Assembly (NCBI GenBank): GCA_012517735.1 | Contig: JAAYUK010000063.1 | Location: forward strand, 2,671 to 66,670 | DNA from: Nitrospiraceae bacterium | GTDB lineage: Bacteria > Nitrospirota > Thermodesulfovibrionia > Thermodesulfovibrionales > Dissulfurispiraceae | Reading direction: 5' to 3' | Length of the DNA: 64,000 nt | Part shown: positions 1 to 64,000 of the stretch, piece by piece | Position numbering within the stretch: position 1 is the first letter of the stretch | Layout of the letters: the number at the start of each line of letters is the position of its first letter | The notes under the pieces: generated by a model | The model's input: only the letters and a program-made list of their open reading frames with translations | Databases searched by the model: none | Told to the model about the DNA's origin: nothing | Position numbers and translations under genes: made by a program

Positions 1-708
<708 letters not shown>

Positions 709-810
709 CGCCCACCTCCGGTGAGGATAAGGGTGGGGTTAGCAGTTGGCAAAGATGATTGCAGATTGATGAATGATGAATTGAAAAAATTATTCTGGCA
801 GTGTATTCAT

Positions 811-835
811 CAATCTGAAATCGACAATCTGAAAT
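811..835 (+). repeat. Tandem direct repeat CAATCTGAAAT-CGA-CAATCTGAAAT upstream of fba (possible regulator site)
   Basis: Two exact 11-mers spaced 14 bp apart, 50-75 bp upstream of the fba ATG at 886. Confidence 0.5.
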
Positions 836-885
836 TTATTACTACCCTGCGGTTCGCCGCGGCAGAGAACGGAAGGAGATGCACC

Positions 886-1863
886 ATGGCAGATCGGTTG
901 TATGCAGAACTGGGACTTTCCAATACCCGCGAGATGTTCAAAAAGGCAATGGCCGGAGGCTATGCCATTCCGGCTTACAACTTCAACAACCTTGAGCAGC
1001 TGCAGGCGATTATCGGCGGCTGCGCCGAGAGCAGGTCTCCCGTTATTCTCCAGGTCTCCAGCGGTGCACGCAAATACGCCAACCAGACACTGCTGCGCTA
1101 TATGGCAAAGGGTGCGGTCGAGATGTGCCGCAAGGAGCTGAAGAGCGAAATCCCGATCGCCCTTCATCTCGATCATGGCGACACGTTTGAGCTCTGCAAA
1201 TCCTGTGTCGAGTATGGCTTCTCGTCGGTCATGATCGACGGCTCCCACCACTCTTATGAAAAGAATGTCGAACTGACCGCACAGGTCGTCGAATATGCTC
1301 ATAAATACGACGTGACGGTCGAGGGTGAACTGGGTGTTCTTGCCGGTATCGAGGATGATGTCAAGGCGGAAGTGTCGCACTATACCGATCCGAATCAGGT
1401 CGAGGATTTTGTGAAGAAGACCGGTGTTGATTCCCTGGCTATCTCGATCGGCACGTCACATGGCGCGTACAAGTTCAAATGCAAACCGGGTGAAGTGCCG
1501 CCGCTTCGGTTCGATATCCTCGACGAGATCGAAAAAAGGCTTCCGGGTTTCCCGATTGTCCTGCATGGCGCGTCATCGGTGCTGCAGGAGTATGTCGCGA
1601 TGATCAACCAGTATGGCGGCAAGATGGAAAACGCGGTCGGCGTGCCGGAAGAGCAGCTGCGCCGTGCAGCCAAATCGGCCGTCTGCAAGATCAACATCGA
1701 CAGCGACGGACGGCTCGTGGTCACGGCAATTGTCAGAAAGATGCTCGCCGAGAATCCGGCCGAGTTCGATCCTCGCAAGTATCTCGGCGCCGCACGCGAA
1801 GAGCTGAAGAAGATGATCATTGCCAAGAACACGAATGTTCTCGGGTCCGCAGGGCAGGGGTAA
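886..1863 (+). CDS. fba: Fructose-bisphosphate aldolase, class II
   Basis: MADRLYAELGL..IPAYNFNNLEQ..LHLDHG..TVEGELG..SIGTSHGAYKF..LHGASS is a class II FBA signature. ATG at 886 is preceded by GGAAGGAG; the longer 721 start in the ORF track was rejected. Confidence 0.93.
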   Translation: MADRLYAELGLSNTREMFKKAMAGGYAIPAYNFNNLEQLQAIIGGCAESRSPVILQVSSGARKYANQTLLRYMAKGAVEMCRKELKSEIPIALHLDHGDTFELCKSCVEYGFSSVMIDGSHHSYEKNVELTAQVVEYAHKYDVTVEGELGVLAGIEDDVKAEVSHYTDPNQVEDFVKKTGVDSLAISIGTSHGAYKFKCKPGEVPPLRFDILDEIEKRLPGFPIVLHGASSVLQEYVAMINQYGGKMENAVGVPEEQLRRAAKSAVCKINIDSDGRLVVTAIVRKMLAENPAEFDPRKYLGAAREELKKMIIAKNTNVLGSAGQG

Positions 1864-1869
1864 AAGGCA

Positions 1870-1904
1870 GTGATGGGTAAAGACGGTGAAGAGTGAAGAG
1901 TATG
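1870..1904 (+). repeat. Heptad-periodic purine-rich repeat, copy B (just after the fba stop)
   Basis: GTGATGG GTAAAGA CGGTGAA GAGTGAA GAGTATG. Same motif family as 660-708, 9602-9622 and 9737-9799. Confidence 0.5.
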
Positions 1905-1948
1905 ACCTGAGCAGGATTGCAGCATAGGCGTCTGTCCAGACAGAAGCG

Positions 1949-1984
1949 AGCGGGTTTCCGGGGTATCGGGAACCCGCTTTCTTA
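1949..1984. terminator. Intrinsic terminator hairpin between convergent fba and the AraC-family gene
   Basis: AGCGGGTTTCCG-gggtat-CGGGAACCCGCT forms a 12-bp stem followed by TTTCTT. Confidence 0.7.
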
Positions 1985-2006
1985 TCGAAATCGCAGTCTT
2001 GAAAAA

Positions 2007-2819
2007 TTATGCCATTGTCTGCAGTCTGCGGAACTGGACAGGCGAGCAGCTGAACGTTCTTTTGAAATCCGTGAAGAAGGACGAGACTGAAGTATATCCG
2101 CATTGATACGCCACATCCAGCATTTTTGCGTCCGCGGTATTGAGCAGGATAGATGCTTTCAGCATGCGGAACATCCTGAGATACGCAAAGACGGTAACGT
2201 CCATTTCATCCCTGAACCTTCGCGAGAGCTGTCTGAATGACAGCAAAGCGATTGCCGCACAATCAGCTGCCGTGATCTTCCGGTGATACTGCTGTTCGAT
2301 ATATGCACAGAGCTTCCGGTTAGTTTCGTCGGCGGGAGTTCGTAGTTCCAGTAATGCCGATGCCCCACGAAGGTCATGCTCCAGGACTTTGATGAACAGA
2401 TTCAGGCAGTCACGCTCCATTCCCCGGTTCAGGTTCCTGAGGGGCTCCCCGCTGTTGAGCTGATGGAGCAGTGAGCGCCCCAGCTCGCTCATGCGGAAAA
2501 TGACGATCTGCTTTGGAAACAACCCGGAGAGCGAGGCAGAGAAGTACAGCGACTGATACTCGACCAGCTCCCCGAGGACTCTGGTTCTGTGCGGGACACG
2601 GGCCGGAATGAATGCTGTCAGAAAGCCGTACTGCGGTCTGGTCATATGCCCGTCTTCCAGCAGGGCGACTCCGTGGCTGATCCGGAGGACCTGATGAAAA
2701 GGGTGTACGTGCAATGTGTCGGATGAGAAATCCTCAAGACTTCCCTTTAGTCCGACGCCGCAGAAACCTTTCTTTCGAATGCCGAAATCAATGATTTCCA
2801 TGGAATGTCCGAATTTCAT
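2007..2819 (-). CDS. AraC family transcriptional regulator
   Basis: C-terminal double HTH (..ITAADCAAIALLSFRQLSRRFRDEM..LDVAYQCGYTSVSSFFTDFKRTFSCSP) with a cupin-like N-terminal domain. Confidence 0.85.
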   Translation of the reverse strand: MKFGHSMEIIDFGIRKKGFCGVGLKGSLEDFSSDTLHVHPFHQVLRISHGVALLEDGHMTRPQYGFLTAFIPARVPHRTRVLGELVEYQSLYFSASLSGLFPKQIVIFRMSELGRSLLHQLNSGEPLRNLNRGMERDCLNLFIKVLEHDLRGASALLELRTPADETNRKLCAYIEQQYHRKITAADCAAIALLSFRQLSRRFRDEMDVTVFAYLRMFRMLKASILLNTADAKMLDVAYQCGYTSVSSFFTDFKRTFSCSPVQFRRLQTMA

Positions 2820-2895
2820 ACTATTTTGTCATTTCTCCGATTGTTTGTCAAAGCACTTCGCCGTAAACTGAAAGAAAAGAGAGGAGAATGATGAG

Positions 2896-3375
2896 ATGAG
2901 ACAGCAAAGAGTGCGGATTCTGATGGTTATCATGGGTGTACTGATCGGGGTATTCATTTTTGGGGGAGGAAGCGCAATGGGTGAGGACCGATTTGAGCGG
3001 GGATTCAAAAAGCTGGAAGAGATCGATGGAGAAGCCGGGAAACGGGTGATCGAAAGCCTGCGGGATATCGCGCCGGATCTTGCCCGGTATACCATTGAAT
3101 TTCCGTTCGGCGATGTGTACTCACGCGGCGGACTCGATCTGAAATCGCGCGAGGTCGCTACCATTGCGGCGCTGACCGCATTGGGCAATGCTGCGCCGCA
3201 GCTGAAAGTCCACATTCATGCGGGACTCAATGTCGGGCTGAAACCTGAAGAGATTACCGAGGTAATCATCCAGATGGCGGTTTATGCAGGGTTTCCCGCC
3301 GCCCTGAACGGGATGTTCGCAGCAAAGGAGGTTTTCCGGGAGCGGGGAATTGTCATGAAGCAACTCCCCCGATAG
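2896..3375 (+). CDS. Carboxymuconolactone decarboxylase (CMD/AhpD-like) family protein with N-terminal signal/TM segment
   Basis: ..FPFGDVYSRGGLDLKSREVATIAALTALGNAAPQLKVHIHAGLNVGL..EVIIQMAVYAGFPAALN is a CMD family pattern. Hydrophobic N-terminus ILMVIMGVLIGVFIFGG; GAGGAG RBS. Confidence 0.8.
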   Translation: MRQQRVRILMVIMGVLIGVFIFGGGSAMGEDRFERGFKKLEEIDGEAGKRVIESLRDIAPDLARYTIEFPFGDVYSRGGLDLKSREVATIAALTALGNAAPQLKVHIHAGLNVGLKPEEITEVIIQMAVYAGFPAALNGMFAAKEVFRERGIVMKQLPR

Positions 3376-3387
3376 CGCAGTGAGCAC

Positions 3388-3424
3388 AAGAGGGTCGGAG
3401 AAGCGCATGCCGACCCTCTTTGAT
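3388..3424 (+). terminator. Hairpin terminator downstream of the CMD gene
   Basis: AAGAGGGTCGG-11 nt-CCGACCCTCTT is a perfect 11-bp stem followed by TGAT. The U-tract is weak and is now followed by the MITE insertion. Confidence 0.55.
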
Positions 3425-3611
3425 CCCCAAATTGTCATTGGATTTGACCCTATAACGCTCCGAGCCTGGCTGGACTGGCAACAGAGCGGATTTATTCGGC
3501 GAAGCGGCACATACAGGATGTATGTGCCAGGCGAATACCTCGGAGGACGGCTGGATGCCGTTCGAGAATGAGCGGCGTTGCCTGTCCAGCCGGGCTAGTG
3601 ACAATTCTGGG
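3425..3611 (+). mobile_element. MITE copy 1 (187 bp, short variant)
   Basis: Ends CCCCAAATTGTCA...TGACAATTCTGGG (imperfect 13-bp TIR), flanked by direct TTGAT at 3420-3424 and 3612-3616. Homologous to 20073-20300 and 54083-54311. Confidence 0.8.
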
Positions 3612-3634
3612 TTGATCTGTTTCGCTCGCCGTAT

Positions 3635-4378
3635 CTATTTTTTCAGTTGGTTCGCAACGGCTTCCGCCGCCTTTTTGATCTCTTCAGGATCGCCGAGGTA
3701 ATAGTTCCTGATCGGTTTCAGATCAGCGTCGAGTTCGTACACCAGCGGCACGCCGGTCGGGATATTCAGTTCCACAATGTCAGCTTCGGAAATGTTGTCG
3801 AGGTATTTCACCAACGCGCGAAGGCTGTTGCCGTGCGCTGCGATAATGACGCGCTTGCCGCTCTTCACGACAGGGGCAATGGTTTCGAGCCAGTAGGGGA
3901 CAAAGCGGCTGACGGTCTCTTTCAGCGACTCGGTCAGCGGCAGGTCCGACGGATTCGCTCCCGCATAACGCGGGTCTTTTGCCGGGTTGCGCGGATCGTC
4001 CGCTGCAAGCGCTGGAGGTGGAATGTCGTAGCTTCTGCGCCAGATCTTCACTTGATCCATGCCGTGTTTCTCGGCGGTTTCCGCCTTGTTGAGCCCTTGC
4101 AGGGCTCCATAATGGCGCTCGTTGAGGCGCCAGCTGTTGTGAACCGGGATGTACATGAGATCCATCTCTTCGAGCGCGAGCCAGAGCGTCTTGATCGCCC
4201 GCTTCAGGACAGAGGTATAGGCAACATCAAAGACGAACCCGGCATCTTTCATCAGCTTGCCGGCTTTTTTTGCCTCTTCAATGCCTTTTTCGCTCAATGG
4301 CACATCGGTCCAGCCGGTGAATCGGTTTTCCTTGTTCCACTGGCTCTCGCCATGGCGGAGCAGAACTACTTTGTACAT
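3635..4378 (-). CDS. gpmA: 2,3-bisphosphoglycerate-dependent phosphoglycerate mutase
   Basis: [43 protein letters not shown] at 4378 has GGAGG 7 nt upstream; the track start at 4384 is a TTG. Confidence 0.95.
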
Positions 4379-4398
4379 ACGCAAACCTCCGAAAGATG

Positions 4399-4854
4399 TT
4401 ATTGGGGTGGTCCCTGCAATCCTCCCCGGAGCGGGCAGGCGCTGCTTGCCCGTTCCGCGATTGCAGTTTTTTTGCCGCAGTTATCAACACAGACAAAGGT
4501 GATGGTCGTCGAGAACACGAGTTCTTCATGGCCCTGCTGCAGATCCCGCGCATACACCTGAACCAGATAGCGGACCGACGTGGTGCCAAGACGATTCTGC
4601 CTTACGTCGAATCGCAGCAGGGAACCCTGACAGATGCTCTTTTTGAATTCGACCTTGTCCATGGCGACGGTCACAAAGTTGCAGCCCGGATACTCCATGC
4701 TGGCAGCGATATAGGCGACTTCGTCGACCCATTTCAGCATGTTGCCGCCGAAAAGAAAGCCATAGTGATTGAGATGCTCGGGCAGCACGATCTTGAAGTT
4801 TTCCATAATGATGCGGCAACGCTCCTTGCCAGAGGGTGTTTTCAAGTATACCAT
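4399..4854 (-). CDS. Acyl-CoA thioesterase (hotdog fold, YciA-like)
   Basis: ..[42 protein letters not shown].. is a typical hotdog thioesterase pattern. Start is uncertain (ATG at 4854 or 4806). Confidence 0.75.
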
Positions 4855-4928
4855 CTTTCCATGATGCGTCTGAAAAGTGCTTGGGGTATAATGACTGTAC
4901 AATCACTGTTGCAGAGAGAGGTGTGTCC

Positions 4929-6119
4929 ATGCAGAAGACGACTGCCGTTCCGAAAGGGTTCCGGTTTGCTACGGCCGAGGCTGCAATAAAAAAGCCGGGC
5001 AGAAAGGATCTTTCGCTGATCCTGAGTGATACGGATGCCGTCGCGGCCGGTATGTTTACGAAGAATGCCGTCAAGGCGGCGCCGGTGCGACTCGACCTGG
5101 AGCGCATTAAATCCGGCAGAGGCAGGGCGATTGTGATCAACAGCGGCAATGCCAATGCCTGTACCGGCGTGCAGGGCATGAAGGATGCTGCCGAGATGAC
5201 CCAGCTGGTTGCCGAATCGCTCGGTATTGCGGAAAAAAGCGTGTATGTCTGCTCGACCGGGGTCATCGGCACGCCGATGCCAATGGACCGGGTGCGCGCG
5301 AAGCTGCCGGAGCTGGCGTCTGCCGCGGGTACGGCGTCGTTTGACGATGTTGCGGCAGCGATCATGACGACCGATACGTTTCCGAAGATTCTGAGCGTGC
5401 GGAAAAAGATCGGCGGCAAACAGGTGACGATAGCCGGCATCTGCAAAGGCGCGGGCATGATCGCTCCGAACATGGCGACGATGCTTGGCTTTATCATCAC
5501 GGATACGGCGATCGACAGGGCGGCCCTGAAGGCGGCTCTGTCTGCTGCAGTGAAGACTTCGTTCAATCGGATCACGATCGACGGCGACATGTCGACCAAC
5601 GATACCGTGCTGATCATGGCAAACGGCGCTGCAGGCAATGTGCCGGTGAAGGCTGGGACTCCGGACTATGCGGTATTTGCTGCTGCTGTCGCAAAACTCT
5701 GCTATGAACTTGCCATGCTGATTGTCAGGGACGGCGAAGGTGCGACCAAGCTGGTCGAAGTCATCGTAAAAAATGCGAAGACCGAGGCCGAAGCCGAGAA
5801 AGCAGCATTTGCCGTAGCCAACTCCATGCTGGTGAAAACGGCGGTATACGGAAATGATGCCAACTGGGGCCGGCTCATTTGCGCGACCGGCTACTCCGGC
5901 GTCTCGGTTGATGACAGCAAGGTCGATATCTCGCTGAACGGACTGATGGTCTGCAGGAATGGCATGGCGACCGGAAAGGATATCGAGGCGAACGATCGGC
6001 TCAAGAATCCGACGGTAAAGATCATCATCGATCTCAAGCTCGGCAAGGGTATGGCGAAAGTGCTTACCTGCGATCTCACGGAGGGTTATATCAGGATTAA
6101 TGCGGAGTATCGCACATGA
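4929..6119 (+). CDS. argJ: Bifunctional glutamate N-acetyltransferase / amino-acid acetyltransferase
   Basis: MQKTTAVPKGFRFA..GICKGAGMIAPNMATMLGFIITDT (autoprocessing ATML site)..NDANWGRL..AEYRT. ATG at 4929. Confidence 0.95.
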   Translation: MQKTTAVPKGFRFATAEAAIKKPGRKDLSLILSDTDAVAAGMFTKNAVKAAPVRLDLERIKSGRGRAIVINSGNANACTGVQGMKDAAEMTQLVAESLGIAEKSVYVCSTGVIGTPMPMDRVRAKLPELASAAGTASFDDVAAAIMTTDTFPKILSVRKKIGGKQVTIAGICKGAGMIAPNMATMLGFIITDTAIDRAALKAALSAAVKTSFNRITIDGDMSTNDTVLIMANGAAGNVPVKAGTPDYAVFAAAVAKLCYELAMLIVRDGEGATKLVEVIVKNAKTEAEAEKAAFAVANSMLVKTAVYGNDANWGRLICATGYSGVSVDDSKVDISLNGLMVCRNGMATGKDIEANDRLKNPTVKIIIDLKLGKGMAKVLTCDLTEGYIRINAEYRT

Positions 6120-6457
6120 GGCTGAAAACGTTCGAACTCAAGGCGAAAGCAGCGGCTGCCGAGGGAGGAGAGCATATCTTCGGCAGTGCTGATACCGGCA
6201 GTCATGCCTGCTACATGATTTACGGTATGCTCAAGCCGGGTGAAACCGGTCGTCGCGTCAGACCGGGAGCCGGTCATGAGGAGATGATCCTGGCAGTTGT
6301 CGGCAGCCTTGAAGTTTCGGGCGATTACACCGGCATGCTGCCCGAAGGATCAGCGTTTCATCTGATCGGTGAGGAGACCTGTTATCTTGCCAATACCGGG
6401 GAGAAAGATGCTGTTTATGTGCTTGCCGGCGGACATTCCGACGGAGGGCATCACTGA
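6116..6457 (+). CDS. Small cupin-like protein (hypothetical)
   Basis: ATGA overlap with the argJ stop. 113 aa with beta-rich cupin-like pattern (..HEEMILAVVGSLEV..AFHL..YLANTGEKDAVYV). Family assignment is weak. Confidence 0.5.
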   Translation: MRLKTFELKAKAAAAEGGEHIFGSADTGSHACYMIYGMLKPGETGRRVRPGAGHEEMILAVVGSLEVSGDYTGMLPEGSAFHLIGEETCYLANTGEKDAVYVLAGGHSDGGHH

Positions 6458-6607
6458 TTTTTCGTAAGGCGATCAGGCTCTGGCGGGTGATGGGGGATAC
6501 GGCTTTCCCGGTGCGTTGCACAAACACTGCACCGTGGGAAAACTGCACACGACCATCCGTGCTGTTCTGTCGGAGCAGACAGGCGTATGGTACGAGGGGG
6601 CCTGATC

Positions 6608-6632
6608 AAGCCGGGAAGGGTCGGTTTTTTTT
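6608..6632 (+). terminator. Intrinsic terminator about 150 nt downstream of the cupin gene
   Basis: AAGCCG-ggaagggt-CGGTTT followed by a run of 8 T. Confidence 0.6.
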
Positions 6633-6671
6633 CGCCAAAACATGATATAGTTTCGGAAGAAAGGGGGGGGC

Positions 6672-7364
6672 ATGGTGCAGGAAAAAGAACGGGCAAAACG
6701 GGTCTATGTCAATTTTCCGGTTACGATCGGCGGTCTCATCAAGGCGACGGCCCTCGATCTCAGTCTGGAAGGCATCTTCATCGCCACCGACAGTCAGATA
6801 GCCAAGGGAGACGAAGTCATTGTAAATATCAGCGTTGACGGGTTCGATCTCGAGCTGCACGCGTGGGTGCTCTTTACCATTTCCGGATGGGGGTTCGGCG
6901 CGCGATTTCTCGGAAGGAAGCCTGAGGACATACGGAAGATCGAGGCGCTCATGCGGAGTCAGCAGATTGCCGAAGAACTGGGCGATGACGAAGAGCGGGG
7001 CAAGCCCACGATTCTTATTATCGATGATTCAGAGCAGTACTGGAAGCTGAAACTGCCGCATATGGAACGGGTTTTCAACATCATCAAGGTGGAGGACGGC
7101 GAGCAGGGGCTGAACGTTCTGAAACGGGCTCCGGTCGATCTGGTCATCAGTGAACTGAAGAACCGTCGTGCGGATGCGTTCCGGATTCTGCAGTTCATGG
7201 AAGTGAACCCGAAGATTCAATCGCCGATGCTGGTGCTGACCAGTCTGTATCGCCCGTCGGACCGGAAGCTGCTGAAAAAACGGGGCGCGGTGGGTTTTTT
7301 CGATAAGCTCAAAACGTCACAGGACAAACTTATTACGAAGATCAACGAAATACTGCTGGCATAA
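6672..7364 (+). CDS. PilZ domain + receiver (REC) domain protein
   Basis: N-terminus RVYVNFPV..DLSLEGIFI is PilZ-like. C-terminus ILIIDDSE..VDLVISELKN..LVLTS..FDKL is a receiver fold with Glu at the phospho-acceptor position. Confidence 0.75.
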   Translation: MVQEKERAKRVYVNFPVTIGGLIKATALDLSLEGIFIATDSQIAKGDEVIVNISVDGFDLELHAWVLFTISGWGFGARFLGRKPEDIRKIEALMRSQQIAEELGDDEERGKPTILIIDDSEQYWKLKLPHMERVFNIIKVEDGEQGLNVLKRAPVDLVISELKNRRADAFRILQFMEVNPKIQSPMLVLTSLYRPSDRKLLKKRGAVGFFDKLKTSQDKLITKINEILLA

Positions 7365-7388
7365 TCGGCCGGATTCCTACCAAAAGAG

Positions 7389-7421
7389 AACCCGAAGGAT
7401 CGTCAGTCTTTCGGGTTTTTT
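7389..7421. terminator. Bidirectional intrinsic terminator between the PilZ-REC gene and tyrS
   Basis: AACCCGAAGGA-tcgtcag-TCTTTCGGGTT followed by TTTTT; an A-run lies on the other side. Confidence 0.8.
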
Positions 7422-7454
7422 GTTATAAAAAAACGGTTTATGTCGCGAAGCCGG

Positions 7455-8687
7455 TCAGCTCTTGACCGCGGGCGAGATGCGGACTCGTGCGAATTTGCGT
7501 TTCCCCGCTTTAATGAGAAATACACCGATTTCCAGCTTGTGATTGGGGTCGTCAACGCGGATACCGTCAACGCTGACGCCCCCCTGCTTGATCAGCCGCA
7601 TTGCTTCGCCGGTACTGGAAGCCATAACAGCTGTTTTCATGACCTGGGGGAGCCAGAGGGTATTTTCGTTTTCAGCGCACCGTATCTCAAATTCAGGGAT
7701 ATCGTCCGGCACGCCGCCTTCGCGGAACACCTTGTCGAACTCGTCTTTTGCCTGCAGCGCGGCGTCTTTGCCCCAATACCGCTCCACAATTTCCATGGCA
7801 AAGGCTTCTTTTGCCTTCTTCGGGTGGATAGAGCCGTCTTTCAGACCGGCTTTGAGGGAGTTCAATTCATCGATGCTGATATGGCTCAGCAGCTCATAAT
7901 ACTTGATCATGAGCTTGTCAGTGATCGAGAGGAGCTTGCCGTACTGCTCTCGGGGCGATTCGGAAATGCCGACATAATTGTTGAGGCTTTTGGACATCTT
8001 CTTTACACCGTCCAGCCCTTCAAGAAGCGGCATCATGACCACGATCTGCTGGGGCTGGCCATACTCCTTCTGGAGCTCACGTCCCATGAGCAGGTTGAAT
8101 CGCTGATCAGTGCCGCCGAGTTCAACATCCGCTTCGAGCGCGACCGAATCATAGCCCTGCAGGAGCGGATAGATGAACTCGTGAATGCCGATGGCATTCT
8201 GGTTCTGGAAGCGTTGTTTGAAGTCTTCACGCTCGAGCATCCGGGCAACGGTCAGTTTTGCCTGGAGTCTGATCAGTTCCGTAACCGTCATGGACTCAAG
8301 CCACGTGCTGTTGAAGACGATCCGTGTTTTGGCAGGGTCGAGGATCTTGAAAACCTGCTCCTTGTATGTCTCCGCATTTGCCAGGACGTCGTCGCGGGTG
8401 AGCGGCTTGCGGGTCTCGGATTTGCCGGTCGGATCGCCGATCATGCCGGTGAAATCACCGATCAGGAAGATCACTTCATGGCCGAGCTCCTGAAACTGGC
8501 GCAATTTCTCGATCAGAACCGTATGACCGATGTGAATGTCGGGAGCGGTCGGGTCGAAGCCTGCCTTGATCTTCAGCGGACGGGCTTCCTGGTATGATTT
8601 GGTCAGTTTTTCGAGCAGTTCTTTTTCAAGGAGGATCTCGGTGGTGCCGCGTTTGATGATTTCAAGCTGTTTTTCCGGTGTAAGCAT
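7455..8687 (-). CDS. tyrS: Tyrosine--tRNA ligase
   Basis: HIGH motif (PDIHIGHTV), KMSKS motif (KKMSKS) and a C-terminal S4-like domain. ATG at 8687; the track start at 8693 is a TTG. Confidence 0.93.
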
Positions 8688-8730
8688 AGACAACTATGAT
8701 AAAATGTCGTCAGAAACGAGGTCAACTCCA

Positions 8731-9591
8731 ATGACAGCCCCGACTCGCCGCATCGGCGTCCATACCTCAATTTCCGGTGGTGTTCATTGCTCGGTCGAAC
8801 GGGCTCATGAACTCGGCTGCACCACCATGCAGATTTTTTCGCATAATCCGCGCCAGTGGTTTGCCGGTCGCTTGCAGGATACCCATATCAGCCGGTTCAG
8901 GGAGCTGCGGGAGCGGTATGATGTCAATCCGGTTTTCGTCCACACTTCGTACCTCATCAATCTTGCCGCAACAAATCCGGAGGTTCTCGAAAAATCGGTC
9001 AGCCTGCTGATTCAGGAGCTGGATCTTGCCGATGCGCTTGGTGCGGAATATGTGGTGCTGCATACGGGGAGTGCATCGCAGGATACCGGCGACCATGCCC
9101 GCCAGCGGGCTGTCGGGGCACTCCGGCAGATAGCGCGCGTCAGGCAGTGGAAGGCGCAGCTGCTGCTGGAGAACACGGCCGGTGAGCGTGGCGATATTTC
9201 ATCCCGTATTGCCGATATTGCCGCCATGATTCACGCCGTTGATTCACCGCTTATCGGCGGAGTCTGTCTGGACAGCTGCCATGCTTTTGCCGCAGGCTAT
9301 GGCTTTTCGGAGGAGGCGGAGGTTGACCGGCTGGCCGATGAGGTGAAACGGCTGATCGGACCCGACGCAGTCAGGCTGATCCATCTGAACGATTCAAAAA
9401 AAGGACTCGGAGCCGGCGTGGACCGGCATGAGCATCTCGGCGAAGGCAGTATCGGCATTGAAGCCCTGACACGGCTGATTTGTCATCCTTTGTTTGCGGA
9501 CGTGCCGCTTGTGCTTGAGACTCCCAAGAAAACCGAAGATGATGATCCCCGGAATCTGGCGATTGCACGGAAGATGATCAAAAAACGGTAA
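8731..9591 (+). CDS. nfo: Endonuclease IV (deoxyribonuclease IV)
   Basis: ..RIGVHTSISGG..GCTTMQIFSHNPRQW..VHTSYLINLA..VLHTGS..LENTAG..HLNDSK..HEHLGEG. Start at 8731 (GAGG upstream) or 8704. Confidence 0.88.
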   Translation: MTAPTRRIGVHTSISGGVHCSVERAHELGCTTMQIFSHNPRQWFAGRLQDTHISRFRELRERYDVNPVFVHTSYLINLAATNPEVLEKSVSLLIQELDLADALGAEYVVLHTGSASQDTGDHARQRAVGALRQIARVRQWKAQLLLENTAGERGDISSRIADIAAMIHAVDSPLIGGVCLDSCHAFAAGYGFSEEAEVDRLADEVKRLIGPDAVRLIHLNDSKKGLGAGVDRHEHLGEGSIGIEALTRLICHPLFADVPLVLETPKKTEDDDPRNLAIARKMIKKR

Positions 9592-9601
9592 ATAATGAAA
9601 A

Positions 9602-9622
9602 GTGATGAGTAATCAGTAAAGG
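9602..9622 (+). repeat. Heptad-periodic repeat, copy C1 (10 nt after the nfo stop)
   Basis: GTGATGA GTAATCA GTAAAGG. Confidence 0.5.
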
Positions 9623-9736
9623 CACAAAATAACGACACTGGTCTCTCGTGCCTTCCGATCACTCATTACTTTTTCCTCATCACTATTACCGGCTAACCTC
9701 TCACCGCCTCCCTTATTCAAAGAGGAGTGGAAAGGC

Positions 9737-9799
9737 ATTTCTGTTCACTGTTTCCCGCTTGCCGCTCACCGTTTTTACTCATCACTCATTACTCATCAC
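9737..9799 (-). repeat. Heptad-periodic repeat, copy C3 (directly after the pyk stop, in pyk sense orientation)
   Basis: Reverse strand reads GTGATGA GTAATGA GTGATGA GTAAAAA CGGTGAG CGGCAAG CGGGAAA CAGTGAA CAGAAAT, nine consecutive heptads. Confidence 0.6.
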
Positions 9800-9804
9800 G
9801 GTTT

Positions 9805-11253
9805 TTATTTTCTCATCTTACAGGTCTCGCGGCTGAGATCAATGATCTCCATCTTGTTGTTCATCCACGGATATTTTGAGGACGGGCCTTCGGTGAAGAT
9901 GACGAGGTTGCCGTCCAGTTCGTACTTGCACATCCAGTCCCTGATGTATTCGCTCCAGTGCTCCGGATGATCGGTTTCGCGGGTTGCGTAAACTCCATAG
10001 CTGAACTGCAGGCACTGGCAGGTGGATTCGAGCGCGCTGACGGCAATGGTCCATACCGGAAGCCGGAACCGGGCGATGCTCCTGGCGGTGGCTCCTCCAT
10101 GCGTCGGAACAAAGACCGCTGCGGGAGAAGTACACTCCAGCGTTGATTCAACGCTGAGCGCGATGAGATCCGAAAGCTTCGGCTGATCGGAGCAGCTTCT
10201 TTTTCTGATTTCGTCCCGCACGGGATGCCCGGTGCGGGCATGTTCAACTGCTGCGGCGATTTTTGCGAGCATTCCGACCGACTCCACCGGATACATACCC
10301 ATGGCGGACTCGCCCGAGAGCATGACGCAGTCGGTACCGTCGAGAATTGCATTGGCAACGTCAGTGGATTCCGCCCGGGTCGGCCGCGGATTGGTTGTCA
10401 TGGATTCCAGCATTTGCGTAGCGGTAATTACCGGCTTGCCGAGCAGGTTTGCTTTTCTCATGAGTGATTTCTGGACAAGGGCGATTTCCTCGATCGGGAT
10501 CTCGACACCGAGATCCCCCCGCGCGATCATGATGCCGTCTGTCGCCGCAAGGATTTCGTCAATGTTCTGGAGGGCTGTCAGCCGCTCGATCTTTGCAATA
10601 ATGAAGGGGTCGTACTTCATTTCCCGGGCCGCAGCGCGAAGATCCTCGATATCCCGGGCCGAATCCACAAACGACTGGCTGACCGCATCGATATTGAGCC
10701 GCTGAGCTATCTCGAGCCACTTCCGGTCCCGGTCGGTGAACGCGCTCATGCCGAGATTGATGCCGGGGATATTCAGGCCCTTTTTCGAACGAAGCTCGCC
10801 GCCGACCCGGACGGTGCAGAGAACATCATTCCCCCTGACCTCTTTCACCTCAAGCTGGATCAGGCCGTCGTTCAGGAAAAGCGTGTTGCCCGCCGAGACG
10901 GCCTGCGGAAGCGTTTTGAACGTGACCGAAACCCGTGTCGCGTCGCCGCTGATGTCGTCGGTGGTGAGGGTGAAGTGGTCTCCGGGTGCGAGCATGACCG
11001 GTTCACCAGTGATCATGCCGATACGCATTTTGGGGCCCGGCAGATCCGCCATGATAGCCACGCGGCGTCCAACAGCGTCAGCTGCTGCGCGCAACCGCTC
11101 GACGACGCGCGCATGGCTGTCGTAGTCGCCATGCGAAAAATTGAGCCGGGCGACGTTCATTCCCGCATTGATCATGTGCTGCATGACTTCAGGGGATTCC
11201 GAAGCCGGACCAATGGTGCAGACGATTTTGGTTTTGTTGTTCGGCAGTTTCAT
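9805..11253 (-). CDS. pyk: Pyruvate kinase
   Basis: MKLPNNKTKIVCTIGPAS..MNVARLNFSHG..AIMADLPGPKMR..IARGDLGVEIP..ATQMLESM..MLSGESA. ATG at 11253; the longer track ORF was rejected. Confidence 0.93.
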   Translation of the reverse strand: MKLPNNKTKIVCTIGPASESPEVMQHMINAGMNVARLNFSHGDYDSHARVVERLRAAADAVGRRVAIMADLPGPKMRIGMITGEPVMLAPGDHFTLTTDDISGDATRVSVTFKTLPQAVSAGNTLFLNDGLIQLEVKEVRGNDVLCTVRVGGELRSKKGLNIPGINLGMSAFTDRDRKWLEIAQRLNIDAVSQSFVDSARDIEDLRAAAREMKYDPFIIAKIERLTALQNIDEILAATDGIMIARGDLGVEIPIEEIALVQKSLMRKANLLGKPVITATQMLESMTTNPRPTRAESTDVANAILDGTDCVMLSGESAMGMYPVESVGMLAKIAAAVEHARTGHPVRDEIRKRSCSDQPKLSDLIALSVESTLECTSPAAVFVPTHGGATARSIARFRLPVWTIAVSALESTCQCLQFSYGVYATRETDHPEHWSEYIRDWMCKYELDGNLVIFTEGPSSKYPWMNNKMEIIDLSRETCKMRK

Positions 11254-11318
11254 GCGCGCTGACCTCGCTTGGTGTCTATCCGTTCCGGACAGTACCTCAA
11301 TTATAGCGCAAACCGGGC

Positions 11319-13256
11319 ATGCGTGAACCGGTTTCCGACAGTTTGTTTGCATGTCCGTCTGTTCTTTCCTATAATTACACTGTGACAGGGAAGCAGGATA
11401 ACGTGCCGCCGGCAGTTCCATTGACGGAGCATGCCGAAGATGGTCTGATTACAGCCGATGGGCGGTTATTGCCGCGCAGCGCCGAAAGCAGTCTCCTGGC
11501 TGAAGATGAATTACGGAACTTTTTCGAGCTGTACCCTGACATGGTCTGCATTTTTGACAATGCCTCGGCACGGTTCCTCATGGTGAATTCCGTTTTTTCC
11601 CAGGTTCTCGGGTATCCAGAAGACCGTTTGCTGAACAGCCCGATCTATGCATTTATCCACCCGGACGATATCGATCCGACCAGAAAGATCATACAGGAGA
11701 AGATCGGGCAGGGATGTCCAGTGTTCAGCTTCGTCAATCGTTACCGGAAAGCGGATGGCAGCTACTGCTGGATGGAATGGAATGCCCGGCCCCGGTCCGA
11801 TCGTGGAGTGACGTACGGCGTTGCCCGGGATATCACGGACCGCAAAAAGATCGAGGCGTCCCTGCGGCTGTCGGATGAGACCCTGCGGGCGTTTCTGAAC
11901 GCAATCGGGGAGGCCGCTTACATCATCAATGCGGACGGGATTGTCCTGGAACACAACGAACCGTTTGCGGAGCGCGTGGGCATGCTGGGCAAGATCCTGC
12001 GGGGGCGGAGCCTGTTCGATCTCCTTCCGCCTGAGGATGTGCGGAGACGCCGCAACCGCATCGAAGAGATTATCAGAACCGGCAGGGGCGGACACATGGA
12101 AGACGAACGCGATGGGCGTTTTGTCTTCAGCTCGCTCTATCCGATCAAGAATGCCGAAGGCGAGGTCATCAAAATCGCCGTTCTCGGACAGGACATCACC
12201 TGGCTACGGCGCGCGGAAGAGGTTATGCTGCTGAATGAGGAACGGCTTGAATCGCTCCTGAATCTCAGCCAGATGAGCTCGGCGACCGAGGAGGAAATCC
12301 GCACCTATGCCCTTGAGGAGGCGATCAGTCTCACGCGCAGCGCGTATGGCTTCCTCTTTTTCGTAAACGAAGAGGACGACACCATCGAAGATACCGTCTG
12401 GTCCCGCGAGGCAAAGCAGAACTGTATCCTGGAAGGGGTATCCCACGCTCCGATCTGCTCGGCGGGACTCTGGGCGGAAGGGTTGCGTCAGCGAAGACCG
12501 GTGTATCACAATACCCCCCTGAGCGCACCGGACCGGCAAAAGCCCCCATCAGGGCATGTGCCGATCCTGCGCTATCTGAGCGTGCCGGTTTTTGATGACG
12601 ACCGTATTGTCGCTGTCGCCGGAGTCGCGAACAAGGAGTCGATGTACGATGAAACCGATGCGGCTCAGCTCGGACTCTACATGCATACCATGTGGGCAAT
12701 CCTGAAACAGCGGCGGGCGTCCGAACTTCTCAGGCGGTCTTCCATGGAAGATCCGCTGACCGGACTGGCAAACCGCCGCCGTTTTGATGAGGCGTTCGGG
12801 ATCGAGTGGCGCCGCGCCCTGCGCGAAAAGCATCCGTTGTCGCTGTTCTTTCTTGATATTGATTTTTTCAAGAAGTTCAACGATTTCTATGGGCATCAGG
12901 CCGGGGATGACTGCCTCCGCCGGGTTGCCGACTGCCTGAAATCCGTTCTGAACCGGGCTGGCGACCTTATCGCCCGATACGGCGGGGAAGAATTCGTCGC
13001 GATCCTGCCCAATACGGAGCTTGCTGGTGCGATCAAGATCGGCGAGACCATGCGTGAGCGGGTTATGCACCTCGGGATACCGCATGAGGCATCCAAGGCT
13101 GCACCGGTGGTCACCATCAGCATCGGTGTTGTTGCATGCGAACCGTACGAGGGAATCAGATCACACGAAATTATCGAGGCGGCCGACCGCGCACTCTATG
13201 AGGCCAAGAAAGAGGGCAGGAACAAAATCCGCTGGCATGTCCTCGAAAGAGACTGA
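11319..13256 (+). CDS. PAS-PAS-GAF-GGDEF diguanylate cyclase
   Basis: Two PAS-like blocks and a GAF-like block, followed by ..DPLTGLANRRRFDE..FFLDIDFFKKFNDFYGHQAGD..RAGDLIARYGGEEFVAILP (intact GGEEF with an RxxD I-site). Exact start is uncertain. Confidence 0.85.
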   Translation: MREPVSDSLFACPSVLSYNYTVTGKQDNVPPAVPLTEHAEDGLITADGRLLPRSAESSLLAEDELRNFFELYPDMVCIFDNASARFLMVNSVFSQVLGYPEDRLLNSPIYAFIHPDDIDPTRKIIQEKIGQGCPVFSFVNRYRKADGSYCWMEWNARPRSDRGVTYGVARDITDRKKIEASLRLSDETLRAFLNAIGEAAYIINADGIVLEHNEPFAERVGMLGKILRGRSLFDLLPPEDVRRRRNRIEEIIRTGRGGHMEDERDGRFVFSSLYPIKNAEGEVIKIAVLGQDITWLRRAEEVMLLNEERLESLLNLSQMSSATEEEIRTYALEEAISLTRSAYGFLFFVNEEDDTIEDTVWSREAKQNCILEGVSHAPICSAGLWAEGLRQRRPVYHNTPLSAPDRQKPPSGHVPILRYLSVPVFDDDRIVAVAGVANKESMYDETDAAQLGLYMHTMWAILKQRRASELLRRSSMEDPLTGLANRRRFDEAFGIEWRRALREKHPLSLFFLDIDFFKKFNDFYGHQAGDDCLRRVADCLKSVLNRAGDLIARYGGEEFVAILPNTELAGAIKIGETMRERVMHLGIPHEASKAAPVVTISIGVVACEPYEGIRSHEIIEAADRALYEAKKEGRNKIRWHVLERD

Positions 13257-13337
13257 TCCGGAATTGCTGGCAGACAGTATTCTCTGGTAATGTTTTCGTG
13301 TCGATTCGGAATATCATCATACCATCGAGGTGACAGC

Positions 13338-13652
13338 ATGCCGGAATTTGTCAATGTTGCAGTCGTAAAAAAAGCGAATGTGTATTTTGGCGGGCAGGTA
13401 ACGAGCCGAACCGTTCTGTTTGCGGACGGTTCCAAAAAAACGTTGGGAATCATGCTGCCGGGTGAATACGAGTTTTCGACCGGTGCTGCTGAGATCATGG
13501 AGATTCAGTCGGGCGAGCTGAGTGTGCTTCTGCCCGGATCGTCCGAATGGAGGCCGGTCAGGGGAGGAGAATCCTTCGAGGTGCCTGCCAATGTGAAGTT
13601 TTCCATGCGCGTGGCGACGGTAACGGATTATATCTGTTCGTTCCTCGGATAG
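13338..13652 (+). CDS. ppnP: Pyrimidine/purine nucleoside phosphorylase PpnP (DUF1255)
   Basis: MPEFVNVAVVKKANVYFGGQVTSRTV..GEYEFSTGAAEIMEI..G.L.V.LPG matches YaiE/PpnP. GAGG RBS. Confidence 0.8.
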   Translation: MPEFVNVAVVKKANVYFGGQVTSRTVLFADGSKKTLGIMLPGEYEFSTGAAEIMEIQSGELSVLLPGSSEWRPVRGGESFEVPANVKFSMRVATVTDYICSFLG

Positions 13653-13761
13653 CTGCTCGCCGAAATCCTTCTTTATTGCAGGGCATTTGTACGGAAGAAT
13701 GTTGTTGAAGTCGCACCGGTGCGTTGAGGAAAAATCGGGCTTTTTGGTATAGTCAACGCGT

Positions 13762-14751
13762 ATGAGTTATATATCAGTCATCGGCGCGGGCAGCTGGGGT
13801 ACGACACTTGCTGCGGTTCTGGCGGAAAAAGGATACGATATCACGCTCTGGACGCACGAGACGGAACTGGCCGAACGGATCAATGCCGAACGGACCAATC
13901 CTCTCTATCTGCCGGGATATGTGCTGCCGCCGTCCCTTGTCGCCACCGATGATCTTGACGAGGCCCTCCATTCCGCCCGGTTTGTCCTCAGTGTGGTGCC
14001 TACCCAGTATATTCGCTCGGTTTTCGGGCGGGCGACGGTCAACAGCGAGTGCATGGTGGTGAGCGCTGCCAAGGGGATCGAGATCTCGACGTTCGAAACC
14101 CCCTCGATGATTCTGGCTGAGCTTCTGGGAAGGCCGGTTTCGGCGCTTTCCGGGCCGAGCTTCGCCAAGGAAGTGATGGCAAAAATGCCGACGGCGGTGA
14201 CGCTTGCTGCGCCGGATTCAAAGACCGGTTATATTCTTCAGGAGATTTTCAATACGGACTATTTCCGGGTTTACACGCATGACGATATTGTCGGGGTGGA
14301 GATCGGCGGGGCCATGAAAAATGTCATCGCCATAGCCTCCGGTATCTGCGATGGATTGGCACTCGGTCACGATGCCCGGGCTGCGCTGATTACGCGGGGG
14401 CTGTCGGAGATGAAGCGTCTCGGACTGACATTCGGCGCCCAGGAAATTACCTTTTCGGGATTGAGCGGCATAGGAGATCTGGTGCTTACCTGCACGGCAA
14501 GTCTTTCACGCAACTATTCTGTCGGTTTCAATTTAGGCAAAGGCAAGACCCTTGCCGAAATTACCGCACAGACGAATTCAGTCGCCGAGGGAGTTTCCAC
14601 GACGCTTGCTGCATGGCATCTCTCCCGGGAAAAAGGGATAGAAATGCCAATCACCGAACAGGTCTATCTCACGCTGTATGAAGGGAAGAGTCCTGCCCTG
14701 GCGGTGCGCGATCTCATGACGCGTTCGCTGAAAACGGAATTTTATGGATAG
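13762..14751 (+). CDS. gpsA: NAD(P)H-dependent glycerol-3-phosphate dehydrogenase
   Basis: VIGAGSWGTTLA..NPLYLPG..SGPSFAKEV..NTDYFRVY..GVEIGGAMKNVIAIA. Confidence 0.93.
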   Translation: MSYISVIGAGSWGTTLAAVLAEKGYDITLWTHETELAERINAERTNPLYLPGYVLPPSLVATDDLDEALHSARFVLSVVPTQYIRSVFGRATVNSECMVVSAAKGIEISTFETPSMILAELLGRPVSALSGPSFAKEVMAKMPTAVTLAAPDSKTGYILQEIFNTDYFRVYTHDDIVGVEIGGAMKNVIAIASGICDGLALGHDARAALITRGLSEMKRLGLTFGAQEITFSGLSGIGDLVLTCTASLSRNYSVGFNLGKGKTLAEITAQTNSVAEGVSTTLAAWHLSREKGIEMPITEQVYLTLYEGKSPALAVRDLMTRSLKTEFYG

Positions 14752-15505
14752 TGACAGGCTGCGGACCCTTCTGCAGGATGTCCAGTCTGGTGCGGTTAGT
14801 CCTGACGCTGCGCTCAATACCCTTCGCTCGCTCCCGTTTGAGACGGTTTGTGGGAGCCATATCGACCATCATCGGGAACTGCGAACCGCCATCCCTGAAA
14901 TCATCTTCGCTCAGAACAAGCGTCCGGAGGATGTGATGCGTATTGCAGAATCGATGCTCCGCCAGAGCGGGCGTTTTCTGGTAACCCGTGCGAGCCACGA
15001 GACCTATAATCTGCTTGCACACACCGGTGCGGTGTTCCATGAGGCTTCCCGCATGATTGTCTGCGGGGGGGCAAAGCGGAAAACGGGTAAGGTGATGGTG
15101 GTCTCTGCCGGGACATCCGATATCCCGGTGGCGGAAGAGGCGGCTGTGACCGCAACCTATCTGGGAAGCGCAACCGAGACGATCTACGATGTCGGGGTTG
15201 CGGGGATTCATCGCCTGTTCAGCCATCTCCCGGCCATCCATGCGGCAAATGCGGTCGTTGTCGTCGCGGGCATGGAGGGTGCGCTTCCGTCGGTTGTCGG
15301 GGGACTCACCAGCACTCCCGTGATTGCAGTGCCGACCTCTGTCGGGTATGGGGTCAGTCTCGGCGGGCTGACCGCGCTCTTTTCGATGCTCCACTCCTGC
15401 GTGCCGGGACTTGCTGTCGTGAATATCGATAACGGGTTCGGAGCGGGGTGTCTGGCTCACAAGATCAACATGCTCGCAAAGCCTGCGCCAACAAGCAAAA
15501 AGTAG
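14744..15505 (+). CDS. larB: Nickel-pincer cofactor biosynthesis protein LarB (AIR-carboxylase-like)
   Basis: ..HIDHHRELRTAIPEIIFAQ..VMVVSAGTSDIPVAEEA..VGVAGIHRL..VVVAGMEGALPSVVGGL..VIAVPTSVGYG. Overlaps the gpsA 3' end by 8 nt. Confidence 0.8.
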   Translation: MDSDRLRTLLQDVQSGAVSPDAALNTLRSLPFETVCGSHIDHHRELRTAIPEIIFAQNKRPEDVMRIAESMLRQSGRFLVTRASHETYNLLAHTGAVFHEASRMIVCGGAKRKTGKVMVVSAGTSDIPVAEEAAVTATYLGSATETIYDVGVAGIHRLFSHLPAIHAANAVVVVAGMEGALPSVVGGLTSTPVIAVPTSVGYGVSLGGLTALFSMLHSCVPGLAVVNIDNGFGAGCLAHKINMLAKPAPTSKK

Positions 15506-15578
15506 GCAACTATTCCCCAAGTCGCAATGCTTCTTCGATTGCAATCATGTCATTGCGCTTTGCCCGCGTTACTTCTGA

Positions 15579-16043
15579 TCAGCTCGCAGCCTGCCTGCCC
15601 GGGAGGTCAAGGCGCATCAGAACAGCATCTTCGACTGGATGGTCATAATATGACCGGCGGCGCGCATACTCATAAAAACCGAATGACCGGTAGAGTGCCA
15701 GTGCCGAGAGGTTCGACGCACGTACCTCGAGAAAAAAAAACCGGACGTTTCCGGGTGCAATGATCGCGAGGACGCTTTCCAGGAGCGCTTTGGCGATTCC
15801 TTTCCGTCGATGTGTTTCCTGCACGGCAACATCATAGAGATGGCACTCGTCGGCAACGGTTTTGACGATAATGTATCCTGCTGCGATTCCATTGATTTCC
15901 GCCAAGAGGGCAATGGACGAGGCGCTTCTCACTTCGGTGAGAAAAGAGGTTTCCGACCACGGAGTCGAAAAAGAACTGCGTTCGATGATCAGTGCGGCCG
16001 GCACATCTTCCGGAAGCATCTGACGTATGGTCAGGTCTTTCAT
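15579..16043 (-). CDS. rimI: Ribosomal-protein-alanine N-acetyltransferase
   Basis: ..IERSSFSTPWSETSF..IAAGYII.....HLYDVAVQETHRRKGIAKALL..LEVRASNLSALALYRSFGF. Confidence 0.85.
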   Translation of the reverse strand: MKDLTIRQMLPEDVPAALIIERSSFSTPWSETSFLTEVRSASSIALLAEINGIAAGYIIVKTVADECHLYDVAVQETHRRKGIAKALLESVLAIIAPGNVRFFFLEVRASNLSALALYRSFGFYEYARRRSYYDHPVEDAVLMRLDLPGRQAAS

Positions 16044-16046
16044 GGC

Positions 16047-16730
16047 TTATGCCTGCCTGCTTTTTTCCGCTTCTGATCTGCGGCAATACCTGGGCACCAG
16101 GCTTGCTGGGTCGAGGCATATGCCGTTGCGGGCATTGCCGAGTCCCAGTTGGGCGACATGCGCGGGCGACGGTGCCATCATCTCAGGGGTGCCGAAGAGG
16201 GCACGGTCACCAGCCGCGTCGACAATATCGGAGCGGTACAGCACAGCCCCCTCTCCCAGAAAGAGCGTTGGTTCGTCCAGCTTCTGCACCAGTGTTCCGA
16301 CCGGATAGGCGCCTTCCGGGATCACGGGGGCAAATCCGGTGCCGGTCCAGCGGTATATCGCTCCGTAGACTTCTTTTTTGCGTGCGTCCAGCAGGGGGCA
16401 GACCGGATATCTGCAGAAGGCTGCATTCCAGGCAAACGCCTCAAGTGTCGATACTGCAGTAACCGGCTTGCCGGTTGCATAGGCAAGCCCCTTGACGGTG
16501 CTGACACCGACCCGCAGGCCGGTAAACGAGCCGGGACCGATCGCGAGCGCGAATACGTCGATATCATTCAGGGTCAGTCCGGTGCGTTGCAGACAGAGGG
16601 CGACCTCGCTCATGAGCCGTTCGGAATGCGAGACTTTCACATTGAGCCGGGTTTCCGCGATCAGCATCCGTTCATCGAGCAGGGCGATGCCACCGAGCAT
16701 GGTTGATGTATCGATGCCGAGGACTTTCAT
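16047..16730 (-). CDS. tsaB: tRNA t6A37 biosynthesis protein TsaB
   Basis: MKVLGIDTSTMLGGIAL..HSERLM..IDVFALAIGPGSFTGLRVGVSTVKGLA. ATG at 16730 overlaps (ATGA) the stop of the upstream MFS gene. Confidence 0.88.
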   Translation of the reverse strand: MKVLGIDTSTMLGGIALLDERMLIAETRLNVKVSHSERLMSEVALCLQRTGLTLNDIDVFALAIGPGSFTGLRVGVSTVKGLAYATGKPVTAVSTLEAFAWNAAFCRYPVCPLLDARKKEVYGAIYRWTGTGFAPVIPEGAYPVGTLVQKLDEPTLFLGEGAVLYRSDIVDAAGDRALFGTPEMMAPSPAHVAQLGLGNARNGICLDPASLVPRYCRRSEAEKSRQA

Positions 16731-17944
16731 GAACGGGACGCTCCATTTCTGAGGGGAAATGATTGCGCGAACAGCACGCTCATTATGATACAGATGATCC
16801 CGGTCAGTTTCAAGGAAGGGAGCGTGCCAATGACCTGCGCCATGATGCCGACGATCGAATTGCCGAGCGGTGCGAATCCCAGGAATACGAGCGTGTAGAG
16901 GCTCATGACCCGGCCGCGCAGCGAATCGGGCACTGCATGTTGTACGAAACTGTTCGCCGTGGCGAGAAAACTGACGACTCCCCATCCTGCCAGAAAGATG
17001 AGGGCAGACGCCGCGAGAAGGGTTCCAGTAAATGGCAGGGCGGTGATTGCCGCGGAAAAAACGAGCGCGGCGAACGGGAGGAACGCCCGTTTTCTGGAGA
17101 TGCTGTCATTGACGGCGATCCAAGCTGCTGCCACGAGCGATCCGATACCTGCTGAAGCGACGAGAATACTCAGTCCCGTGACTCCGGACGAGAGGACATC
17201 CTCCGCGAAGATCGGCATGAAGGTGAGATACGGAATTCCGAAAAGACTGAAGACTGCGATCAGGGCCATGATCCGGAAGACCGCACGCTCATGAATCACA
17301 AAACGCCATCCGTCAATGAGCTCACCCAGCAAGCCTTTTGTATTCCGGTATTCTGCATGGCGTTCCCTGATGGAAAACAGCGCTGCCAGTACAGCAATGA
17401 AACTGACGGCGTTCAGGTAGAAACAGGCAGGAATCCCGGCAAGGGAGATCACGAATCCTGCGACGACCGGACCAAGAATGCGTGCGCCGTTGAACGCGAC
17501 CGAGTTCAGCGCGATCGCATTGGTAATTGCCGTCCGGTCGACCACCTCGACCAGGAATGCCTGGCGCGTCGGCACATCAAAGGCGTTGACCATGCCGAGT
17601 GCGAAGGCGACTGCTCCAACGTGCCAGACCGTGATGACCCCGAAGTCTGCAAGGACGGCAACGGTCAGGGCAAGCAATGCGGAGAGAAACTGGGTCAGCA
17701 TGAGGACGGTTCTCTTGGGATACCGATCCGCGACGATCCCTCCCAGCAGGGTGAACAGCAGTATCGGCAGCGAAGCGAGCGAGGCGATGATCCCAAGATA
17801 GAGCGGTGAATGCGTCAGGGAGTATACCAGCCAGCTCTGGGCGACCGAATGCATCCAGGTGCCGGAAAGCGAAACGAGCTGCCCGAACCAGAAGAGCCGG
17901 AAATCGCGTGACTGTAAAGCGGGGAAACGCCCGTTGGAGAACAT
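16727..17944 (-). CDS. MFS transporter (EntS/MFS_3-like)
   Basis: ..RDFRLFWFGQLVSLSGTWMHSVAQSWLVY.. with about 12 hydrophobic helices. Confidence 0.85.
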   Translation of the reverse strand: MFSNGRFPALQSRDFRLFWFGQLVSLSGTWMHSVAQSWLVYSLTHSPLYLGIIASLASLPILLFTLLGGIVADRYPKRTVLMLTQFLSALLALTVAVLADFGVITVWHVGAVAFALGMVNAFDVPTRQAFLVEVVDRTAITNAIALNSVAFNGARILGPVVAGFVISLAGIPACFYLNAVSFIAVLAALFSIRERHAEYRNTKGLLGELIDGWRFVIHERAVFRIMALIAVFSLFGIPYLTFMPIFAEDVLSSGVTGLSILVASAGIGSLVAAAWIAVNDSISRKRAFLPFAALVFSAAITALPFTGTLLAASALIFLAGWGVVSFLATANSFVQHAVPDSLRGRVMSLYTLVFLGFAPLGNSIVGIMAQVIGTLPSLKLTGIICIIMSVLFAQSFPLRNGASRS

Positions 17945-18120
17945 TATGATAGAGTATACCGGAACCGGATCAAAAATGACGCCTGTCTGCAGCTATGGAG
18001 TGGCCCCGATTGTGTGTCCATGCACGCTTGACTTGCATTTTTGATTGCTTTGGTGTACATTTGCAGTAAGCTAATTCTTTATCTGTACTCCATTTTGTGA
18101 CGAAAGGAGGTGAAGATCGT

Positions 18121-18429
18121 ATGAAGAAAATTATTCTCCTGGTAGTAGCAGTGCTTTTCGTCTTTTCGTTTGGCTGTGCTACGAAGGACTATGTGAAGCA
18201 GCAGATTGATCCGCTTGCAGACAGAATCAGCAAGCTCGAGAGCAAGACTGTTGAGCTCGATGGCAAGGTTGCAGCAGCAGCGAAGGAAGCAGCTGAGGCA
18301 AAGAGAATTGCTGTGGATTGCTGCGAGAAGTCTGATTCAGCAGCCAAGAGAGCAGAGGCAGCCGCTCAGCGTGCAGAAGCAGCAGCTGAAAAGGCAGCAA
18401 AGGCTTTCAAGCTTGGTCAGAAGAAATAA
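18121..18429 (+). CDS. Lpp-like alanine-zipper lipoprotein
   Basis: MKKIILLVVAVLFVFSFGC lipobox followed by an Ala/Lys/Glu-rich coiled coil. AGGAGG RBS. Confidence 0.75.
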   Translation: MKKIILLVVAVLFVFSFGCATKDYVKQQIDPLADRISKLESKTVELDGKVAAAAKEAAEAKRIAVDCCEKSDSAAKRAEAAAQRAEAAAEKAAKAFKLGQKK

Positions 18430-18447
18430 GTTTGCCGTTGTGTTGTA

Positions 18448-19407
18448 TCAGAGGGTCCAGAAATCCGGCGCTGCCGGGGTTTCCGGGCCCTCTTTCTTGT
18501 GGTCCCGCGTGATGTCGAACGGGATGCCGTCTTTCTTGCGGACCGCCTTGTACAGCTTGTCGGTGCTGATCAGCTTCAGCAACCCTTTTTTCTGCAACAG
18601 CGCATTGGTTGCTTCCAGATAGTTGGGGATTTTTATGTACGGGTCTTCATGGATTTCGACATATACCCGCTTGTTGCGAACGCCTACCTTGATCGGCTGC
18701 TTGACGATCGTAACCTTTGTGCCGATCGTAACCATATTGAACAATTGGGGTATGTGTTCCGGATACAGCCTGATGCAGCCGTGGCTGACCTGACGGCCGA
18801 CCCCGAACGGCCGGTGGGTGCCGTGAACCAGAAAATTGGTTTTCGACAGGCGCATGGCGTGCGTGCCGAGCGGGTTTTCCGGGCCGGGCGGCACGACCCC
18901 GGGCAATTCAGGACGCTCCTTGCGGATCGACGCAGGCGGGTACCAACTGGGGTTTACCCGCTTCTCCGAAATTTTCCAGGTGCCGGCCGGGGTTTCTGTT
19001 CCTTCGTCGCCGATGCCGATCGGGAATGTGCTTACCTTGACGGGAGTCCCTTTCTTGGCGGGAGCAAAATAATAGAGCCGCATTTCAGATGTATTGATGA
19101 CAATACCTTCCATCGGGGCATCCGGAAGCACCCAGAGCGTCGGAATGCGAATCTGCAGATTTTCCCCAGGCACAAATGCATCAACCCCTGGATTGGCGAT
19201 TTCGATCTCATTGAATCCGATGCCATAGTGACGGGCAAGCTCAACCAGAGAGTCTTCTTTTGTTGTTGTGTGAAGCATGACGGGTGATGACGCGCCAATA
19301 ACGGTTGTTCCCGGCATGAGGACAAACGTCTGCCCGGAAAATGCCGGCGCGGCAGGAAGCAGGAGGGTTGCAATCAGCGTCATGAGAGCGAATAATCGTG
19401 TTTTCAT
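18448..19407 (-). CDS. L,D-transpeptidase (YkuD domain) with LysM-like N-terminal domain
   Basis: Signal peptide, LysM-like LVELARHYGIGFNEI, and catalytic ..FLVHGTHRPFGVGRQVSHGCIRLY. Confidence 0.88.
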   Translation of the reverse strand: MKTRLFALMTLIATLLLPAAPAFSGQTFVLMPGTTVIGASSPVMLHTTTKEDSLVELARHYGIGFNEIEIANPGVDAFVPGENLQIRIPTLWVLPDAPMEGIVINTSEMRLYYFAPAKKGTPVKVSTFPIGIGDEGTETPAGTWKISEKRVNPSWYPPASIRKERPELPGVVPPGPENPLGTHAMRLSKTNFLVHGTHRPFGVGRQVSHGCIRLYPEHIPQLFNMVTIGTKVTIVKQPIKVGVRNKRVYVEIHEDPYIKIPNYLEATNALLQKKGLLKLISTDKLYKAVRKKDGIPFDITRDHKKEGPETPAAPDFWTL

Positions 19408-19439
19408 AATCTTCAGATAATAGCAAAAAAGCTGAAGAT

Positions 19440-19469
19440 TTGACAAAATACCAGTTTGTATAGTTTAAT
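19440..19469 (+). promoter_or_regulatory. Sigma70-type promoter for the tRNA-Val/tRNA-Asp operon
   Basis: TTGACA (19440-19445), 18-nt spacer, TTTAAT (19464-19469). tRNA-Val starts at 19484. Confidence 0.55.
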
Positions 19470-19483
19470 ACTTATCGCTTCGC

Positions 19484-19559
19484 GGGCGGTTAGCTCAGCT
19501 GGGAGAGCGCAGCCCTTACAAGGCTGATGTCACAGGTTCGATCCCTGTACCGCCTACCA
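19484..19559 (+). tRNA. tRNA-Val (anticodon TAC)
   Basis: Hand-folded cloverleaf: acceptor GGGCGGT/ACCGCCT, D-arm GCTC..GAGC, anticodon loop CTTACAA, T-arm ACAGG-TTCGATC-CCTGT, encoded CCA. Confidence 0.9.
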
Positions 19560-19599
19560 TTTTCTCCGGAGCATGCAGTACAATAAAGCGTTGAACGTT

Positions 19600-19676
19600 G
19601 GGGCGGTAGTTCAGTTGGTTAGAACGCCTGCCTGTCACGCAGGAGGTCGCGGGTTCGAGCCCCGTCCGCCCCGCCA
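19600..19676 (+). tRNA. tRNA-Asp (anticodon GTC)
   Basis: Acceptor GGGGCGG/CCGCCCC, anticodon loop CTGTCAC, T-arm GCGGG-TTCGAGC-CCCGT, encoded CCA. Confidence 0.9.
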
Positions 19677-19689
19677 TCGCAACGCAGAT

Positions 19690-19724
19690 GAGCTTCAGGA
19701 TTTCTGTCCTGAAGCTCTTTTTTT
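19690..19724 (+). terminator. Intrinsic terminator after the tRNA operon
   Basis: GAGCTTCAGGA-tttctg-TCCTGAAGCTC followed by TTTTTTT. Confidence 0.9.
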
Positions 19725-20072
19725 ATGATTATGATAAAGTCTCTTTCAGCGCAGAGAAGTGTTTTTCACATTCTCCGTCAATAACGTGTTAATCAAAGGG
19801 ATCCCGTCCAGAATGGGCGCCGCTTCGAGCGATTTGCACCAAAAAACAGCGTGCTGAAAAACGGGGAATGGGCATGGTGAGAGCATGAAAAAGCCCCTTG
19901 TTTTGACGGTGAAAAAAGTGAACCGGTCGCACTGCATCCGGTGCGTTTTCTCACCTGCCCCACCGGTATCGGGAAACCCGTGCGGGTAGATTCTTGCAGA
20001 GTTGAGAAGTATTTCACCGGAAATAAACAAATGTACTCATGAACGGTGAAAAAACGTTCGATCATGATGAAA

Positions 20073-20300
20073 CCCAGAATTGTCATGAGCCTGGCAGGAC
20101 AGGCAACGCCGCTCAACTGCTACCCCGAAAAGTCATGGACATTTTCGGGGGCCCCGCTTCTCGGCCGGCGTCCAGCCGTCCTCCGAGGTATTCGCCTCGC
20201 ACATACATCCTGTATGTGCCACTTCGCCGAATAAATCCGCTTTGTTGCCAGCCCAGCCAGGCTCGAAGCGATTTGGGTCGAATCCAATGACAATTTTGGG
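20073..20300 (-). mobile_element. MITE copy 2 (228 bp, inverted relative to copy 1)
   Basis: Reverse strand reads CCCAAAATTGTCA...TGACAATTCTGGG. Flanked by direct TGAAA at 20068-20072 and 20301-20305. Confidence 0.8.
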
Positions 20301-20423
20301 TGAAATGGAGCATCCCGTGCGTCTGTTCGTACTGGAACGAGACATTGGATGACATTGCCTCCGATTGTTTTACGAACCGGTACCGTTTGTACAGCACAAT
20401 TTTTGTGAAGCAGCTTGAAGGGG

Positions 20424-21581
20424 CTACTTCATGACCTCTTTCAGCAGGGTACAGAGCAATTCAATCTCTTCCCGGGTATGCGCGGCGCTCACGGTAATGC
20501 GCAGGCGCGGTGTCGGCACGGTGGGCGGGCGGATAGCAGGCGCATAGATTCCCTGATCAAACAGTTTTTGAGCAGCAGCAAGTGTTGTTTCGATATCGCC
20601 AACCATGACCGGAATGATCGGGGTTTCCGACGGTGCAGTGTCAATGCCGATTTTGTGCAACTCATCTGCAAGATAGTTGCGATTTTCCCACAATTTTTTG
20701 TTCAACGCGGAATCACGTTCTATCAATTCTACCGCAGCCAGTGACGCTGCGACGACTGGCGCGGGGAGGGCTGTTGAGAAGATAAACCCCCGGCCGCTGT
20801 TGATAAGCCAACGGATGATGGTGCGGCTTGCGGCGACATACGCCCCGAACGACCCCAAGGCTTTTGAAAACGTTCCCATCTGAATGATCCACGGCTCCGG
20901 CGTTATGCCGAAATGGTGCAACGTTCCCCGGCCTCCGCCGAGCACGCCGGTCCCGTGCGCATCATCTATATAGAGCAGCGCACCATGCTCGCGGCAGGCG
21001 GTGACAATGTCAGGCAGCGGAGCGATGTCTCCGTCCATGCTGAAGACGGTATCGGTGACGATAATTTTCCGGGTGCCGGATTCCGATGCGAGCAGTTGCC
21101 TCAGGTGGGCGACGTCACGGTGGCGATAGATGACGGTGCGGCTGCGGCTGAGGCGGCAGCCGTCCACGATGCTGGCATGATTGAGCGCATCGCTCAGGAT
21201 GAGGTCTCCTTCACGCGCCAGCGCGGGGATGAGGCTGGTGTTTGCAGTGTAGCCCGAGTTGAGGGCAAGCGCTGCTTCTGTCCCTTTGAGCCGTGCGATC
21301 GCTTCCTCAAGTGCATGGTGGTAGGTGGTGCCTCCTGCCATGAGACGGGAGGCCATTCCGCCTGTGCCGCATGCCTCCAGTGCACCTGCCGCCGCATCCT
21401 TTAATAGGGGGTGATTGGCGAGCCCGAGATAGTCGTTTGAAGAAAAATGGACAAGTTGCTTATTTTCGAGCATAATCCGTGCCGAAGAGGCGGCAGGGGC
21501 AGCCCCGGTGCATGACCGATCGCGTATGATTCGCTCCAACCCACGATTCGCCACATCGGCCAGCTCTTTACGATAGGGCAT
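20424..21581 (-). CDS. bioF: 8-amino-7-oxononanoate synthase (alpha-oxoamine synthase family)
   Basis: ..FSSNDYLGLANHP..SRLMAGGT..LNSGYTANTSLIPAL..SDALNHASIVDG..DDAHGTGVLG..GTFSKALG (PLP-binding Lys). ATG at 21581 with GGAG RBS. Confidence 0.75.
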   Translation of the reverse strand: MPYRKELADVANRGLERIIRDRSCTGAAPAASSARIMLENKQLVHFSSNDYLGLANHPLLKDAAAGALEACGTGGMASRLMAGGTTYHHALEEAIARLKGTEAALALNSGYTANTSLIPALAREGDLILSDALNHASIVDGCRLSRSRTVIYRHRDVAHLRQLLASESGTRKIIVTDTVFSMDGDIAPLPDIVTACREHGALLYIDDAHGTGVLGGGRGTLHHFGITPEPWIIQMGTFSKALGSFGAYVAASRTIIRWLINSGRGFIFSTALPAPVVAASLAAVELIERDSALNKKLWENRNYLADELHKIGIDTAPSETPIIPVMVGDIETTLAAAQKLFDQGIYAPAIRPPTVPTPRLRITVSAAHTREEIELLCTLLKEVMK

Positions 21582-21667
21582 AGAGACTCCAAAGTACACA
21601 AGATATAGTGCTTTTGCGCCAAGTCGAATACATTATATATGCCATTGAAAAAAAGCGCATTTTTCTC

Positions 21668-21723
21668 TTGACACACCTTTCATATTCTTTTATGATCAGT
21701 GGTAAAAAGTGGTAGAAAGTGGT
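21668..21723 (+). promoter_or_regulatory. dcw (Pmra) promoter with triple MraZ-box operator
   Basis: TTGACA (21668-73), 17-nt spacer, TATGAT (21691-96). Three AGTGGT repeats follow at exact 10-bp spacing (21698, 21708, 21718). Confidence 0.8.
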
Positions 21724-21727
21724 GGAG

Positions 21728-22183
21728 ATGGAGTCTTTTTCGGGTAAATACTATTACTCACTCGACCCCAAGGGGAGAATTGTCATCCCTGCTCCTTTGC
21801 GCGAAGTTATTCTTGCGACCTACAACAATTCCAAACTATATATCACCAATGCGGACTTTGACAAGTGCTTGCAGGTCTATCCCCTTGAAGAATGGGCAAA
21901 ACTTCAGGAGAAGGTCCGCTCCCTCCCCAAGAGTGACGAGGCAGTGAAATATTTCATGCGCCGCGTCATCGCTTCCGCCACCGAGTGTGAACTGGACAAG
22001 CAGGGCCGTATTCTTGTCCCGTACGAACTGCGCGTTGATGCGGGCATTACGTCCGACATCGTGATGGTCGGCCTCATTGACCGGATCGAGCTTTGGGACA
22101 AGGCAGCCTGGGACGCGGTCACGAATCCCGAAAAGATCGACGCCAAAGCCTTCAGCGCTGCATTGGCGGGGTATGGGTTATGA
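21728..22183 (+). CDS. mraZ: Transcriptional regulator MraZ
   Basis: MESFSGKYYYSLDPKGRIVIPAPLRE.. and a second ..LDKQGRILVPYELR SpoVT/AbrB-like repeat. Alternative GTG start at 21719. Confidence 0.92.
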   Translation: MESFSGKYYYSLDPKGRIVIPAPLREVILATYNNSKLYITNADFDKCLQVYPLEEWAKLQEKVRSLPKSDEAVKYFMRRVIASATECELDKQGRILVPYELRVDAGITSDIVMVGLIDRIELWDKAAWDAVTNPEKIDAKAFSAALAGYGL

Positions 22184-23058
22184 CCGAGTTTTCCCATGTC
22201 CCGGTGATGCGCGATGAAGTCCTCGTCATGCTCGATATCAGACCGGAAGGCACCTATATCGATGCAACGGTCGGGCTAGGCGGCCATAGCGCTGCGATTC
22301 TCGCCCTGCTGGGGGAGAGAGGGCGGCTTTTGGGGATTGATCGTGATGAAGCAGCGTTGGCTGTGGCTGCCGAGCGTCTCGGCAACGGGCGAGTGAAGCT
22401 GAAAAAAGCGGCATTTGCCGATCTGTTGGCGGCAGCACAGGAAAGCGGTATCGAGGCCTGCGATGGCATTCTGCTTGACCTCGGCGTTTCGATGATGCAG
22501 CTGAAGGATCATGAGCGCGGCTTCAGTTTTCAGTCCGGGCATGAGCTCGACATGCGGATGGACACGGCTCAACCCAAAAGCGCATGGCATATCGTGAATG
22601 AGGAACCCGAGCAGGAACTCGCCCGCATCATCCATGAGTATGGCGAAGAGCCCCTTTCCCGGAGGATAGCGCGCCGTATTGTTGCGGAACGGAAGAAACG
22701 GAAGATCGATACCTGCGTGCAGCTTGCGTCGATTGTGGCGTCCGCCTGTGGCCGGCGCGGCAAAACGCATCCTGCAACCAGGACGTTTCAGGGGCTCCGG
22801 ATTGCGGTGAACCGCGAAATGGAGCAGTTGCGCAGCGGACTGGAATCGGCAGGGGCGCTGCTGAATAAAGGCGGCAGGCTCTGTGTATTGACCTATCATT
22901 CGCTGGAAGACCGTATGGTAAAGCATTTTATGCGCGATGGCGTTCGTGAAGGACGGTTCGCGCTGTTGACAAAGAAACCCGTATCTGCACGTCGGGAAGA
23001 GGTCATGAGCAATCCGGCGGCGCGGAGTGCAAAGTTGAGGGGGGTTGAACGGCTATGA
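22180..23058 (+). CDS. rsmH: 16S rRNA (cytosine1402-N4)-methyltransferase
   Basis: HVPVMRDEVL..YIDATVGLGGHS..GILLDLGVSMMQL..RGFSF..LTYHSLEDR. ATGA overlap with mraZ. Confidence 0.95.
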   Translation: MTEFSHVPVMRDEVLVMLDIRPEGTYIDATVGLGGHSAAILALLGERGRLLGIDRDEAALAVAAERLGNGRVKLKKAAFADLLAAAQESGIEACDGILLDLGVSMMQLKDHERGFSFQSGHELDMRMDTAQPKSAWHIVNEEPEQELARIIHEYGEEPLSRRIARRIVAERKKRKIDTCVQLASIVASACGRRGKTHPATRTFQGLRIAVNREMEQLRSGLESAGALLNKGGRLCVLTYHSLEDRMVKHFMRDGVREGRFALLTKKPVSARREEVMSNPAARSAKLRGVERL

Positions 23059-23411
23059 GACGCAGAAGGGGTTCCCGGCTGGTGCCGGTCGGCAGGATTG
23101 CCATGATTGTTGCTTTGGTACTGCTGGTATTTTCGGTCGTCTGGATTCGCTCCAGTGTCGTTTCCCTTGAATACCAGCTCAGCTCCCTTGAAATCAAGAA
23201 GAAAGAGTTGATGCGTGAAGCCAAGACGCTCGGCGCCCAGCGTGCCGGATTGGTGACGCTCAAACGTCTGGAAACAGTGGCGAGTGCCGACGGCGGTCTC
23301 ATGTTTCCTGACCGGATGAAGGTTGTCTATGTCAAGAATCAGCGCGATCGCGGTGCGATGACGGCTGCGTTCGTACCGGCGGATTCCGGTCCCCGGGTCG
23401 TCCGGGAATGA
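23055..23411 (+). CDS. ftsL: Cell division protein FtsL-like
   Basis: Single TM (IAMIVALVLLVFSVVWI) plus a coiled coil. Canonical position between rsmH and ftsI; ATGA overlap. Confidence 0.75.
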   Translation: MRRRRGSRLVPVGRIAMIVALVLLVFSVVWIRSSVVSLEYQLSSLEIKKKELMREAKTLGAQRAGLVTLKRLETVASADGGLMFPDRMKVVYVKNQRDRGAMTAAFVPADSGPRVVRE

Positions 23412-23468
23412 TCCTGATGGAGGGTAGTGGTCTGGCTGCATGATAAATGAAGCGGGGAGTGTGTGGTC

Positions 23469-25220
23469 ATGAGCAGGCGGGGAGTGGTCATCGTTGCGAT
23501 CATTTCGCTGGCGTTTGCAGCCGTTATTGCCCGACTTGCGTACATCATGCTTCTGAACCATGATCTGTTCCTCGCAAAAGCCCGCGGTCAGCACACAAAA
23601 AAAGAGACCATTCCGGTCAAGCGCGGTATTATTTACGACCGGCAGGGACGTGAACTGGCGATCAATCTTGAAACCGAGTCGGTCTTCTGCGACCCGGTGG
23701 AGGTGCGCAAAACCGAAGATCAGGGGAGGCCGCTGAAACCCCAGAGGCCTGAAGAGGTTGCTGTGCATCTCTCGAAGGCTCTCGGTACCGATGCCAAGGC
23801 CGTTCTGGCCAAACTGAACACCGATGACAAGCATTTTCTCTGGATCGAACGCAAGGTCGATCAGGAGCGCGCAAAACGGGTGCACGACATGAAACTGCGC
23901 GGTATCGGATTCATTCCGGAACTCAAACGGTACTATCCGAAAGGGAGTCTTGCATCGCATCTCATCGGGTTTGTGAATTCCGAAAATGCGGGGCTCGAAG
24001 GCATCGAACGCCAGTACGACAAGCACCTTTCAACGCAGACCGAAAGTGCCACCCGTGTCAAGGACGCCCGGGGCAATACCTTGTCCGAGGGAATGCTCAA
24101 GGAGCTCAAAGGCAACGATATCGTGCTGACCATCGACGAGGGGCTTCAGCACATTGTGGAAAAGAATCTCGATGCCGCCATGGCGAAATGGCGTGCGTCA
24201 TCAGCCACGGTCATCATGATGGATCCGTATACGGGCGAGATTCTTGCCCTGGCCAATCGGCCAACCTATAATCTCAACGACAGTGGCAGCGCCGATATGC
24301 AGAGGCTTCGCAATCGCGCTATTACCGACGTATACGAGCCGGGTTCGACATTCAAGATCGTGGCCGGTGCGGCGGCTCTCGAGGAAGGGACGGCAACCCC
24401 GAAGTCGCGGTACGACTGTAGCGCCGGAACCATTGAAGTCGGCGGGCGGAGAATCAAGGACGACCACCGGCATGGTGTTCTTACGTTCGAGGAAGTGATC
24501 CAGAAATCGTCGAATGTCGGGACCATCAAGATCGGGCTTGGACTCGGCAAACAGAGAATGTATGAGTATATCCGGCGTTTTGGTTTCGGCGAAAAAACCG
24601 GCATCGATATAGCAGGTGAGGTGTCCGGTCTCTTGCGGGCTCCGGAGAAGTGGTCGGGCATGTCGATCGGGGCCATTTCGATCGGGCAGGAGGTTGGCGT
24701 TACCCCGCTCCAGATTGTCCGTGCCTATGCCGCAATAGCCAATGGTGGACTGCTCGTCAAGCCTCATGTCGTGGCGGCCATCAGGACTCCGGATGGGAAA
24801 TTGGTGTACAAGGCCGAGCCGAAGGCGGAGCGCATTCTGTCGGAAAAAAACGCTCTCAAGTTCCGTGAAATATTGAAAGGGGTTACGGAAGCCGGCGGCA
24901 CGGCGAAGACCGCGGCCGTTGACGGTAACAAGGTCGCAGGCAAGACCGGCACCGCCCAGATATTCGATACGCGTGCAAAGCGCTACTCAAAGGATAGGTA
25001 TATTGGTTCGTTTGTAGGGTTTGTTCCGGCTGGGGATCCGCGCATTGTCATGATCGTTGTCATGCATGAGCCCAAAGGGGCGATTTATGGCGGTGTTGTC
25101 GCCGGACCGGTATTCAAGGATATCTCGAACGAGGCGCTTTCGTATCTCAGCGTCCCGCGGGATGACCAGCGTGAGCGGGGGCTCCTGCTGGTTTCGACAA
25201 AGGAGCAGAGCGGCCGATGA
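23469..25220 (+). CDS. ftsI: Peptidoglycan D,D-transpeptidase FtsI (class B PBP)
   Basis: N-terminal TM and PBP dimerisation domain. Motifs SxxK (GSTFK), SxN (SSN), KTG (KTGT). Confidence 0.92.
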   Translation: MSRRGVVIVAIISLAFAAVIARLAYIMLLNHDLFLAKARGQHTKKETIPVKRGIIYDRQGRELAINLETESVFCDPVEVRKTEDQGRPLKPQRPEEVAVHLSKALGTDAKAVLAKLNTDDKHFLWIERKVDQERAKRVHDMKLRGIGFIPELKRYYPKGSLASHLIGFVNSENAGLEGIERQYDKHLSTQTESATRVKDARGNTLSEGMLKELKGNDIVLTIDEGLQHIVEKNLDAAMAKWRASSATVIMMDPYTGEILALANRPTYNLNDSGSADMQRLRNRAITDVYEPGSTFKIVAGAAALEEGTATPKSRYDCSAGTIEVGGRRIKDDHRHGVLTFEEVIQKSSNVGTIKIGLGLGKQRMYEYIRRFGFGEKTGIDIAGEVSGLLRAPEKWSGMSIGAISIGQEVGVTPLQIVRAYAAIANGGLLVKPHVVAAIRTPDGKLVYKAEPKAERILSEKNALKFREILKGVTEAGGTAKTAAVDGNKVAGKTGTAQIFDTRAKRYSKDRYIGSFVGFVPAGDPRIVMIVVMHEPKGAIYGGVVAGPVFKDISNEALSYLSVPRDDQRERGLLLVSTKEQSGR

Positions 25221-26875
25221 CAGGGACAGAGCTGCATCCGCGAACGGTTAGGGACATTCTGCAGGATGGATGGCTGATTGCCGGCAATGCCGATACACCG
25301 CTGACCGGTTTGCAATACGATTCCCGTCGTGTTGCTCCCGGTGATCTTTTTGTCGCGGTCAAGGGCGGTCAATCCGACGGCCATGCCTTCATCAGTCAGG
25401 CGATTGCAGGCGGCGCGGCCGCCATTGTGTACGACATGGCGTGGGAGGGCGGTATCGCCGCCCGGCGCGCCCATCCCGACGTGGTCTGGATCGGCGTGCC
25501 GGACAGTCGTGTGGCGCTCGCACAATGTTCCACCGCTTTTTACCGGGATCCGTCACGATCAATCGGTGTTATCGGCATCACCGGCACGAACGGCAAGACG
25601 ACCACATCCTATATCATGAAATCGATTCTCGAGGCCTGGCGCTGCAAGGTCGGACTGATCGGTACCATCAACTACATGATCGGGAGCAAAACATTCGATG
25701 CTCCGCACACAACGCCGGAAGCCCCCGACTTTCAGCGGTTGTTGCGCATGATGGCGGATGAGGAGTGCAGTCATGTGGTCAGTGAAATATCCTCGCATGC
25801 GCTTGCCCAACAGCGGGTTGCGGGTACGGTGGTCAGGGCGGCGATATTCACCAATCTCACGAGGGATCATCTCGATTTTCATGCGACGATGGAAGGCTAT
25901 TATGCGGCAAAAAGACGCCTTTTCCATGAACTGCTCGCCGACGAGGGGATTGCGGTTATCAATGCTGACGATCCCTACGGGCGGAGATTGGCGGATCAGA
26001 TGCGTGCTGATACGCAAATCCGGACGCGCGGCATCAGGGTTCTGACATTCGGCATGCAGTCCGCCGATGCCGATATCGTGGCAGAGCAGATCGCGCCGGG
26101 GTTCCAGTCCACGAAGTTCCGCGTGCGGACGAACAATGGCGCATTTGATGTCGAGTCGCCGCTGGTCGGCACGATCAATGTGATGAATATCCTCGCAGCC
26201 GTCAGTGTCGCCGTCGGTCTCGATATTCCGGTTGCGGTGATTCAGACAGGGGTGAGAACCACTCCGCAGGTGCGCGGGCGATTCGAACAGGTGTCGGTCG
26301 GCCAGCCGTATCTTGCACTGGTTGATTATGCGCATACGGAAGATGCGCTTGAGCGTCTTTTGCAGAACGCCCGTACGCTGCTGGAACTTTCGGCTGGGTC
26401 GCGGCCGCATCGCAGGACTCGCCGCCGGGGAGAACAACTGTTTCTGACCGAGGATGCCGGGCATGGGCGTGTCATTACGGTGTTCGGCTGCGGCGGGAAC
26501 CGTGATCGGGGGAAGCGTCCGAAGATGGGCGAGATTGCAACGCGGCTCAGCTATTTCACGATTCTGACGTCCGACAATCCGCGCTTTGAGGATCCGAAGG
26601 TAATTATCCATGACATAGAAGCTGGCATCCGGGGCGATAACTACATCGTCATCCACGATCGCAGGGCGGCAATAGCGATGGCGGTTGAACTGGCGTCTGC
26701 CGGCGATATCGTTGTCATTGCCGGAAAGGGCCACGAGACATATCAGGAGATCAAAGGCGTACGTTCCCATTTCAGCGATCGCGAGGTGCTCGAAGAGGCA
26801 ATTACCCGCTCTCTTGAGCGGCATCGACGGCGAAACGAAAAGCCGGGACGGCCGTGCAAGGCGGGTTCATGCTGA
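25217..26875 (+). CDS. murE: UDP-N-acetylmuramoyl-L-alanyl-D-glutamate--2,6-diaminopimelate ligase
   Basis: GITGTNGKTTT, ..DYAHTEDAL.., GCGGNRDRGKRP, and a DNPR motif (mDAP type). Contains a basic insertion and a C-terminal tail. Confidence 0.93.
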   Translation: MTGTELHPRTVRDILQDGWLIAGNADTPLTGLQYDSRRVAPGDLFVAVKGGQSDGHAFISQAIAGGAAAIVYDMAWEGGIAARRAHPDVVWIGVPDSRVALAQCSTAFYRDPSRSIGVIGITGTNGKTTTSYIMKSILEAWRCKVGLIGTINYMIGSKTFDAPHTTPEAPDFQRLLRMMADEECSHVVSEISSHALAQQRVAGTVVRAAIFTNLTRDHLDFHATMEGYYAAKRRLFHELLADEGIAVINADDPYGRRLADQMRADTQIRTRGIRVLTFGMQSADADIVAEQIAPGFQSTKFRVRTNNGAFDVESPLVGTINVMNILAAVSVAVGLDIPVAVIQTGVRTTPQVRGRFEQVSVGQPYLALVDYAHTEDALERLLQNARTLLELSAGSRPHRRTRRRGEQLFLTEDAGHGRVITVFGCGGNRDRGKRPKMGEIATRLSYFTILTSDNPRFEDPKVIIHDIEAGIRGDNYIVIHDRRAAIAMAVELASAGDIVVIAGKGHETYQEIKGVRSHFSDREVLEEAITRSLERHRRRNEKPGRPCKAGSC

Positions 26876-28236
26876 TCCTGGCCGATATTCTCGCAGCTAC
26901 CGGCGGGAAGGTTCTGGCGGCTGGACCAGAGGAGTTTTCCGGGGTTTCGATCGACTCGCGTTCGATTGCAGACGGTGAACTGTTTTTTGCGCTGCGTGGA
27001 GAGAATCATGACGGTCATGCGTATCTTTCGTCTGCATTACAAAAGGGAGGCGGGGCCGTTGTCTCGGCGGACCATGACCTTTCTCATCTGGCTGCTGCTG
27101 GAGCGAACAGGACGATTATCGCGGTCAGCGATCCGCTGAAGGCCTTGCAAGCCGCTGCCGCTTACCGGCGCAAGAGATTCCAGGGGACGGTGATCGGCAT
27201 TGTCGGCAGCAATGGCAAGACGACGACCAAGGAGCTTGCAGCGGCTGTGCTGGAAACGAAATATGTAGTCCACAAAACGACCGGCAATCTGAATAATCAC
27301 ATCGGCCTTCCCCTGTCCCTGCTCCGTGCGCCGGAGCGGGCCGAGGTTCTGGTCATGGAGATGGGCACAAACCGGCCGGGGGATGTTCGTGAACTCTGCG
27401 AAATAGCGCAGCCCACCGTTGGTGTCGTCACCAATATCGGTATGGAACACCTTCAGGGCTTCGGCACGCTTGAGGGGGTGCGCGATGCGGAGCTGGAGCT
27501 GCTGCCCTATATCCGGACCGTTGTTGTGAACGGCGATGACGACTTTCTCATGGCTGGCGTGAAGGAGCGTTTTCAGGGTAAAATAATAACCTTTGGCATC
27601 AATTCACCCCATGCGTCCGTGAGAGGGCTGGATTGCACGCCCAATGCGCAGGGCACCCGTTTTCTGCTCGAAACGGCAACGGGGCGCATACCGGTCGACC
27701 TTCGGCTCTTTGGAATGTTCAATGTTGCCAATGCCCTTGCGGCGGCGGCGGTTGGCGCCGAGGCCGGTGTGCCGCTTGAGGGTATCCGCGCCGGAATCGG
27801 GGCCTTTTCGGGTGTTGCCATGCGTTTTTCGGTGAGGCGGCAGGACGGCATAACCTGGCTGGCGGATATGTACAATGCGAACCCGTCTTCCATGGAGGTG
27901 TCGGTTGATGAGCTGCTTCGTTTTTGTGGTGAGGGGAAACGGGCTGTTGCGGTGCTTGGCGACATGCTGGAGCTTGGGGATCGTGCTGGTGAACTGCACG
28001 AGGAATTGGGCAGGCGCCTTGCCCGGCAGGGGGTTGGGCTGTTTATCGGTGTGGGGCCGCTCATGAAGGCTGCAGTTGCAGCATTCGGAACCGGTGCGTG
28101 CGCGGCAGACGATGCTGCGCAGGCTGCAGAACTGCTCAGACAGCGGCTTCTGCCGGAGGATGTGGTTCTTGTCAAAGGATCGCGGGGCATGCGCATGGAG
28201 CGGGTTTGTGAAGCACTCGGCGTAGGCCTGACATAA
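26869..28236 (+). CDS. murF: UDP-N-acetylmuramoyl-tripeptide--D-alanyl-D-alanine ligase
   Basis: ..SIDSRSI..GELFFALRGENHDGH..GIVGSNGKTTTKE..MEMGTNRPGD..YNANPSSM..LVKGSRGM. Confidence 0.93.
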   Translation: MLILADILAATGGKVLAAGPEEFSGVSIDSRSIADGELFFALRGENHDGHAYLSSALQKGGGAVVSADHDLSHLAAAGANRTIIAVSDPLKALQAAAAYRRKRFQGTVIGIVGSNGKTTTKELAAAVLETKYVVHKTTGNLNNHIGLPLSLLRAPERAEVLVMEMGTNRPGDVRELCEIAQPTVGVVTNIGMEHLQGFGTLEGVRDAELELLPYIRTVVVNGDDDFLMAGVKERFQGKIITFGINSPHASVRGLDCTPNAQGTRFLLETATGRIPVDLRLFGMFNVANALAAAAVGAEAGVPLEGIRAGIGAFSGVAMRFSVRRQDGITWLADMYNANPSSMEVSVDELLRFCGEGKRAVAVLGDMLELGDRAGELHEELGRRLARQGVGLFIGVGPLMKAAVAAFGTGACAADDAAQAAELLRQRLLPEDVVLVKGSRGMRMERVCEALGVGLT

Positions 28237-28259
28237 TTCGGGGGGATCGCAAGGAGATC

Positions 28260-29342
28260 ATGTTGTACGAGCTTTTATATGGATTGACCGATGTGAGTTC
28301 GGTCTTCAACGTATTCCGGTATATTACCTTCCGGACATCGCTTGCAGCGCTGACCGCGCTGATGGTGACGTTTCTTGCTGCGCCTGCCATCATTGCATGG
28401 CTGAGGCAGATCAGTATGACCCAGCAGATTCGGGACGACGGGCCGCAGACGCATCTGAAAAAAGCGGGTACGCCGACCATGGGCGGGCTGATCATTCTTC
28501 TTGCCGTGACGGTTGCCATGATGCTGTGGGGCAATTTCCGGAATGTCTACACTTGGGTGATCATGATTGCGCTGCTCGGCTTCGGCGCAATCGGCTTCTG
28601 GGATGATTACCTGAAAGTGATCAAAAAGAATCCGAAGGGGTTGCGCGCACTGTACAAATTCGGCGCCCAGATGCTGCTGTCGCTGGTGATCGGCATCTTT
28701 CTCTATGCCAACCCCCTTGATCCCTATTCAACAGTACTCAGTGTGCCGTTTTTCAAAAAATGGCTTTTCGATATCGGCATTTTTTATATCCCCTTTTCGG
28801 TTTTCGTTATTGTCGGATCGTCCAATGCCGTAAATCTCACGGACGGCATTGACGGACTGGCGATCGGTCTTGTAGCAATCGCAACCATCGCCAACGGGGC
28901 GCTCACCTATGTGTCCGGGCACGCGCAGTTTGCGCGCTATCTCCAGGTGCTCTTTCTGCCGGGAATCGGGGAGCTGACCGTTTTTTGCGGAGCGCTGCTT
29001 GGTGCAGCGCTGGGCTTCCTCTGGTACAACGCCTACCCGGCAGAGGTGTTCATGGGGGATGTCGGATCGCTTTCGATCGGCGGAGCGCTCGGTACGCTTG
29101 CCGTCATCACCAAGCATGAAATTGTGCTCGCCGTGGTCGGCGGCATATTCGTCATCGAGACGCTCTCGGTTGTGCTGCAGGTTGCCTCGTTCAAGATGAC
29201 CGGCAAACGGATTTTCCGGATGGCGCCGATTCATCACCACTTTGAACTGAAGGGATGGTCAGAGCCCAAAGTGATCGTGCGCTTCTGGATTGCCGGAATA
29301 ATACTTGCACTCTTCAGTCTGGCGACCTTAAAATTACGGTGA
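28260..29342 (+). CDS. mraY: Phospho-N-acetylmuramoyl-pentapeptide-transferase
   Basis: ..KAGTPTMGG..NAVNLTDGIDGLA..FMGDVGSL..APIHHHFE... Confidence 0.96.
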   Translation: MLYELLYGLTDVSSVFNVFRYITFRTSLAALTALMVTFLAAPAIIAWLRQISMTQQIRDDGPQTHLKKAGTPTMGGLIILLAVTVAMMLWGNFRNVYTWVIMIALLGFGAIGFWDDYLKVIKKNPKGLRALYKFGAQMLLSLVIGIFLYANPLDPYSTVLSVPFFKKWLFDIGIFYIPFSVFVIVGSSNAVNLTDGIDGLAIGLVAIATIANGALTYVSGHAQFARYLQVLFLPGIGELTVFCGALLGAALGFLWYNAYPAEVFMGDVGSLSIGGALGTLAVITKHEIVLAVVGGIFVIETLSVVLQVASFKMTGKRIFRMAPIHHHFELKGWSEPKVIVRFWIAGIILALFSLATLKLR

Positions 29343-29357
29343 GGGGGAAATAACCCT

Positions 29358-30425
29358 ATGATACGGAAGAATAGGATATTGAGATCGGGCTTGTATTTCT
29401 GCATGAGCGCAATGGTTCTCGCGTATGCATCGCTCGTCCATGCGTCAGCCGGAGAGCTTCCTGCGGCAGCTGCGCTCGTGATGGATGCTTCGAGTGAAAA
29501 AATCCTGTATGCGAAGAATCCGAATCTCAAGCTGCGGCCTGCCAGTACGACCAAGCTGATTACCGCAATGGTCGCACTTGATCGTCTGGACCCCGACGCG
29601 ATGGTCCGCATCAGCGATCATGCGGCAAAAACGCCATCGGTCTCTCCGCGTCTGCGGACGGGAGAGCAATTTTCGGTCAGGAGTCTTCTCGCGCTCGCAC
29701 TGATGCGTTCGGTGAACAGCGCAGCCGTTGCGCTTGCCGAGGCCGCCGCGGGGTCGGAATATGCATTCACCGAACTCATGAACCGCAAGGCGGTTGAGCT
29801 GGGTGCCGACAATTCCCGGTTCATCAATGCCTCGGGACTGCCCGGACCGAACCAGTATGTGACTGCATACGATCTGGCGAGGATCATGAAAGCGGCATTA
29901 CAGTATCCCATGATTGCGGACCTCATCTATACCCGGACCCTGACCGTCGTTTCCACAAGCGGCAGAAAGCTCGCCGTCAAAAATACGAATGAGCTTCTCT
30001 GGGATGACAGCGGCATGCTTGGCGGCAAGACCGGTTTCACACGCGAAGCCCGGCACTGCTTTGTCGCTGCGTCGAACCGGAATGGCAACACCATCATTTC
30101 GGTGGTGCTTGGTGAGCCGCATCGGCCCGATCTCTGGCAGGACACGTCCCGTCTGATCGCCCGCGGAGACGATGTCATGCACCGTCGCGCCGAGCCGGTC
30201 ATTACTTACAGCAGCGCGAGCGAGAGTCCGGTGGTGTTTGCCACCTATTCGCACGGATCGCAGAAAAAAGGGAAGGCTGCAGCCTATTCCAAGAAAAAGA
30301 AATCGGGTTCCGAGTCGTCTTCGGTCAAGGCGAAGAAGACGAAGAAAAACGTTAAAAAGAATCCGGTGAAAAAAACCGGGAAAAAGATAACTGCAGGGAA
30401 TTCGCGTTCCACGGGGAGATCATAG
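29358..30425 (+). CDS. D-alanyl-D-alanine carboxypeptidase (S11, PBP5/6-like) with Lys-rich C-terminal tail
   Basis: Signal peptide. Motifs SxxK (PASTTK), SxN (SVNSAA), KTG (GKTGFT). Tail ..KKKKSGSESSSVKAKKTKKNVKKNPVKKTGKK. Confidence 0.88.
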   Translation: MIRKNRILRSGLYFCMSAMVLAYASLVHASAGELPAAAALVMDASSEKILYAKNPNLKLRPASTTKLITAMVALDRLDPDAMVRISDHAAKTPSVSPRLRTGEQFSVRSLLALALMRSVNSAAVALAEAAAGSEYAFTELMNRKAVELGADNSRFINASGLPGPNQYVTAYDLARIMKAALQYPMIADLIYTRTLTVVSTSGRKLAVKNTNELLWDDSGMLGGKTGFTREARHCFVAASNRNGNTIISVVLGEPHRPDLWQDTSRLIARGDDVMHRRAEPVITYSSASESPVVFATYSHGSQKKGKAAAYSKKKKSGSESSSVKAKKTKKNVKKNPVKKTGKKITAGNSRSTGRS

Positions 30426-30437
30426 GGGGACCGAAGA

Positions 30438-31850
30438 ATGATGCTTGCTGTGGAGGGGAAAAACGCAGTCGTCGTCGGCTTTGCGCGGAGCGGCGTCGGA
30501 GCGGCTCATCTGCTCGTTCATCTCGGAGCGCGGGTGACCATCAACGATGCGAAGCCTGCTGACGGGTTCGGCGAGCGGCTCCGTCAGCTGAATCCGTCGA
30601 TTCGTACGGTATTCGGTTCGCATCCGGCCGATCTGTTTTTGTCCGCAGACCTGATTGTTGTCAGCCCCGGGGTTCCCGCTGACCTGCCTGTCCTGAAAGA
30701 TGCGGCTGCGCGCGGCATTCCGCTCATTGGAGAGCTTGAGCTTGCATATGCAGCCGTGCGTCAGTTTCTTCCCGCGGGACGCAAAACGCCGCGGTTTCTC
30801 GCGATAACCGGTACAAACGGCAAATCAACGACGACGACGCTGCTTCATGCAATGATGGTGGCGGGTGGTTTCAATGCGATCCTTTGCGGCAATATCGGCA
30901 CGGCAATCAGTGAGATGGTGCTGGAGAGCGGTGTGCTGGATGCGCGAAGTGCAAAGCCGCCGGTCGATTTTTTTGTTGTGGAGCTTTCGAGTTTTCAGCT
31001 CGAAACCATAGTCAGCTTCCGTCCTTCGGGGGCGGCAATCCTGAATCTGACGCCGGATCATCTCGACCGGTATCACGAGATGGGCGGTTATATAGCTGCC
31101 AAGTGCCGTATTTTCGAGAACCAGGGGAAAAACGATGTCCTGGTGCTGAACGCGGATGATCCATATACTCCGATGCTTGATTTGCAGTGGCAGAGAGATA
31201 CGGAAGTGCCGAATGTCCTCTACTTCAGCAGGAAGCAGGCTGTTCGGGGCGCCTCGATCGAAAACGGCAAGGTGGCGCTCAATTTCGACGGTGTGCATGA
31301 GATTCTGGACCCTGCGGATTTCATGATCAAGGGGGTCCACAATATTGAAAATGCCATGGCTGCTGCGCTGATCGCTCTTTCTGCCGGATGTCCGGCAGAT
31401 GCGGTCAGGACTGCGCTCAGGACGTTTCCGGGGCTTGAGCATCGTCTTGAACCGGTTCGCATCCTTGACGGCGTGCAGTATATCAACGACTCGAAGGGAA
31501 CCAATGTTGGCGCGGTGCTCAAGTCGCTCGAAGGGTACGAAACGCCCGTAATCCTGATTGCCGGCGGACGCGACAAGGACAGTGATTTCAGGCTTTTGCG
31601 GGATGCTGTGCGCTCGCATGTCAAGGCATTGGTGCTTATCGGTGAGGCTGCCGGGAAAATAGCCGATGCCGTGGGCGACCTTACTGTCGTATACCGCGAA
31701 GCCGATCTCCGGTCTGCGGTGGCCCGTTGCCGGACGCTTGCAACCCCGGGAGATACGGTCCTGCTCTCTCCGGCCTGCGCGAGTTTTGACATGTTCCGTG
31801 ACTTTGAGGATCGGGGCCGACAGTTCAAGGATCTGGTGCGGGAGTTATGA
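30438..31850 (+). CDS. murD: UDP-N-acetylmuramoylalanine--D-glutamate ligase
   Basis: ..VVGFARSG..ITGTNGKSTTT..LELSSFQLE..NLTPDHLDR..NDSKGTN... Confidence 0.94.
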   Translation: MMLAVEGKNAVVVGFARSGVGAAHLLVHLGARVTINDAKPADGFGERLRQLNPSIRTVFGSHPADLFLSADLIVVSPGVPADLPVLKDAAARGIPLIGELELAYAAVRQFLPAGRKTPRFLAITGTNGKSTTTTLLHAMMVAGGFNAILCGNIGTAISEMVLESGVLDARSAKPPVDFFVVELSSFQLETIVSFRPSGAAILNLTPDHLDRYHEMGGYIAAKCRIFENQGKNDVLVLNADDPYTPMLDLQWQRDTEVPNVLYFSRKQAVRGASIENGKVALNFDGVHEILDPADFMIKGVHNIENAMAAALIALSAGCPADAVRTALRTFPGLEHRLEPVRILDGVQYINDSKGTNVGAVLKSLEGYETPVILIAGGRDKDSDFRLLRDAVRSHVKALVLIGEAAGKIADAVGDLTVVYREADLRSAVARCRTLATPGDTVLLSPACASFDMFRDFEDRGRQFKDLVREL

Positions 31851-33094
31851 CTCAGCGGTATGACCGCGTCCTGATTGTCCTCGTTTCCCTGCTTATCCTG
31901 ATCGGACTCACCGCTGTCTACAGCTCCACTTCGGTTGTCTCGCCGAGCGTAGTCGAAAAGCACAAGGACAAAGGCACGGAAGCGAGTCAGTTCAGCTTCA
32001 TCAGAAAACAGATTCTCACGGTCGGCATGGGATTGGTGGTCCTGGTTGCCGCATGCCGCGTACCGCTGCCGTGGCTGAAAAAAGCGGCGATTCCGTTACT
32101 GATTCTTTCGCTGATTCTTCTGGTTCTGGTTTTTACGCCAATGGGCATGAGTGCCGGCGGCGCACGGCGCTGGCTGAGGCTCTGGCCGTCGACCTTTCAG
32201 CCGTCTGAACTGGTCAAGCTGGCGATGGTGTTGTTTCTCGCTTGGTATATGAGTCTTCCCGGCTACCGGAAAGAGCGCTTCACATCGTTTGTCGTCCCGA
32301 TCGCCATCATGGGTGTTTTCAGTGCGATTTTCCTGAAACAGCCTGATTTCGGTGCCACGATGAGTCTCGCCGTGCTGACGCTCTCGATGCTGTTTATCGG
32401 AGGAGTGCGCCTTCGCTATCTGGCAATACTCGCCGGTCTTGCGGTTCCGATCGTAATAAAACTGGCGATGGAACCCTATCGGCTGAAGCGAATCACCGCA
32501 TTTCTCGATCCCTGGCAGTATTCACAGAAAGAGGGGTATCAGCTGGTACAATCATTTATTGCACTCGGAAGCGGCGGCGTACAGGGGGTCGGTCTGGGTG
32601 AGAGCAAACAGAAATTGGCATTCTTGCCCGAGGTGCATACGGACTTCATCTTTTCGCTGATCGGCGAGGAATTGGGATTCTTCGGGGCCTCGCTGGTGGT
32701 GCTGCTCTTTTTCGCATTTTTCATTCAGGCGATCAATATTGCGCGGAAGCGGGAAGACCGGTTCGCCCATTATCTGGCGTTCGGTATTGCGATCATGATT
32801 GCGGTTCAGTCGGTGATCAATTTTGCAGTTGTCACCGGCATGGTTCCGACCAAAGGGCTGCCGTTGCCGTTTATCAGCTACGGCGGCTCGTCGCTCATGG
32901 TGAACATGTTTGCGGTCGGTATGTTGTTGAATGTGTCGAAAAACGCCCCGGTAACTGACGGAAGATCATTTTCCCTTCAGGCAGTATCCTCCTCGGATGG
33001 GTGCGGACTGCCGGGCGAATCGCGGTGGCGTCTCGGGTATGGATTCCGGAAGTACGGCAGAAGGCAGCATGCCGATACGCAGGAGGGACGCTGA
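31847..33094 (+). CDS. ftsW: SEDS-family peptidoglycan glycosyltransferase FtsW
   Basis: ..QPSELVKLA..PDFG..SGGV.G.GLG.S.QK..FLPE.HTDFIFS..GEELGF..P.KG..LPFISYGGSS. ATGA overlap with murD. Confidence 0.92.
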   Translation: MTQRYDRVLIVLVSLLILIGLTAVYSSTSVVSPSVVEKHKDKGTEASQFSFIRKQILTVGMGLVVLVAACRVPLPWLKKAAIPLLILSLILLVLVFTPMGMSAGGARRWLRLWPSTFQPSELVKLAMVLFLAWYMSLPGYRKERFTSFVVPIAIMGVFSAIFLKQPDFGATMSLAVLTLSMLFIGGVRLRYLAILAGLAVPIVIKLAMEPYRLKRITAFLDPWQYSQKEGYQLVQSFIALGSGGVQGVGLGESKQKLAFLPEVHTDFIFSLIGEELGFFGASLVVLLFFAFFIQAINIARKREDRFAHYLAFGIAIMIAVQSVINFAVVTGMVPTKGLPLPFISYGGSSLMVNMFAVGMLLNVSKNAPVTDGRSFSLQAVSSSDGCGLPGESRWRLGYGFRKYGRRQHADTQEGR

Positions 33095-34191
33095 TGAGAG
33101 TCCTGATAGCGGGCGGCGGCACCGGCGGACACGTCTTTCCGGGAATCGCGATCGCAGATGCCCTGCGCGAGCAGGGTGCCGTGTCGGAAGTTGTCTTTGT
33201 CGGTACGGAAAAAGGGCTTGAGGCGCGGGTGGTGCCGCAGGCGGGATATCAACTGGAGACACTCCATGCAGCAGGCTTTGTCGGGAAATCCGCATTGGGA
33301 AAGATCCGCTCGCTCTGGATATTGCTGCAGTCGTTTCGAGAAGCGCGCGCTCTTCTTCAGCGCATGCGGCCGCATCTGGTGATCGGTGTCGGCGGATACG
33401 CTTCGTTCAGTACCGTGATTGCAGCGCATTTCCGGGATATTCCAACCCTGATTCATGAGCAGAACGCAGTGCCCGGCCTGGCGAATCGGCAGCTTGCGCG
33501 CTTTGTCGATGCGATTGCGGTTACGTATCAGGAGAGCATGCCGTTCTTTCCGCAGGAAAAAACAATACTCACCGGCAATCCGGTGCGGAAGGGCATGCTC
33601 AAGGTGGATGAGCGGGCGGCGCGGGCGCTGTTTCAGCTCGACCCGGACCGTTTCACCATTTTTGTCTTTGGCGGCAGCACCGGTGCGCGGCGAATCAATC
33701 GCGCGGTTGCCGAAGCGCTCGGTCTGCTTGCCGATCTGCGGGACCGTATTCAGTTTATTCATCAGACCGGCGAGTCCGACCATGAGGACATTGCGCGGGT
33801 CTATAGCGATCTCGGATTCAGCGGCATAGTCGTGCCGTTTGTCTATAACATGGCCGAGGCATATGCGCTCGCCGATGTTGTGCTTTGCCGGGCCGGGGCG
33901 ACGACCCTGTCGGAGATTACCGCCATCGGCAAAGCGGCCATATTGGTGCCGTATCCGCATGCAGCGTCGAATCATCAGGAGCTCAATGCCAGAAAGCTCG
34001 AAGATATGGGGGCTGCGCGCGTTGTTCTCGATCGGGAACTGTCGGGCGAACGGATTGCAGAGCTGTTCAGGACGCTCTACCTTGATGAACGGATGCGTTC
34101 CGAACTGGAGCGGCAGGCGGCTGCGTTCGGTCGTCTCGATGCCGCGGACCGGATCGTCCAGTTAGCCATGAGTCTTGTTCGGAAAGGATAA
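33094..34191 (+). CDS. murG: UDP-N-acetylglucosamine--N-acetylmuramyl-(pentapeptide) pyrophosphoryl-undecaprenol GlcNAc transferase
   Basis: MRVLIAGGGTGGHVFPG..GGYAS..IHEQNAVPGLANR..GGSTGA..RAGATTLSE..HQE.NA. ATG at 33094 abuts the ftsW stop. Confidence 0.95.
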   Translation: MRVLIAGGGTGGHVFPGIAIADALREQGAVSEVVFVGTEKGLEARVVPQAGYQLETLHAAGFVGKSALGKIRSLWILLQSFREARALLQRMRPHLVIGVGGYASFSTVIAAHFRDIPTLIHEQNAVPGLANRQLARFVDAIAVTYQESMPFFPQEKTILTGNPVRKGMLKVDERAARALFQLDPDRFTIFVFGGSTGARRINRAVAEALGLLADLRDRIQFIHQTGESDHEDIARVYSDLGFSGIVVPFVYNMAEAYALADVVLCRAGATTLSEITAIGKAAILVPYPHAASNHQELNARKLEDMGAARVVLDRELSGERIAELFRTLYLDERMRSELERQAAAFGRLDAADRIVQLAMSLVRKG

Positions 34192-34195
34192 ATCC

Positions 34196-35569
34196 ATGTT
34201 TACACGATATCAGGCCATCCATTTTGTCGGCATAGGCGGCGTCGGCATGAGCGGCATCGCCGAGGTGCTGCATAATCTGGGATACGATGTGACCGGATCG
34301 GATATGCGTGAGTCGGAAACGACGGCGCGGCTCCGGGAGCTCGGCATCCGCATATTCATCGGCCATCACGCATCGAATGTCGGACGGTCGCACGTTGTCG
34401 TCATTTCTTCGGCCGTATCCGCCGAAAACCCTGAGGTGGTCGCTGCACAGCGCAAATCGATACCGGTAATTCCCCGCGCCGAGATGCTTGCCGAGCTCGG
34501 ACGTCTGAAATACGGTATTCTCGTGGCTGGTGCCCATGGCAAGACGACGACTACTTCTCTCATGGCAACGATTGTCGGAGAGGCAGGCCTTGATCCGACC
34601 GTGGTTATCGGCGGAAAGCTCAAAGCGATGGGCAGCAATGCAAAGCTGGGCCAGGGCGAGTTTCTCGTTGCCGAAGCCGACGAAAGCGACGGCTCATTTC
34701 TGCGGCTGACACCGACCATTGCGATCATTACGAATATCGACATGGAGCATATGGATTTTTTCGGGACCATGGATGCGCTCAAGGACGCTTTTCTGGAGTT
34801 CATCAACAAGGTTCCGTTCTATGGAGCAGCGGTTGTCTGCATCGAAAATGAGCATGTCCGCGAAATCCTTCCCAAAATCAGCCGGCGGGTTGTGACATAC
34901 GGTCTGAGCGAGGCAGCCGATATCTTTGCGAAGAACATTGCCAGTGCCGGCGCACGCATGCAATATGAAGTGATTGTGCGTGGGGATTCGCTCGGACTAT
35001 TCACGCTTCCGATGCCGGGTGTGCATAACGTGCTGAACAGTTTGAGCGCCATAGCAGCTGCGCTGGAGATTCAGGTGCCGGTTGAGATCATCCGCCGGGG
35101 GCTTGCGCAATTCGGCGGCGTGCACCGGCGTTTCGAATTCAAGGGTGAAGTCGGCGGCATCCGGGTATATGACGACTACGGCCACCATCCGGCGGAGGTG
35201 CAGGCGGTTCTGCATGCTGCGCGGCAGTGTTTTGGAGAGAACCGTATTGTGGTGGTTTTTCAGCCGCATCGCTATACGCGAACCCGCGACCAGATGGAGG
35301 GATTCGCCCGCTCGTTCGACAAGGCAAACGATCTGCTGCTGCTGGATATCTATTCGGCCGGAGAGCAGCCGATCGAGGGTATTTCGGCTGCGATGCTTGC
35401 GCAAAAAATCGCCGAAACCGGCTTCGGGCAAGTTCGTCACATCGGTGAGAAGGATCGAATGTTGGAGACGCTCAGGCGGGAACTCCGCCCAGGCGATGTT
35501 GTTTTCACGCTTGGCGCGGGCGATGTGTACAAGTTGGGTGAACAGTTACTCCGTGAGTACGGAGCGTAA
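34196..35569 (+). CDS. murC: UDP-N-acetylmuramate--L-alanine ligase
   Basis: ..IHFVGIGGVGMSGIAEVL..GAHGKTTTTSL..EADESDGSF..NIDMEH..DDYGHHP... Confidence 0.95.
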   Translation: MFTRYQAIHFVGIGGVGMSGIAEVLHNLGYDVTGSDMRESETTARLRELGIRIFIGHHASNVGRSHVVVISSAVSAENPEVVAAQRKSIPVIPRAEMLAELGRLKYGILVAGAHGKTTTTSLMATIVGEAGLDPTVVIGGKLKAMGSNAKLGQGEFLVAEADESDGSFLRLTPTIAIITNIDMEHMDFFGTMDALKDAFLEFINKVPFYGAAVVCIENEHVREILPKISRRVVTYGLSEAADIFAKNIASAGARMQYEVIVRGDSLGLFTLPMPGVHNVLNSLSAIAAALEIQVPVEIIRRGLAQFGGVHRRFEFKGEVGGIRVYDDYGHHPAEVQAVLHAARQCFGENRIVVVFQPHRYTRTRDQMEGFARSFDKANDLLLLDIYSAGEQPIEGISAAMLAQKIAETGFGQVRHIGEKDRMLETLRRELRPGDVVFTLGAGDVYKLGEQLLREYGA

Positions 35570-35583
35570 CGCCTTCCGGCGGG

Positions 35584-36510
35584 GTGCAGGGCATGACCCG
35601 ATACAAAGCATTTCTTGCGTGGTGCCGCGAGCACGGCATTCACTATGAACTGAACCGGCCGCTTGCCGGGTTGAGCTGGATCGGCATCGGCGGAACTGCC
35701 GATATCCTTGTCTCGCCTCATGTGGCGCATCTCCCGGAAATGCTGGCCAGGTTGCATGCCTGCGGGATTCCTCATTGCATTCTCGGCAAGGGTTCCAATG
35801 TCCTGATAAGCGATGCGGGGGTCCGAGGGGCGGTCATCTGCACGGATCAACTGACCGGGCTTGGGGTTGATTCTGAACGCTTTGTCATTGAGGCCGGTGC
35901 CGGTACCGCCTTGCAGCAGATTGTCCAGCGTGCCGCTGAAAACGGTTTCGCCGGCAGCGAAGGCCTGGCGGGGATCCCCGGGACGATTGCCGGTGCGGTT
36001 GCCGGCAATGCCGGCTCATTCGGGGCCGAGATTGCCGATATTGTGCAGACGGTTGAGATGGCATTGCCTGACGGAACCCTGCGGAGCTTTCCCCCGGTCG
36101 AGCTGCATTTCGGCTACCGTTACGCGGATATCCCTTCAGGAGCGGTCATTACTTCCGTTCGTCTGCAATTCCGGCAGTCTGATGCTGCAGGACTGCTCCG
36201 CCGTGTTCGACGGTTCCGAGCCGAGAAATGGACTCATCAGCCGGTTACCGATCGTTCCTTGGGCTGTGTGTTCAAAAATCCTCCGGGCAATGCCGCCGGA
36301 CGACTGATTGAGGAAGCCGGATGCAAAGGACTCCGTCAGGGAGGAATTGAGGTCAGCCCGGTTCATGCCAATTTTTTTGTCAACCGGGGTGATGGTTCGG
36401 CACGTGATTATCTGACCTTGATGCATCAGGTCCGGGACCGGGTTTTCGCCGTGTCCGGAATAGCGCTCGAACCTGAGATCAGAATGGTAGGGGAATGGAG
36501 ACCCCATTGA
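35584..36510 (+). CDS. murB: UDP-N-acetylenolpyruvoylglucosamine reductase
   Basis: ..IGIGGTADILV..LGKGSNVL..GIPGTIAGAV..NAGSFG..GCVFKNP... Start is GTG at 35584 or ATG at 35593. Confidence 0.92.
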   Translation: MQGMTRYKAFLAWCREHGIHYELNRPLAGLSWIGIGGTADILVSPHVAHLPEMLARLHACGIPHCILGKGSNVLISDAGVRGAVICTDQLTGLGVDSERFVIEAGAGTALQQIVQRAAENGFAGSEGLAGIPGTIAGAVAGNAGSFGAEIADIVQTVEMALPDGTLRSFPPVELHFGYRYADIPSGAVITSVRLQFRQSDAAGLLRRVRRFRAEKWTHQPVTDRSLGCVFKNPPGNAAGRLIEEAGCKGLRQGGIEVSPVHANFFVNRGDGSARDYLTLMHQVRDRVFAVSGIALEPEIRMVGEWRPH

Positions 36511-36564
36511 TTTCACGGCTTTTATCCGCCTCTGGTATACTAGTATGTTTTTCGGGGAGGCTGT

Positions 36565-37473
36565 ATGGTTACCAATAAGCGAATAGGTGTTCTGGCCGGG
36601 GGGACTTCGGCGGAGCGCGAGATTTCGCTCCGGAGCGGGCGGGCGGTGCACAAGGCCCTCACCGACCGCGGATATGACGCCGTTTTTATTGATCAGGATC
36701 ATCGGGTTGCATCGGTCCTTGCCGAGCAGGGAGTTGAAGTCGTCTTCATTGCATTGCATGGCGGTCACGGCGAAAATGGGGCTCTGCAGGGGCTTCTCGA
36801 AGTCCTCGGTCTCCCGTATACCGGGTCCGGCGTTCTGGCGTCCTCGCTTGCGATGGACAAGGAAATGTCGAAGCTGGTCTTCCGTGAACACGGGCTGGCC
36901 ATTGCGCCGTATCGCATTTTCAGCAGGGACGAGCGATCATCCCTTTCCGTTCCGTTCGCGTACCCATGGGTGGTCAAGCCGATCTCTGAGGGATCGAGCA
37001 TCGGGGTCACCATCGTCAAAGCCGCAGACCGGCTTGGGGCTGCACTCGATGAGGCATTCCGTTTTGGCGACAGGATCATTGTCGAGCAATACATCTCCGG
37101 CCGGGAAATCCAGATCGGTGTTCTCGGAGACCGGGCGCTCGGTGGTGTCGAGGTGCGTCCGAAAGCCGAATTTTACAGTTATGATGCAAAATACACGGCT
37201 GGAATGACCGAATATATCCTGCCGCCCGAAGTGGAGCCTGATGCCTATACCGCGTTGCAGGTTGCAGGTGTGCGCGCTCATCAAGCGCTTGGATGCGCCG
37301 GAGCTTCCCGGGTGGACTTCATCCTGGCTGCCGACGGCACCCCTTACATTCTTGAAGTGAACACAGTGCCGGGGTTGACCGAGACGAGCCTTTTGCCGAA
37401 GATTGCAGCGCTTGCCGGACTTTCGTTCGCGGATCTTGTTGAGGAGATGCTGAAGCATGCGCTCGAAAACTGA
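36565..37473 (+). CDS. ddl: D-alanine--D-alanine ligase
   Basis: ..GGTSAEREISL.SG..ALHG..GE.G..QG.LE..PYTGSG..S...MDK..P.VVKP...GSS.G....E.Y..G.E...........RVDF......LE.NT.PG.T..S. Confidence 0.94.
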   Translation: MVTNKRIGVLAGGTSAEREISLRSGRAVHKALTDRGYDAVFIDQDHRVASVLAEQGVEVVFIALHGGHGENGALQGLLEVLGLPYTGSGVLASSLAMDKEMSKLVFREHGLAIAPYRIFSRDERSSLSVPFAYPWVVKPISEGSSIGVTIVKAADRLGAALDEAFRFGDRIIVEQYISGREIQIGVLGDRALGGVEVRPKAEFYSYDAKYTAGMTEYILPPEVEPDAYTALQVAGVRAHQALGCAGASRVDFILAADGTPYILEVNTVPGLTETSLLPKIAALAGLSFADLVEEMLKHALEN

Positions 37474-38227
37474 AAGCCCCGCAATGCCGCTGAGAACACA
37501 GCGGACGATCGAGGCGGCAAAGGCCCGCAAACATCTTTGGTTTGTCGTTGCATTGTTCGTTCTCTGCGCAGTCTCGTTTGCCGGGGCCTTTTACGGTGCG
37601 AAAAAGCTGGTGGTTGTTTCCGAGCTGAAGTTTTCCGGCATGCAGCACCTCAAGCAGAGCGACTTGCAAAAGCTTATCCGTCTGCGTACCGGTGATGAGT
37701 TGTTTGGGGTCCCGAGCAGTGAAATCAGGACGCGCCTGATGAAGTCGCCATGGGTGAAGGATGCGGTGATCCGCAAGGAGCTGACCGGGCGGGTTCTCAT
37801 CTCGGTTGTTGAAGCGGTTCCCCGGGCGATCCTCCAGACCGGAGACCGTTTCACGCTCATTGACCGGGACGGTGTGCTGCTTGAGGAAGTGCCCGGATCC
37901 CAGGAGAAACTGCTTCCGGTTATCCGGGGGATCGATCCCTCCCAGATGCGGGACGCCTATCGGGAGGCGCTTGCCTTTGTTGAGGTGATTCATGCAAAGC
38001 GGGGCGGTTCCGCTGCCGGCAATCTGGTCATTTCCGGGTCCCGGCCGGAGGAGCTGACCCTTACGGTCGATCAGATTTCGGTGCGCATCGGTGCTGGCGA
38101 TTTTGAGCGGAAACTGGCTGACCTCCAGTTCGTCAAGGAAGAGATTGCGAAAAGGAATATCCGGGTTGAGTATATCGACCTTCGCTTTGCGAACCGTATT
38201 GTCGTGAAGCCGGTCGATCAGCAGTAA
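37457..38227 (+). CDS. ftsQ: Cell division protein FtsQ
   Basis: N-terminal TM, POTRA-like (..VSELKFSGMQHL..) and FtsQ-type C-terminal domain. Conserved position. Confidence 0.85.
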   Translation: MRSKTESPAMPLRTQRTIEAAKARKHLWFVVALFVLCAVSFAGAFYGAKKLVVVSELKFSGMQHLKQSDLQKLIRLRTGDELFGVPSSEIRTRLMKSPWVKDAVIRKELTGRVLISVVEAVPRAILQTGDRFTLIDRDGVLLEEVPGSQEKLLPVIRGIDPSQMRDAYREALAFVEVIHAKRGGSAAGNLVISGSRPEELTLTVDQISVRIGAGDFERKLADLQFVKEEIAKRNIRVEYIDLRFANRIVVKPVDQQ

Positions 38228-38246
38228 CGGAAGAAACGGGAAACGC

Positions 38247-39557
38247 ATGCGAAGAAAAGACAGCAGCACGAACCTGATTGGCCTGGATGTCGGAACCACC
38301 AAAATCTGCGTGGTGACCGCCGAACGGGGCGATAACGGTCTTGCGATAACATCGGCACGCTCATTCCCTTCCACCGGTCTTCGCAAGGGCGTGGTTGTCG
38401 ACGCGGACGCTGCAGCGGAATCGATCCGGCGGGCGGTATTTGAAACCATCCAGGCGAAGGATCGGAGCCTTTCGGTCTGTGTCGGCATTGCGGGCAGTCA
38501 TGTCAAAGCGATCAGCAGTGAGGGAGCGGTTACCGTCACGGGGAAAAAAGTGTCGTCGCAGGATGTGGAAATGGCGATCGATGCAGCGAGCGCGGCATAT
38601 GTTCCGCTCGATCGCGAGATCCTTCACGTCCTTCCGACCGATTTTGTTCTGGACGGTCAGGGCGGCATCAAGGATCCCGTCGGACTCTCCGGTCGCAGAC
38701 TCGAAGTGAAGGTGACCATGGTGACCGGTGCCATCGCTGCGGTGCAGAGCCTGATGCGGGCATGCGAGCATGCGGGGGTTTCGGTCTCCGACATCATTCT
38801 GCAGCCGATCGCGTCAGCTGAAGCGACGGTGAGTCCGCGCGAACGTGAGCGGGGTGTTGCGCTGATCGATATCGGCGGCGGTACGACCGATATTGCGGTC
38901 TATCAGAATGGGTGGCTCGTCCGCACCGCCGTGCTCGGCATCGGGGGCAACCACTTTACGAACGATCTTGCCATCGGTCTTGAAGTTTCGTTCCCCGAGG
39001 CGGAGCGGATCAAAAAGCTGTTCGGATCGGTTCAGCGGGATGAGCGCCAGGAGCGGCGGCCGATCAAGGTCGCGCTTGCAAACGGGCATGTGAAGACGAT
39101 TTCGGCCAGCGACATTACGAATATTATCGAGCCGCGCGCCGAGGAGATTATCGAGTTGATCAGGAAGGAACTGGATGAGGCATCCCGGCAGGGAGCGTCG
39201 CTCTCGCGCATTGTGCTGACGGGAGGATCATCGCTGCTGACCGGTCTTGAGCAGTTTGCCGGACTGCGGCTTGCACTGCCGGTTCGTATCGGTTACCCTG
39301 AGGTTGCTGCAGAAAGTGCCGACGCGGCAAGCCGCGGATCCGGGAGGAGAAAAACGGTGCCGTCGCCGATTGAATTCAGTAACCCCATGTATGCCACCGG
39401 TATCGGTCTGGTGATGTATTCTGCCGAGATGGATCGTGCTTCGGGAGCTCTGCAGGACTCGCCGCAGCTCTTCCACAGGTTGGTGGAGACCATGACCGGG
39501 TGGTTCCAGAATTTTTCGAAATCACTAGGAAAAAGCAGGAGGAAAAAAGATGTTTGA
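38247..39557 (+). CDS. ftsA: Cell division protein FtsA
   Basis: ..GLDVGTTKICVV..actin-like ATPase..ALIDIGGGTTDIAV..LTGGSSLL.. with a C-terminal amphipathic tail. Confidence 0.94.
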   Translation: MRRKDSSTNLIGLDVGTTKICVVTAERGDNGLAITSARSFPSTGLRKGVVVDADAAAESIRRAVFETIQAKDRSLSVCVGIAGSHVKAISSEGAVTVTGKKVSSQDVEMAIDAASAAYVPLDREILHVLPTDFVLDGQGGIKDPVGLSGRRLEVKVTMVTGAIAAVQSLMRACEHAGVSVSDIILQPIASAEATVSPRERERGVALIDIGGGTTDIAVYQNGWLVRTAVLGIGGNHFTNDLAIGLEVSFPEAERIKKLFGSVQRDERQERRPIKVALANGHVKTISASDITNIIEPRAEEIIELIRKELDEASRQGASLSRIVLTGGSSLLTGLEQFAGLRLALPVRIGYPEVAAESADAASRGSGRRKTVPSPIEFSNPMYATGIGLVMYSAEMDRASGALQDSPQLFHRLVETMTGWFQNFSKSLGKSRRKKDV

Positions 39558-41064
39558 ATTGCAGGAAATCGAAAGGCCGATCGCGAAACTGAAGGTGATC
39601 GGAGTCGGCGGCGGTGGCGGCAATGCAATCAACAGCATGATTGCCTCAAACATCTTTGGTGTTGAGTTTGTTGCGGTCAATACCGACAAGCAGCACCTTG
39701 AAGTGTCGCTTGCGCCGATCAAGGTGCAGATTGGCGGCGGTGTCACGCGGGGGCTTGGAGCCGGAGCTGACCCTGATCTCGGACGGCAGGCGGCGCTGGA
39801 AGACCGCGATGCGCTCATCGCCAGCGTTGAGGGTGCTGACATGGTCTTCATCACTGCAGGGATGGGCGGCGGCACCGGCACCGGTGCATCGCCCATCGTT
39901 GCCAGCATTGCCAGGGAACTGGGCATCATCACGGTCGGTGTGGTGACCCGCCCGTTTTTTTATGAGGGCAAAAAACGGGCAATGCGCGCCGATGAGGGCG
40001 TGCGGGAACTGAGGCAGCATGTTGATACGCTCATCGTCATCCCGAACGATCGCATCCTGTCGGTTGCGGGAAAAGGTGCGCCGCTCCTGAAATCGTTTGC
40101 GATTGCGAACGATGTGCTTCGTCAGGCGATACAGGGCATTTCCGATCTGATTCTCGTGCCGGGCCTCATCAATCTCGATTTTGCCGATGTCAAGGCGGTC
40201 ATGCAGAACGGTGGACGGGCGGTTATCGGCATGGGAACCGGTTCCGGAGAAGGTGGCGCCTTTGAGGCCGCGAAGAAGGCAATATCCAATCAGTTGCTCG
40301 AAGAATCATCGATTGAGGGCGCGCGCGGCATTCTCATCAACATAACCGGCGGCGTCAATTTGCCGCTCGATGCAGTGCAGGAAGCAGCGTCGCTCATTCA
40401 CGATTCGTCGGCCGACGATGCCAATATCATTCTTGGTGCCGTCATCAATCCTGACATGGAAGACGACGTGCGTGTGACGGTGATCGCCACCGGATTTGAC
40501 GAGCGGGTCGAAAAGGCGGTACTGCCGAATATCAAGTCGTGGACGCCGACCAAGGAGCCGGTGAACCTGCGCCATACAGAACGTATTCTTGCGAAGTCCA
40601 TTCCGGCTGCAGAGACGCCGGAACCTCAGCTGATGCCGTCGGTTCCTGCTTCTTCCGCTGCACCGGCTCTGCGAACTTCTCTTCCCCAGCCGGTATTCCA
40701 GACCCCGTCGGCTGACTCACCGGCAGAGCCGGCCGTTGCTTCCGCGCAGACCGTCCGGCAACCGGAACAGATACCCGCACCGCCGGTTGTGGAACAGCGC
40801 ATGCAGTCCTCTTCGACCCTGCCGGTGAAGCATTCGCTGTTTCCGGCTGAGGACGAACATGATATTCCTGCATTTGCGCGGCGGTCCCTGGTGCAGTCTC
40901 CATCAGAAGCCCCGGGGTTCCCGGCGCGGCAGCAGCCGCAGGGTGCACCTTCCCGCGAAGGGAACCCCCCTGTGCAGCAGGCACAGACGGGTCCGCTGAA
41001 GGATTCGATCTTTCCGACGGAAGATGAATATGATATTCCCGCTTTTTTGCGGAGGCGCGTGTAA
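39550..41064 (+). CDS. ftsZ: Cell division GTPase FtsZ (long linker, duplicated C-terminal peptide)
   Basis: GVGGGGGNA, ..GGGTGTGA (T7/tubulin signature), NTD, and a long P/Q/S-rich linker. Contains two DIPAF(A/L)RR motifs. Confidence 0.96.
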   Translation: MFELQEIERPIAKLKVIGVGGGGGNAINSMIASNIFGVEFVAVNTDKQHLEVSLAPIKVQIGGGVTRGLGAGADPDLGRQAALEDRDALIASVEGADMVFITAGMGGGTGTGASPIVASIARELGIITVGVVTRPFFYEGKKRAMRADEGVRELRQHVDTLIVIPNDRILSVAGKGAPLLKSFAIANDVLRQAIQGISDLILVPGLINLDFADVKAVMQNGGRAVIGMGTGSGEGGAFEAAKKAISNQLLEESSIEGARGILINITGGVNLPLDAVQEAASLIHDSSADDANIILGAVINPDMEDDVRVTVIATGFDERVEKAVLPNIKSWTPTKEPVNLRHTERILAKSIPAAETPEPQLMPSVPASSAAPALRTSLPQPVFQTPSADSPAEPAVASAQTVRQPEQIPAPPVVEQRMQSSSTLPVKHSLFPAEDEHDIPAFARRSLVQSPSEAPGFPARQQPQGAPSREGNPPVQQAQTGPLKDSIFPTEDEYDIPAFLRRRV

Positions 41065-41098
41065 ACGGTTACGCATGCCGCCTGAGCGGTAACCTGTC

Positions 41099-42730
41099 AT
41101 GAATCGCCGGCTGATTGCGCACGCGGACCGGTTGCTTGCTGCCGAGCGGGGCATCATCCGCAAAACACCGGGTGGAAGAATCTCAGTCTGCCTGGTGTAT
41201 CCGAACCGGTATTCGGTCGGCATGGCAAGCCTGGGTTTTCAGGGCATATATGCACTGCTGAACAGCCGTGACGACGTAGTCTGCGAGCGGGCTTTTCTGC
41301 CCGATGAAAAACAGCTTGCCGAATATCGCCGGACACGCACACCGGTCTTTTCTCTTGAGTCGAAGCGGCCACTTGCCGGATTCGACATGGTTGCATTTTC
41401 ACTCTCTTTCGAGAATGACTATCCCAACCTCTTCCGTATTCTGGAGCTTTCGCGCATTCCGTTCTGGGCAGCAGAGCGCACGGCCCGTCATCCCTTGCTC
41501 ATGGCTGGCGGCGTCTGTGCAACGATCAATCCGGAGCCGTTTGCAGAGGTCTTCGATCTGGTCTTTGCAGGCGATGCCGAGACGTCACTGCCGGCTTTCA
41601 TCGACGCGTATGCTGGAACGCATCGATCATCGGTTGTCGCCGAAGCGGTCAAGATACCGGGAATCCATGCGCCGGGGTATGCACGGATAACGTACCATCC
41701 TGACGGAACCATTGCATCGCGTTCGGTGCAGGAAGGCACTCCTGATGGTGTTGTCCGCCAGCGCTGCGGGGATATCGGAACGTCCCCGGTTACGACCGCG
41801 ATTGTTTCCTCCGAAATTGAATTTGCCGATATGTATCTGGTCGAGGCTATGCGGGGCTGCCCGTGGAACTGCCGCTTCTGTATGGTGGGCAATGTGTACC
41901 GTCCGGTGCGCCCGAAGCCGCTGGATGCCGTCAGGGCCGAGATCGGGCGTGCCCGCGCATTAACCCAGCGCATCGGTCTCGTGGGCCCGTCGCTGACCGA
42001 CTACCGTCATATCGAGGACGTGCTTGCCCTGCCGGGGGTGATGTTCTCGCTTACCTCTCTGCGGGCAACCGAGCGGAGCGCCCGTCTGATAGACCTGTTG
42101 AAAGGTGCGAAGAGCGTATCCATTGCGCCTGAAGCCGGCACTGAACGGATGCGACGGGTGATCAACAAAAAGGTGACCGAACAGGATATCATCGAGACTG
42201 CGGCATTGCTGTTTCAGAACGGGATCGATCAGCTGCGGCTCTATTTCATGATCGGTCTGCCGGGAGAACGTGACGAGGATATTGCGGGTATCGTGCAGCT
42301 GATTGCCCGGATACGGGCGCTCTCTCCACGCGGGATGATAACTGCCGGAATCAGCACCTTTGTGCCGAAGCCGTTCACCCCGTTTCAGTGGGCGGCGATG
42401 GAGGAGCAGGGTTCTATCAGGGAGAAGCTGCGCCGCATCAAAAAAGATACCCGAAAGCTGCCGGGTGTCCGGATCATGCACGACGTGCTGAAACAGTCCT
42501 ATCTGCAGGGATTACTGTCGCGCGGCGATCGGCGGCTTGGCCAGCTTCTAGCCGAAATGGTCCTGAGTAATGATTACGCCTCGGCAGCCGAACGGACCGG
42601 GGTATCGATACCGTGGTATGTTCACCGGCAGCGCGGCCAACGGGAACTGTTGCCGTGGGACTTTATCGATGCCGGCGTTGCGAAGGAACATCTCTGGAAC
42701 GAATGGCAGGAGAGCCAGCGTCTTTTCTGA
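41099..42730 (+). CDS. Radical SAM protein (B12-binding-like N-terminus; resembles the TIGR03960-type uncharacterised family)
   Basis: ..VCLVYPNRYSVGMASLGFQGIY.. N-terminus and a CX3CX2C motif (CPWNCRFC). The family name is from memory only. Confidence 0.75.
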   Translation: MNRRLIAHADRLLAAERGIIRKTPGGRISVCLVYPNRYSVGMASLGFQGIYALLNSRDDVVCERAFLPDEKQLAEYRRTRTPVFSLESKRPLAGFDMVAFSLSFENDYPNLFRILELSRIPFWAAERTARHPLLMAGGVCATINPEPFAEVFDLVFAGDAETSLPAFIDAYAGTHRSSVVAEAVKIPGIHAPGYARITYHPDGTIASRSVQEGTPDGVVRQRCGDIGTSPVTTAIVSSEIEFADMYLVEAMRGCPWNCRFCMVGNVYRPVRPKPLDAVRAEIGRARALTQRIGLVGPSLTDYRHIEDVLALPGVMFSLTSLRATERSARLIDLLKGAKSVSIAPEAGTERMRRVINKKVTEQDIIETAALLFQNGIDQLRLYFMIGLPGERDEDIAGIVQLIARIRALSPRGMITAGISTFVPKPFTPFQWAAMEEQGSIREKLRRIKKDTRKLPGVRIMHDVLKQSYLQGLLSRGDRRLGQLLAEMVLSNDYASAAERTGVSIPWYVHRQRGQRELLPWDFIDAGVAKEHLWNEWQESQRLF

Positions 42731-42742
42731 GTCGAAAGACGT

Positions 42743-43348
42743 TCAGTAGTCAATGTCATCCTGGCGGAGCCAGCGGACGGCGAGGCGCCAGATTACCAGT
42801 GCAATCGTGATGATCAGCAGCAGGACGAGCAGGGCCGTCTGGGCCGACTCGATGTCGGTCTTGATCCGCTCAATCACATTGCCGCCCCAGTACCCCGCGC
42901 TCACCATGATCGCAATGGTAACGAGCGACGAGAGGGCATCCGCCACAACGAACTTCGGCCGGGGCATCTTCAGAATGCCTGCCACCAGAAATATCTGCGC
43001 TCTCAGGCCGACAAGATGACGACCCAGAAAGATCACGATGATCCCCCATTTTTCGAACAGCCGGGAAAGTTTCTTGATCCGGCGGGGCGAAATGATTCTG
43101 CGGAAACGCTTGTGTGCTACGACCATTCTGCCGTATTTTCTGCCGATATGGTACAGGAAAAAATCGGTACAGACCATGCCGAGCGACAGAATGAGTATGG
43201 CCGGAACCGGTTGCACCACGTTGTGAGCGATCATGAAGCCGCACAGAATCAGGATCGCATCTTCCGGAAACGGCATGCCGAGCGTGCCGAGCACGAGCAT
43301 GACAAAAAGCCCCAGATAGGGGAAGTTCTGAATGAATGAGGTATCCAT
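42743..43348 (-). CDS. DedA/VTT-domain membrane protein
   Basis: ..YLGLFVMLVLGTLGMPFPEDAILILCG..FFLYHIGRKYG..FLGRHLVGLRAQIFLVAG... Start is uncertain (ATG at 43348 preferred; ATG 43423 or TTG 43441 possible). Confidence 0.8.
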   Translation of the reverse strand: MDTSFIQNFPYLGLFVMLVLGTLGMPFPEDAILILCGFMIAHNVVQPVPAILILSLGMVCTDFFLYHIGRKYGRMVVAHKRFRRIISPRRIKKLSRLFEKWGIIVIFLGRHLVGLRAQIFLVAGILKMPRPKFVVADALSSLVTIAIMVSAGYWGGNVIERIKTDIESAQTALLVLLLIITIALVIWRLAVRWLRQDDIDY

Positions 43349-43457
43349 TGTTTGTGTGTTTTTCAGTGCACGATCAACGGGAAGAGGGAACAACATCGTG
43401 CTGGTGCCTCTAGTGTTGCCCATAGAGGCACCAAGAGTCAATCAGAGGGATGCAATT

Positions 43458-44123
43458 TCAGGCTGTCTTCTGATCCGGAAAGGAGAGCGCCCCTTTGGGA
43501 CAGGCTGCCACACAGGTTCCGCATTTGATGCAGTCATTGTCCTGAAGTGTTCCTGCGGCCTTGTCCTTATAGGGTGCGAGCTGCATCGGGCATGCCTTTG
43601 CACAGAGCGTGCAGTCGATGCAGGTGTCGGCGACCGCAAGCGGTTTTTTCCCGGATGATATCCAGTTTGCAATGGTTCCCATCGGACAGACATGGCACCA
43701 TGTGCGCGGATGGATCCCTATGCCGAGGACAATGCCGATCGATGTCGTCACCGTCAAAACAACAACGAATGCCTTGCCGATGCCGTCGATATCCGGCCAC
43801 GCATATGCTATTTGTATCCCCAGAACGGCAAAGAGCAGCAGGATCATGCCTATGCGGGTGCCGGTCGAACGGAACACTGCGGGAACAGCCCTTTTCCTGC
43901 TGATGCGGTCGAGAAACAGATCGTAGAAGCTGCCGCGCGGACAGAGCCAGTCGCACCACTGGCGGCCGCGGAATGCTGCGATCCCCAATGCGCCGACCAT
44001 GCAGCCCAGAAGCAGAAAGCCGAGTTTCGGCCAGAACCAGCCGCCGATGACGACCAGCGGCAGCCCGTACCAGGTATATGATTGAAGACGCCTTCTGTGT
44101 TTTCTGAATTCCTTGAGATTCAT
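43458..44123 (-). CDS. Membrane-bound 4Fe-4S polyferredoxin (NapH/MauN-like)
   Basis: TM helices with CxxxCP motifs (WCDWLCPRG, WCHVCPMG). C-terminal 2x[4Fe-4S] (CIDCTLCAKACP..CIKCGTCVAACP). Confidence 0.8.
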   Translation of the reverse strand: MNLKEFRKHRRRLQSYTWYGLPLVVIGGWFWPKLGFLLLGCMVGALGIAAFRGRQWCDWLCPRGSFYDLFLDRISRKRAVPAVFRSTGTRIGMILLLFAVLGIQIAYAWPDIDGIGKAFVVVLTVTTSIGIVLGIGIHPRTWCHVCPMGTIANWISSGKKPLAVADTCIDCTLCAKACPMQLAPYKDKAAGTLQDNDCIKCGTCVAACPKGALSFPDQKTA

Positions 44124-44536
44124 TTCCTTCCTGCTTTCTTCTGTCGCATATATGACAGATAGGTTTCCATATCACATTTGCCCGTTTTTTTCTGGAATTC
44201 GGTGCAGTCCCTGAGCGATCGCAGATCTTCCTTTGCCTGTGCGCTTGCAGACAGTTCACTTCTCAGCACATCCATCAGCGTCTGCTGCGGAAGCGGCAGG
44301 TTTTTTTTGAGAGAATAAAAGATCATCTTCCCTTCGCGCCTGTCATCAAGGTAACCGCCTTTCATCAGAAGGGAGAGGTTCCTTGATACCAGCGGCTGAG
44401 ACATGCCCAATACTCCCATGATCTGGCAAACGCAAAGTTCTTTGCGGTCCAGCAGCAAAAGTATGCGTATGCGTGATGCATCCGCCAGAAGCTTGAAGTG
44501 ATCAATCGCCGTTCTCATAAACATATTTAAATCCAT
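44120..44536 (-). CDS. ArsR/SmtB family metalloregulator (CVC motif) with Cys-containing C-terminal extension
   Basis: ..LLADASRIRILLLLDRKELCVCQIMGVLGMSQPLVSRNLSLL... ATGA overlap with the polyferredoxin gene. Confidence 0.85.
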   Translation of the reverse strand: MDLNMFMRTAIDHFKLLADASRIRILLLLDRKELCVCQIMGVLGMSQPLVSRNLSLLMKGGYLDDRREGKMIFYSLKKNLPLPQQTLMDVLRSELSASAQAKEDLRSLRDCTEFQKKTGKCDMETYLSYMRQKKAGRK

Positions 44537-44608
44537 TTATATGAAAAAAGTCAACCGTTATCTCTCGCCTCCCGGTGGTACAATAGAAAAAAAATGGAGG
44601 GAGGTCCC

Positions 44609-45424
44609 ATGCTTCGTTGCTTTTTGGCAGTGATGGTGTCGTTTGCTATTCTTTTGGTCGCTCCGGATTCTTCCCGGGAGAGTCATGCCATAGGATTCAT
44701 CAAATCCGTAACTCCCCTGAACATTTCTCCGAAGGGTCCGGGCGTTCCCCCTGGAGCGGGTACGCCGTCTGGGATCGATTCGCTGACTCCCCTGTTGACC
44801 TGGAGCGGCTCCGATTATTTCACCCAGAAAAGGGACTCCTGCGTGTTTGCGTTCTACCGCGTGATCGTCCGCGATGACCAGGGTCGCGCCGTGATTGACG
44901 AAGTGGTCGATACCGATGCGACATCGTACAAGGTCCCGCCCGGCATCCTTCAGTACGGACGTATCTACAGCTGGAGTTTCGAGCTGGTTACTGCCAGTCT
45001 TGGACTGAACCAGCAGACAAAACAGATCGAAAAAAATGAATATAGACGGAAAGGGTCTCCGGAATCACTCTTTTTCAAAACACCTTCCGATCCGCGTCAG
45101 GCCGGGCAACCTGCCGCACAGCGGCTCTCTGCGCAACTGGTTTCGTCGAGCGTTGTGGTGAATCCGCAGCAGGCCCTGCTGAAGCCGGCAGAGAAGGTTC
45201 TGCTCAGAATAGCAGGCGGGAATCCGCCTTATCTTATTGAAAACGGGGTTGCCGGACTGGGTGTCAAAAAAATTTCGGATACGGAGTTCGAGCTGACCAT
45301 GCCAACCGGCAGAAAAACGCATGTTCTTGCCACACAGGTGCAGGGTTCGATGAAAGACATCAAGAAGATTGTGATCATGGATTCGCGAAGGCAGCAGTTT
45401 GTTTTTTATTACGGAGCTGAGTAG
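44609..45424 (+). CDS. Secreted hypothetical protein with FN3-like module
   Basis: Signal peptide MLRCFLAVMVSFAILLVAP and GGAGGGAGG RBS. ..PLLTWSGSD..YRVIVRDDQG..TSYKVPPGILQYGRIYSWSFE resembles FN3. No family was recognised. Confidence 0.55.
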   Translation: MLRCFLAVMVSFAILLVAPDSSRESHAIGFIKSVTPLNISPKGPGVPPGAGTPSGIDSLTPLLTWSGSDYFTQKRDSCVFAFYRVIVRDDQGRAVIDEVVDTDATSYKVPPGILQYGRIYSWSFELVTASLGLNQQTKQIEKNEYRRKGSPESLFFKTPSDPRQAGQPAAQRLSAQLVSSSVVVNPQQALLKPAEKVLLRIAGGNPPYLIENGVAGLGVKKISDTEFELTMPTGRKTHVLATQVQGSMKDIKKIVIMDSRRQQFVFYYGAE

Positions 45425-45427
45425 GGG

Positions 45428-45469
45428 TTGATCATTTCGGGATGCGTTCATTATAATGTGCATATGCAC
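45428..45469 (+). promoter_or_regulatory. Sigma70 promoter plus 12-bp palindromic operator for the NifX-like/DUF134/YedE operon
   Basis: TTGATC (45428-33), 18-nt spacer, TATAAT (45452-57), immediately followed by the perfect palindrome GTGCATATGCAC (45458-69). Confidence 0.7.
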
Positions 45470-45489
45470 AAAATGAGCGGAGGTTTTTC

Positions 45490-45870
45490 ATGAAAATCTG
45501 TTTCCCGGTTGAACAGTCAGAAGGCATGCAGAGCAAGGTGTACGGTCACTTCGGGTCAGCCCCGGTGTTTGTTGTGGTCGATACGGAAGTACAGTCGGTA
45601 ACCGAAATCGTCAATCGTGATCTCCACCATCAGCATGGCGCCTGCAGCCCGATCAAGGCGCTCGGCGGGGCTGCTGTCGACGCGATTGTTGTCGGCGGCA
45701 TCGGAGCCGGTGCATTGATGAAGTTGCAGGAGGCGGGCATGCAGGTATATCGGGCCGGTGCATACACGATTGCCGAGAATATGAATTTGATGCAAAGGGG
45801 CATGCTCCAGATTCTGCAGCCGCATCAGGTCTGCGGCGGCCATGCTCACGGCGGCGGCTGCTCCCACTGA
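45490..45870 (+). CDS. NifX/NifB-like (dinitrogenase FeMo-cofactor-binding fold, COG1433; orange-protein-like) protein with Cys/His tail
   Basis: MKICFPVEQSEGMQSKVYGHFGSAPVFVVVD..AIVVGGIGAGAL..AGMQVY.., tail CGGHAHGGGCSH. Paralog of 58192-58566. Confidence 0.85.
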   Translation: MKICFPVEQSEGMQSKVYGHFGSAPVFVVVDTEVQSVTEIVNRDLHHQHGACSPIKALGGAAVDAIVVGGIGAGALMKLQEAGMQVYRAGAYTIAENMNLMQRGMLQILQPHQVCGGHAHGGGCSH

Positions 45871-45953
45871 GGGTTTCGACAGCATGCAATTCTGTCTCCC
45901 CGTAGAGACGGATAACGGATTGCGTAGTCAGGTTCTTGGGCATAATTAAGATC

Positions 45954-46241
45954 ATGGGACGAACGAAGAAACCCAGAACCTGCGGCTGCCCGTTTGACGA
46001 GCTGAAATGCTGCATATTCAAACCGCGGGGCATCCCGATGCATTCGCTGCAGCGTACGGTCATCAGTCTGGATGAAATCGAGGCCCTTCGTCTGTGTGAC
46101 GGAGAAAGTCTGACGCAGGAGGAAGCCGGTACCCGCATGGGGATTTCCCGGGGGACGGTTCAGCGGTTGCTGGAGAGCGGCAGAAGAAAAACCATTTCAG
46201 CGCTCGTTGATGCAACGGCAATTATAATCGAAAAACCATAG
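45954..46241 (+). CDS. DUF134 (UPF0251) predicted DNA-binding protein
   Basis: ..FKPRGIPM..ISLDEIEALRLCDGESLTQEEAGTRMGISRGTVQRLL.. is a sigma-70 region-4-like HTH. Cys-rich N-terminus (CGC..CC). Confidence 0.8.
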   Translation: MGRTKKPRTCGCPFDELKCCIFKPRGIPMHSLQRTVISLDEIEALRLCDGESLTQEEAGTRMGISRGTVQRLLESGRRKTISALVDATAIIIEKP

Positions 46242-46287
46242 GCTTATGTAGCGGTAAAAACCCTTTTGCGGCAGAAGGGGGGTAACG

Positions 46288-47163
46288 ATGCCATCGAATT
46301 TTTTTCTGCGGAGTTTCATTTCTCTGCTCACCACGCTCAGCTTCCTGCTTGCTTCAATAACCGGGATCGTGCTCTTTATCGTTCCCCAGGGACGTGTGGC
46401 TTACTGGACCGACTGGAAACTGCTTGCGCTCTCAAAAACCGATTGGGGCAATGTCCATATCTCCGCCTGTGTGATATTCATGATTGCGGGAAGTATCCAT
46501 TTGTATTTCAACTGGCCGGTTTTTCTCAGCCACCTGAAAGATCGTGTGAAACGAACCTACACGCTCCGGAAGGAACTTGCCGCGGCAGTTCTTCTTTCGA
46601 TACTTGTCGTAGCGGGGTCCATCGCTCCGTTTCCGCCTATGAGCTGGCTTCTGTCGCTCAATACGCAGATCAAGGAGTACTGGGTGAACAAGGGATACGG
46701 TGAGCCTCCGTTCGGGCATGCCGAGCAGGTTTCGCTTGCTGCGCTCGCGCGACGGGAGAACATCGATCTGCAACAGGCCATGGACGGCATGCGCAGGCGC
46801 GGTATTGTGGTTGCCGGCGAGCAGGAGACGCTCGAGAGCATCGCAAAAAAGAACAAAACCTCACCGGCTGCGCTTTTCGCACTCATGAAGCTCAGCCCCG
46901 CGAAATCTCCGGTCAACATTCCTGCTTCGGAAAACCGGCCTCGGCTTTCGGCAGTTGATCTCGAAGCGAAGTTTTCGGGAAGCGGCATCGGACGCAAAAC
47001 CGTTCCCGAGGTCGTTGCAGAAATCGGACTCCCACGCGAAGTTGCTGAGCGGCGTCTTGCAGCGAGGAATATCCATGTGCGCGAGGGTGAGACCTTGAAA
47101 GAGACTGCCGCCCGTCTCGGAATAAAACCGATTGATATTGTGAAGGGTCTTGCAGATGACTAG
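46288..47163 (+). CDS. DUF4405-like membrane protein with soluble C-terminal domain
   Basis: Four predicted TM helices (..LTTLSFLLASITGIVLFIVP..HISACVIFMIAGSIHLYFNW..). The family call is from memory. Confidence 0.6.
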   Translation: MPSNFFLRSFISLLTTLSFLLASITGIVLFIVPQGRVAYWTDWKLLALSKTDWGNVHISACVIFMIAGSIHLYFNWPVFLSHLKDRVKRTYTLRKELAAAVLLSILVVAGSIAPFPPMSWLLSLNTQIKEYWVNKGYGEPPFGHAEQVSLAALARRENIDLQQAMDGMRRRGIVVAGEQETLESIAKKNKTSPAALFALMKLSPAKSPVNIPASENRPRLSAVDLEAKFSGSGIGRKTVPEVVAEIGLPREVAERRLAARNIHVREGETLKETAARLGIKPIDIVKGLADD

Positions 47164-47207
47164 TCGCAGAACGGTGCGGTAAGCTTGGAGCAGAAAGGAG
47201 TATGCAC

Positions 47208-47555
47208 ATGCAGAAGTATGCGCTCTTTGTTTTCAATGGTGAGATGATGTGTTTTGTCCATGTCCTTCTGAACGCGATTCAGATGCATGAACGGGGGCTT
47301 GAAGCGCGCATTGTCATGGAAGGAGCATCGACCAGGCTTCTTCCGGAACTGGTGAAGCCTGACAATCCCCTTGCCGGGCTCTTTGCAAAGGCAAAAGAGC
47401 AGGGGCTTGTCGATGGCGTCTGCCGGGCGTGCTCGCAGAAGATGGGCACGCTGGCCGAAGCCGAAGCACAGGGGTTGCCGCTTCTTGATGATATGCAGGG
47501 ACATCCCGGCATGGCGGGCTACACTGCCCGGGGGTACACACTAATCACATTTTGA
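47208..47555 (+). CDS. DsrE/DsrF-like family protein (putative sulfur/selenium carrier)
   Basis: ..YALFVFNGEMMCFVHVLLNA..IVMEGASTRLLPEL..GVCRACSQKMG..GHPGMAGY... ATG at 47208 is 9 nt after AGGAG (alternative 47202). Confidence 0.55.
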   Translation: MQKYALFVFNGEMMCFVHVLLNAIQMHERGLEARIVMEGASTRLLPELVKPDNPLAGLFAKAKEQGLVDGVCRACSQKMGTLAEAEAQGLPLLDDMQGHPGMAGYTARGYTLITF

Positions 47556-47574
47556 GCCTGCAGAAGGAGGCGAT

Positions 47575-48099
47575 ATGACACGAAGAGACGAGAAAAGCTG
47601 GAGTCCCTATGTCGCAGGTGCCTTGACCGGCATTGTGCTGATCCTGTCGGTCTGGGTTGCGGACAAGTATGTCGGTGCCTCGACGACTTTTGTCCGCACT
47701 GCGGGCATGATCGAGCAGCAGTTTGCGCCGGACAAGGTGAAGACGATGGAGTATTTTATCAAGGAAAAACCGATAGTCGACTGGCAGACACTGTTTGTAG
47801 CCGGCATCTTTATCGGTTCACTCTTTGCAGCCGTCATGTTTAACGACTTCAAGAAACAGGCGGTCCCTCCCATGTGGGAAAAGCGCTTTGGCCCGAGTAT
47901 CCCCAAACGTGCGGTGTTTGCATTTCTCGGCGGCGCGGTTGCGATGTTTGGAGCGCGCCTTGCCGACGGCTGACCGAGCGGTCATGGGCTGAGCGGGTCG
48001 CTCCAGCTTGCGGTCAGCGGTTTCATAGCGCTGATCTGTTTCTTTGTCGGCGGCATGGTTTCCGCCCGTATCATGTACGGAGGAGGTAACCAGAAATGA
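47575..48099 (+). CDS. YeeE/YedE-family half-transporter with in-frame TGA (probable selenocysteine) at 47971-47973
   Basis: ..FLGGAVAMFGARLADG-[TGA]-PSGHGLSGS.. matches the family GGCxSGHG motif. Read-through ends at a TGA (48097-99) that overlaps the next gene's ATG. GAAGGAGG RBS. Confidence 0.7.
47988..48007 (+). promoter_or_regulatory. Candidate bacterial SECIS hairpin
   Basis: GCUGAGCG-GGU-CGCUC(C)AGC begins 14 nt after the UGA. G/U-containing apical loop with one bulged C. Confidence 0.5.
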
Positions 48100-48623
48100 G
48101 TCCTCTCCTGTATGGTTTGATCACCGGCATCGCATTTGGTTTTCTTTTGCAGAGAGGAGGAGTGCTTCGGTATGATCGCCAGATCGGCGCGCTCCGACTG
48201 ATGGATATGACCATTCTGAAATTCATGCTCAGCGCGATTCTTGTCGCCATGGTCGGCGTATATCTGCTCAAGGACATGGGGATCGTCAAGCTGAATCTCA
48301 AACCGACCATTATAGGCGCCCAGATACTCGGCGGACTGATTTTCGGCCTCGGATGGGGCGTGCTCGGCTATTGCCCCGGCACGCAGATGGGTGCTCTGGG
48401 GGAAGGACGCTGGGATGCCGTGTGGGGCATCATGGGCATGCTGCTTGGAGCAGCACTGTATGCGGAAGCATATCCGATCATGAAAACGACTGTTCTGACC
48501 TGGGGCGTTTACGGCAAAATCACCCTGCCGCAGGTTCTCGGGGTCAATCATTGGCTGGTTATTGTTCCGTTGGTATTCGGTGGTATCGGGTTGTTCTTAT
48601 GGTTTGAAAAAAAGGGACTGTAG
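48096..48623 (+). CDS. YeeE/YedE-family half-transporter (Cys form)
   Basis: ..GIAFGFLLQRGG..GGLIFGLGWGVLGYCPGT..; GGAGGAGG RBS. 175 aa. Confidence 0.8.
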   Translation: MSPLLYGLITGIAFGFLLQRGGVLRYDRQIGALRLMDMTILKFMLSAILVAMVGVYLLKDMGIVKLNLKPTIIGAQILGGLIFGLGWGVLGYCPGTQMGALGEGRWDAVWGIMGMLLGAALYAEAYPIMKTTVLTWGVYGKITLPQVLGVNHWLVIVPLVFGGIGLFLWFEKKGL

Positions 48624-48632
48624 TACATTGAG

Positions 48633-48667
48633 CAGCGTGGGGCGACTATTCTCCCCACGCTGTTTTT
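48633..48667 (+). terminator. Intrinsic terminator ending the YedE operon
   Basis: CAGCGTGGGG-10 nt-CCCCACGCTG followed by TTTTT. Confidence 0.85.
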
Positions 48668-48862
48668 GATAGAACGGTTCCGTCTTGATCAAAAAAAACC
48701 AGAGTGGCAATCCTGCGAACGCTGATGCACTGGGGATTGCCATTTGGCGGTAGTTGAATCGCTCGCTGCCCGACGGGAGCGGGAAACGGAGCTGCATGGC
48801 TGTCCTGTCGGGCTCATGACAAAGCCAGGCGCATCGAATTGACATGGAAGTGCCTTCCCCGC

Positions 48863-50074
48863 TCAGCAACGGGAAACCAGCTGGACCGGCACCCTGCTTC
48901 CTTTTTCGAGTTTTTCGCACCCTTCGGCAATCATGACTATCGCGTCGGCCCGCGCCATGAATTGCAGACGGCTCGACAGCTTGAGCGGCCGGAATTCGAG
49001 TCCATCTCTTGTTTGTCGAAGCGATCCATAAATAAACTGTGTCCAGTCCTTTTGCCCCTGAACTGCTTCGGTGATGATCGCATGGGCAACGGGGAGTCCG
49101 CATATGGTGTGGCCGCCCAGCTTCAACAATCCCGGAAGTGCAAGCTGCAGAAACGCCATCTGATTCGACGGTGGTCCTCCGGGCAGGCAGAATACCGGTT
49201 TCGATGCGAGATGGCCGAAGCCAATCGCCTTTCCGGGCCCCATGCGTACCCGATGAAATGTCTTTTCCCATCCCATGTCATCCAGAATCTGCACCACACG
49301 ATCACGCTCCCCTTTCCATGCCCCTCCGCTGGTGATCAGGCAATCGGCAGTCCGCAGGACATCGCTGATTGCACGCCTGATGGCTGTCGCTGAATCATTG
49401 ACCACACGTTGTTTTGAGCTCATGCCATAGATGGAGCACCACGAGGCGATGGTGACCAGATTGCTTGCAAAGACCATCCCGTCCCGGATTTTCCGGCCAA
49501 CGGCAACCACCTCGTCGCCGGTCGCGACAATGCCGACACGCGGGGATCGGTACACTGGGATTTTCTCATGTCCGGCCGCGGCCAGAAGTCCGATCTGCGA
49601 CGGCGAAAGACGGGAGCCCTTTTCAACGAGCAGGTCGCCGATTGCAGCGTCAGTCCCTTTTTCCAGGATATTTCTCCCCCTGGCCGACGGAGCGGAAACA
49701 GAAACGGTCCCATTGTCGCAGGCAGTAAATTCCTCTGCGACCACTGCATCAGCTCCATCCGGTATCGCGGCCCCCGACATTATTCGTACGGTCGTTCCCG
49801 GCACGACTCTGATTATCTCTGATGAACCGGCCATGCGACTGCCGGTCAGCCTGAGTTGTACCGGACACGCTGGTGACGCACCGGCGATGTCGGAGGAGAT
49901 GACCGCATATCCGTCTTTCAGCGAGATATCAACGGAGGGAGTATCGATCAACGAAGCTACCGGTGATGCAGCCACCCTGCCGGTGAGTTTACCGATAGGC
50001 ACATCCTCGGCCGGCAGCGGCAGAATGCTGCCAACCGTCATTGCAAGCGCTTCATTGAATGATATTTCGGGCAT
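48863..50074 (-). CDS. moeA: Molybdopterin molybdenumtransferase
   Basis: ..DISLKDGYAV..RIMSGAAIPDGADAVV..GDEV......I.D.N......ITSGG...G..D... Confidence 0.88.
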   Translation of the reverse strand: MPEISFNEALAMTVGSILPLPAEDVPIGKLTGRVAASPVASLIDTPSVDISLKDGYAVISSDIAGASPACPVQLRLTGSRMAGSSEIIRVVPGTTVRIMSGAAIPDGADAVVAEEFTACDNGTVSVSAPSARGRNILEKGTDAAIGDLLVEKGSRLSPSQIGLLAAAGHEKIPVYRSPRVGIVATGDEVVAVGRKIRDGMVFASNLVTIASWCSIYGMSSKQRVVNDSATAIRRAISDVLRTADCLITSGGAWKGERDRVVQILDDMGWEKTFHRVRMGPGKAIGFGHLASKPVFCLPGGPPSNQMAFLQLALPGLLKLGGHTICGLPVAHAIITEAVQGQKDWTQFIYGSLRQTRDGLEFRPLKLSSRLQFMARADAIVMIAEGCEKLEKGSRVPVQLVSRC

Positions 50075-50113
50075 ATAATCCTTTCCGGGAAGCTTCTTTG
50101 CCTGAAGCAGTGC

Positions 50114-50509
50114 CTATGGACGCTCTGTCAACTGAATGATCGCTTCTTTTTTTATCTCATCCACCAGAAACGAACATGCCGCAAAACAGCGATCGCGTGT
50201 CGCTCCGGACACCATCACCAATAGAACGGAATCACGCGGTCCGACACGCCCGATTCTGTGGACGACCAGAATCTGATTGAGCACAAACCGCTGAGCCGTT
50301 TCAGCTGCGAGCCCGGCGAGACGCTGGTTAACATCCGTGCTGCGTGGTATCAGTTCCACACCAGAAAAATCCGCAATCTGCTTTCCGGGCCGCTTCACCA
50401 TGCCGTGGTGACTGACCACCGTTCCGCTCCGGTCATCGTCCTGATCAATGAACGTCCTGTACAAAGCCAGATAATCTATCGGTTCCTCTGTTGCATAGGC
50501 TGTTATCAT
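50114..50509 (-). CDS. moaE: Molybdopterin synthase catalytic subunit MoaE-like
   Basis: ..GTVVSHHGMVKRPGK..ILVVHRIGRVGPRDSVLLVMVSGATRDRCFAACSFLVDEIKK... ATG at 50509 with GGAGG RBS. Confidence 0.75.
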   Translation of the reverse strand: MITAYATEEPIDYLALYRTFIDQDDDRSGTVVSHHGMVKRPGKQIADFSGVELIPRSTDVNQRLAGLAAETAQRFVLNQILVVHRIGRVGPRDSVLLVMVSGATRDRCFAACSFLVDEIKKEAIIQLTERP

Positions 50510-50642
50510 GGAGCCTCCGAATCCGTTTGTTGGTTGCTGTCCATTACGACTCAAAAGGGCGTCCAGTCGCTCCCCTGCTTGTGTATCACTGCCTGCTCAT
50601 GACACAATAACCATAATTTTTTTGCAGCGGTAAAGGAGACCT

Positions 50643-51101
50643 ATGCCACGTCCCAAATGCCAGAGACAGATCGCCGGACTCCCTGCCTCTACCTACTTCA
50701 AGCCGCGGGGAATCCCGATGTCGGATCTCGAGGAAGTAATCCTGACGATCGATGAAGTGGAAGCGATACGCCTTGCCGATCACGAAGGGCTCTATCAGGA
50801 ACAGGCGGCCGAGTTCATGAAGATTTCCCGCCAGACGTTCGGGCGGGTAATCGCCTCTGCGCACCGGAAGATCGCCGATGCCCTGGTTACCGGTAAGGCA
50901 TTGCGGATTGAAGGCGGTGTTGTCAGTTTCGCGCAGGCGACAAAATACCGGTGCGCTTCCTGTGATGAAAAATGGTCGCCTCCGAGCGGCACGGGTGCGC
51001 CCGCAATCTGTCCGTCCTGCGGCAGCAGTGCTCTTGGCGCTCATGCAGACATCCATCACCGTCACAGAAAAGGCCGGGCCGGTAAGAACTCCCGGGGTTA
51101 A
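50643..51101 (+). CDS. DUF134 DNA-binding protein fused to a C-terminal CxxC..CxxC zinc ribbon
   Basis: MPRPKCQRQI..YFKPRGIPM..IDEVEAIRLADHEGLYQEQAAEFMKISRQTFGRV.., then ..YRCASCDEKW..ICPSCGS. Confidence 0.8.
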   Translation: MPRPKCQRQIAGLPASTYFKPRGIPMSDLEEVILTIDEVEAIRLADHEGLYQEQAAEFMKISRQTFGRVIASAHRKIADALVTGKALRIEGGVVSFAQATKYRCASCDEKWSPPSGTGAPAICPSCGSSALGAHADIHHRHRKGRAGKNSRG

Positions 51102-51340
51102 CCGCAGTGCGGTTCGGCGCAGGGCGTAGCACTGCCGCAACAGGTTGTCGCGCTCCCGCAGCGCGGCCGGGAAAGCCCCGCATCAGCAGACCCTTTCATG
51201 ATGAATCCGCTTCCTCCGGTAATAATCCGACGGCTCGGGGCAGCGCATTTCGGACACGGGCGGTCTTCCGTTTCCTGCATTGAGTGGATTACCTCAAACA
51301 GTTCTCCGCACGCATTGCAGCGGTAATCATATTTCGGCAT
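51098..51340 (-). CDS. FmdB-family zinc-ribbon protein
   Basis: MPKYDYRCNACGELFEVIHSM..RPCPKCAA.. with a Cys-rich tail. AGGAG RBS. Confidence 0.8.
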   Translation of the reverse strand: MPKYDYRCNACGELFEVIHSMQETEDRPCPKCAAPSRRIITGGSGFIMKGSADAGLSRPRCGSATTCCGSATPCAEPHCG

Positions 51341-51387
51341 GGCAACTCCTTTCTGGTGCGCCGCTCCGGATTTCACCGGACGGCGGA

Positions 51388-52230
51388 TTATTTCAGCACA
51401 ATCCGAAGTCCTGCATAGCCGATGCGGACTGCGTGTGGAAATGCGTCTGTCAGTGCGGCGATTGCCCGTTCCCCGCTGCAGTGGCAGGGGACGATCAATT
51501 CAGGCGCAAAGGACTGCAGCGCCGAGACCGTGTATGCGATGCGCTCGTCCGATGCGTTCATGAGATGCAAGCCTCCGATAACGGCACGTATTCTCTCATC
51601 TGGTCCCGTAAGGCTGATCACATGATGGAGCGTGTTTACAATTCCCGCGTGGGCACAGCCGACACAGACGACAATTCCTTCCGGCGTTCGTATCCAGAGC
51701 GCCATGTCGTCTTCGAGCAGGTCGCTCCTGACGGGGGCAGGGTCAAGATAAAAGGGGCCGCCGGTATCCTCAATACCATTGTTCCGGGGAATATGACCGG
51801 TGATGCCGACGGTTCTGCTCAGCTGAAACGGTTCGGCCGATGGACAGAAGCGGCCGGTCGGCAGGCTTTCCGCCGCAGCCCGTGCATCTCCCTGCATGCC
51901 GATGCTTCTGACGGTACCGTCACGGATACTATAGCGTTCGCGAAGCGCTTCCGGATGACAGAACAGATGCGGATACCTGGCGAGAGAAAGAACATGGGCG
52001 ACTCCGCCTGTGTGGTCATAATGGCCATGGCTCAGGATCACCGCATTCGTCAGCGACAGATGAATTCCCATCTTTTCGGCATTCGGGATCAACGCACCAC
52101 CCTGCCCGGTGTCGAACAGCAGCCGCATGCCGTCCGCCTCGATCCAGAGGGCGAGGCCATGTTCGCGCACGAAACCGTCGGCAGTCCGGTTATCTGCGAG
52201 AATGCTGATGATCACGCGCTCTTTGTCCAT
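51388..52230 (-). CDS. MBL-fold metallo-hydrolase
   Basis: ..LLFDTGQG.. and HGHYDHTGG (HxHxDH motif). Confidence 0.85.
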   Translation of the reverse strand: MDKERVIISILADNRTADGFVREHGLALWIEADGMRLLFDTGQGGALIPNAEKMGIHLSLTNAVILSHGHYDHTGGVAHVLSLARYPHLFCHPEALRERYSIRDGTVRSIGMQGDARAAAESLPTGRFCPSAEPFQLSRTVGITGHIPRNNGIEDTGGPFYLDPAPVRSDLLEDDMALWIRTPEGIVVCVGCAHAGIVNTLHHVISLTGPDERIRAVIGGLHLMNASDERIAYTVSALQSFAPELIVPCHCSGERAIAALTDAFPHAVRIGYAGLRIVLK

Positions 52231-52361
52231 GGACGACCTTCTCCTGTCCGATGCCTGTGTTTCAACAGATCATCATCGAAAGGAATCCCCCGATGATGAC
52301 TACGTACAGTATATCCGTTTTCCCGACCAATGCGGCAAGTACAGCAGAGCGGGCTACAAAC

Positions 52362-54059
52362 CTATTTTTCCCTCGGATACGGCCATGCCGCAATGCCGCC
52401 TTCCATTACCCTGACATTCTTCCACCCGTTCGCTTCAAGCACCAGTGCCGCTTCATAGCCGCGCAGGGAGATCTTGCAGAACGCGATGATTTCACGATCC
52501 TTGTCAGAAGGAAGTTCCGCCAGTCGTTTCCGGAGTGCTCCGAGCGGGATGAGTGTTTCGCCGGCGCCGATACGCATCTCTTCATATTCGTCAGGACCGC
52601 GGGCATCGAGCAGAAACGGTTTTTCGCCGCGGTCGAGTTTGGTCTTTACCTCTTCAGGGGTCAGCCCCTTCAGCCGCCCAAGCAGTTTGTTTTGCATGAG
52701 GTGGGCCGTCGCAATGCCGTGGTCGATTGCGAGCGAAAACGGTGGCGCATACGGAAGGTCGGCGTTTGCCATGTCGTCGACCGTCAGATTGCCGAGGATC
52801 GCCATTGCCCATTGCGCTATCTGCCGGTTCACATTGCCGGGCCCGGCACACTGGGCGCCGAGGATTCGTCCGGTTTTCCGGTCGGCAACCAGTTTGGTGA
52901 CAAGGAGCTTCCCCTTCATGAAACCGGGCAGGTCCGGGCTTGCGTTGATCACCGATACCGCATCGAATCCGTGCTCTCTGGCCGAGCGCTCCGAGAGGCC
53001 GGTTGCGCCGGCGGAAAAATCAAAGACTTTGCAGATGCCGGTCTGGATGGTTCCCGGAAAGGTCACCCGGTTGCCGAGCACGGCGTTTTCACCCGCAACG
53101 CGTCCTTCGAGATTGGCGAGATCGCCATAGGGGGCAAGCACTTTCTTCCCGGTGATCCGGTGCGTCAGCTCCACACAGTCGCCGACAGCGTAAATGTCGG
53201 GATCGGACGTCTGCATATACTGATCGACGACGATTCCTCCCGTATCTCCGATAGCGAGTCCTGCTTTTTTCGCCAGAACGGCATTGGGCGCAACGCCGAT
53301 GGCGACCACCGCAAGCTCGCAGGGCAGTTCAGTGCCGTTCTGCAGTTTGACGCCGGTCAGCACCCCATCGTTTCCCAGAAAAGCCGCGATACCGTTGCCG
53401 GTGATCACATTGACGCCTTTGCTCCTGACATGGTTTTCGACCAGTTTTGCGATGTCGAAGTCGAGAAAGGTCAACAGCTGGGGCAGCATCTCGATGACGG
53501 TGAGTTCCAGTCCGGCAAGTTGAAGGGCTTCACAGGTTTCGATGCCGATCAATCCCTCGCCGATAATGACCGCCTTTTTGATCGTGCCGCCATCCCGCAC
53601 GGCGCGCAAATAGTCCGCATCCTGCATGGACTGGAGGGTCGTGATGCCTTTCAGGTCGGCTCCTGGGACCGGCGGCCTCCGGGGGACCGATCCGGTCGCA
53701 AGAATCAGTTTGTCGTAGGTCAGTGAGCCGGTTTCCCCCGTGAGCAGATTGGTGAAGGAAACCCGTTTCTCTGCGCGTTCGATGCTGGTCACCTCCGTCG
53801 AGACGCGCGCATCGATCCCTTTTGCGTTCAGATAGAATTTGGGATCGCGCACTACCCCGGCAGGAGTGGCAAGCAGCTGGTTGCGGTCGTCGAAGAATCC
53901 GCCGACGTAATACGGATAGCCGCATGAGGCCATGGAGAGCTCCGGGCCCTTCTGGAGTAAAACAATCTCTGCGTGTTCATTGCAGCGTCGTGCCTTTGCC
54001 GCTGCCTTCGGTCCGGCCGCCGAGCCGCCGATAACGACAATACGCGTGGTTTGAGTCAT
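52362..54059 (-). CDS. CoA-disulfide reductase/NADH-oxidase-family flavoprotein with C-terminal rhodanese domain
   Basis: VVIGGSAAGPKAA (FAD), redox Cys in ..SMASCGYPYY.., second Rossmann motif IIGEGLIGIE, and rhodanese loop ..IAFCKISLRG. Confidence 0.85.
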   Translation of the reverse strand: MTQTTRIVVIGGSAAGPKAAAKARRCNEHAEIVLLQKGPELSMASCGYPYYVGGFFDDRNQLLATPAGVVRDPKFYLNAKGIDARVSTEVTSIERAEKRVSFTNLLTGETGSLTYDKLILATGSVPRRPPVPGADLKGITTLQSMQDADYLRAVRDGGTIKKAVIIGEGLIGIETCEALQLAGLELTVIEMLPQLLTFLDFDIAKLVENHVRSKGVNVITGNGIAAFLGNDGVLTGVKLQNGTELPCELAVVAIGVAPNAVLAKKAGLAIGDTGGIVVDQYMQTSDPDIYAVGDCVELTHRITGKKVLAPYGDLANLEGRVAGENAVLGNRVTFPGTIQTGICKVFDFSAGATGLSERSAREHGFDAVSVINASPDLPGFMKGKLLVTKLVADRKTGRILGAQCAGPGNVNRQIAQWAMAILGNLTVDDMANADLPYAPPFSLAIDHGIATAHLMQNKLLGRLKGLTPEEVKTKLDRGEKPFLLDARGPDEYEEMRIGAGETLIPLGALRKRLAELPSDKDREIIAFCKISLRGYEAALVLEANGWKNVRVMEGGIAAWPYPREK

Positions 54060-54082
54060 GTGCGTGATCCTCCTCGTTTTAT

Positions 54083-54311
54083 CTCAAAACTGTCATTCGG
54101 ATTCGACCGAAATCGCTCAGAGTCCGGCAGGGCAGGCAACAGAGCGGATTTATTCGGCGAAGCGGCACATACAGGACGTATGTGCCGGGCGAATACCTCG
54201 GACGACGGCTGGACGCCGTCCGGGAAGCGGGGCCTCCGAAAATGTCGGAGACTTTTCGGGGTGGCAGTTGAGCGGCGTTGCTTGCCGTGCCGAGCTAATG
54301 AGAATTCTCGG
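54083..54311 (+). mobile_element. MITE copy 3 (229 bp)
   Basis: CTCAAAACTGTCA...TGAGAATTCTCGG, flanked by direct TTTAT at 54078-82 and 54312-16. The near end lies 23 bp upstream of the flavoprotein start codon. Confidence 0.78.
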
Positions 54312-54322
54312 TTTATAAGCAT

Positions 54323-54412
54323 AAAAAAACGCATGGGCCCTGTCAGCAGAGGATAGCATGCAGACCGCGAGAAGTACGACCGACCCGCTGAACAGAACGG
54401 ACGGCCCATGCG
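54323..54412 (-). terminator. Long-stem terminator-like structure after the mrp/ORP-like operon
   Basis: Reverse strand has CGCATGGGCC, about 63 nt, GGCCCATGCG, then TTTTTTT. The interior can extend the stem (CTGTTCAGC/GCTGACAG). Confidence 0.5.
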
Positions 54413-54422
54413 CATCAGGGCG

Positions 54423-55262
54423 CTAAGCGATATTCCGGACAAGGGTATCGACCAACGCCGAGAAAGCCCTGCCCGAAGGGCTCTCCGCGGCATGCTGTAT
54501 CACCGGTTCCCCACTGTCGCCGGATGCGGCAACTGCGGCATCAAGCGGAATGCTTCCCAGAAACGGGATCTGCATCTCCGCTGCGAGGGCTTCGCCACCG
54601 CCTTTTTTGAAGATATTCACGACCGTCCCGCAGTGCGGACAGGCAAAACCGCTCATGTTTTCGACCAGTCCGATGATCGGAATGCCGACTTCCCGGCAGA
54701 AGGTGATCGATTTGCGCACATCCTCCAGCGCGACATCCTGGGGGGTTGTGACGATTATCGCCCCGTCGGGGTTCTTGAGCAGTTGAACGATTGAAATCGG
54801 TTCGTCGCCGGTGCCCGGGGGGCAATCGACAACGAGCCAGTCACGGGGTCCCCATGCAACATCGCCGAGGAACTGCTTGATGACCCCATGTTTCAGCGGA
54901 GCACGCCAGATGAGCGCATTGTTGCGGTCCTGCAGGAGAAATCCGACCGACATGACCGACAGCAGTCCGTCATACCCGACCGGAAGCAGGGATTCTCCAT
55001 CCTGCTCCGGCAGCATCCCTTCGAGTCCGAGAATTTTTGGGATACTCGGCCCATGAATATCGATATCGACCAGACCGGTCCTCAGGCCGCGCAGGGCGAG
55101 TCCGACGGCAATATTTGCGGCCACCGAGCTTTTGCCGACGCCTCCCTTGCCGGAAAGAACGAGTATTTTGTGGCGGATTTGCTCCATGCGGTGCTGCACC
55201 GCATTCTGCTCCTGTTCAATCCATTGTGTGTCATTGCTGCCGCACGCATGTGGTGTGCTCAT
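54423..55262 (-). CDS. mrp: Mrp/NBP35 (ApbC-type) Fe-S cluster carrier ATPase
   Basis: ..ILVLSGKGGVGKSSVAANIA..VDIDIHGPS..DCPPGTGDE..CPHCG... Start is uncertain (55262, 55295 or 55187). Confidence 0.85.
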   Translation of the reverse strand: MSTPHACGSNDTQWIEQEQNAVQHRMEQIRHKILVLSGKGGVGKSSVAANIAVGLALRGLRTGLVDIDIHGPSIPKILGLEGMLPEQDGESLLPVGYDGLLSVMSVGFLLQDRNNALIWRAPLKHGVIKQFLGDVAWGPRDWLVVDCPPGTGDEPISIVQLLKNPDGAIIVTTPQDVALEDVRKSITFCREVGIPIIGLVENMSGFACPHCGTVVNIFKKGGGEALAAEMQIPFLGSIPLDAAVAASGDSGEPVIQHAAESPSGRAFSALVDTLVRNIA

Positions 55263-56169
55263 GTCCGGTGTTCCTTTCTTGCTGTATGGTGTCAAAAAGT
55301 CTCAGAATATTCTTGGTAATTGTCCGCAATGCCTCCGCGGCCCGGCTTTCGGGATAGCAACGGGCCAGAGGAATCCCCTGCGCGATGGCGAGCGGGACGT
55401 GAATGTCATACGGGATTTCTCCGAGTACGGTGATTCCGCGTTCCGCCATGCGGGAACGGATGGTTTCAGCCCCCTCAGGATTGATATCCGCCTTGTTGAT
55501 GATTACGCCGGTCACCGGGTCAAAATATGCCGTCACTTCAAGCAGGCGCTCCAGATCGCTCAGCGCCGGCGCGGTCGGTTCCGTTATGGCCAGCACAGCG
55601 TCGCAGCCTTTCAGCGATGAGATAACCGGACAGCCGATGCCGGGCGGGCCGTCGATGATGAGATAGTCAGCCCGGTCATCCTGTGCGACGTTTCGTGCTT
55701 CATTTTTGACCAGATCCACAATCTTGCCGGAACTGCTCTGACCAACCGTCAACTCGCCCGAAACGAGATTGCGCACACCGTTCCGGAACAGATGCAGATA
55801 GCCGTTCTGCATGCGTTTTATGCTGACGGCGTGTTCCGGGCATTCGGCCACACACGCTCCGCAGGCTTCACAAAAGAGCGGCAGCATGACCGGTATCTTC
55901 TCATCCGGCAGCAGTGCGCCGAAACTGCACACCGCAGTGCAATCCATGCAGCCGATGCAACGGGTCTCGTCAATCACGGCTTTTTCGGATGCAAAAACCG
56001 GAGCGCTTTTTATCGGCTCAGCTCCGGTGATGATATGCAGATTCGGTGCGTCCACATCGGTATCGGCCAGTGTGATGATGAGGCCGGCAGGCAGGAGTTC
56101 CGCCAATGAGGCAGTGATGCTCGATTTGCCGACACCGCCTTTTCCGCTCAGGATGACCACTTCTTTCAT
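55231..56169 (-). CDS. MinD-superfamily P-loop ATPase with inserted 2x[4Fe-4S] ferredoxin domain (COG1149-like)
   Basis: MKEVVILSGKGGVGKSS.., CIGCMDCTAVC.., CEACGACVAECP. The ATG overlaps (ATGA) the upstream gene's stop. Confidence 0.85.
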   Translation of the reverse strand: MKEVVILSGKGGVGKSSITASLAELLPAGLIITLADTDVDAPNLHIITGAEPIKSAPVFASEKAVIDETRCIGCMDCTAVCSFGALLPDEKIPVMLPLFCEACGACVAECPEHAVSIKRMQNGYLHLFRNGVRNLVSGELTVGQSSSGKIVDLVKNEARNVAQDDRADYLIIDGPPGIGCPVISSLKGCDAVLAITEPTAPALSDLERLLEVTAYFDPVTGVIINKADINPEGAETIRSRMAERGITVLGEIPYDIHVPLAIAQGIPLARCYPESRAAEALRTITKNILRLFDTIQQERNTGHEHTTCVRQQ

Positions 56170-57101
56170 TTCAGCCACTCCCTTTCTATCCGCGCTGCCA
56201 AGTCGGTAAAGATGCGCGCTGCGGGCGAGTCAGGGTTCGTGCCGACAACGGGCAGTCCTTTCACATAGCTTTGCAGCAGGATACTGTCATGCGGAATTGA
56301 TGCAGCTACGGTAACATCCTTTGATGCAGCCTCCGGGGCAATCGTTGCCTGGCTGCCGCTCAGATTTGAGCGGTTCAGGATAATGCGGGCCGGTATTGCG
56401 AGCATTTCACAGAGATCGAGGATGAGACCGAGATCATGCATGCCGACACGGGTCGGTTCGGTGACCGCATACGCGCAGCCGGCGCCCGCGAGCGCCGCAA
56501 TAACGGTGCAATGTACCCCGGGGGCGGTATCGACGACTATGATGTCGAACCGGTCTGCTTCCGCCGCCAGGCGATCCTTGAGCGCCCGCACTATAATGGT
56601 GCTCTCCTCTCGTCCCGGGAGCAGCTCTCCGCTGAAAAGCGTAAGATTACCGGATTCTGTCCGGCAGGTAGCGCCGACGGACATCCAGCGGGTCAGCAGC
56701 GCTCCTGTCGGACAGGCGTTTATACAGGCTTTGCACCCATTGCATTCTCCCATCAATATCGGTGTCTGATCCGGCGGCAGAAAGAGCGCATTGCGGCGGC
56801 ATGCCGCAATGCAGTCCCCGCAGTGTGTGCAGAGCGATGGTTCCACGAGCGGCATGGCAACCTGGACATCGATATGGTCTTTGAGGGGAAGCGAGAGCAG
56901 AATGTGATTGTTCGGCGCTTCCGTATCCGCATCGACCAGTGCCACTGCATGTCCGCGGGCTGCCAGGGCAGCTGCAATATTGACGGCAACGGTTGATTTG
57001 CCGACACCACCTTTGCCACCCGTAACAGCAATAACCGGCGTTGCATACGGGTGATCGTGCAAGGCTTCCAGTTGCCGGGCGGTAAAGACCTCTGCAGTCA
57101 C
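56166..57101 (-). CDS. MinD-superfamily P-loop ATPase with inserted 2x[4Fe-4S] ferredoxin domain (second copy)
   Basis: ..VIAVTGGKGGVGKSTVA.., CTHCGDCIAAC.., CNGCKACINACP. GTG start overlaps the upstream stop (GTGA). Confidence 0.85.
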   Translation of the reverse strand: MTAEVFTARQLEALHDHPYATPVIAVTGGKGGVGKSTVAVNIAAALAARGHAVALVDADTEAPNNHILLSLPLKDHIDVQVAMPLVEPSLCTHCGDCIAACRRNALFLPPDQTPILMGECNGCKACINACPTGALLTRWMSVGATCRTESGNLTLFSGELLPGREESTIIVRALKDRLAAEADRFDIIVVDTAPGVHCTVIAALAGAGCAYAVTEPTRVGMHDLGLILDLCEMLAIPARIILNRSNLSGSQATIAPEAASKDVTVAASIPHDSILLQSYVKGLPVVGTNPDSPAARIFTDLAARIEREWLK

Positions 57102-57478
57102 GAGCGGCCTCGCCCGGCCGACCCTTTACGTGCCTGTGCCCCGGTGCTCCGCCGGAGCAGGCCGTCCGAATAGTTTTTCACGGCGGTTTTTACCTCCATG
57201 CCGGCGCTGAGCCCGTCGTAAATGGCAATGCCCGCCGCCTGCAGGGCTGCATATGCCTTGGGTCCGACGAACCCGGTAAGCACTGCGTTGACCCCTTTTT
57301 GTGCTACGCTCTGAGCGGCGGCTATGCCAGCGCCCTGCCCGGCGTCCATTGCCGGATTCGCAATCGTTTCGTGCTGCATGGTATCGGGATCCACGAGCAC
57401 GAAGAACGGCGCCCGGCCGAAGCGTTCATCAACGCGAGCATCCAGGCCGTGACCTGAAGCGGTTATGCAGATTTTCAT
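57098..57478 (-). CDS. NifX/NifB-like (COG1433, orange-protein-like) protein
   Basis: MKICITASGHGLDARVDERFGRAPFFVLVD..VLTGFVGPKAY..AGIAIY.., with a basic tail and no Cys/His tail. Confidence 0.85.
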   Translation of the reverse strand: MKICITASGHGLDARVDERFGRAPFFVLVDPDTMQHETIANPAMDAGQGAGIAAAQSVAQKGVNAVLTGFVGPKAYAALQAAGIAIYDGLSAGMEVKTAVKNYSDGLLRRSTGAQARKGSAGRGRS

Positions 57479-57508
57479 TCCATGACTCCCTTCATCGTTG
57501 CGTGCATC

Positions 57509-57772
57509 CTATTCGTTCTTGGTGAGTGCATCAAGGCGTTTCCGCACGTCTGTCAGCGCCCGTTCGAGGGCGGTAGCTTCCTCGGTAAGCCATGCACGTT
57601 CGTCGGAAGGATCCGTTGCACGCAGTCCCGGCTGGAAACGGGCTCCCAAGAACCGGCGCCCCATGCCACGTCCGCTAAACCCCTGACGCCGCATCCCGGC
57701 GCCGCACGGCCCCAAACCTCTGCCGGTACCCGGGCCGAACCCCTGAGGACCTGTCTGATTGAATCCCGGCAT
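57509..57772 (-). CDS. DUF5320 protein (Gly-rich N-terminus, coiled-coil C-terminus)
   Basis: MPGFNQTGPQGFGPGTGRGLGPCGAG..., then ..LTEEATALERALTDVRKRLDAL. AGGAGG RBS. Confidence 0.75.
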   Translation of the reverse strand: MPGFNQTGPQGFGPGTGRGLGPCGAGMRRQGFSGRGMGRRFLGARFQPGLRATDPSDERAWLTEEATALERALTDVRKRLDALTKNE

Positions 57773-57812
57773 GATCATCACCTCCTTTCTTTAATAGCAT
57801 ATGCCCATAATT

Positions 57813-58190
57813 TCAGTCCAAAAACTCTGCACACCCAGCGAGACGGGCAATTTCTTTGAGCATGCAGAGTCCGTTGGGAAGGCTGCATGCCCCGGTTTTT
57901 CGCTGTGCGGCTGGATGTTCCGGCTCGACGATATCTCCGAGCACACCATATATCGAGAGCATAAGAGCTCGCGCGCTCTCTCCGCCTGACCAGTTGGTCA
58001 CGCACGCTTCCGTCTCGATCAGTTTCTTTCGTGCGGCTTCCAAGGTCACTGCGAAGGATTTACAGTTTCTGCACAACTCATCCTTCTGCTGGTGGTGCAG
58101 CATACCGAACAGGCAATGCAGTGTCCGGACGCCGGCCTCGATCGTGTTTTCGGGACGGACTCTCGCGGTACTGTCAGTCGTATGCGCCAT
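57813..58190 (-). CDS. Cys-rich hypothetical protein
   Basis: 125 aa with 8 Cys (..LHCLFG..CRNC..EACV..GACSLPNGLCML..GCAEF). The ATG lies 1 nt after the upstream stop. No family was recognised. Confidence 0.5.
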   Translation of the reverse strand: MAHTTDSTARVRPENTIEAGVRTLHCLFGMLHHQQKDELCRNCKSFAVTLEAARKKLIETEACVTNWSGGESARALMLSIYGVLGDIVEPEHPAAQRKTGACSLPNGLCMLKEIARLAGCAEFLD

Positions 58191-58191
58191 G

Positions 58192-58566
58192 TCAGTGTTC
58201 ACATCCGCCCGCGTGTCCCGCGCAGGTGTCGGTCATGCCGAATATCGGCAGCATGCTTTTCTGGAACAGGGAGATATTTTCCTTCACGGTCGGCGCTTCG
58301 GCCCGGTAAATCCGGATGCCAGCCTGTGCAAGCCTGCTGAGCGCACCTGCCCCGATACCGCCGACAATGAGCGCATCGATCTCGGCGCCGCCAAGCTTCG
58401 CAAAGGGGTTGCACGTTCCGCCATGTTCGTGCAGCGCCTGATTCTGGATCGGCGTCAGCACATTCGTTTCCGTGTCATACACGGCAAACGTCTGCGAGGA
58501 CCCGAAATGGGGGTTAACCTCGCTCTCCAGCTCTTTGAACTCATGGATGGGAAAACAGATTTTCAT
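58192..58566 (-). CDS. NifX/NifB-like (COG1433, orange-protein-like) protein with Cys/His tail
   Basis: MKICFPIHEFKELESEVNPHFGSSQTFAVYD..LIVGGIGAGAL..AGIRIY.., tail CAGHAGGCEH. AAGGAGG RBS. Confidence 0.85.
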   Translation of the reverse strand: MKICFPIHEFKELESEVNPHFGSSQTFAVYDTETNVLTPIQNQALHEHGGTCNPFAKLGGAEIDALIVGGIGAGALSRLAQAGIRIYRAEAPTVKENISLFQKSMLPIFGMTDTCAGHAGGCEH

Positions 58567-58591
58567 GAGAACCTCCTTGGTGTTTGATGTT

Positions 58592-58620
58592 ATTTTATGA
58601 GCATATGCTCAAAAAGTCAA
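58592..58620 (-). promoter_or_regulatory. Sigma70 promoter with 14-bp palindromic operator for the ORP-like cluster
   Basis: Reverse strand: TTGACT (58620-15), 17-nt spacer containing TGAGCATATGCTCA (58598-58611), TAAAAT (58597-92). Confidence 0.7.
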
Positions 58621-58727
58621 GAGATGAGTCCTTGTCCGGTTCACCGGCCGCGCCACCCCCATTGGTGTAGACATCCCAAGTGCTTCAAATGTCAAGGTCT
58701 GGTACAATGTCAGCAAGGGATAGAGCC

Positions 58728-59657
58728 ATGACAACAGTGCGAATATTCATTTTCATGATCGTGCTCGTTTGGGTGATTTCCTGCACAAACGAGACGGTCA
58801 TTCCTGTTGATCTGTCAAAGCGTTCCGATATTACGGCTTCGCGCGAAAGTGATGTGATCACGTATGCGTATCTCCCCCAATACTCGCATCGCACGTCGTA
58901 TCAGCGCCATCATCTTTTGATCAAATATCTGCGCGCCGAAACCGGCCTCAAGATCGAGCAGATTTTCCCCGATACGTTTGATGAGCATATCCGCATGGTT
59001 GGACAGGGCAAGATCGACATCACGTTTTCCAACCCCATGGTATACGCGTTGCTGGCGAAGCGCTACGGTTCGCAGGCATTTGCCCGGATTATCGAACTGG
59101 ACGGAAAGGCGGAGTTCAGGGGGCTCATTTTCACCCGGTCCGATAACGCCGCCATACGAACTCTCCAGGACTGCCGGGGGAAACGCTGGTATGCCGTTGA
59201 CCCGGCATCGGCCGGAGGTTACCTGTTCGGTCTCGGTCATTTTTACGAGCATGGTATCCGGAAGGAAGACTTTGCGGAGATTGCGTTTGCTCCCGGGCCG
59301 GGAGGCAAATCCGAGAAGGTGGTGCTCGCTGTTCATGCGGGGAAATACGATTTCGGTACGGTGCGGGAAGGAACGCTTGCGGTCGTCGCGGACAAGATCG
59401 ATATCACCGAAATCCGGGTGATTGCCCAGACCCGCTGGTACCCAGGCTGGGTATATTCCGCGCGCAAAGGACTCGACCCGGATGTCATTGCACGCATCAG
59501 GGAAGCCATGCTCAGACTGGACCGCGGCAATCCCGAGCACCGGCGTATTCTCGAAGCCGCAACGTTCAGCGGCATCATTCCTTCGCATGACCGGGACTTC
59601 GAGGCGCTCAATGCGCTGATCGCCACGGTCGGACTTCCTCCGGGGTCGCCCGACTGA
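58728..59657 (+). CDS. PhnD-like periplasmic substrate-binding lipoprotein
   Basis: Lipobox (LVWVISC). The pattern ..PQYS......Y..L..YL....G........D....I.....G..D..F.... matches phosphonate-type SBPs. Precedes the sensor kinase. Confidence 0.7.
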   Translation: MTTVRIFIFMIVLVWVISCTNETVIPVDLSKRSDITASRESDVITYAYLPQYSHRTSYQRHHLLIKYLRAETGLKIEQIFPDTFDEHIRMVGQGKIDITFSNPMVYALLAKRYGSQAFARIIELDGKAEFRGLIFTRSDNAAIRTLQDCRGKRWYAVDPASAGGYLFGLGHFYEHGIRKEDFAEIAFAPGPGGKSEKVVLAVHAGKYDFGTVREGTLAVVADKIDITEIRVIAQTRWYPGWVYSARKGLDPDVIARIREAMLRLDRGNPEHRRILEAATFSGIIPSHDRDFEALNALIATVGLPPGSPD

Positions 59658-59660
59658 GCC

Positions 59661-61742
59661 ATGCGATTCTTCATCAGAAAACTGCGGCAGGCCCGCTTCG
59701 GAACCAAGATCACGACGAGCATCGTCGTGATTCTCCTGCTGTTGGGCATCGGGCTTTCGATCATGATGCATCAACTGGTGCTGCGGTCCCTGCTTTCGGA
59801 GAGCAAAGTACGCGGTGCTTCCCAAGTAGTGAATCTTGCAGCGCGTGCGGTTGAACCCGTGCTTGCGATTGACTATCTCCAGCTTCGGAATCTGGCGGAT
59901 GGTCTCCTGAAAGCCGATCCGGATGCGCTCTATGCTTTTGTCACGGATGCAAAGGGAGTGCCCATGGTTCACACGTTCGGCGCCGCATTCCCGACTGACC
60001 TGAGCGCAGTGAACCCGGTTGCTGATACGGAATCGCACCGCGTCGTGCGACTGACAACAGGAAGTCAGGACATCTATGACTTTGCGGCTCCGATCATGAT
60101 CGGTACCGACCGGATCGGCACCGTGCGGGTCGGTCTTTCGCTGGACCGCATTTATCTCGTGGTCCGGCAGGTTACCCTGACCATCATTGTGTCGATCGCG
60201 ATCGCCATGGCGATCGCCGGGCTGGTCAGCGCAGCGCTTGCACAAACGGTCACGCGGAAGATACGGATTCTGCACGCCGCCGCCGAAGAGGTCATCAAGG
60301 GAAATCTCGATATCAGGGCGGCGCAACGGATCGGCGAAAACTGCTGGGATATCATGCGGTGCGGGAAAGAGGCATGTCCTGCATATGGCGATACGTCCCG
60401 CCGCTGCTGGTATCTGGTCGGCACCCTCTGTGGATCATGCGCGGAAGGAGAGTACCGGAGCAAGATCGAAAGCTGCCGGGAATGTGATGTCTATAAAAAG
60501 AACGCAGGCGATGAGGTCGAGCATCTTGCGGAGTTTTTTGATGTCATGGCATTCACGCTGAAAGAGCGGCTCGAAAAACTGCGCGCGGCTGAACTCGACC
60601 TCCGGCAGCAGCAACAGCTGGTTCAGACCATCCTGGACGCTACCCCGGACCTGGTCTCGCTGAAGGACGTCGATTTCCGGTATCGCAGCGTCAACAAGGC
60701 ATTTTGTTCCTTTGTGGGAAGGGATGAGCAGGACATCCTCGGCAAAACGGTGACCGAAGTCTTCTCCCCGGAACAGGCGGTGCTCGCTACCAACGAGGAG
60801 GCTCATGTCATGCAGACCGGGGAAGCGGTATCGGTTGAGCGGGTGTTTGTCTCGCCGCACGCTGGAGAGCGGCAGTTTCATGTCGTCAAGACGGCGGTGC
60901 ATGATGCTGACGGCTCCATCATCGGTGTTTTGAGCACGGCGCGCGATATCACTGAAATGCGCAGATTGCATGAGCGGGTGGCGAATGCGCAGCGGCTTGA
61001 GTCGATCGGTCGGCTTGCCGCCGGGGTTGCACACGAAATCAATACGCCGCTGGGCATTATTCTGGGATATGCACAACTTGCCGCCGAGGACTTGCCGGAA
61101 GGGTCCGAGCTTCGTGAGCATGTCGGCCTGATAGAAAAGTATGCGCGTGTCTGCAGGAAAATCGTTGCCGACCTGCTCAGCTTTTCCCGCAATACCGAAA
61201 GCATGATGCAGCCGCTCGATCTGAATGAGATCATCGTGCAGATTACCGCCATTGTCGAGCACACATTCGGTCTCGACCGCATTGCCATTGTCCGTTCGCT
61301 TGCGGCCGATCTCCCATCGGTGCGCGGAGACCGGGACAAACTGGGGCAGGTGCTGATGAATCTGTTGACGAATGCCCGCGATGCGATCGGGTCGGACGGC
61401 GTCATAACCGTGCGGACCCGTTTTGATCCCGAGACGAATGAAGCGGTTGTCGAGGTGTCGGATACGGGTGCGGGGATCTCTCCCGAGAACCGGGAACGCA
61501 TCTTTGAACCGTTCTTTACCACAAAAGGGGTTGGTAAGGGAACAGGACTCGGTCTTTCCGTCACCTTTGGCATAGTAAAGGAACATGGCGGCAGGATCGA
61601 TCTGGTCAGTCCCTATCTGCCGCATGAGACGGAAACGGAAACCGGCGGCGGGCGTGGGACGCTGTTCAGTATCAGGCTGCCGGTGCAGACGCAATCACAC
61701 ATGAAGGAGGATGTACAGGATGGCGCATATTCTGGTGCTTGA
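59661..61742 (+). CDS. Sensor histidine kinase (TM, sensor, HAMP, 8-Cys module, PAS, HisKA, HATPase)
   Basis: H-box AAGVAHEINTPLG, N-box LMNLLTNARDA, G-boxes DTGAGI and GTGLGLS. Cys module NCWDIMRCGKEACPAY..RCWYLVGTLCGSC..CRECDVY. Confidence 0.88.
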   Translation: MRFFIRKLRQARFGTKITTSIVVILLLLGIGLSIMMHQLVLRSLLSESKVRGASQVVNLAARAVEPVLAIDYLQLRNLADGLLKADPDALYAFVTDAKGVPMVHTFGAAFPTDLSAVNPVADTESHRVVRLTTGSQDIYDFAAPIMIGTDRIGTVRVGLSLDRIYLVVRQVTLTIIVSIAIAMAIAGLVSAALAQTVTRKIRILHAAAEEVIKGNLDIRAAQRIGENCWDIMRCGKEACPAYGDTSRRCWYLVGTLCGSCAEGEYRSKIESCRECDVYKKNAGDEVEHLAEFFDVMAFTLKERLEKLRAAELDLRQQQQLVQTILDATPDLVSLKDVDFRYRSVNKAFCSFVGRDEQDILGKTVTEVFSPEQAVLATNEEAHVMQTGEAVSVERVFVSPHAGERQFHVVKTAVHDADGSIIGVLSTARDITEMRRLHERVANAQRLESIGRLAAGVAHEINTPLGIILGYAQLAAEDLPEGSELREHVGLIEKYARVCRKIVADLLSFSRNTESMMQPLDLNEIIVQITAIVEHTFGLDRIAIVRSLAADLPSVRGDRDKLGQVLMNLLTNARDAIGSDGVITVRTRFDPETNEAVVEVSDTGAGISPENRERIFEPFFTTKGVGKGTGLGLSVTFGIVKEHGGRIDLVSPYLPHETETETGGGRGTLFSIRLPVQTQSHMKEDVQDGAYSGA

Positions 61743-62079
61743 CGATGTGTTTGACGCCGTCGAGATGATCAAAAAAATTCTTGGGCGCAAGGGGCATCAT
61801 GTTGTCGGGTTTGTCGATGAGGATGAGGCGCTTGCTTATGTCATGGCCAATCCGGTTGACCTCGCGATTCTTGATATCAAACTTCGCAAGCTTACGGGTG
61901 TTGAGGTGCTGGAGGAACTCCGTTCGATTCGCCCGGAACTCAGGGTGATCATGCTGACCGGTTATCCGACGCTTGAGACAGCACGTGAAGCGGTTCGTCT
62001 CGGTGCGAGCGAGTATTGCGTCAAGCCGATCGAGAAGGAAGAACTGGAACAGAAGGTCGAATCCGTCCTCGCCGGATAG
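61720..62079 (+). CDS. Single-domain response regulator (CheY-like)
   Basis: MAHILVLDDV..DLAILDIKL..IMLTGY..YCVKP. GGAGG lies 9 nt upstream. Overlaps the kinase 3' end. Confidence 0.85.
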   Translation: MAHILVLDDVFDAVEMIKKILGRKGHHVVGFVDEDEALAYVMANPVDLAILDIKLRKLTGVEVLEELRSIRPELRVIMLTGYPTLETAREAVRLGASEYCVKPIEKEELEQKVESVLAG

Positions 62080-62097
62080 CCGGAGGAAAACAGTACC

Positions 62098-64000
62098 ATG
62101 ACGTCGATCCTGCGCAATCTGTTCAGACACCTGACCTACCAGGCGTTTTCTCCGGGAACGCTGTTGCGGCAGACCTACGAATCGTTCAAGGATATCCTGA
62201 CCCGCAACAAGTCATGTCTGGAACTGATGGCCGAAATGGAAACGATCTACCATGATCGCCGAAAGGTTGATCTCAGCCGTGTGCAGAATCTCTGCGCCCG
62301 GCTCTCGACGGAAGTAACGGCCATGGTCGAGCAGTTGAACCGGATGTCCCCGGTTGCCTATGCCGAACTTCCCGCCTATTGCAGGAAGATCACCTTCTAC
62401 CTGACGGTTGCGCTGGAGACCATGCAGTACGATATCAAGCCTCCGTATGTGCTTTCCCTAAGCGATATCCCGCGCGACGCCGAGGCTGTCGCCGGAGCAA
62501 AGGCGTTGCGTCTTGCCCTGATCAGGAATGAACTCGGCATGCCGGTTCCTGACGGGTTCGTCGTGACGGCCAGCGCGTTCCGGTATTTCATTGAGGCAAA
62601 TGATCTCAAGCGGACGATCGATGCAGAACTCGCGGGGATCGATCTTTCCGATACCAGGCAGCTGGAGTGGACCGCATCGCGTCTCGCAGAACTGGTCTCC
62701 CGAGCCCCGGTACCGCCCCGTCTTGCCGCTGAAATCCTGGAGGCAGGGAAGCGGTTAGCCCGTGGCGATGAACGCATGCGGTTTGCAGTGCGGAGCAGCG
62801 CGGTCGGCGAAGACGGCAGCCTGTCATTTGCCGGGCAGCATCAGACGGTTTTGAACAGCGATCTCGACGGTCTGGTCGCGGCATACAGACAGGTCATTGC
62901 AAGCAAATATTCGGCGCGCGCCCTTACGTACCGGATCGGCAACGGTCTGATCGATGTCGATATGCCGATGGCGGTACTTTGTCTTCCCATGCTTGATGCG
63001 GCATCCGCCGGAGTCATCTATACCGCCGATCCGTCGTCTCCTGTATCACCGACGGTTGCGATCCACGCCGTGCGGGGACTTGGTGAATCGCTTGTGAGCG
63101 GCATGGTGAGTCCGCAGCGCTTCGATATGACCCGTGACGAAATCCCGCAGTGCACTCACGCCACACCGCTCCGGCAGCAGATCAAAACCGTTTCCCGGGA
63201 CAAGGGGATGCTGGAGACGGTTTCTCTTGAAAATGACGATGCGACAACCTGTCTGCAACCGGATGAGCTTGTTGTCCTGACGCAATGGGCGCTTCGGATC
63301 GAGGCGTATTTCGGCATGCCGGTGGATATTGAATGGTGCCGTGATGTCCGCCGCGGGCTTATGCTGCTGCAGGCTCGCCCGCTTCATGTCATGCCGGTGG
63401 TTTCCGGCAGAAGTCCTGTAGCTGTTCCTGAGGGCGCTTCCGTGCTGATAGACAGCGGCATCCGGGCGTCCGGCGGATGTGCGTCCGGCCCTGCCTTTTT
63501 GCTGACGCTGTGGCGCCCGTTTGATCAGGTGCCGAAGGGTGCCGTGTTGATCGCTGCGGTTGCGTCGCCCGATCTGTCTCGGATAACGGACCGCCTTGCC
63601 GCGGCCGTCTTTGAGGTCGGCAGTCCGGCGGGTCATTTTGCATCCCTGGCCCGCGAGTCGGGTCTTCCCACAATAGTACAGGCGGAAGGAGCGCTGTCCC
63701 GCATACAGGAGGGACAGATCGTGACGGTCGACGCGGACGGGCTTCGTGTGTATGATGGTGCATATCCTCTTTGTCCAGCCGGGCGGAACGTCCGCGAGGA
63801 CGCGTTCCTTGCGAGCCCCTTCCGGCTGAAGCTGCGAAGGGCGCTTGATCTGATATCTCCTCTGAACCTGACGGATCCCGAATCCCCCGATTTTGCTCCA
63901 GAGGGGTGCAAAACCCTCCATGATATCATCCGTTTCTGTCATGAGCGTGCGCTCCATGAGATGTTCGCGCTCAACCGGCTCGGGGCCCGCGCATCGCGCG
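62098..64000 (+). CDS. PEP/pyruvate-binding (PPDK_N) + PEP-utilising mobile-domain protein, 3' end outside window
   Basis: My own translation is open to the window end: ..VAGAKALRLA..PDGFVVTASAF..VRSSAVGEDGSLSFAGQHQT.. and ..GSPAGHFASLARESGLPT (phospho-His loop). The ORF track omits it because no stop is reached. Confidence 0.8.
   Translation, partial: MTSILRNLFRHLTYQAFSPGTLLRQTYESFKDILTRNKSCLELMAEMETIYHDRRKVDLSRVQNLCARLSTEVTAMVEQLNRMSPVAYAELPAYCRKITFYLTVALETMQYDIKPPYVLSLSDIPRDAEAVAGAKALRLALIRNELGMPVPDGFVVTASAFRYFIEANDLKRTIDAELAGIDLSDTRQLEWTASRLAELVSRAPVPPRLAAEILEAGKRLARGDERMRFAVRSSAVGEDGSLSFAGQHQTVLNSDLDGLVAAYRQVIASKYSARALTYRIGNGLIDVDMPMAVLCLPMLDAASAGVIYTADPSSPVSPTVAIHAVRGLGESLVSGMVSPQRFDMTRDEIPQCTHATPLRQQIKTVSRDKGMLETVSLENDDATTCLQPDELVVLTQWALRIEAYFGMPVDIEWCRDVRRGLMLLQARPLHVMPVVSGRSPVAVPEGASVLIDSGIRASGGCASGPAFLLTLWRPFDQVPKGAVLIAAVASPDLSRITDRLAAAVFEVGSPAGHFASLARESGLPTIVQAEGALSRIQEGQIVTVDADGLRVYDGAYPLCPAGRNVREDAFLASPFRLKLRRALDLISPLNLTDPESPDFAPEGCKTLHDIIRFCHERALHEMFALNRLGARASR

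What the first reader, a model, noticed from the sequence alone, without database searches (positions are those of the whole stretch)
47575..48099. In-frame TGA at the conserved Cys of a YeeE/YedE half-transporter: probable selenocysteine with a SECIS-like hairpin
The ORF track ends this protein at 47973 (..FGARLADG*). The same frame continues as PSGHGLSGSLQLAVSGFIALICFFVGGMVSARIMYGGGNQK to a TGA at 48097-48099. That stop overlaps the ATG of the second half-transporter gene (ATGA). In the YeeE/YedE sulphur-transport family the motif is G-G-C-x-S-G-H-G, so the TGA sits exactly at the functional Cys column. The partner gene has the Cys form (LGYCPGT). Read-through gives 174 aa against 175 aa for the partner. 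Fourteen nt after the UGA there is a hairpin GCUGAGCG-GGU-CGCUC(C)AGC (47988-48007) with a G/U-containing apical loop, which is the geometry expected of a bacterial SECIS. A DsrE-like carrier gene lies immediately upstream. Automated callers will truncate this gene. I cannot say from memory whether Sec-containing YedE-like proteins are already catalogued.
Basis: partly seen in the sequence, partly recalled or inferred. Interest (0 to 1): 0.8.

Follow-up and report, generated by a model that had tools for sequence, protein, structure and literature searches.

The report
Selenocysteine codon in a sulfur-transporter half-gene
The "stop" codon in the middle of this membrane-transporter gene is almost certainly read as the rare amino acid selenocysteine, which makes it a real but already catalogued kind of selenoprotein that automatic annotation cuts short.

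Summary
The ORF at 47575-47973 ends at a TGA. The same frame runs 41 more codons to a TGA at 48097-48099, which overlaps the ATG of the partner gene. The read-through protein (174 aa) matches Pfam Sulf_transp (YeeE/YedE) across the TGA.

The TGA column aligns with Cys293 of the solved Spirochaeta thermophila YeeE. The partner's Cys aligns with Cys91.

Comparative evidence for selenocysteine is strong:
- At least 117 species genomes carry TGA at this column, followed by a conserved in-frame tail. They are Desulfobacterota, Synergistota, Nitrospirota and Negativicutes.
- Variation in that tail has coding periodicity.
- A hairpin at 47986-48009 meets the published bacterial SECIS criteria and shows compensatory changes (pair 18-37: GC 75, AU 18, CG 6, UA 3).
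- The hairpin is largely absent from Cys-form homologues that encode the same peptide.
- TGA is the ordinary stop for 22 of 35 window genes, so the recoding is local.

The selenocysteine machinery could not be checked, because only this window was available, not the rest of the genome.

The family is already listed as a selenoprotein (YeeE/YedE thiosulfate transporter family, motif GUxSG). This is therefore a new, mis-annotated member of a known kind.

Two close relatives have TGC (Cys) with the hairpin still intact.

The parts
47575..48099 (+). Full gene for the C-terminal-half-type (PmpA-like) YeeE/YedE half-transporter. It encodes 174 aa, with selenocysteine at residue 133.
   Evidence: Translation. 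Pfam PF04143 scores 91.6 bits over residues 6-162, so the match spans the TGA. The protein aligns to StYeeE residues 230-328.
47566..47570 (+). Shine-Dalgarno-like GGAGG, 4 nt before the ATG at 47575.
   Evidence: Read directly from the sequence.
47971..47973 (+). In-frame TGA, read as selenocysteine (motif G-U-P-S-G).
   Evidence: It aligns with Cys in most homologues and with Cys293 of StYeeE. TGA sits at the same column in 117 species genomes. It is also TGA in 8 of 8 independent contigs of this same species that were read.
47986..48009 (+). SECIS-type hairpin. The 5' arm is 47986-47995. The apical loop GGU is 47996-47998. The 3' arm is 47999-48002 plus 48004-48009, with 48003 unpaired.
   Evidence: Folding gives -11.6 kcal/mol. 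87% of cells are paired, against 27-48% when the partners are slid. Both-side changes occur in 36 cells, against 6.2 in shuffles (0 of 500 shuffles reach the observed value). The hairpin is stronger in Sec forms than in Cys forms.
47974..48096 (+). 41 codons translated only if the TGA is recoded. They carry the conserved PSGHG motif and the last transmembrane segment.
   Evidence: Conserved in frame in relatives. Diversity at codon positions 1/2/3 is 0.24/0.10/0.52.
48096..48623 (+). Partner gene: the N-terminal-half-type (PmpB-like) YeeE/YedE half-transporter. It has Cys (LGYCPGT) and is translationally coupled through the ATGA overlap.
   Evidence: Pfam PF04143 and DUF6691. It aligns to StYeeE residues 4-119, with its Cys at Cys91. 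A partner is present next to the TGA gene in 114 of 117 loci.
48630..48667 (+). Strong hairpin followed by UUUUU, directly after the partner gene. It is probably the intrinsic terminator of the two-gene unit.
   Evidence: Folding gives -25.8 kcal/mol with a z-score of -7.0. The simple terminator scan missed it.
47202..47555 (+). Small upstream gene for a divergent DsrE-family-like protein with a CxxC motif (VCRAC).
   Evidence: The direct Pfam DsrE match has E = 0.079. Homologues carry PF02635, and one is named 'DsrE family protein'. It neighbours the TGA gene in only 4 of 117 loci.

Best explanation
Genes 47575-48099 and 48096-48623 encode the two halves of a YeeE/YedE-type membrane transporter.

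- The first gene corresponds to the C-terminal half (PmpA-like) and the second to the N-terminal half (PmpB-like).
- They are expected to pair as a heterodimer that rebuilds the hourglass pore of full-length YeeE. The pairing is inferred, not shown.
- The UGA at 47971-47973 is not a stop. A stem-loop 12-14 nt downstream, with apical loop GGU starting 22 nt after the UGA, acts as a bacterial SECIS.
- The SECIS recruits SelB carrying Sec-tRNA(Sec). Selenocysteine is inserted, and translation continues through the last 41 codons.
- The selenocysteine occupies the position of Cys293 of S. thermophila YeeE. This is the outermost of the cysteines that line the pore, and the one that contacts thiosulfate.
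- The partner half supplies the equivalent of Cys91.
- The likely consequence is a more reactive, mostly deprotonated selenolate at the entry site. It would capture a sulfur oxyanion or sulfane-sulfur species, or possibly a selenium species.

Shown here: the recoding signature, the SECIS structure and the homology. Inferred: the Sec insertion itself, the heterodimer and the substrate.
For: - The Pfam Sulf_transp match spans the TGA.
- The Sec column equals StYeeE Cys293 and the partner Cys equals Cys91. The roles of these cysteines are taken from PMC11073785. The PmpA/PmpB half-size logic is taken from PMC11582611.
Of these, 117 are true homologues with a tail of about 41 codons. In about 100 of them the tail ends in an ATGA overlap.
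- Relatives at 88% and about 80% nucleotide identity keep the TGA and the tail.
- Codon-position diversity after the TGA is 0.29/0.12/0.61. Upstream it is 0.29/0.24/0.58.
- The hairpin meets the four bSECIS constraints quoted in PMC13188914: a 3-nt loop starting GG, a 9-10 bp stem, 22-nt spacing and -11.6 kcal/mol.
- Covariation: pair 18-37 is GC 75, AU 18, CG 6, UA 3, and pair 19-36 is CG 99, UA 9.
- Hairpin energy is -11.5 kcal/mol in Sec forms (n = 115) against -5.3 in Cys forms (n = 108). Within the identical peptide context PSGHGLSGSLQLA it is -11.3 against -6.45, p = 1.6e-6.
- TGA is the normal stop of 22 of 35 window genes.
- The exact truncated product is recorded on 124 contigs and in 157 index blocks from independent samples. 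This rules out a sequencing error.
- TGA forms occur in phyla known to be selenoprotein-rich: Deltaproteobacteria, Synergistetes and Firmicutes (PMC5029168).
- The family is already listed as a selenoprotein with motif GUxSG (PMC13188914).
Against: - No selA, selB, selD or tRNA-Sec was found in the 64-kb window, nor in 1.76 Mb of related loci. The rest of the genome could not be examined.
- The selD check was weak. selA and selB were looked for only through Pfam scans of some window ORFs.
- No other selenoprotein gene was found in the window.
- The hairpin is not significant against shuffles of this single sequence.
- No Rfam model matches it.
- There is no protein-level evidence.
- A strain 99.89% identical to the window has TGC instead. 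Cys is therefore evidently tolerated.
Confidence: 0.88

Rival explanations
1. The TGA is a genuine stop. The gene is truncated (a pseudogene or nonsense allele), or it makes a 132-aa product, and the downstream 41 codons are untranslated.
For: Gene callers and GenBank treat it this way. The sources hold a 132-aa 'hypothetical protein'. A near-identical strain has a sense codon (TGC) at this position.
Against: The same TGA is kept in 117 species, with an open and conserved tail that shows coding periodicity. The tail carries the family's PSGHG motif and its last helix, both of which the Pfam and PDB alignments require. The tail usually ends in an ATGA overlap with the partner gene. The TGA allele dominates in this species: 124 contigs against 3.
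Confidence: 0.04
2. The UGA is read through, but not as selenocysteine. Possible routes are near-cognate Trp or Cys insertion, or a lineage-wide reassignment of TGA.
For: The Sec machinery was not demonstrated for this genome.
Against: TGA terminates 22 of 35 genes in the window, including this gene itself. The TGA sits exactly on a catalytic Cys column. It is followed by a hairpin with bSECIS geometry and a G-rich apical loop. That hairpin covaries and is specific to the TGA forms. TGA forms are confined to Sec-rich phyla (PMC5029168).
Confidence: 0.05
3. The hairpin is not a SECIS. It is either a by-product of the conserved peptide GLSGSLQL, or a structure with another role, such as pausing translation during membrane insertion.
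For: The peptide is highly conserved, so much of the sequence is fixed anyway. Two Cys variants keep the hairpin. A few other Cys forms fold to about -10 to -12 kcal/mol.
Against: With the identical peptide, Cys forms fold much less well (-6.45 against -11.3 kcal/mol, p = 1.6e-6). That Cys set even includes the recent converts. Compensatory changes occur at synonymous sites, and even across an amino-acid change (GGC...GUA). The two Cys variants that keep the hairpin are very recent derivatives of TGA lineages.
Confidence: 0.03

Closest known systems
[quoted passage not shown] Listed in PMC13188914, which cites Zhang & Gladyshev 2008 and Peng et al. 2016, and in PMC9312934.
   Same: Same Pfam family. 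Same motif (G-U-P-S-G). Same kinds of host: TGA forms were found here in Geobacter and Trichlorobacter loci, among others.
   Different: I could not align the window protein directly to WP_012471001.1. The catalogue entry is a computational prediction only. The reviews do not give the mapping to Cys293, the half-transporter architecture or SECIS covariation.
PmpA/PmpB half-size YeeE-family proteins (Serratia sp. ATCC 39006; analysed in PMC11582611).
   Same: Two adjacent genes, one matching the C-terminal half and one the N-terminal half of full-length YeeE. Each has one conserved Cys, at the Cys293 and Cys91 positions respectively. A heterodimer has been proposed for them.
   Different: The halves here are about 175 aa rather than about 130 aa. 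The PmpA-type half has Sec instead of Cys. Homology to Serratia PmpAB itself was not tested.
Spirochaeta thermophila YeeE (TsuA), PDB 6LEO, 6LEP, 8J4C and 8K1R, with YeeD (TsuB).
   Same: Detectable sequence homology in both halves (E about 1e-5 to 1e-6). The pore cysteines align.
   Different: StYeeE is a single chain with nine helices and three Cys. No equivalent of Cys22 is seen in the partner here, and no YeeD/TusA-like gene lies next to the pair. NCBIfam TsuA scores fall far below the cut-offs: 52 against 400, and 35 against 645.
YedE/FdhT selenium-metabolism membrane protein (NF033796, TIGR04112).
   Same: Same superfamily, and a link to selenium.
   Different: Scores fall far below the cut-offs: 35.6 against 350, and 33 against 200. 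YedE is thought to transport selenium. It is not itself known as the Sec-containing form.
E. coli fdhF-type bacterial SECIS, and the general bSECIS model (PMC13188914, Fig. 2 legend).
   Same: A stem-loop inside the coding region just after the UGA. G in the first loop positions. UGA-to-loop spacing within 16-37 nt. A small apical loop and one unpaired base in the stem.
   Different: No sequence similarity is claimed. SelB binding was not tested. A subgroup (Syntrophaceae, Smithella) uses a shifted inner helix with the 6-nt loop GGUCUG.

Membership tests
YeeE/YedE (Pfam PF04143 Sulf_transp) | Profile match above the gathering score. | tested here: met
   91.6 bits against a cut-off of 27, over residues 6-162 of the read-through protein. 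The partner scores 53.7 bits.
YeeE/YedE (Pfam PF04143 Sulf_transp) | A conserved pore cysteine in the G-x-C-x-x-G motif. | tested here: met
   The TGA column aligns with Cys293 of StYeeE, and the partner Cys aligns with Cys91. The residue here is Sec rather than Cys.
Half-size PmpA/PmpB-type pair | Two adjacent genes that match the C-terminal and N-terminal halves of full-length YeeE. | tested here: met
   Gene 1 aligns to StYeeE 230-328 and gene 2 to 4-119. A partner is adjacent in 114 of 117 loci. Formation of a heterodimer was not tested.
Thiosulfate transporter TsuA (NCBIfam NF052577, NF041049) | Score above the equivalog cut-off. | tested here: not met
   52.4 against 400, and 34.6 against 645.
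YedE/FdhT selenium metabolism protein (NF033796, TIGR04112) | Score above the curated cut-off. | tested here: not met
   35.6 against 350. The partner scores 33.1 against 200.
Bacterial selenoprotein gene | An in-frame UGA at a column occupied by Cys in homologues. | tested here: met
Bacterial selenoprotein gene | Protein-coding conservation downstream of the UGA. | tested here: met
Bacterial selenoprotein gene | [quoted passage not shown] | tested here: met
   Loop GGU, 9-10 bp stem, 22-nt spacing, -11.6 kcal/mol. The criteria are taken from PMC13188914.
Bacterial selenoprotein gene | The structure is supported by covariation and is specific to the UGA forms. | tested here: met
Bacterial selenoprotein gene | selA, selB, selC (tRNA-Sec) and selD are present in the genome. 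| not testable with these tools
   Only the 64-kb window is available. ARAGORN found no tRNA-Sec. Pfam scans of some window ORFs showed no sel gene.
Bacterial selenoprotein gene | Selenium is incorporated into the protein (75Se labelling or mass spectrometry). | not testable with these tools
   This needs an experiment.
Catalogued YeeE/YedE selenoprotein family (GUxSG) | The motif G-U-x-S-G in a PF04143 protein. | tested here: met
   The sequence is ...LADG-U-PSGHG. The motif is taken from PMC13188914.
Catalogued YeeE/YedE selenoprotein family (GUxSG) | Direct homology to the reference protein WP_012471001.1. | not tested
DsrE/DsrF-like family (upstream gene 47202-47555) | Pfam PF02635 match above the cut-off. 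| tested here: inconclusive
   13.6 bits against a cut-off of 22.7, E = 0.079. Close homologues carry PF02635.

The most novel reading that the evidence does not exclude
Selenocysteine at the outermost pore position (the Cys293 equivalent) changes how the transporter works. Full-length YeeE passes thiosulfate along a hydrogen-bond relay. Here the selenolate would instead form a transient covalent Se-S (or Se-Se) bond with the cargo. This would make the pair a catalytic group-translocating importer for sulfane sulfur, polysulfide or selenium species. Sec-to-Cys switching seen at strain level (TGC variants that still carry a fossil SECIS) would then reflect selenium availability.
Probability: 0.15. 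Interest if true: 0.65.

Novelty: new member of a known kind. Interest (0 to 1): 0.35.

Why it matters
- **Annotation.** The sources hold this gene only as a 132-aa hypothetical protein. The same error will recur in well over a hundred species genomes. Anyone inferring sulfur or selenium transport from MAGs of Desulfobacterota, Synergistota or Nitrospirota will miss or mis-score the transporter.
- **Biology.** Transporters with selenocysteine in the translocation pathway have only been predicted, never studied. This study adds four things:
  - a placement of the Sec on the outermost, thiosulfate-contacting cysteine of the solved YeeE structure;
  - a SECIS supported by covariation;
  - natural Sec and Cys variants of the same gene, ready for comparative experiments;
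  - the observation that the SECIS constrains the encoded peptide.

None of this overturns current understanding.

Tried and rejected
- **Rfam.** The gathering-score scan of the whole window found only two tRNAs. The permissive scan of 47900-48120 gave only chance-level hits. Rfam has no usable bacterial SECIS model.
- **Single-sequence folding.** It is not informative in this GC-rich coding region.
- **Other selenoprotein genes or sel genes in the window.**
  - I screened all ORF pairs split by a single TGA and checked the plausible ones with Pfam.
  - They turned out to be separate adjacent genes: a phosphonate-binding protein and a histidine kinase, and a GGDEF protein and Ppnp. The rest were shadow ORFs.
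- **tRNA-Sec and SelD.** ARAGORN for tRNA-Sec and tblastn for SelD found nothing in any held locus.
- **Conserved neighbourhood.** Only the partner half is conserved. The DsrE-like gene is not: it occurs in 4 of 117 loci. A CoA-disulfide-reductase plus rhodanese gene recurs in a minority of loci.
- **Sequencing error or nonsense allele.** Rejected, because the TGA is present in 8 of 8 independent contigs of the species that were read, and the truncated product is recorded on 124 contigs.
- **Primary papers.** The papers cited for the family (PMC2398784, PMC5029168) do not name YeeE/YedE in their main text. PMC12013261 is not held.
- **Chance hits.** Two pattern hits in Cellulomonas were chance matches and were excluded.

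Full report
**Observation.**
- An ORF starts at ATG 47575, with GGAGG at 47566-47570.
- The ORF reaches a TGA at 47971-47973 after ...FGARLADG.
- The same frame stays open for 41 more codons (PSGHGLSGSLQLAVSGFIALICFFVGGMVSARIMYGGGNQK), to a TGA at 48097-48099.
- That second TGA overlaps the ATG at 48096 of a 175-aa gene (48096-48623), which contains LGYCPGT.
- The read-through product is 174 aa.
- A hairpin lies 14 nt after the first TGA and folds at -11.6 kcal/mol.
- On this sequence alone the hairpin is not exceptional. Its z-score is -1.08, and 28 of 200 shuffles fold at least as well. The 60-nt context has a z-score of +0.28. The case therefore rests on comparison with relatives.

**What the proteins are.**
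- With Cys placed at the TGA, the first protein matches Pfam Sulf_transp (PF04143) at 91.6 bits over residues 6-162, so the match runs across the TGA.
- The second protein matches the same family and DUF6691.
- Neither reaches the NCBIfam cut-offs for TsuA or for YedE/FdhT. They belong to the superfamily but are not equivalogs of the characterised transporters.
- Against solved structures, the first protein aligns to residues 230-328 of Spirochaeta thermophila YeeE, with the TGA column on Cys293.
- The second protein aligns to residues 4-119 of the same structure, with its Cys on Cys91.
- Cys293, Cys91 and Cys22 line the pore of StYeeE perpendicular to the membrane and are functionally important. 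PMC11073785 numbers Cys293 as the first of these cysteines.
- PMC11582611 shows that half-size PmpA and PmpB proteins correspond to the C-terminal and N-terminal halves of YeeE, carrying the Cys293 and Cys91 equivalents respectively. It proposes that they form a heterodimer.
- The window pair has that architecture, with selenocysteine proposed at the Cys293 position.
- A strong hairpin followed by a U-run right after the second gene (-25.8 kcal/mol, z -7.0) suggests that the transcription unit ends there.

**Is the TGA conserved?**
- A protein search returned thousands of homologues. Most are 170-177 aa and carry LADGCPSGHG. Several stop at exactly 132 aa.
- DNA of relatives at 88% and about 80% nucleotide identity shows TGA at the same codon. 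It also shows a conserved in-frame tail and the ATGA overlap.
- Two of these (Cellulomonas) are chance matches. The other 117 have a tail of about 41 codons of conserved sequence, ending in ATGA in about 100 cases.
- The hosts are Desulfobacterota, Synergistota, Nitrospirota and Negativicutes. The Desulfobacterota include Syntrophorhabdus aromaticivorans UI, Malonomonas rubra DSM 5091, Geobacter, Trichlorobacter, Syntrophaceae and Smithella.
- Peng et al. describe Deltaproteobacteria, Synergistetes and Firmicutes as selenoprotein-rich (PMC5029168).
- Diversity at codon positions 1/2/3 after the TGA, past the hairpin, is 0.29/0.12/0.61. Upstream it is 0.29/0.24/0.58. The tail is therefore translated and under purifying selection.
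- TGA is the ordinary stop codon of 22 of 35 confident genes in the window. The recoding is local, not a change of genetic code.

**The hairpin.** I aligned 112 distinct TGA-form sequences and counted pairs for a stem of columns 16-25 with 29-32 and 34-39, which is window 47986-48009.
- 87% of cells are paired, against 27-48% when the partners are slid by 1-3 columns.
- 36 cells have changes on both sides, against 6.2 in shuffles. None of 500 shuffles reaches the observed value.
- Pair 18-37 is GC 75, AU 18, CG 6, UA 3. Pair 19-36 is CG 99, UA 9.
- These compensations fall on synonymous positions (Gly GGN with Leu CUN or UUA; Leu CUG or UUG with Gln CAG or CAA). In one class they span an amino-acid change.
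- A subgroup (Syntrophaceae, Smithella; peptide SGLAQV) keeps the outer helix but shifts the inner helix, giving the 6-nt loop GGUCUG.
- The window hairpin meets the four constraints of the published bacterial SECIS model (PMC13188914): a 3-nt loop starting GG, a 9-10 bp stem, 22 nt between the UGA and the loop, and an MFE below -7.5 kcal/mol.
- As a control, I collected Cys-form genes with the same pattern but TGY in place of TGA.
  - Over the same 27 nt the mean MFE is -11.5 kcal/mol for Sec forms (n = 115) and -5.3 for Cys forms (n = 108).
  - Restricted to genes that encode the identical peptide PSGHGLSGSLQLA, it is -11.3 against -6.45 (p = 1.6e-6).
- The structure is therefore selected for together with the TGA, and is not a by-product of the peptide.
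- The peptide itself differs between the two sets: SGSLQLA dominates in Sec forms and SGMMQLS in Cys forms. This suggests that the SECIS constrains the protein sequence.

**Source and population data.**
- Exact look-ups identify the window as a 'Nitrospiraceae bacterium' MAG. The neighbouring proteins are NLI29014, NLI29023, NLI29025 and NLI29026.
- The nearest species-level genomes are Nitrospirae/Nitrospiraceae MAGs at 75-78% nucleotide identity.
- The gene itself appears in the sources only as a 132-aa hypothetical protein.
- That truncated product is recorded on 124 contigs and in 157 index blocks from many samples. All eight contigs that were read have TGA and an identical hairpin. A sequencing error or a private nonsense mutation is excluded.
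- One strain (L001, L002) is 99.89% identical to the window over 10.8 kb but has TGC at this codon.
- A sister species (L246-L248) also has TGC. Both keep the hairpin.
- Every outgroup examined (L003-L006, L072, L075) has TGA. These are therefore most simply recent Sec-to-Cys conversions that carry a fossil SECIS.

**What could not be shown.**
- The window has no tRNA-Sec.
- I found no sel genes and no second selenoprotein gene among the candidates I checked.
- The substrate is unknown.
  - The only conserved neighbour is the partner half.
  - The DsrE-like gene upstream is adjacent in only 4 of 117 loci.
  - Its own DsrE assignment is weak.

**Comparison with what is known.**
[quoted passage not shown] They give the motif GUxSG and the example WP_012471001.1 (PMC13188914, PMC9312934). 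This is the motif found here (G-U-P-S-G).
- The kind is therefore known. This instance is an unannotated member.
- As far as the papers I could read show, this analysis adds five things:
  - the placement of Sec on the Cys293 position of the solved structure, within a PmpA/PmpB-type split transporter;
  - a SECIS model supported by covariation;
  - the breadth of the TGA form, at 117 or more species;
  - evidence that the SECIS shapes the peptide;
  - strain-level Sec/Cys variants.

**Verdict.** The finding is a new member of a known kind, of modest interest (0.35).

Noticed in passing
L001 10001-10525 and L002 588-1112 (equivalent to window 47575-48099): A strain 99.89% identical to the window over 10.8 kb (12 mismatches) has TGC (Cys) in place of the TGA. 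Its hairpin is unchanged. This is a within-species Sec/Cys polymorphism.
   Followed up: yes
L246 6001-6525, L247 and L248: A sister species has TGC at the same codon. It shares the gene order and is about 84% identical in nucleotides in the flanks. It keeps a -12.7 kcal/mol hairpin. This is a second, independent 'fossil SECIS'.
   Followed up: partly
window 47971-48099: Public sources hold this gene only as a 132-aa 'hypothetical protein'. The flanking genes are NLI29023 and NLI29025. The same truncation is expected in the 117 or more other genomes.
   Followed up: partly
window 52362-54059 (- strand): A homologue of this CoA-disulfide-reductase-like gene with a rhodanese domain lies within the 8-kb loci of 26 of 117 TGA-form pairs. 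The figure for Cys-form pairs is 9 of 120. This may be a functional link to persulfide or polysulfide chemistry.
   Followed up: partly
window 47202-47555: This small DsrE-like protein has a CxxC motif (VCRAC). A 'DsrE-like protein, UxxC' is itself a catalogued selenoprotein family, so this may be its Cys form. I did not check whether relatives carry TGA there.
   Followed up: partly
window 51098-51376 (- strand): An FmdB-family zinc-ribbon protein with CxxC motifs. The reviews list FmdB-family proteins with UxxU as selenoproteins. The protein here is the Cys form.
   Followed up: no
A1 alignment columns 18-37; for example L014, L068, L078, L081 and L097: In the Syntrophaceae/Smithella subgroup the peptide is SGLAQV. 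The hairpin there uses a shifted inner helix with the 6-nt loop GGUCUG and no bulge, while the outer helix is retained.
   Followed up: partly
Sec-form loci L007-L125 compared with Cys-form loci L126-L245: The peptide just after the Sec/Cys column differs systematically between the two sets. SGSLQLA occurs in 85 of 122 Sec forms. SGMMQLS occurs in 41 of 119 Cys forms. This is consistent with the SECIS constraining the amino-acid sequence. The two sets come from different collections, so the comparison may be confounded.
   Followed up: partly
window 45490-46241, 50643-51101 and 54400-58600: The surroundings hold repeated DUF134 regulators and Nitro_FeMo-Co (NifB/NifX-like) domain genes. They also hold ParA/NifH-like Fe-S ATPases, MoeA and MoaE. 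This is a metal-cofactor and Fe-S neighbourhood, syntenic with L005. Its relation to the transporter is unknown.
   Followed up: no
window 48630-48667: A very stable hairpin (-25.8 kcal/mol, z -7.0) followed by UUUUU, just after the partner gene. The simple terminator scan missed it, probably because of its long loop.
   Followed up: yes
L060 2779-2832 (- strand) and downstream: In one MAG the frame after the TGA runs on for 233 codons instead of about 41. The stop and the overlap with the partner gene are lost. This may be a frameshift, a gene fusion or an assembly error.
   Followed up: no

Follow-up and report, generated by a model that had tools for sequence, protein, structure and literature searches.

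The window, by which we mean the whole 64,000-nucleotide stretch of DNA that was analysed, carries on its minus strand a seven-gene operon, delimited from open reading frames, Pfam matches and tight or overlapping gene junctions:

54423-58566, minus strand: ORP-like operon, seven genes
58566-58192, minus strand: NifX-like protein, Nitro_FeMo-Co domain (PF02579), from Pfam
58190-57813, minus strand: Cys-rich protein without a family (open reading frame, Pfam)
57771-57509, minus strand: DUF5320 protein, from Pfam
57478-57098, minus strand: second NifX-like protein, Nitro_FeMo-Co domain (PF02579), from Pfam
57101-56166, minus strand: MinD/CbiA ATPase with two [4Fe-4S] ferredoxin-type motifs, from Pfam
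56178-55231, minus strand: second MinD/CbiA ATPase with two [4Fe-4S] ferredoxin-type motifs, from Pfam
55295-54423, minus strand: Mrp/NUBPL ATPase, single-domain, 290 aa, from Pfam

This cluster resembles the orange-protein (ORP) gene clusters, in an arrangement unlike that of Desulfovibrio. Orp8-like and Orp3/Orp4-like proteins are both represented, PF02579 being found twice and two CbiA/ParA proteins carrying Fer4, and the MrpORP fusion is absent: its NCBIfam model reaches 23-27 bits against a cut-off of 450, and does so only on the separate NifX-like proteins. In Desulfovibrio vulgaris Hildenborough, the orp3-4-5 and orp7-8-9 operons depend on sigma54, IHF and OrpR, an enhancer-binding protein that senses redox through a [4Fe-4S] PAS domain (PMC8359166, PMC3897727, PMC6345978), which confirms what an earlier note on this DNA, made from the sequence, had stated about the sigma54 dependence of these operons. 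The same note had seen no sigma54 element at the present locus, and this is borne out, since a search for TGGCAC-N5-TTGC with up to two mismatches returned nothing on the minus strand between 58567 and 58900. A sigma54 promoter for the cluster was accordingly rejected for want of a -24/-12 element on the correct strand; rpoN, the gene for sigma54, is encoded elsewhere in the genome. The divergent neighbours of the operon encode a PhnD-like binding protein, a PAS histidine kinase and a PPDK-like protein, so that no enhancer-binding protein gene lies nearby. With neither a -24/-12 element nor such a gene, the suggestion that regulation here differs from that in Desulfovibrio holds.

The region directly upstream of the first gene contains the following elements:

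58615-58620, minus strand: -35 hexamer TTGACT of the ORP-like cluster promoter (sequence and promoter scan)
58612-58614, minus strand: ttt between the -35 hexamer and the palindrome (sequence)
58598-58611, no strand assigned: perfect 14-bp palindrome TGAGCATATGCTCA, predicted type-B DUF134 operator (sequence, matrix score)
58595-58614, minus strand: extended 20-mer TTTTGAGCATATGCTCATAA, with one flank pair mismatched (sequence)
58592-58597, minus strand: -10 hexamer TAAAAT, abutting the 14-mer and leaving a 17-nt spacer (sequence and promoter scan)
58572-58578, minus strand: Shine-Dalgarno sequence AAGGAGG (sequence)
58566, minus strand: ATG of the first cluster gene, NifX-like (sequence)

Read along the minus strand, the order is cTTGACT-ttt-TGAGCATATGCTCA-TAAAAT-aacatcaaacacc-AAGGAGG-ttctc-ATG, and every element of the original description, namely the letters, the 17-nt spacer filled by a 14-bp palindrome, the AAGGAGG and the ATG at 58566, proved correct. 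The combination TTGACT-17 nt-TAAAAT matches in 10 of 12 hexamer positions, and the end of the -10 box lies 25 nt from the ATG, so that near-consensus hexamers, a spacer within the 16-18-nt range and a correct placement before the gene mark this as a sigma70-type promoter; transcription would start near 58585. In a promoter scan, this was the sole good sigma70-like site on the minus strand between 52000 and 60500, and the promoter-like match by itself showed no excess over the shuffle expectation. Judged from the sequence comparisons set out below, the 14-mer at 58598-58611 is a genuine regulatory site, i.e., an operator.

Two further sites of this kind, and the only two DUF134 (PF02001) genes of the genome, are located in the window:

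45457-45470, no strand assigned: predicted type-A operator TGTGCATATGCACA, abutting TATAAT (sequence, matrix)
57794-57807, no strand assigned: weaker type-B site, ttaTGGGCATATGCTATtaa / TGGGCATATGCTAT on the minus strand (sequence, matrix)
45954-46241, plus strand: type-A DUF134 protein, 95 aa, helix SRGTVQR (PF02001, 67-68 bits)
50643-51101, plus strand: type-B DUF134 protein, 152 aa, helix MKISRQTFGRV, C-terminal CxxC...CxxC ribbon (PF02001, 84.4 bits)

The sister site at 45457-45470 lies directly 3' of TATAAT and before a NifX-like gene at 45490, at the head of an operon with the composition NifX-like/DUF134-A/YedE. The two geometries do differ, as had been noticed, with the focal site in the promoter spacer and the sister site directly after the -10 box. 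The focal palindrome had also been called a second copy of the operator. It is not a copy of the same one, however: the two predicted operators belong to distinct specificity classes, with GAGCAT half-sites at the focal locus versus GTGCAT half-sites at 45457. The weaker site reported before the DUF5320 gene was likewise recovered, at 57794-57807, as the third-best match in the genome. It falls within the 41-bp gap that separates the stop of the Cys-rich reading frame from the DUF5320 ATG at 57771, and consists of one good (TGGGCAT) and one weak half. A site in front of DUF5320 is kept in a congeneric genome (G003; TGAGCATATGCTCT), and sites before DUF5320-like genes are also found in locus L109. 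The internal site might be an auxiliary operator, or it might indicate a promoter within the operon.

Both DUF134 proteins of the window score above the Pfam gathering cut-off for PF02001, which is 27, and they represent two subfamilies. Type A is characterized by an N-terminal KKPRxCxCPF, the motif LEAMRLCD and the recognition helix SRGTVQR, while type B has an N-terminal MPRPxxCR...YFKPRGIP, the motif EAIRLAD, a helix of the form SR[QAP]TFGR and, usually, a C-terminal CxxC...CxxC ribbon. Type A goes with GTGCATATGCAC just after the -10 box, and type B with TGRGCATATGCYCA in the -35/-10 spacer. The type-B gene is solitary and lies 7.5 kb from the focal operator on the opposite strand, converging on the CoADR operon. 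In contrast to most of its homologs, neither inspection of the sequence nor the matrix scan revealed an operator upstream of this gene, and therefore it is probably not autoregulated in this genome; we rejected autoregulation on the grounds that no site occurs 5' of 50643. A second type-B copy, in G003, is likewise solitary and has no upstream site. The focal locus thus carries the matching site, the spacer position and the SR[QAP]TFGR helix of class B, and its operator does not adjoin a DUF134 gene.

For DUF134-B, AlphaFold was run with 58 homologs, among which the four cysteines of the ribbon are invariant; the model has a mean pLDDT of 78, rising above 90 in the helix-turn-helix (HTH) core. 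According to Foldseek, this HTH superposes on region 4 of ECF sigma factors and on the DNA-binding domain of Bacillus subtilis DeoR on its operator. Foldseek and a PDB profile search gave sub-domain matches and no whole-chain relative of DUF134-B. The profile search returned DeoR (7bhy) at E = 4e-4, and the ribbon resembles HypA- and Rpo12-type zinc ribbons. As the DeoR match is confined to the 39-residue HTH, we did not assign DUF134-B to the SorC/DeoR family. In a single-sequence search, DUF134-B also matched the rubredoxin-like end of rubrerythrin. The family PF02001/UPF0251 has long been on record without a known function and occurs widely among anaerobic bacteria and archaea; our literature search found no paper on the function of DUF134/UPF0251/PF02001 or on the operator motif.

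The palindrome is not significant in its own right, because the window contains 8 perfect 14-bp palindromes (3.9 expected; 232 in the genome) and a motif search allowing three mismatches gave no excess over shuffles; we rejected any argument from the palindrome alone. Its sequence is far more distinctive. TGNGCATATGCNCA occurs in exactly two copies in the 2.71-Mb assembly (about 0.15 expected), both of them just upstream of paralogous NifX-like genes. When the genome was scanned with a weight matrix trained solely on sites of other genomes, the top three matches were the three window sites (33.0, 32.3 and 21.3 bits), followed by a next-best match of 17.5 bits; the focal site at 58598-58611 ranked second with 32.3 bits and the internal site at 57794-57807 third with 21.3 bits. 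Further candidate regulon members (C267, C61, C156, C162 and C128) scored at most 17.5 bits and were not accepted, being intragenic or poorly placed.

The site is also conserved among relatives. In genomes of the same family and order, about 18 of 30 NifX-like loci carry the motif G[TA]GCATATGC[AT]C upstream of the gene, beside a sigma70-like promoter. The congeneric ortholog of the focal gene (73% identity; L002, G003) keeps TTGACT-TTTA-TGAGCATATGCTCA-TAAACT, that is, a 14-mer identical to the focal one in an 18-nt spacer, with a 4-nt gap after the -35 hexamer. NifX-like and DUF134 genes occur together in 18 of 41 relatives, each without the other in 2, and neither in 19. The exact motif TGDGCATATGCHCA is present in 12 of the 20 DUF134-positive relatives versus 1 of the 21 DUF134-negative ones, and its control, the reversed pattern, has 0 matches. 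Across the relatives, DUF134 genes are nearly always situated in, or divergent from, the site-bearing operon.

For a wider view of type B, a DUF134 alignment was scanned against one genome per species, which yielded 80 loci from Acidobacteriota, Desulfobacterota/Syntrophia, Planctomycetota, Omnitrophota, Spirochaetota, Elusimicrobia, Ignavibacteria, Bacteroidales, Nitrospirota and others. Using a matrix whose ±5 column had been neutralised and a threshold of 16 bits, we found a site of at least 16 bits in 67 of the 80 loci, with 69 matches in 790 kb compared to 0-1 in shuffles. Nearly all of these sites either precede the DUF134 start by 25-60 bp or lie at the front of its operon; in L109, L116 and L133, the site heads an operon whose last gene is DUF134. 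Downstream lie genes for NifX-like proteins (about 45 loci), Mrp, MinD-Fer4, DUF5320 and CoADR, all families that also occur in the window's cluster and its adjacent CoADR operon. The dominant architecture is cTTGACA-N2-TTA-TGAGCATATGCTTA-TAAT, in which, after a consensus -35 hexamer, the 17-nt spacer is taken up by the operator, with TATAAT overlapping the operator's last two bases. Where a recognisable TTGACA precedes the site (55 sites), the gap after it measures 3-7 nt in 38 cases (mode 5) and 22-24 nt in 12. The focal site fits the cross-phylum type-B consensus TTA-TGRGCATATGCYYA-TAA. Its gap of 3 nt lies at the edge of the type-B range, and the promoter is slightly shifted relative to the usual form, the -10 hexamer abutting the 14-mer instead of overlapping it. 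The comparison with other genomes thus identifies operator-in-spacer as the usual type-B geometry, and therefore the focal arrangement is not an oddity of one promoter. The corresponding survey of type A found 25 sites in 28 loci of the phylum, all with the GTGCATATGCAC core; wherever TTGACA was recognisable (22 of 22), the site began 22-25 nt after the -35 hexamer, immediately following the -10 box and covering the start site.

Given two subfamilies with distinct recognition helices, we compared helices and sites for covariation. Type-A helices read SRGT[VI][QH]R in all 28 loci, and most type-B loci have SR[QAP]TFGR. At position ±5 of the site, type-A loci carry T 47 times, A twice and G once, versus A 98, G 39, C 1 and T 0 at type-B loci (Fisher test, 4e-41). 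At position ±6, Arg as helix residue 7 goes with G in 79 cases, A in 22 and T in 3, and Asn goes with T in 30 of 30 (Fisher test, 4e-15). The Asn form, SRQTFGN, was found in 15 loci, whose sites are TTAGCATATGCTAA or TTGGCATATGCCAA; in the same helix-site survey, a group of Desulfobacterales with SRATFGRIIQQARK has GAGTATATACTC. Covariation is visible even within the genus, where the regulator of an orthologous NifX/YedE operon has been swapped: G000, G001 and G005 have DUF134-A together with GTGCAT, while G003 and G004 have DUF134-B together with a GAGCAT promoter-proximal half-site in an unchanged geometry. Although these Fisher tests ignore shared ancestry, the pattern still recurs across phyla and within the genus. 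For the window, the site expected from the type-B helix SRQTFGR is TGRGCATATGCYCA, and the focal site matches it exactly. We regard this covariation as the strongest argument that DUF134 itself would read the site.

Taken together, these results make it probable that the focal operator is bound by a dimer of the type-B DUF134 protein encoded at 50643-51101, which would repress the sigma70 promoter of the seven-gene operon. The two SRQTFGR recognition helices would contact one TGAGCAT half-site each, and the dimer would occupy roughly positions -31 to -8 and exclude RNA polymerase. We infer the negative sign from operator position only: since the site fills the spacer between near-consensus boxes, a bound protein should keep RNA polymerase out and hence act as a repressor. 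A signal would then release DUF134-B and de-repress the operon. It is tempting to speculate, given the Cys4 ribbon and the kinds of genes presumably controlled, that this signal, by analogy with OrpR, is a metal, an Fe-S cluster or the redox state, possibly sensed through the invariant cysteines. The sister site at 45457-45470 is predicted to belong to the type-A paralogue at 45954-46241. In this form, the site is best read as a new case of a classical mechanism, in the hands of a protein family that is still uncharacterised.

Several other explanations have to be weighed against type-B repression. One of them, which we consider unlikely, is that the two window operators form a single shared class, such that either or both DUF134 paralogues, or a heterodimer, would bind at 45457 and at 58598, position ±5 would be degenerate (W) and all targets would belong to one regulon. 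The GCATATGC core and the TG...CA ends are indeed common to both sites, and the window's type-B gene lacks an operator of its own. Moreover, hybrid sites GAGCATATGCAC exist in G003, G021, G025 and G028, including genomes with only one DUF134 type, and therefore the two classes may cross-bind. Yet T occupies ±5 in 47 of 50 type-A half-sites and in 0 of 138 type-B half-sites, the position relative to the promoter differs between the classes, the swap of regulators within the genus is accompanied by a change of half-site, and in G016, where both paralogues are present, each adjoins its own site variant.

Somewhat less probable still is that DUF134 activates or remodels the promoter from within the spacer, in the manner of MerR. 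MerR-family activators bind between the -35 and -10 hexamers, which is where the focal operator lies, and their promoters need spacers of 19-20 nt. Here the spacer has 17 nt (18 in G003), and DUF134, to judge by its model, has neither a MerR-like fold nor a coiled coil; because of this spacer length and the unrelated fold, MerR-like activation is unlikely, and we did not classify the focal site as a MerR-type spacer operator. In addition, both boxes come close to the consensus at this promoter and read TTGACA/TATAAT at most homologous loci, so that no activator would be needed, and the type-A sites cover the start site, as expected of a repressor.

We give little credence to a third proposal, in which another protein, such as the ArsR encoded at 44120-44536 or a global Fe or redox regulator, binds the site and the DUF134 genes are mere co-regulated passengers. 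In its favour, G029 has an exact TGAGCATATGCTCA although no DUF134 is detectable in it. However, two positions of the site covary with the recognition helix of DUF134, the site stands directly 5' of DUF134 in more than 60 genomes from many phyla, whatever the neighbouring genes, and the two NifX-like genes of genomes without DUF134 (L017, L020) lack it; the ArsR was rejected as binder for showing no linkage with the motif across genomes. Finally, a chance feature, an RNA hairpin or a restriction or methylation site (CATATG) is effectively refuted by the conservation data, since, common as perfect 14-bp palindromes are and despite a promoter-like match at shuffle expectation, an externally trained matrix places the window sites at the top of the genome and both sequence and position are conserved across phyla, while RNA structure is rejected because the fold is no better than that of shuffles (z = -0.6) and the predicted transcript would begin only downstream of the site.

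Returning to repression by type-B DUF134, a broader picture can be drawn, to which we attach less confidence and which we put forward tentatively. DUF134 proteins may be repressors found throughout the anaerobes that sense metal-sulfur clusters or redox state, and the ancestral sigma70-level regulators of ORP-type modules, sensing through the Cys4 ribbon in type B and possibly through the CxC...LCD cysteines in type A. They may follow a simple recognition code, in which residue 7 sets position ±6 (Arg to G, Asn to T) and the class sets position ±5 (T for A, R for B), and such a code may allow paralogues to share one genome without cross-talk. Desulfovibrio, in turn, may have exchanged an ancestral DUF134 control at the sigma70 level for the sigma54 activator OrpR. 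Irrespective of this, the DUF134 family gains a predicted DNA motif, a small regulon and residue-to-base predictions. The present analysis contributes the geometry rule (spacer versus post -10), the covariation of residue 7 with ±6 and the regulator swap within a genus; the regulon comprises ORP-like genes for Fe-S or metal-cluster handling, whose function is itself poorly understood.

Among known systems, MerR-family promoters share with the focal promoter a palindrome between the -35 and -10 hexamers and differ from it in spacer length (17 nt here), in the protein family, which is unrelated, and in the predicted sign, which is opposite. A functional parallel may lie in the autoregulated repressors of Fe-S biogenesis genes that sense Fe-S or metal, such as IscR of the Rrf2 family. 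Like IscR, DUF134 is predicted to be a small HTH repressor with conserved cysteines that acts on metal-sulfur genes through palindromes overlapping a sigma70 promoter, usually with its own gene among the targets. Unlike IscR, it has a sigma-region-4-like HTH in place of a winged helix, the gene for the type-B regulator stands apart from the operator in this genome, and cluster binding by DUF134 is speculation.

The best match in sequence and fold to the DUF134 HTH is that of B. subtilis DeoR, a member of the SorC family (PDB 7bhy, 8r7y), with 38% identity over 39 residues, an rmsd of 0.7-0.9 and ISRPTVSR in DeoR facing ISRQTFGR in DUF134. DeoR is a repressor whose palindromic dra-nupC-pdp operator overlaps the promoter and whose R39 contacts bases (PMC11229326). 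DUF134 differs from it in having neither the SorC sugar-phosphate effector domain nor the tetramer architecture and in possessing an N-terminal RPxxCR...FKPxGIP arm, to which type B adds the Cys4 ribbon. The operators are unrelated as well, being of the TTGAACA type for DeoR versus TGAGCAT for DUF134.

With the orp system of D. vulgaris, the cluster described here has in common an orange-protein/NifX-like protein of the Nitro_FeMo-Co kind, an Mrp/NBP35 ATPase and a pair of MinD-like ATPases that carry ferredoxin motifs, as well as a very small regulon under a dedicated regulator, which comprises two operons for OrpR and three sites here. Its Mrp and NifX-like domains, however, are encoded by separate genes instead of a fused MrpORP, and genes for DUF5320 and a Cys-rich protein are extra. 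The control differs more deeply: a sigma70-type promoter with an operator in its spacer, and predicted negative control by a 152-aa HTH protein, stand against positive activation in D. vulgaris. ORP-type clusters outside Desulfovibrio may thus follow a logic of sigma70 promoter and repressor, as predicted here from sequence, as opposed to the sigma54/OrpR paradigm.

The gene for a PhnD-like binding protein lies divergently beside the focal promoter, whose spacer carries the operator (58598-58611), and probably starts at ATG 58728 rather than at GTG 58680, the start given by the ORF finder. From ATG 58728 the product reads MTTVRIFIFMIVLV..., which resembles a signal peptide, and a promoter-like element is visible in the sequence immediately before it. 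This element and the reading frame of the ORP-like cluster considered below are as follows.

Just 5' of ATG 58728, plus strand: extended -10-like element TGgTACAAT
57813-58190, minus strand: Cys-rich ORF, 125 aa, between NifX1 and DUF5320

The focal operator lies about 117 bp from ATG 58728, and the binding-protein gene is probably not under its control. We also observed a match, TGAGCATATCCGCA, within this gene (58982-58995), which has two mismatches, scores below 12 bits and is probably a chance occurrence. Within the cluster, the Cys-rich ORF has no match in Pfam or NCBIfam. The congeneric genome G003 lacks this ORF in its orthologous cluster, whose genes run NifX1-DUF5320-NifX2-MinD.

Outside the window, contig C128 of the window's own genome (G000) carries a 12-bp palindrome, TAGCATATGCTA (9109-9128), which we did not accept as a regulon member. 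It scores 14.4 bits, and the intergenic DNA around it, flanked by convergent or adjacent ORFs, is AT-rich. The order-level relative G025 has three exact 14-mers distributed over three contigs (C3:70739, C7:72574 and C19:901423) and may thus possess a larger DUF134 regulon than the window's genome. The relative G029 holds one exact copy of TGAGCATATGCTCA (C39:15804-15817), and no PF02001 gene was detected in this genome; the site could be a chance occurrence, an orphan site or the target of a missed or divergent DUF134. In the congeneric genome G001, a short DUF134-B-like fragment with 52% identity (C9:333-476) is located 3' of the DUF134-A operon and may be a remnant of regulator exchange.

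At some loci two operator copies occur 23-76 bp apart, either as a tandem pair or in the interval that separates a DUF134 gene from a divergent NifX gene:

L075, 5932-5974: paired operators
L126, 5961-6010: paired operators
L005, G011:C4, intergenic 28877-29007: paired operators

This arrangement suggests cooperative binding or the control of two promoters.

The helix SRQTFGN marks a third DUF134 sub-class (loci L067, L068, L071, L073, L078, L080, L082, L084, L085, L094, L096, L099, L109, L112 and L115), hosted by Omnitrophota, Ignavibacteria, Elusimicrobia, Spirochaetes and others. Its operators, TTAGCATATGCTAA or TTGGCATATGCCAA, mostly follow the -10 box, 22-24 nt past the -35 box, instead of occupying the spacer. 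The Desulfobacterales DUF134-B group (L104, L107, L113, L134, L137, L114 and L125), with the helix SRATFGRIIQQARK and an Mrp gene next in order after DUF134, has operators with a shifted core, GAGTATATACTC or GAGAATATTCTC, placed only about 3 nt 5' of the ribosome-binding site.
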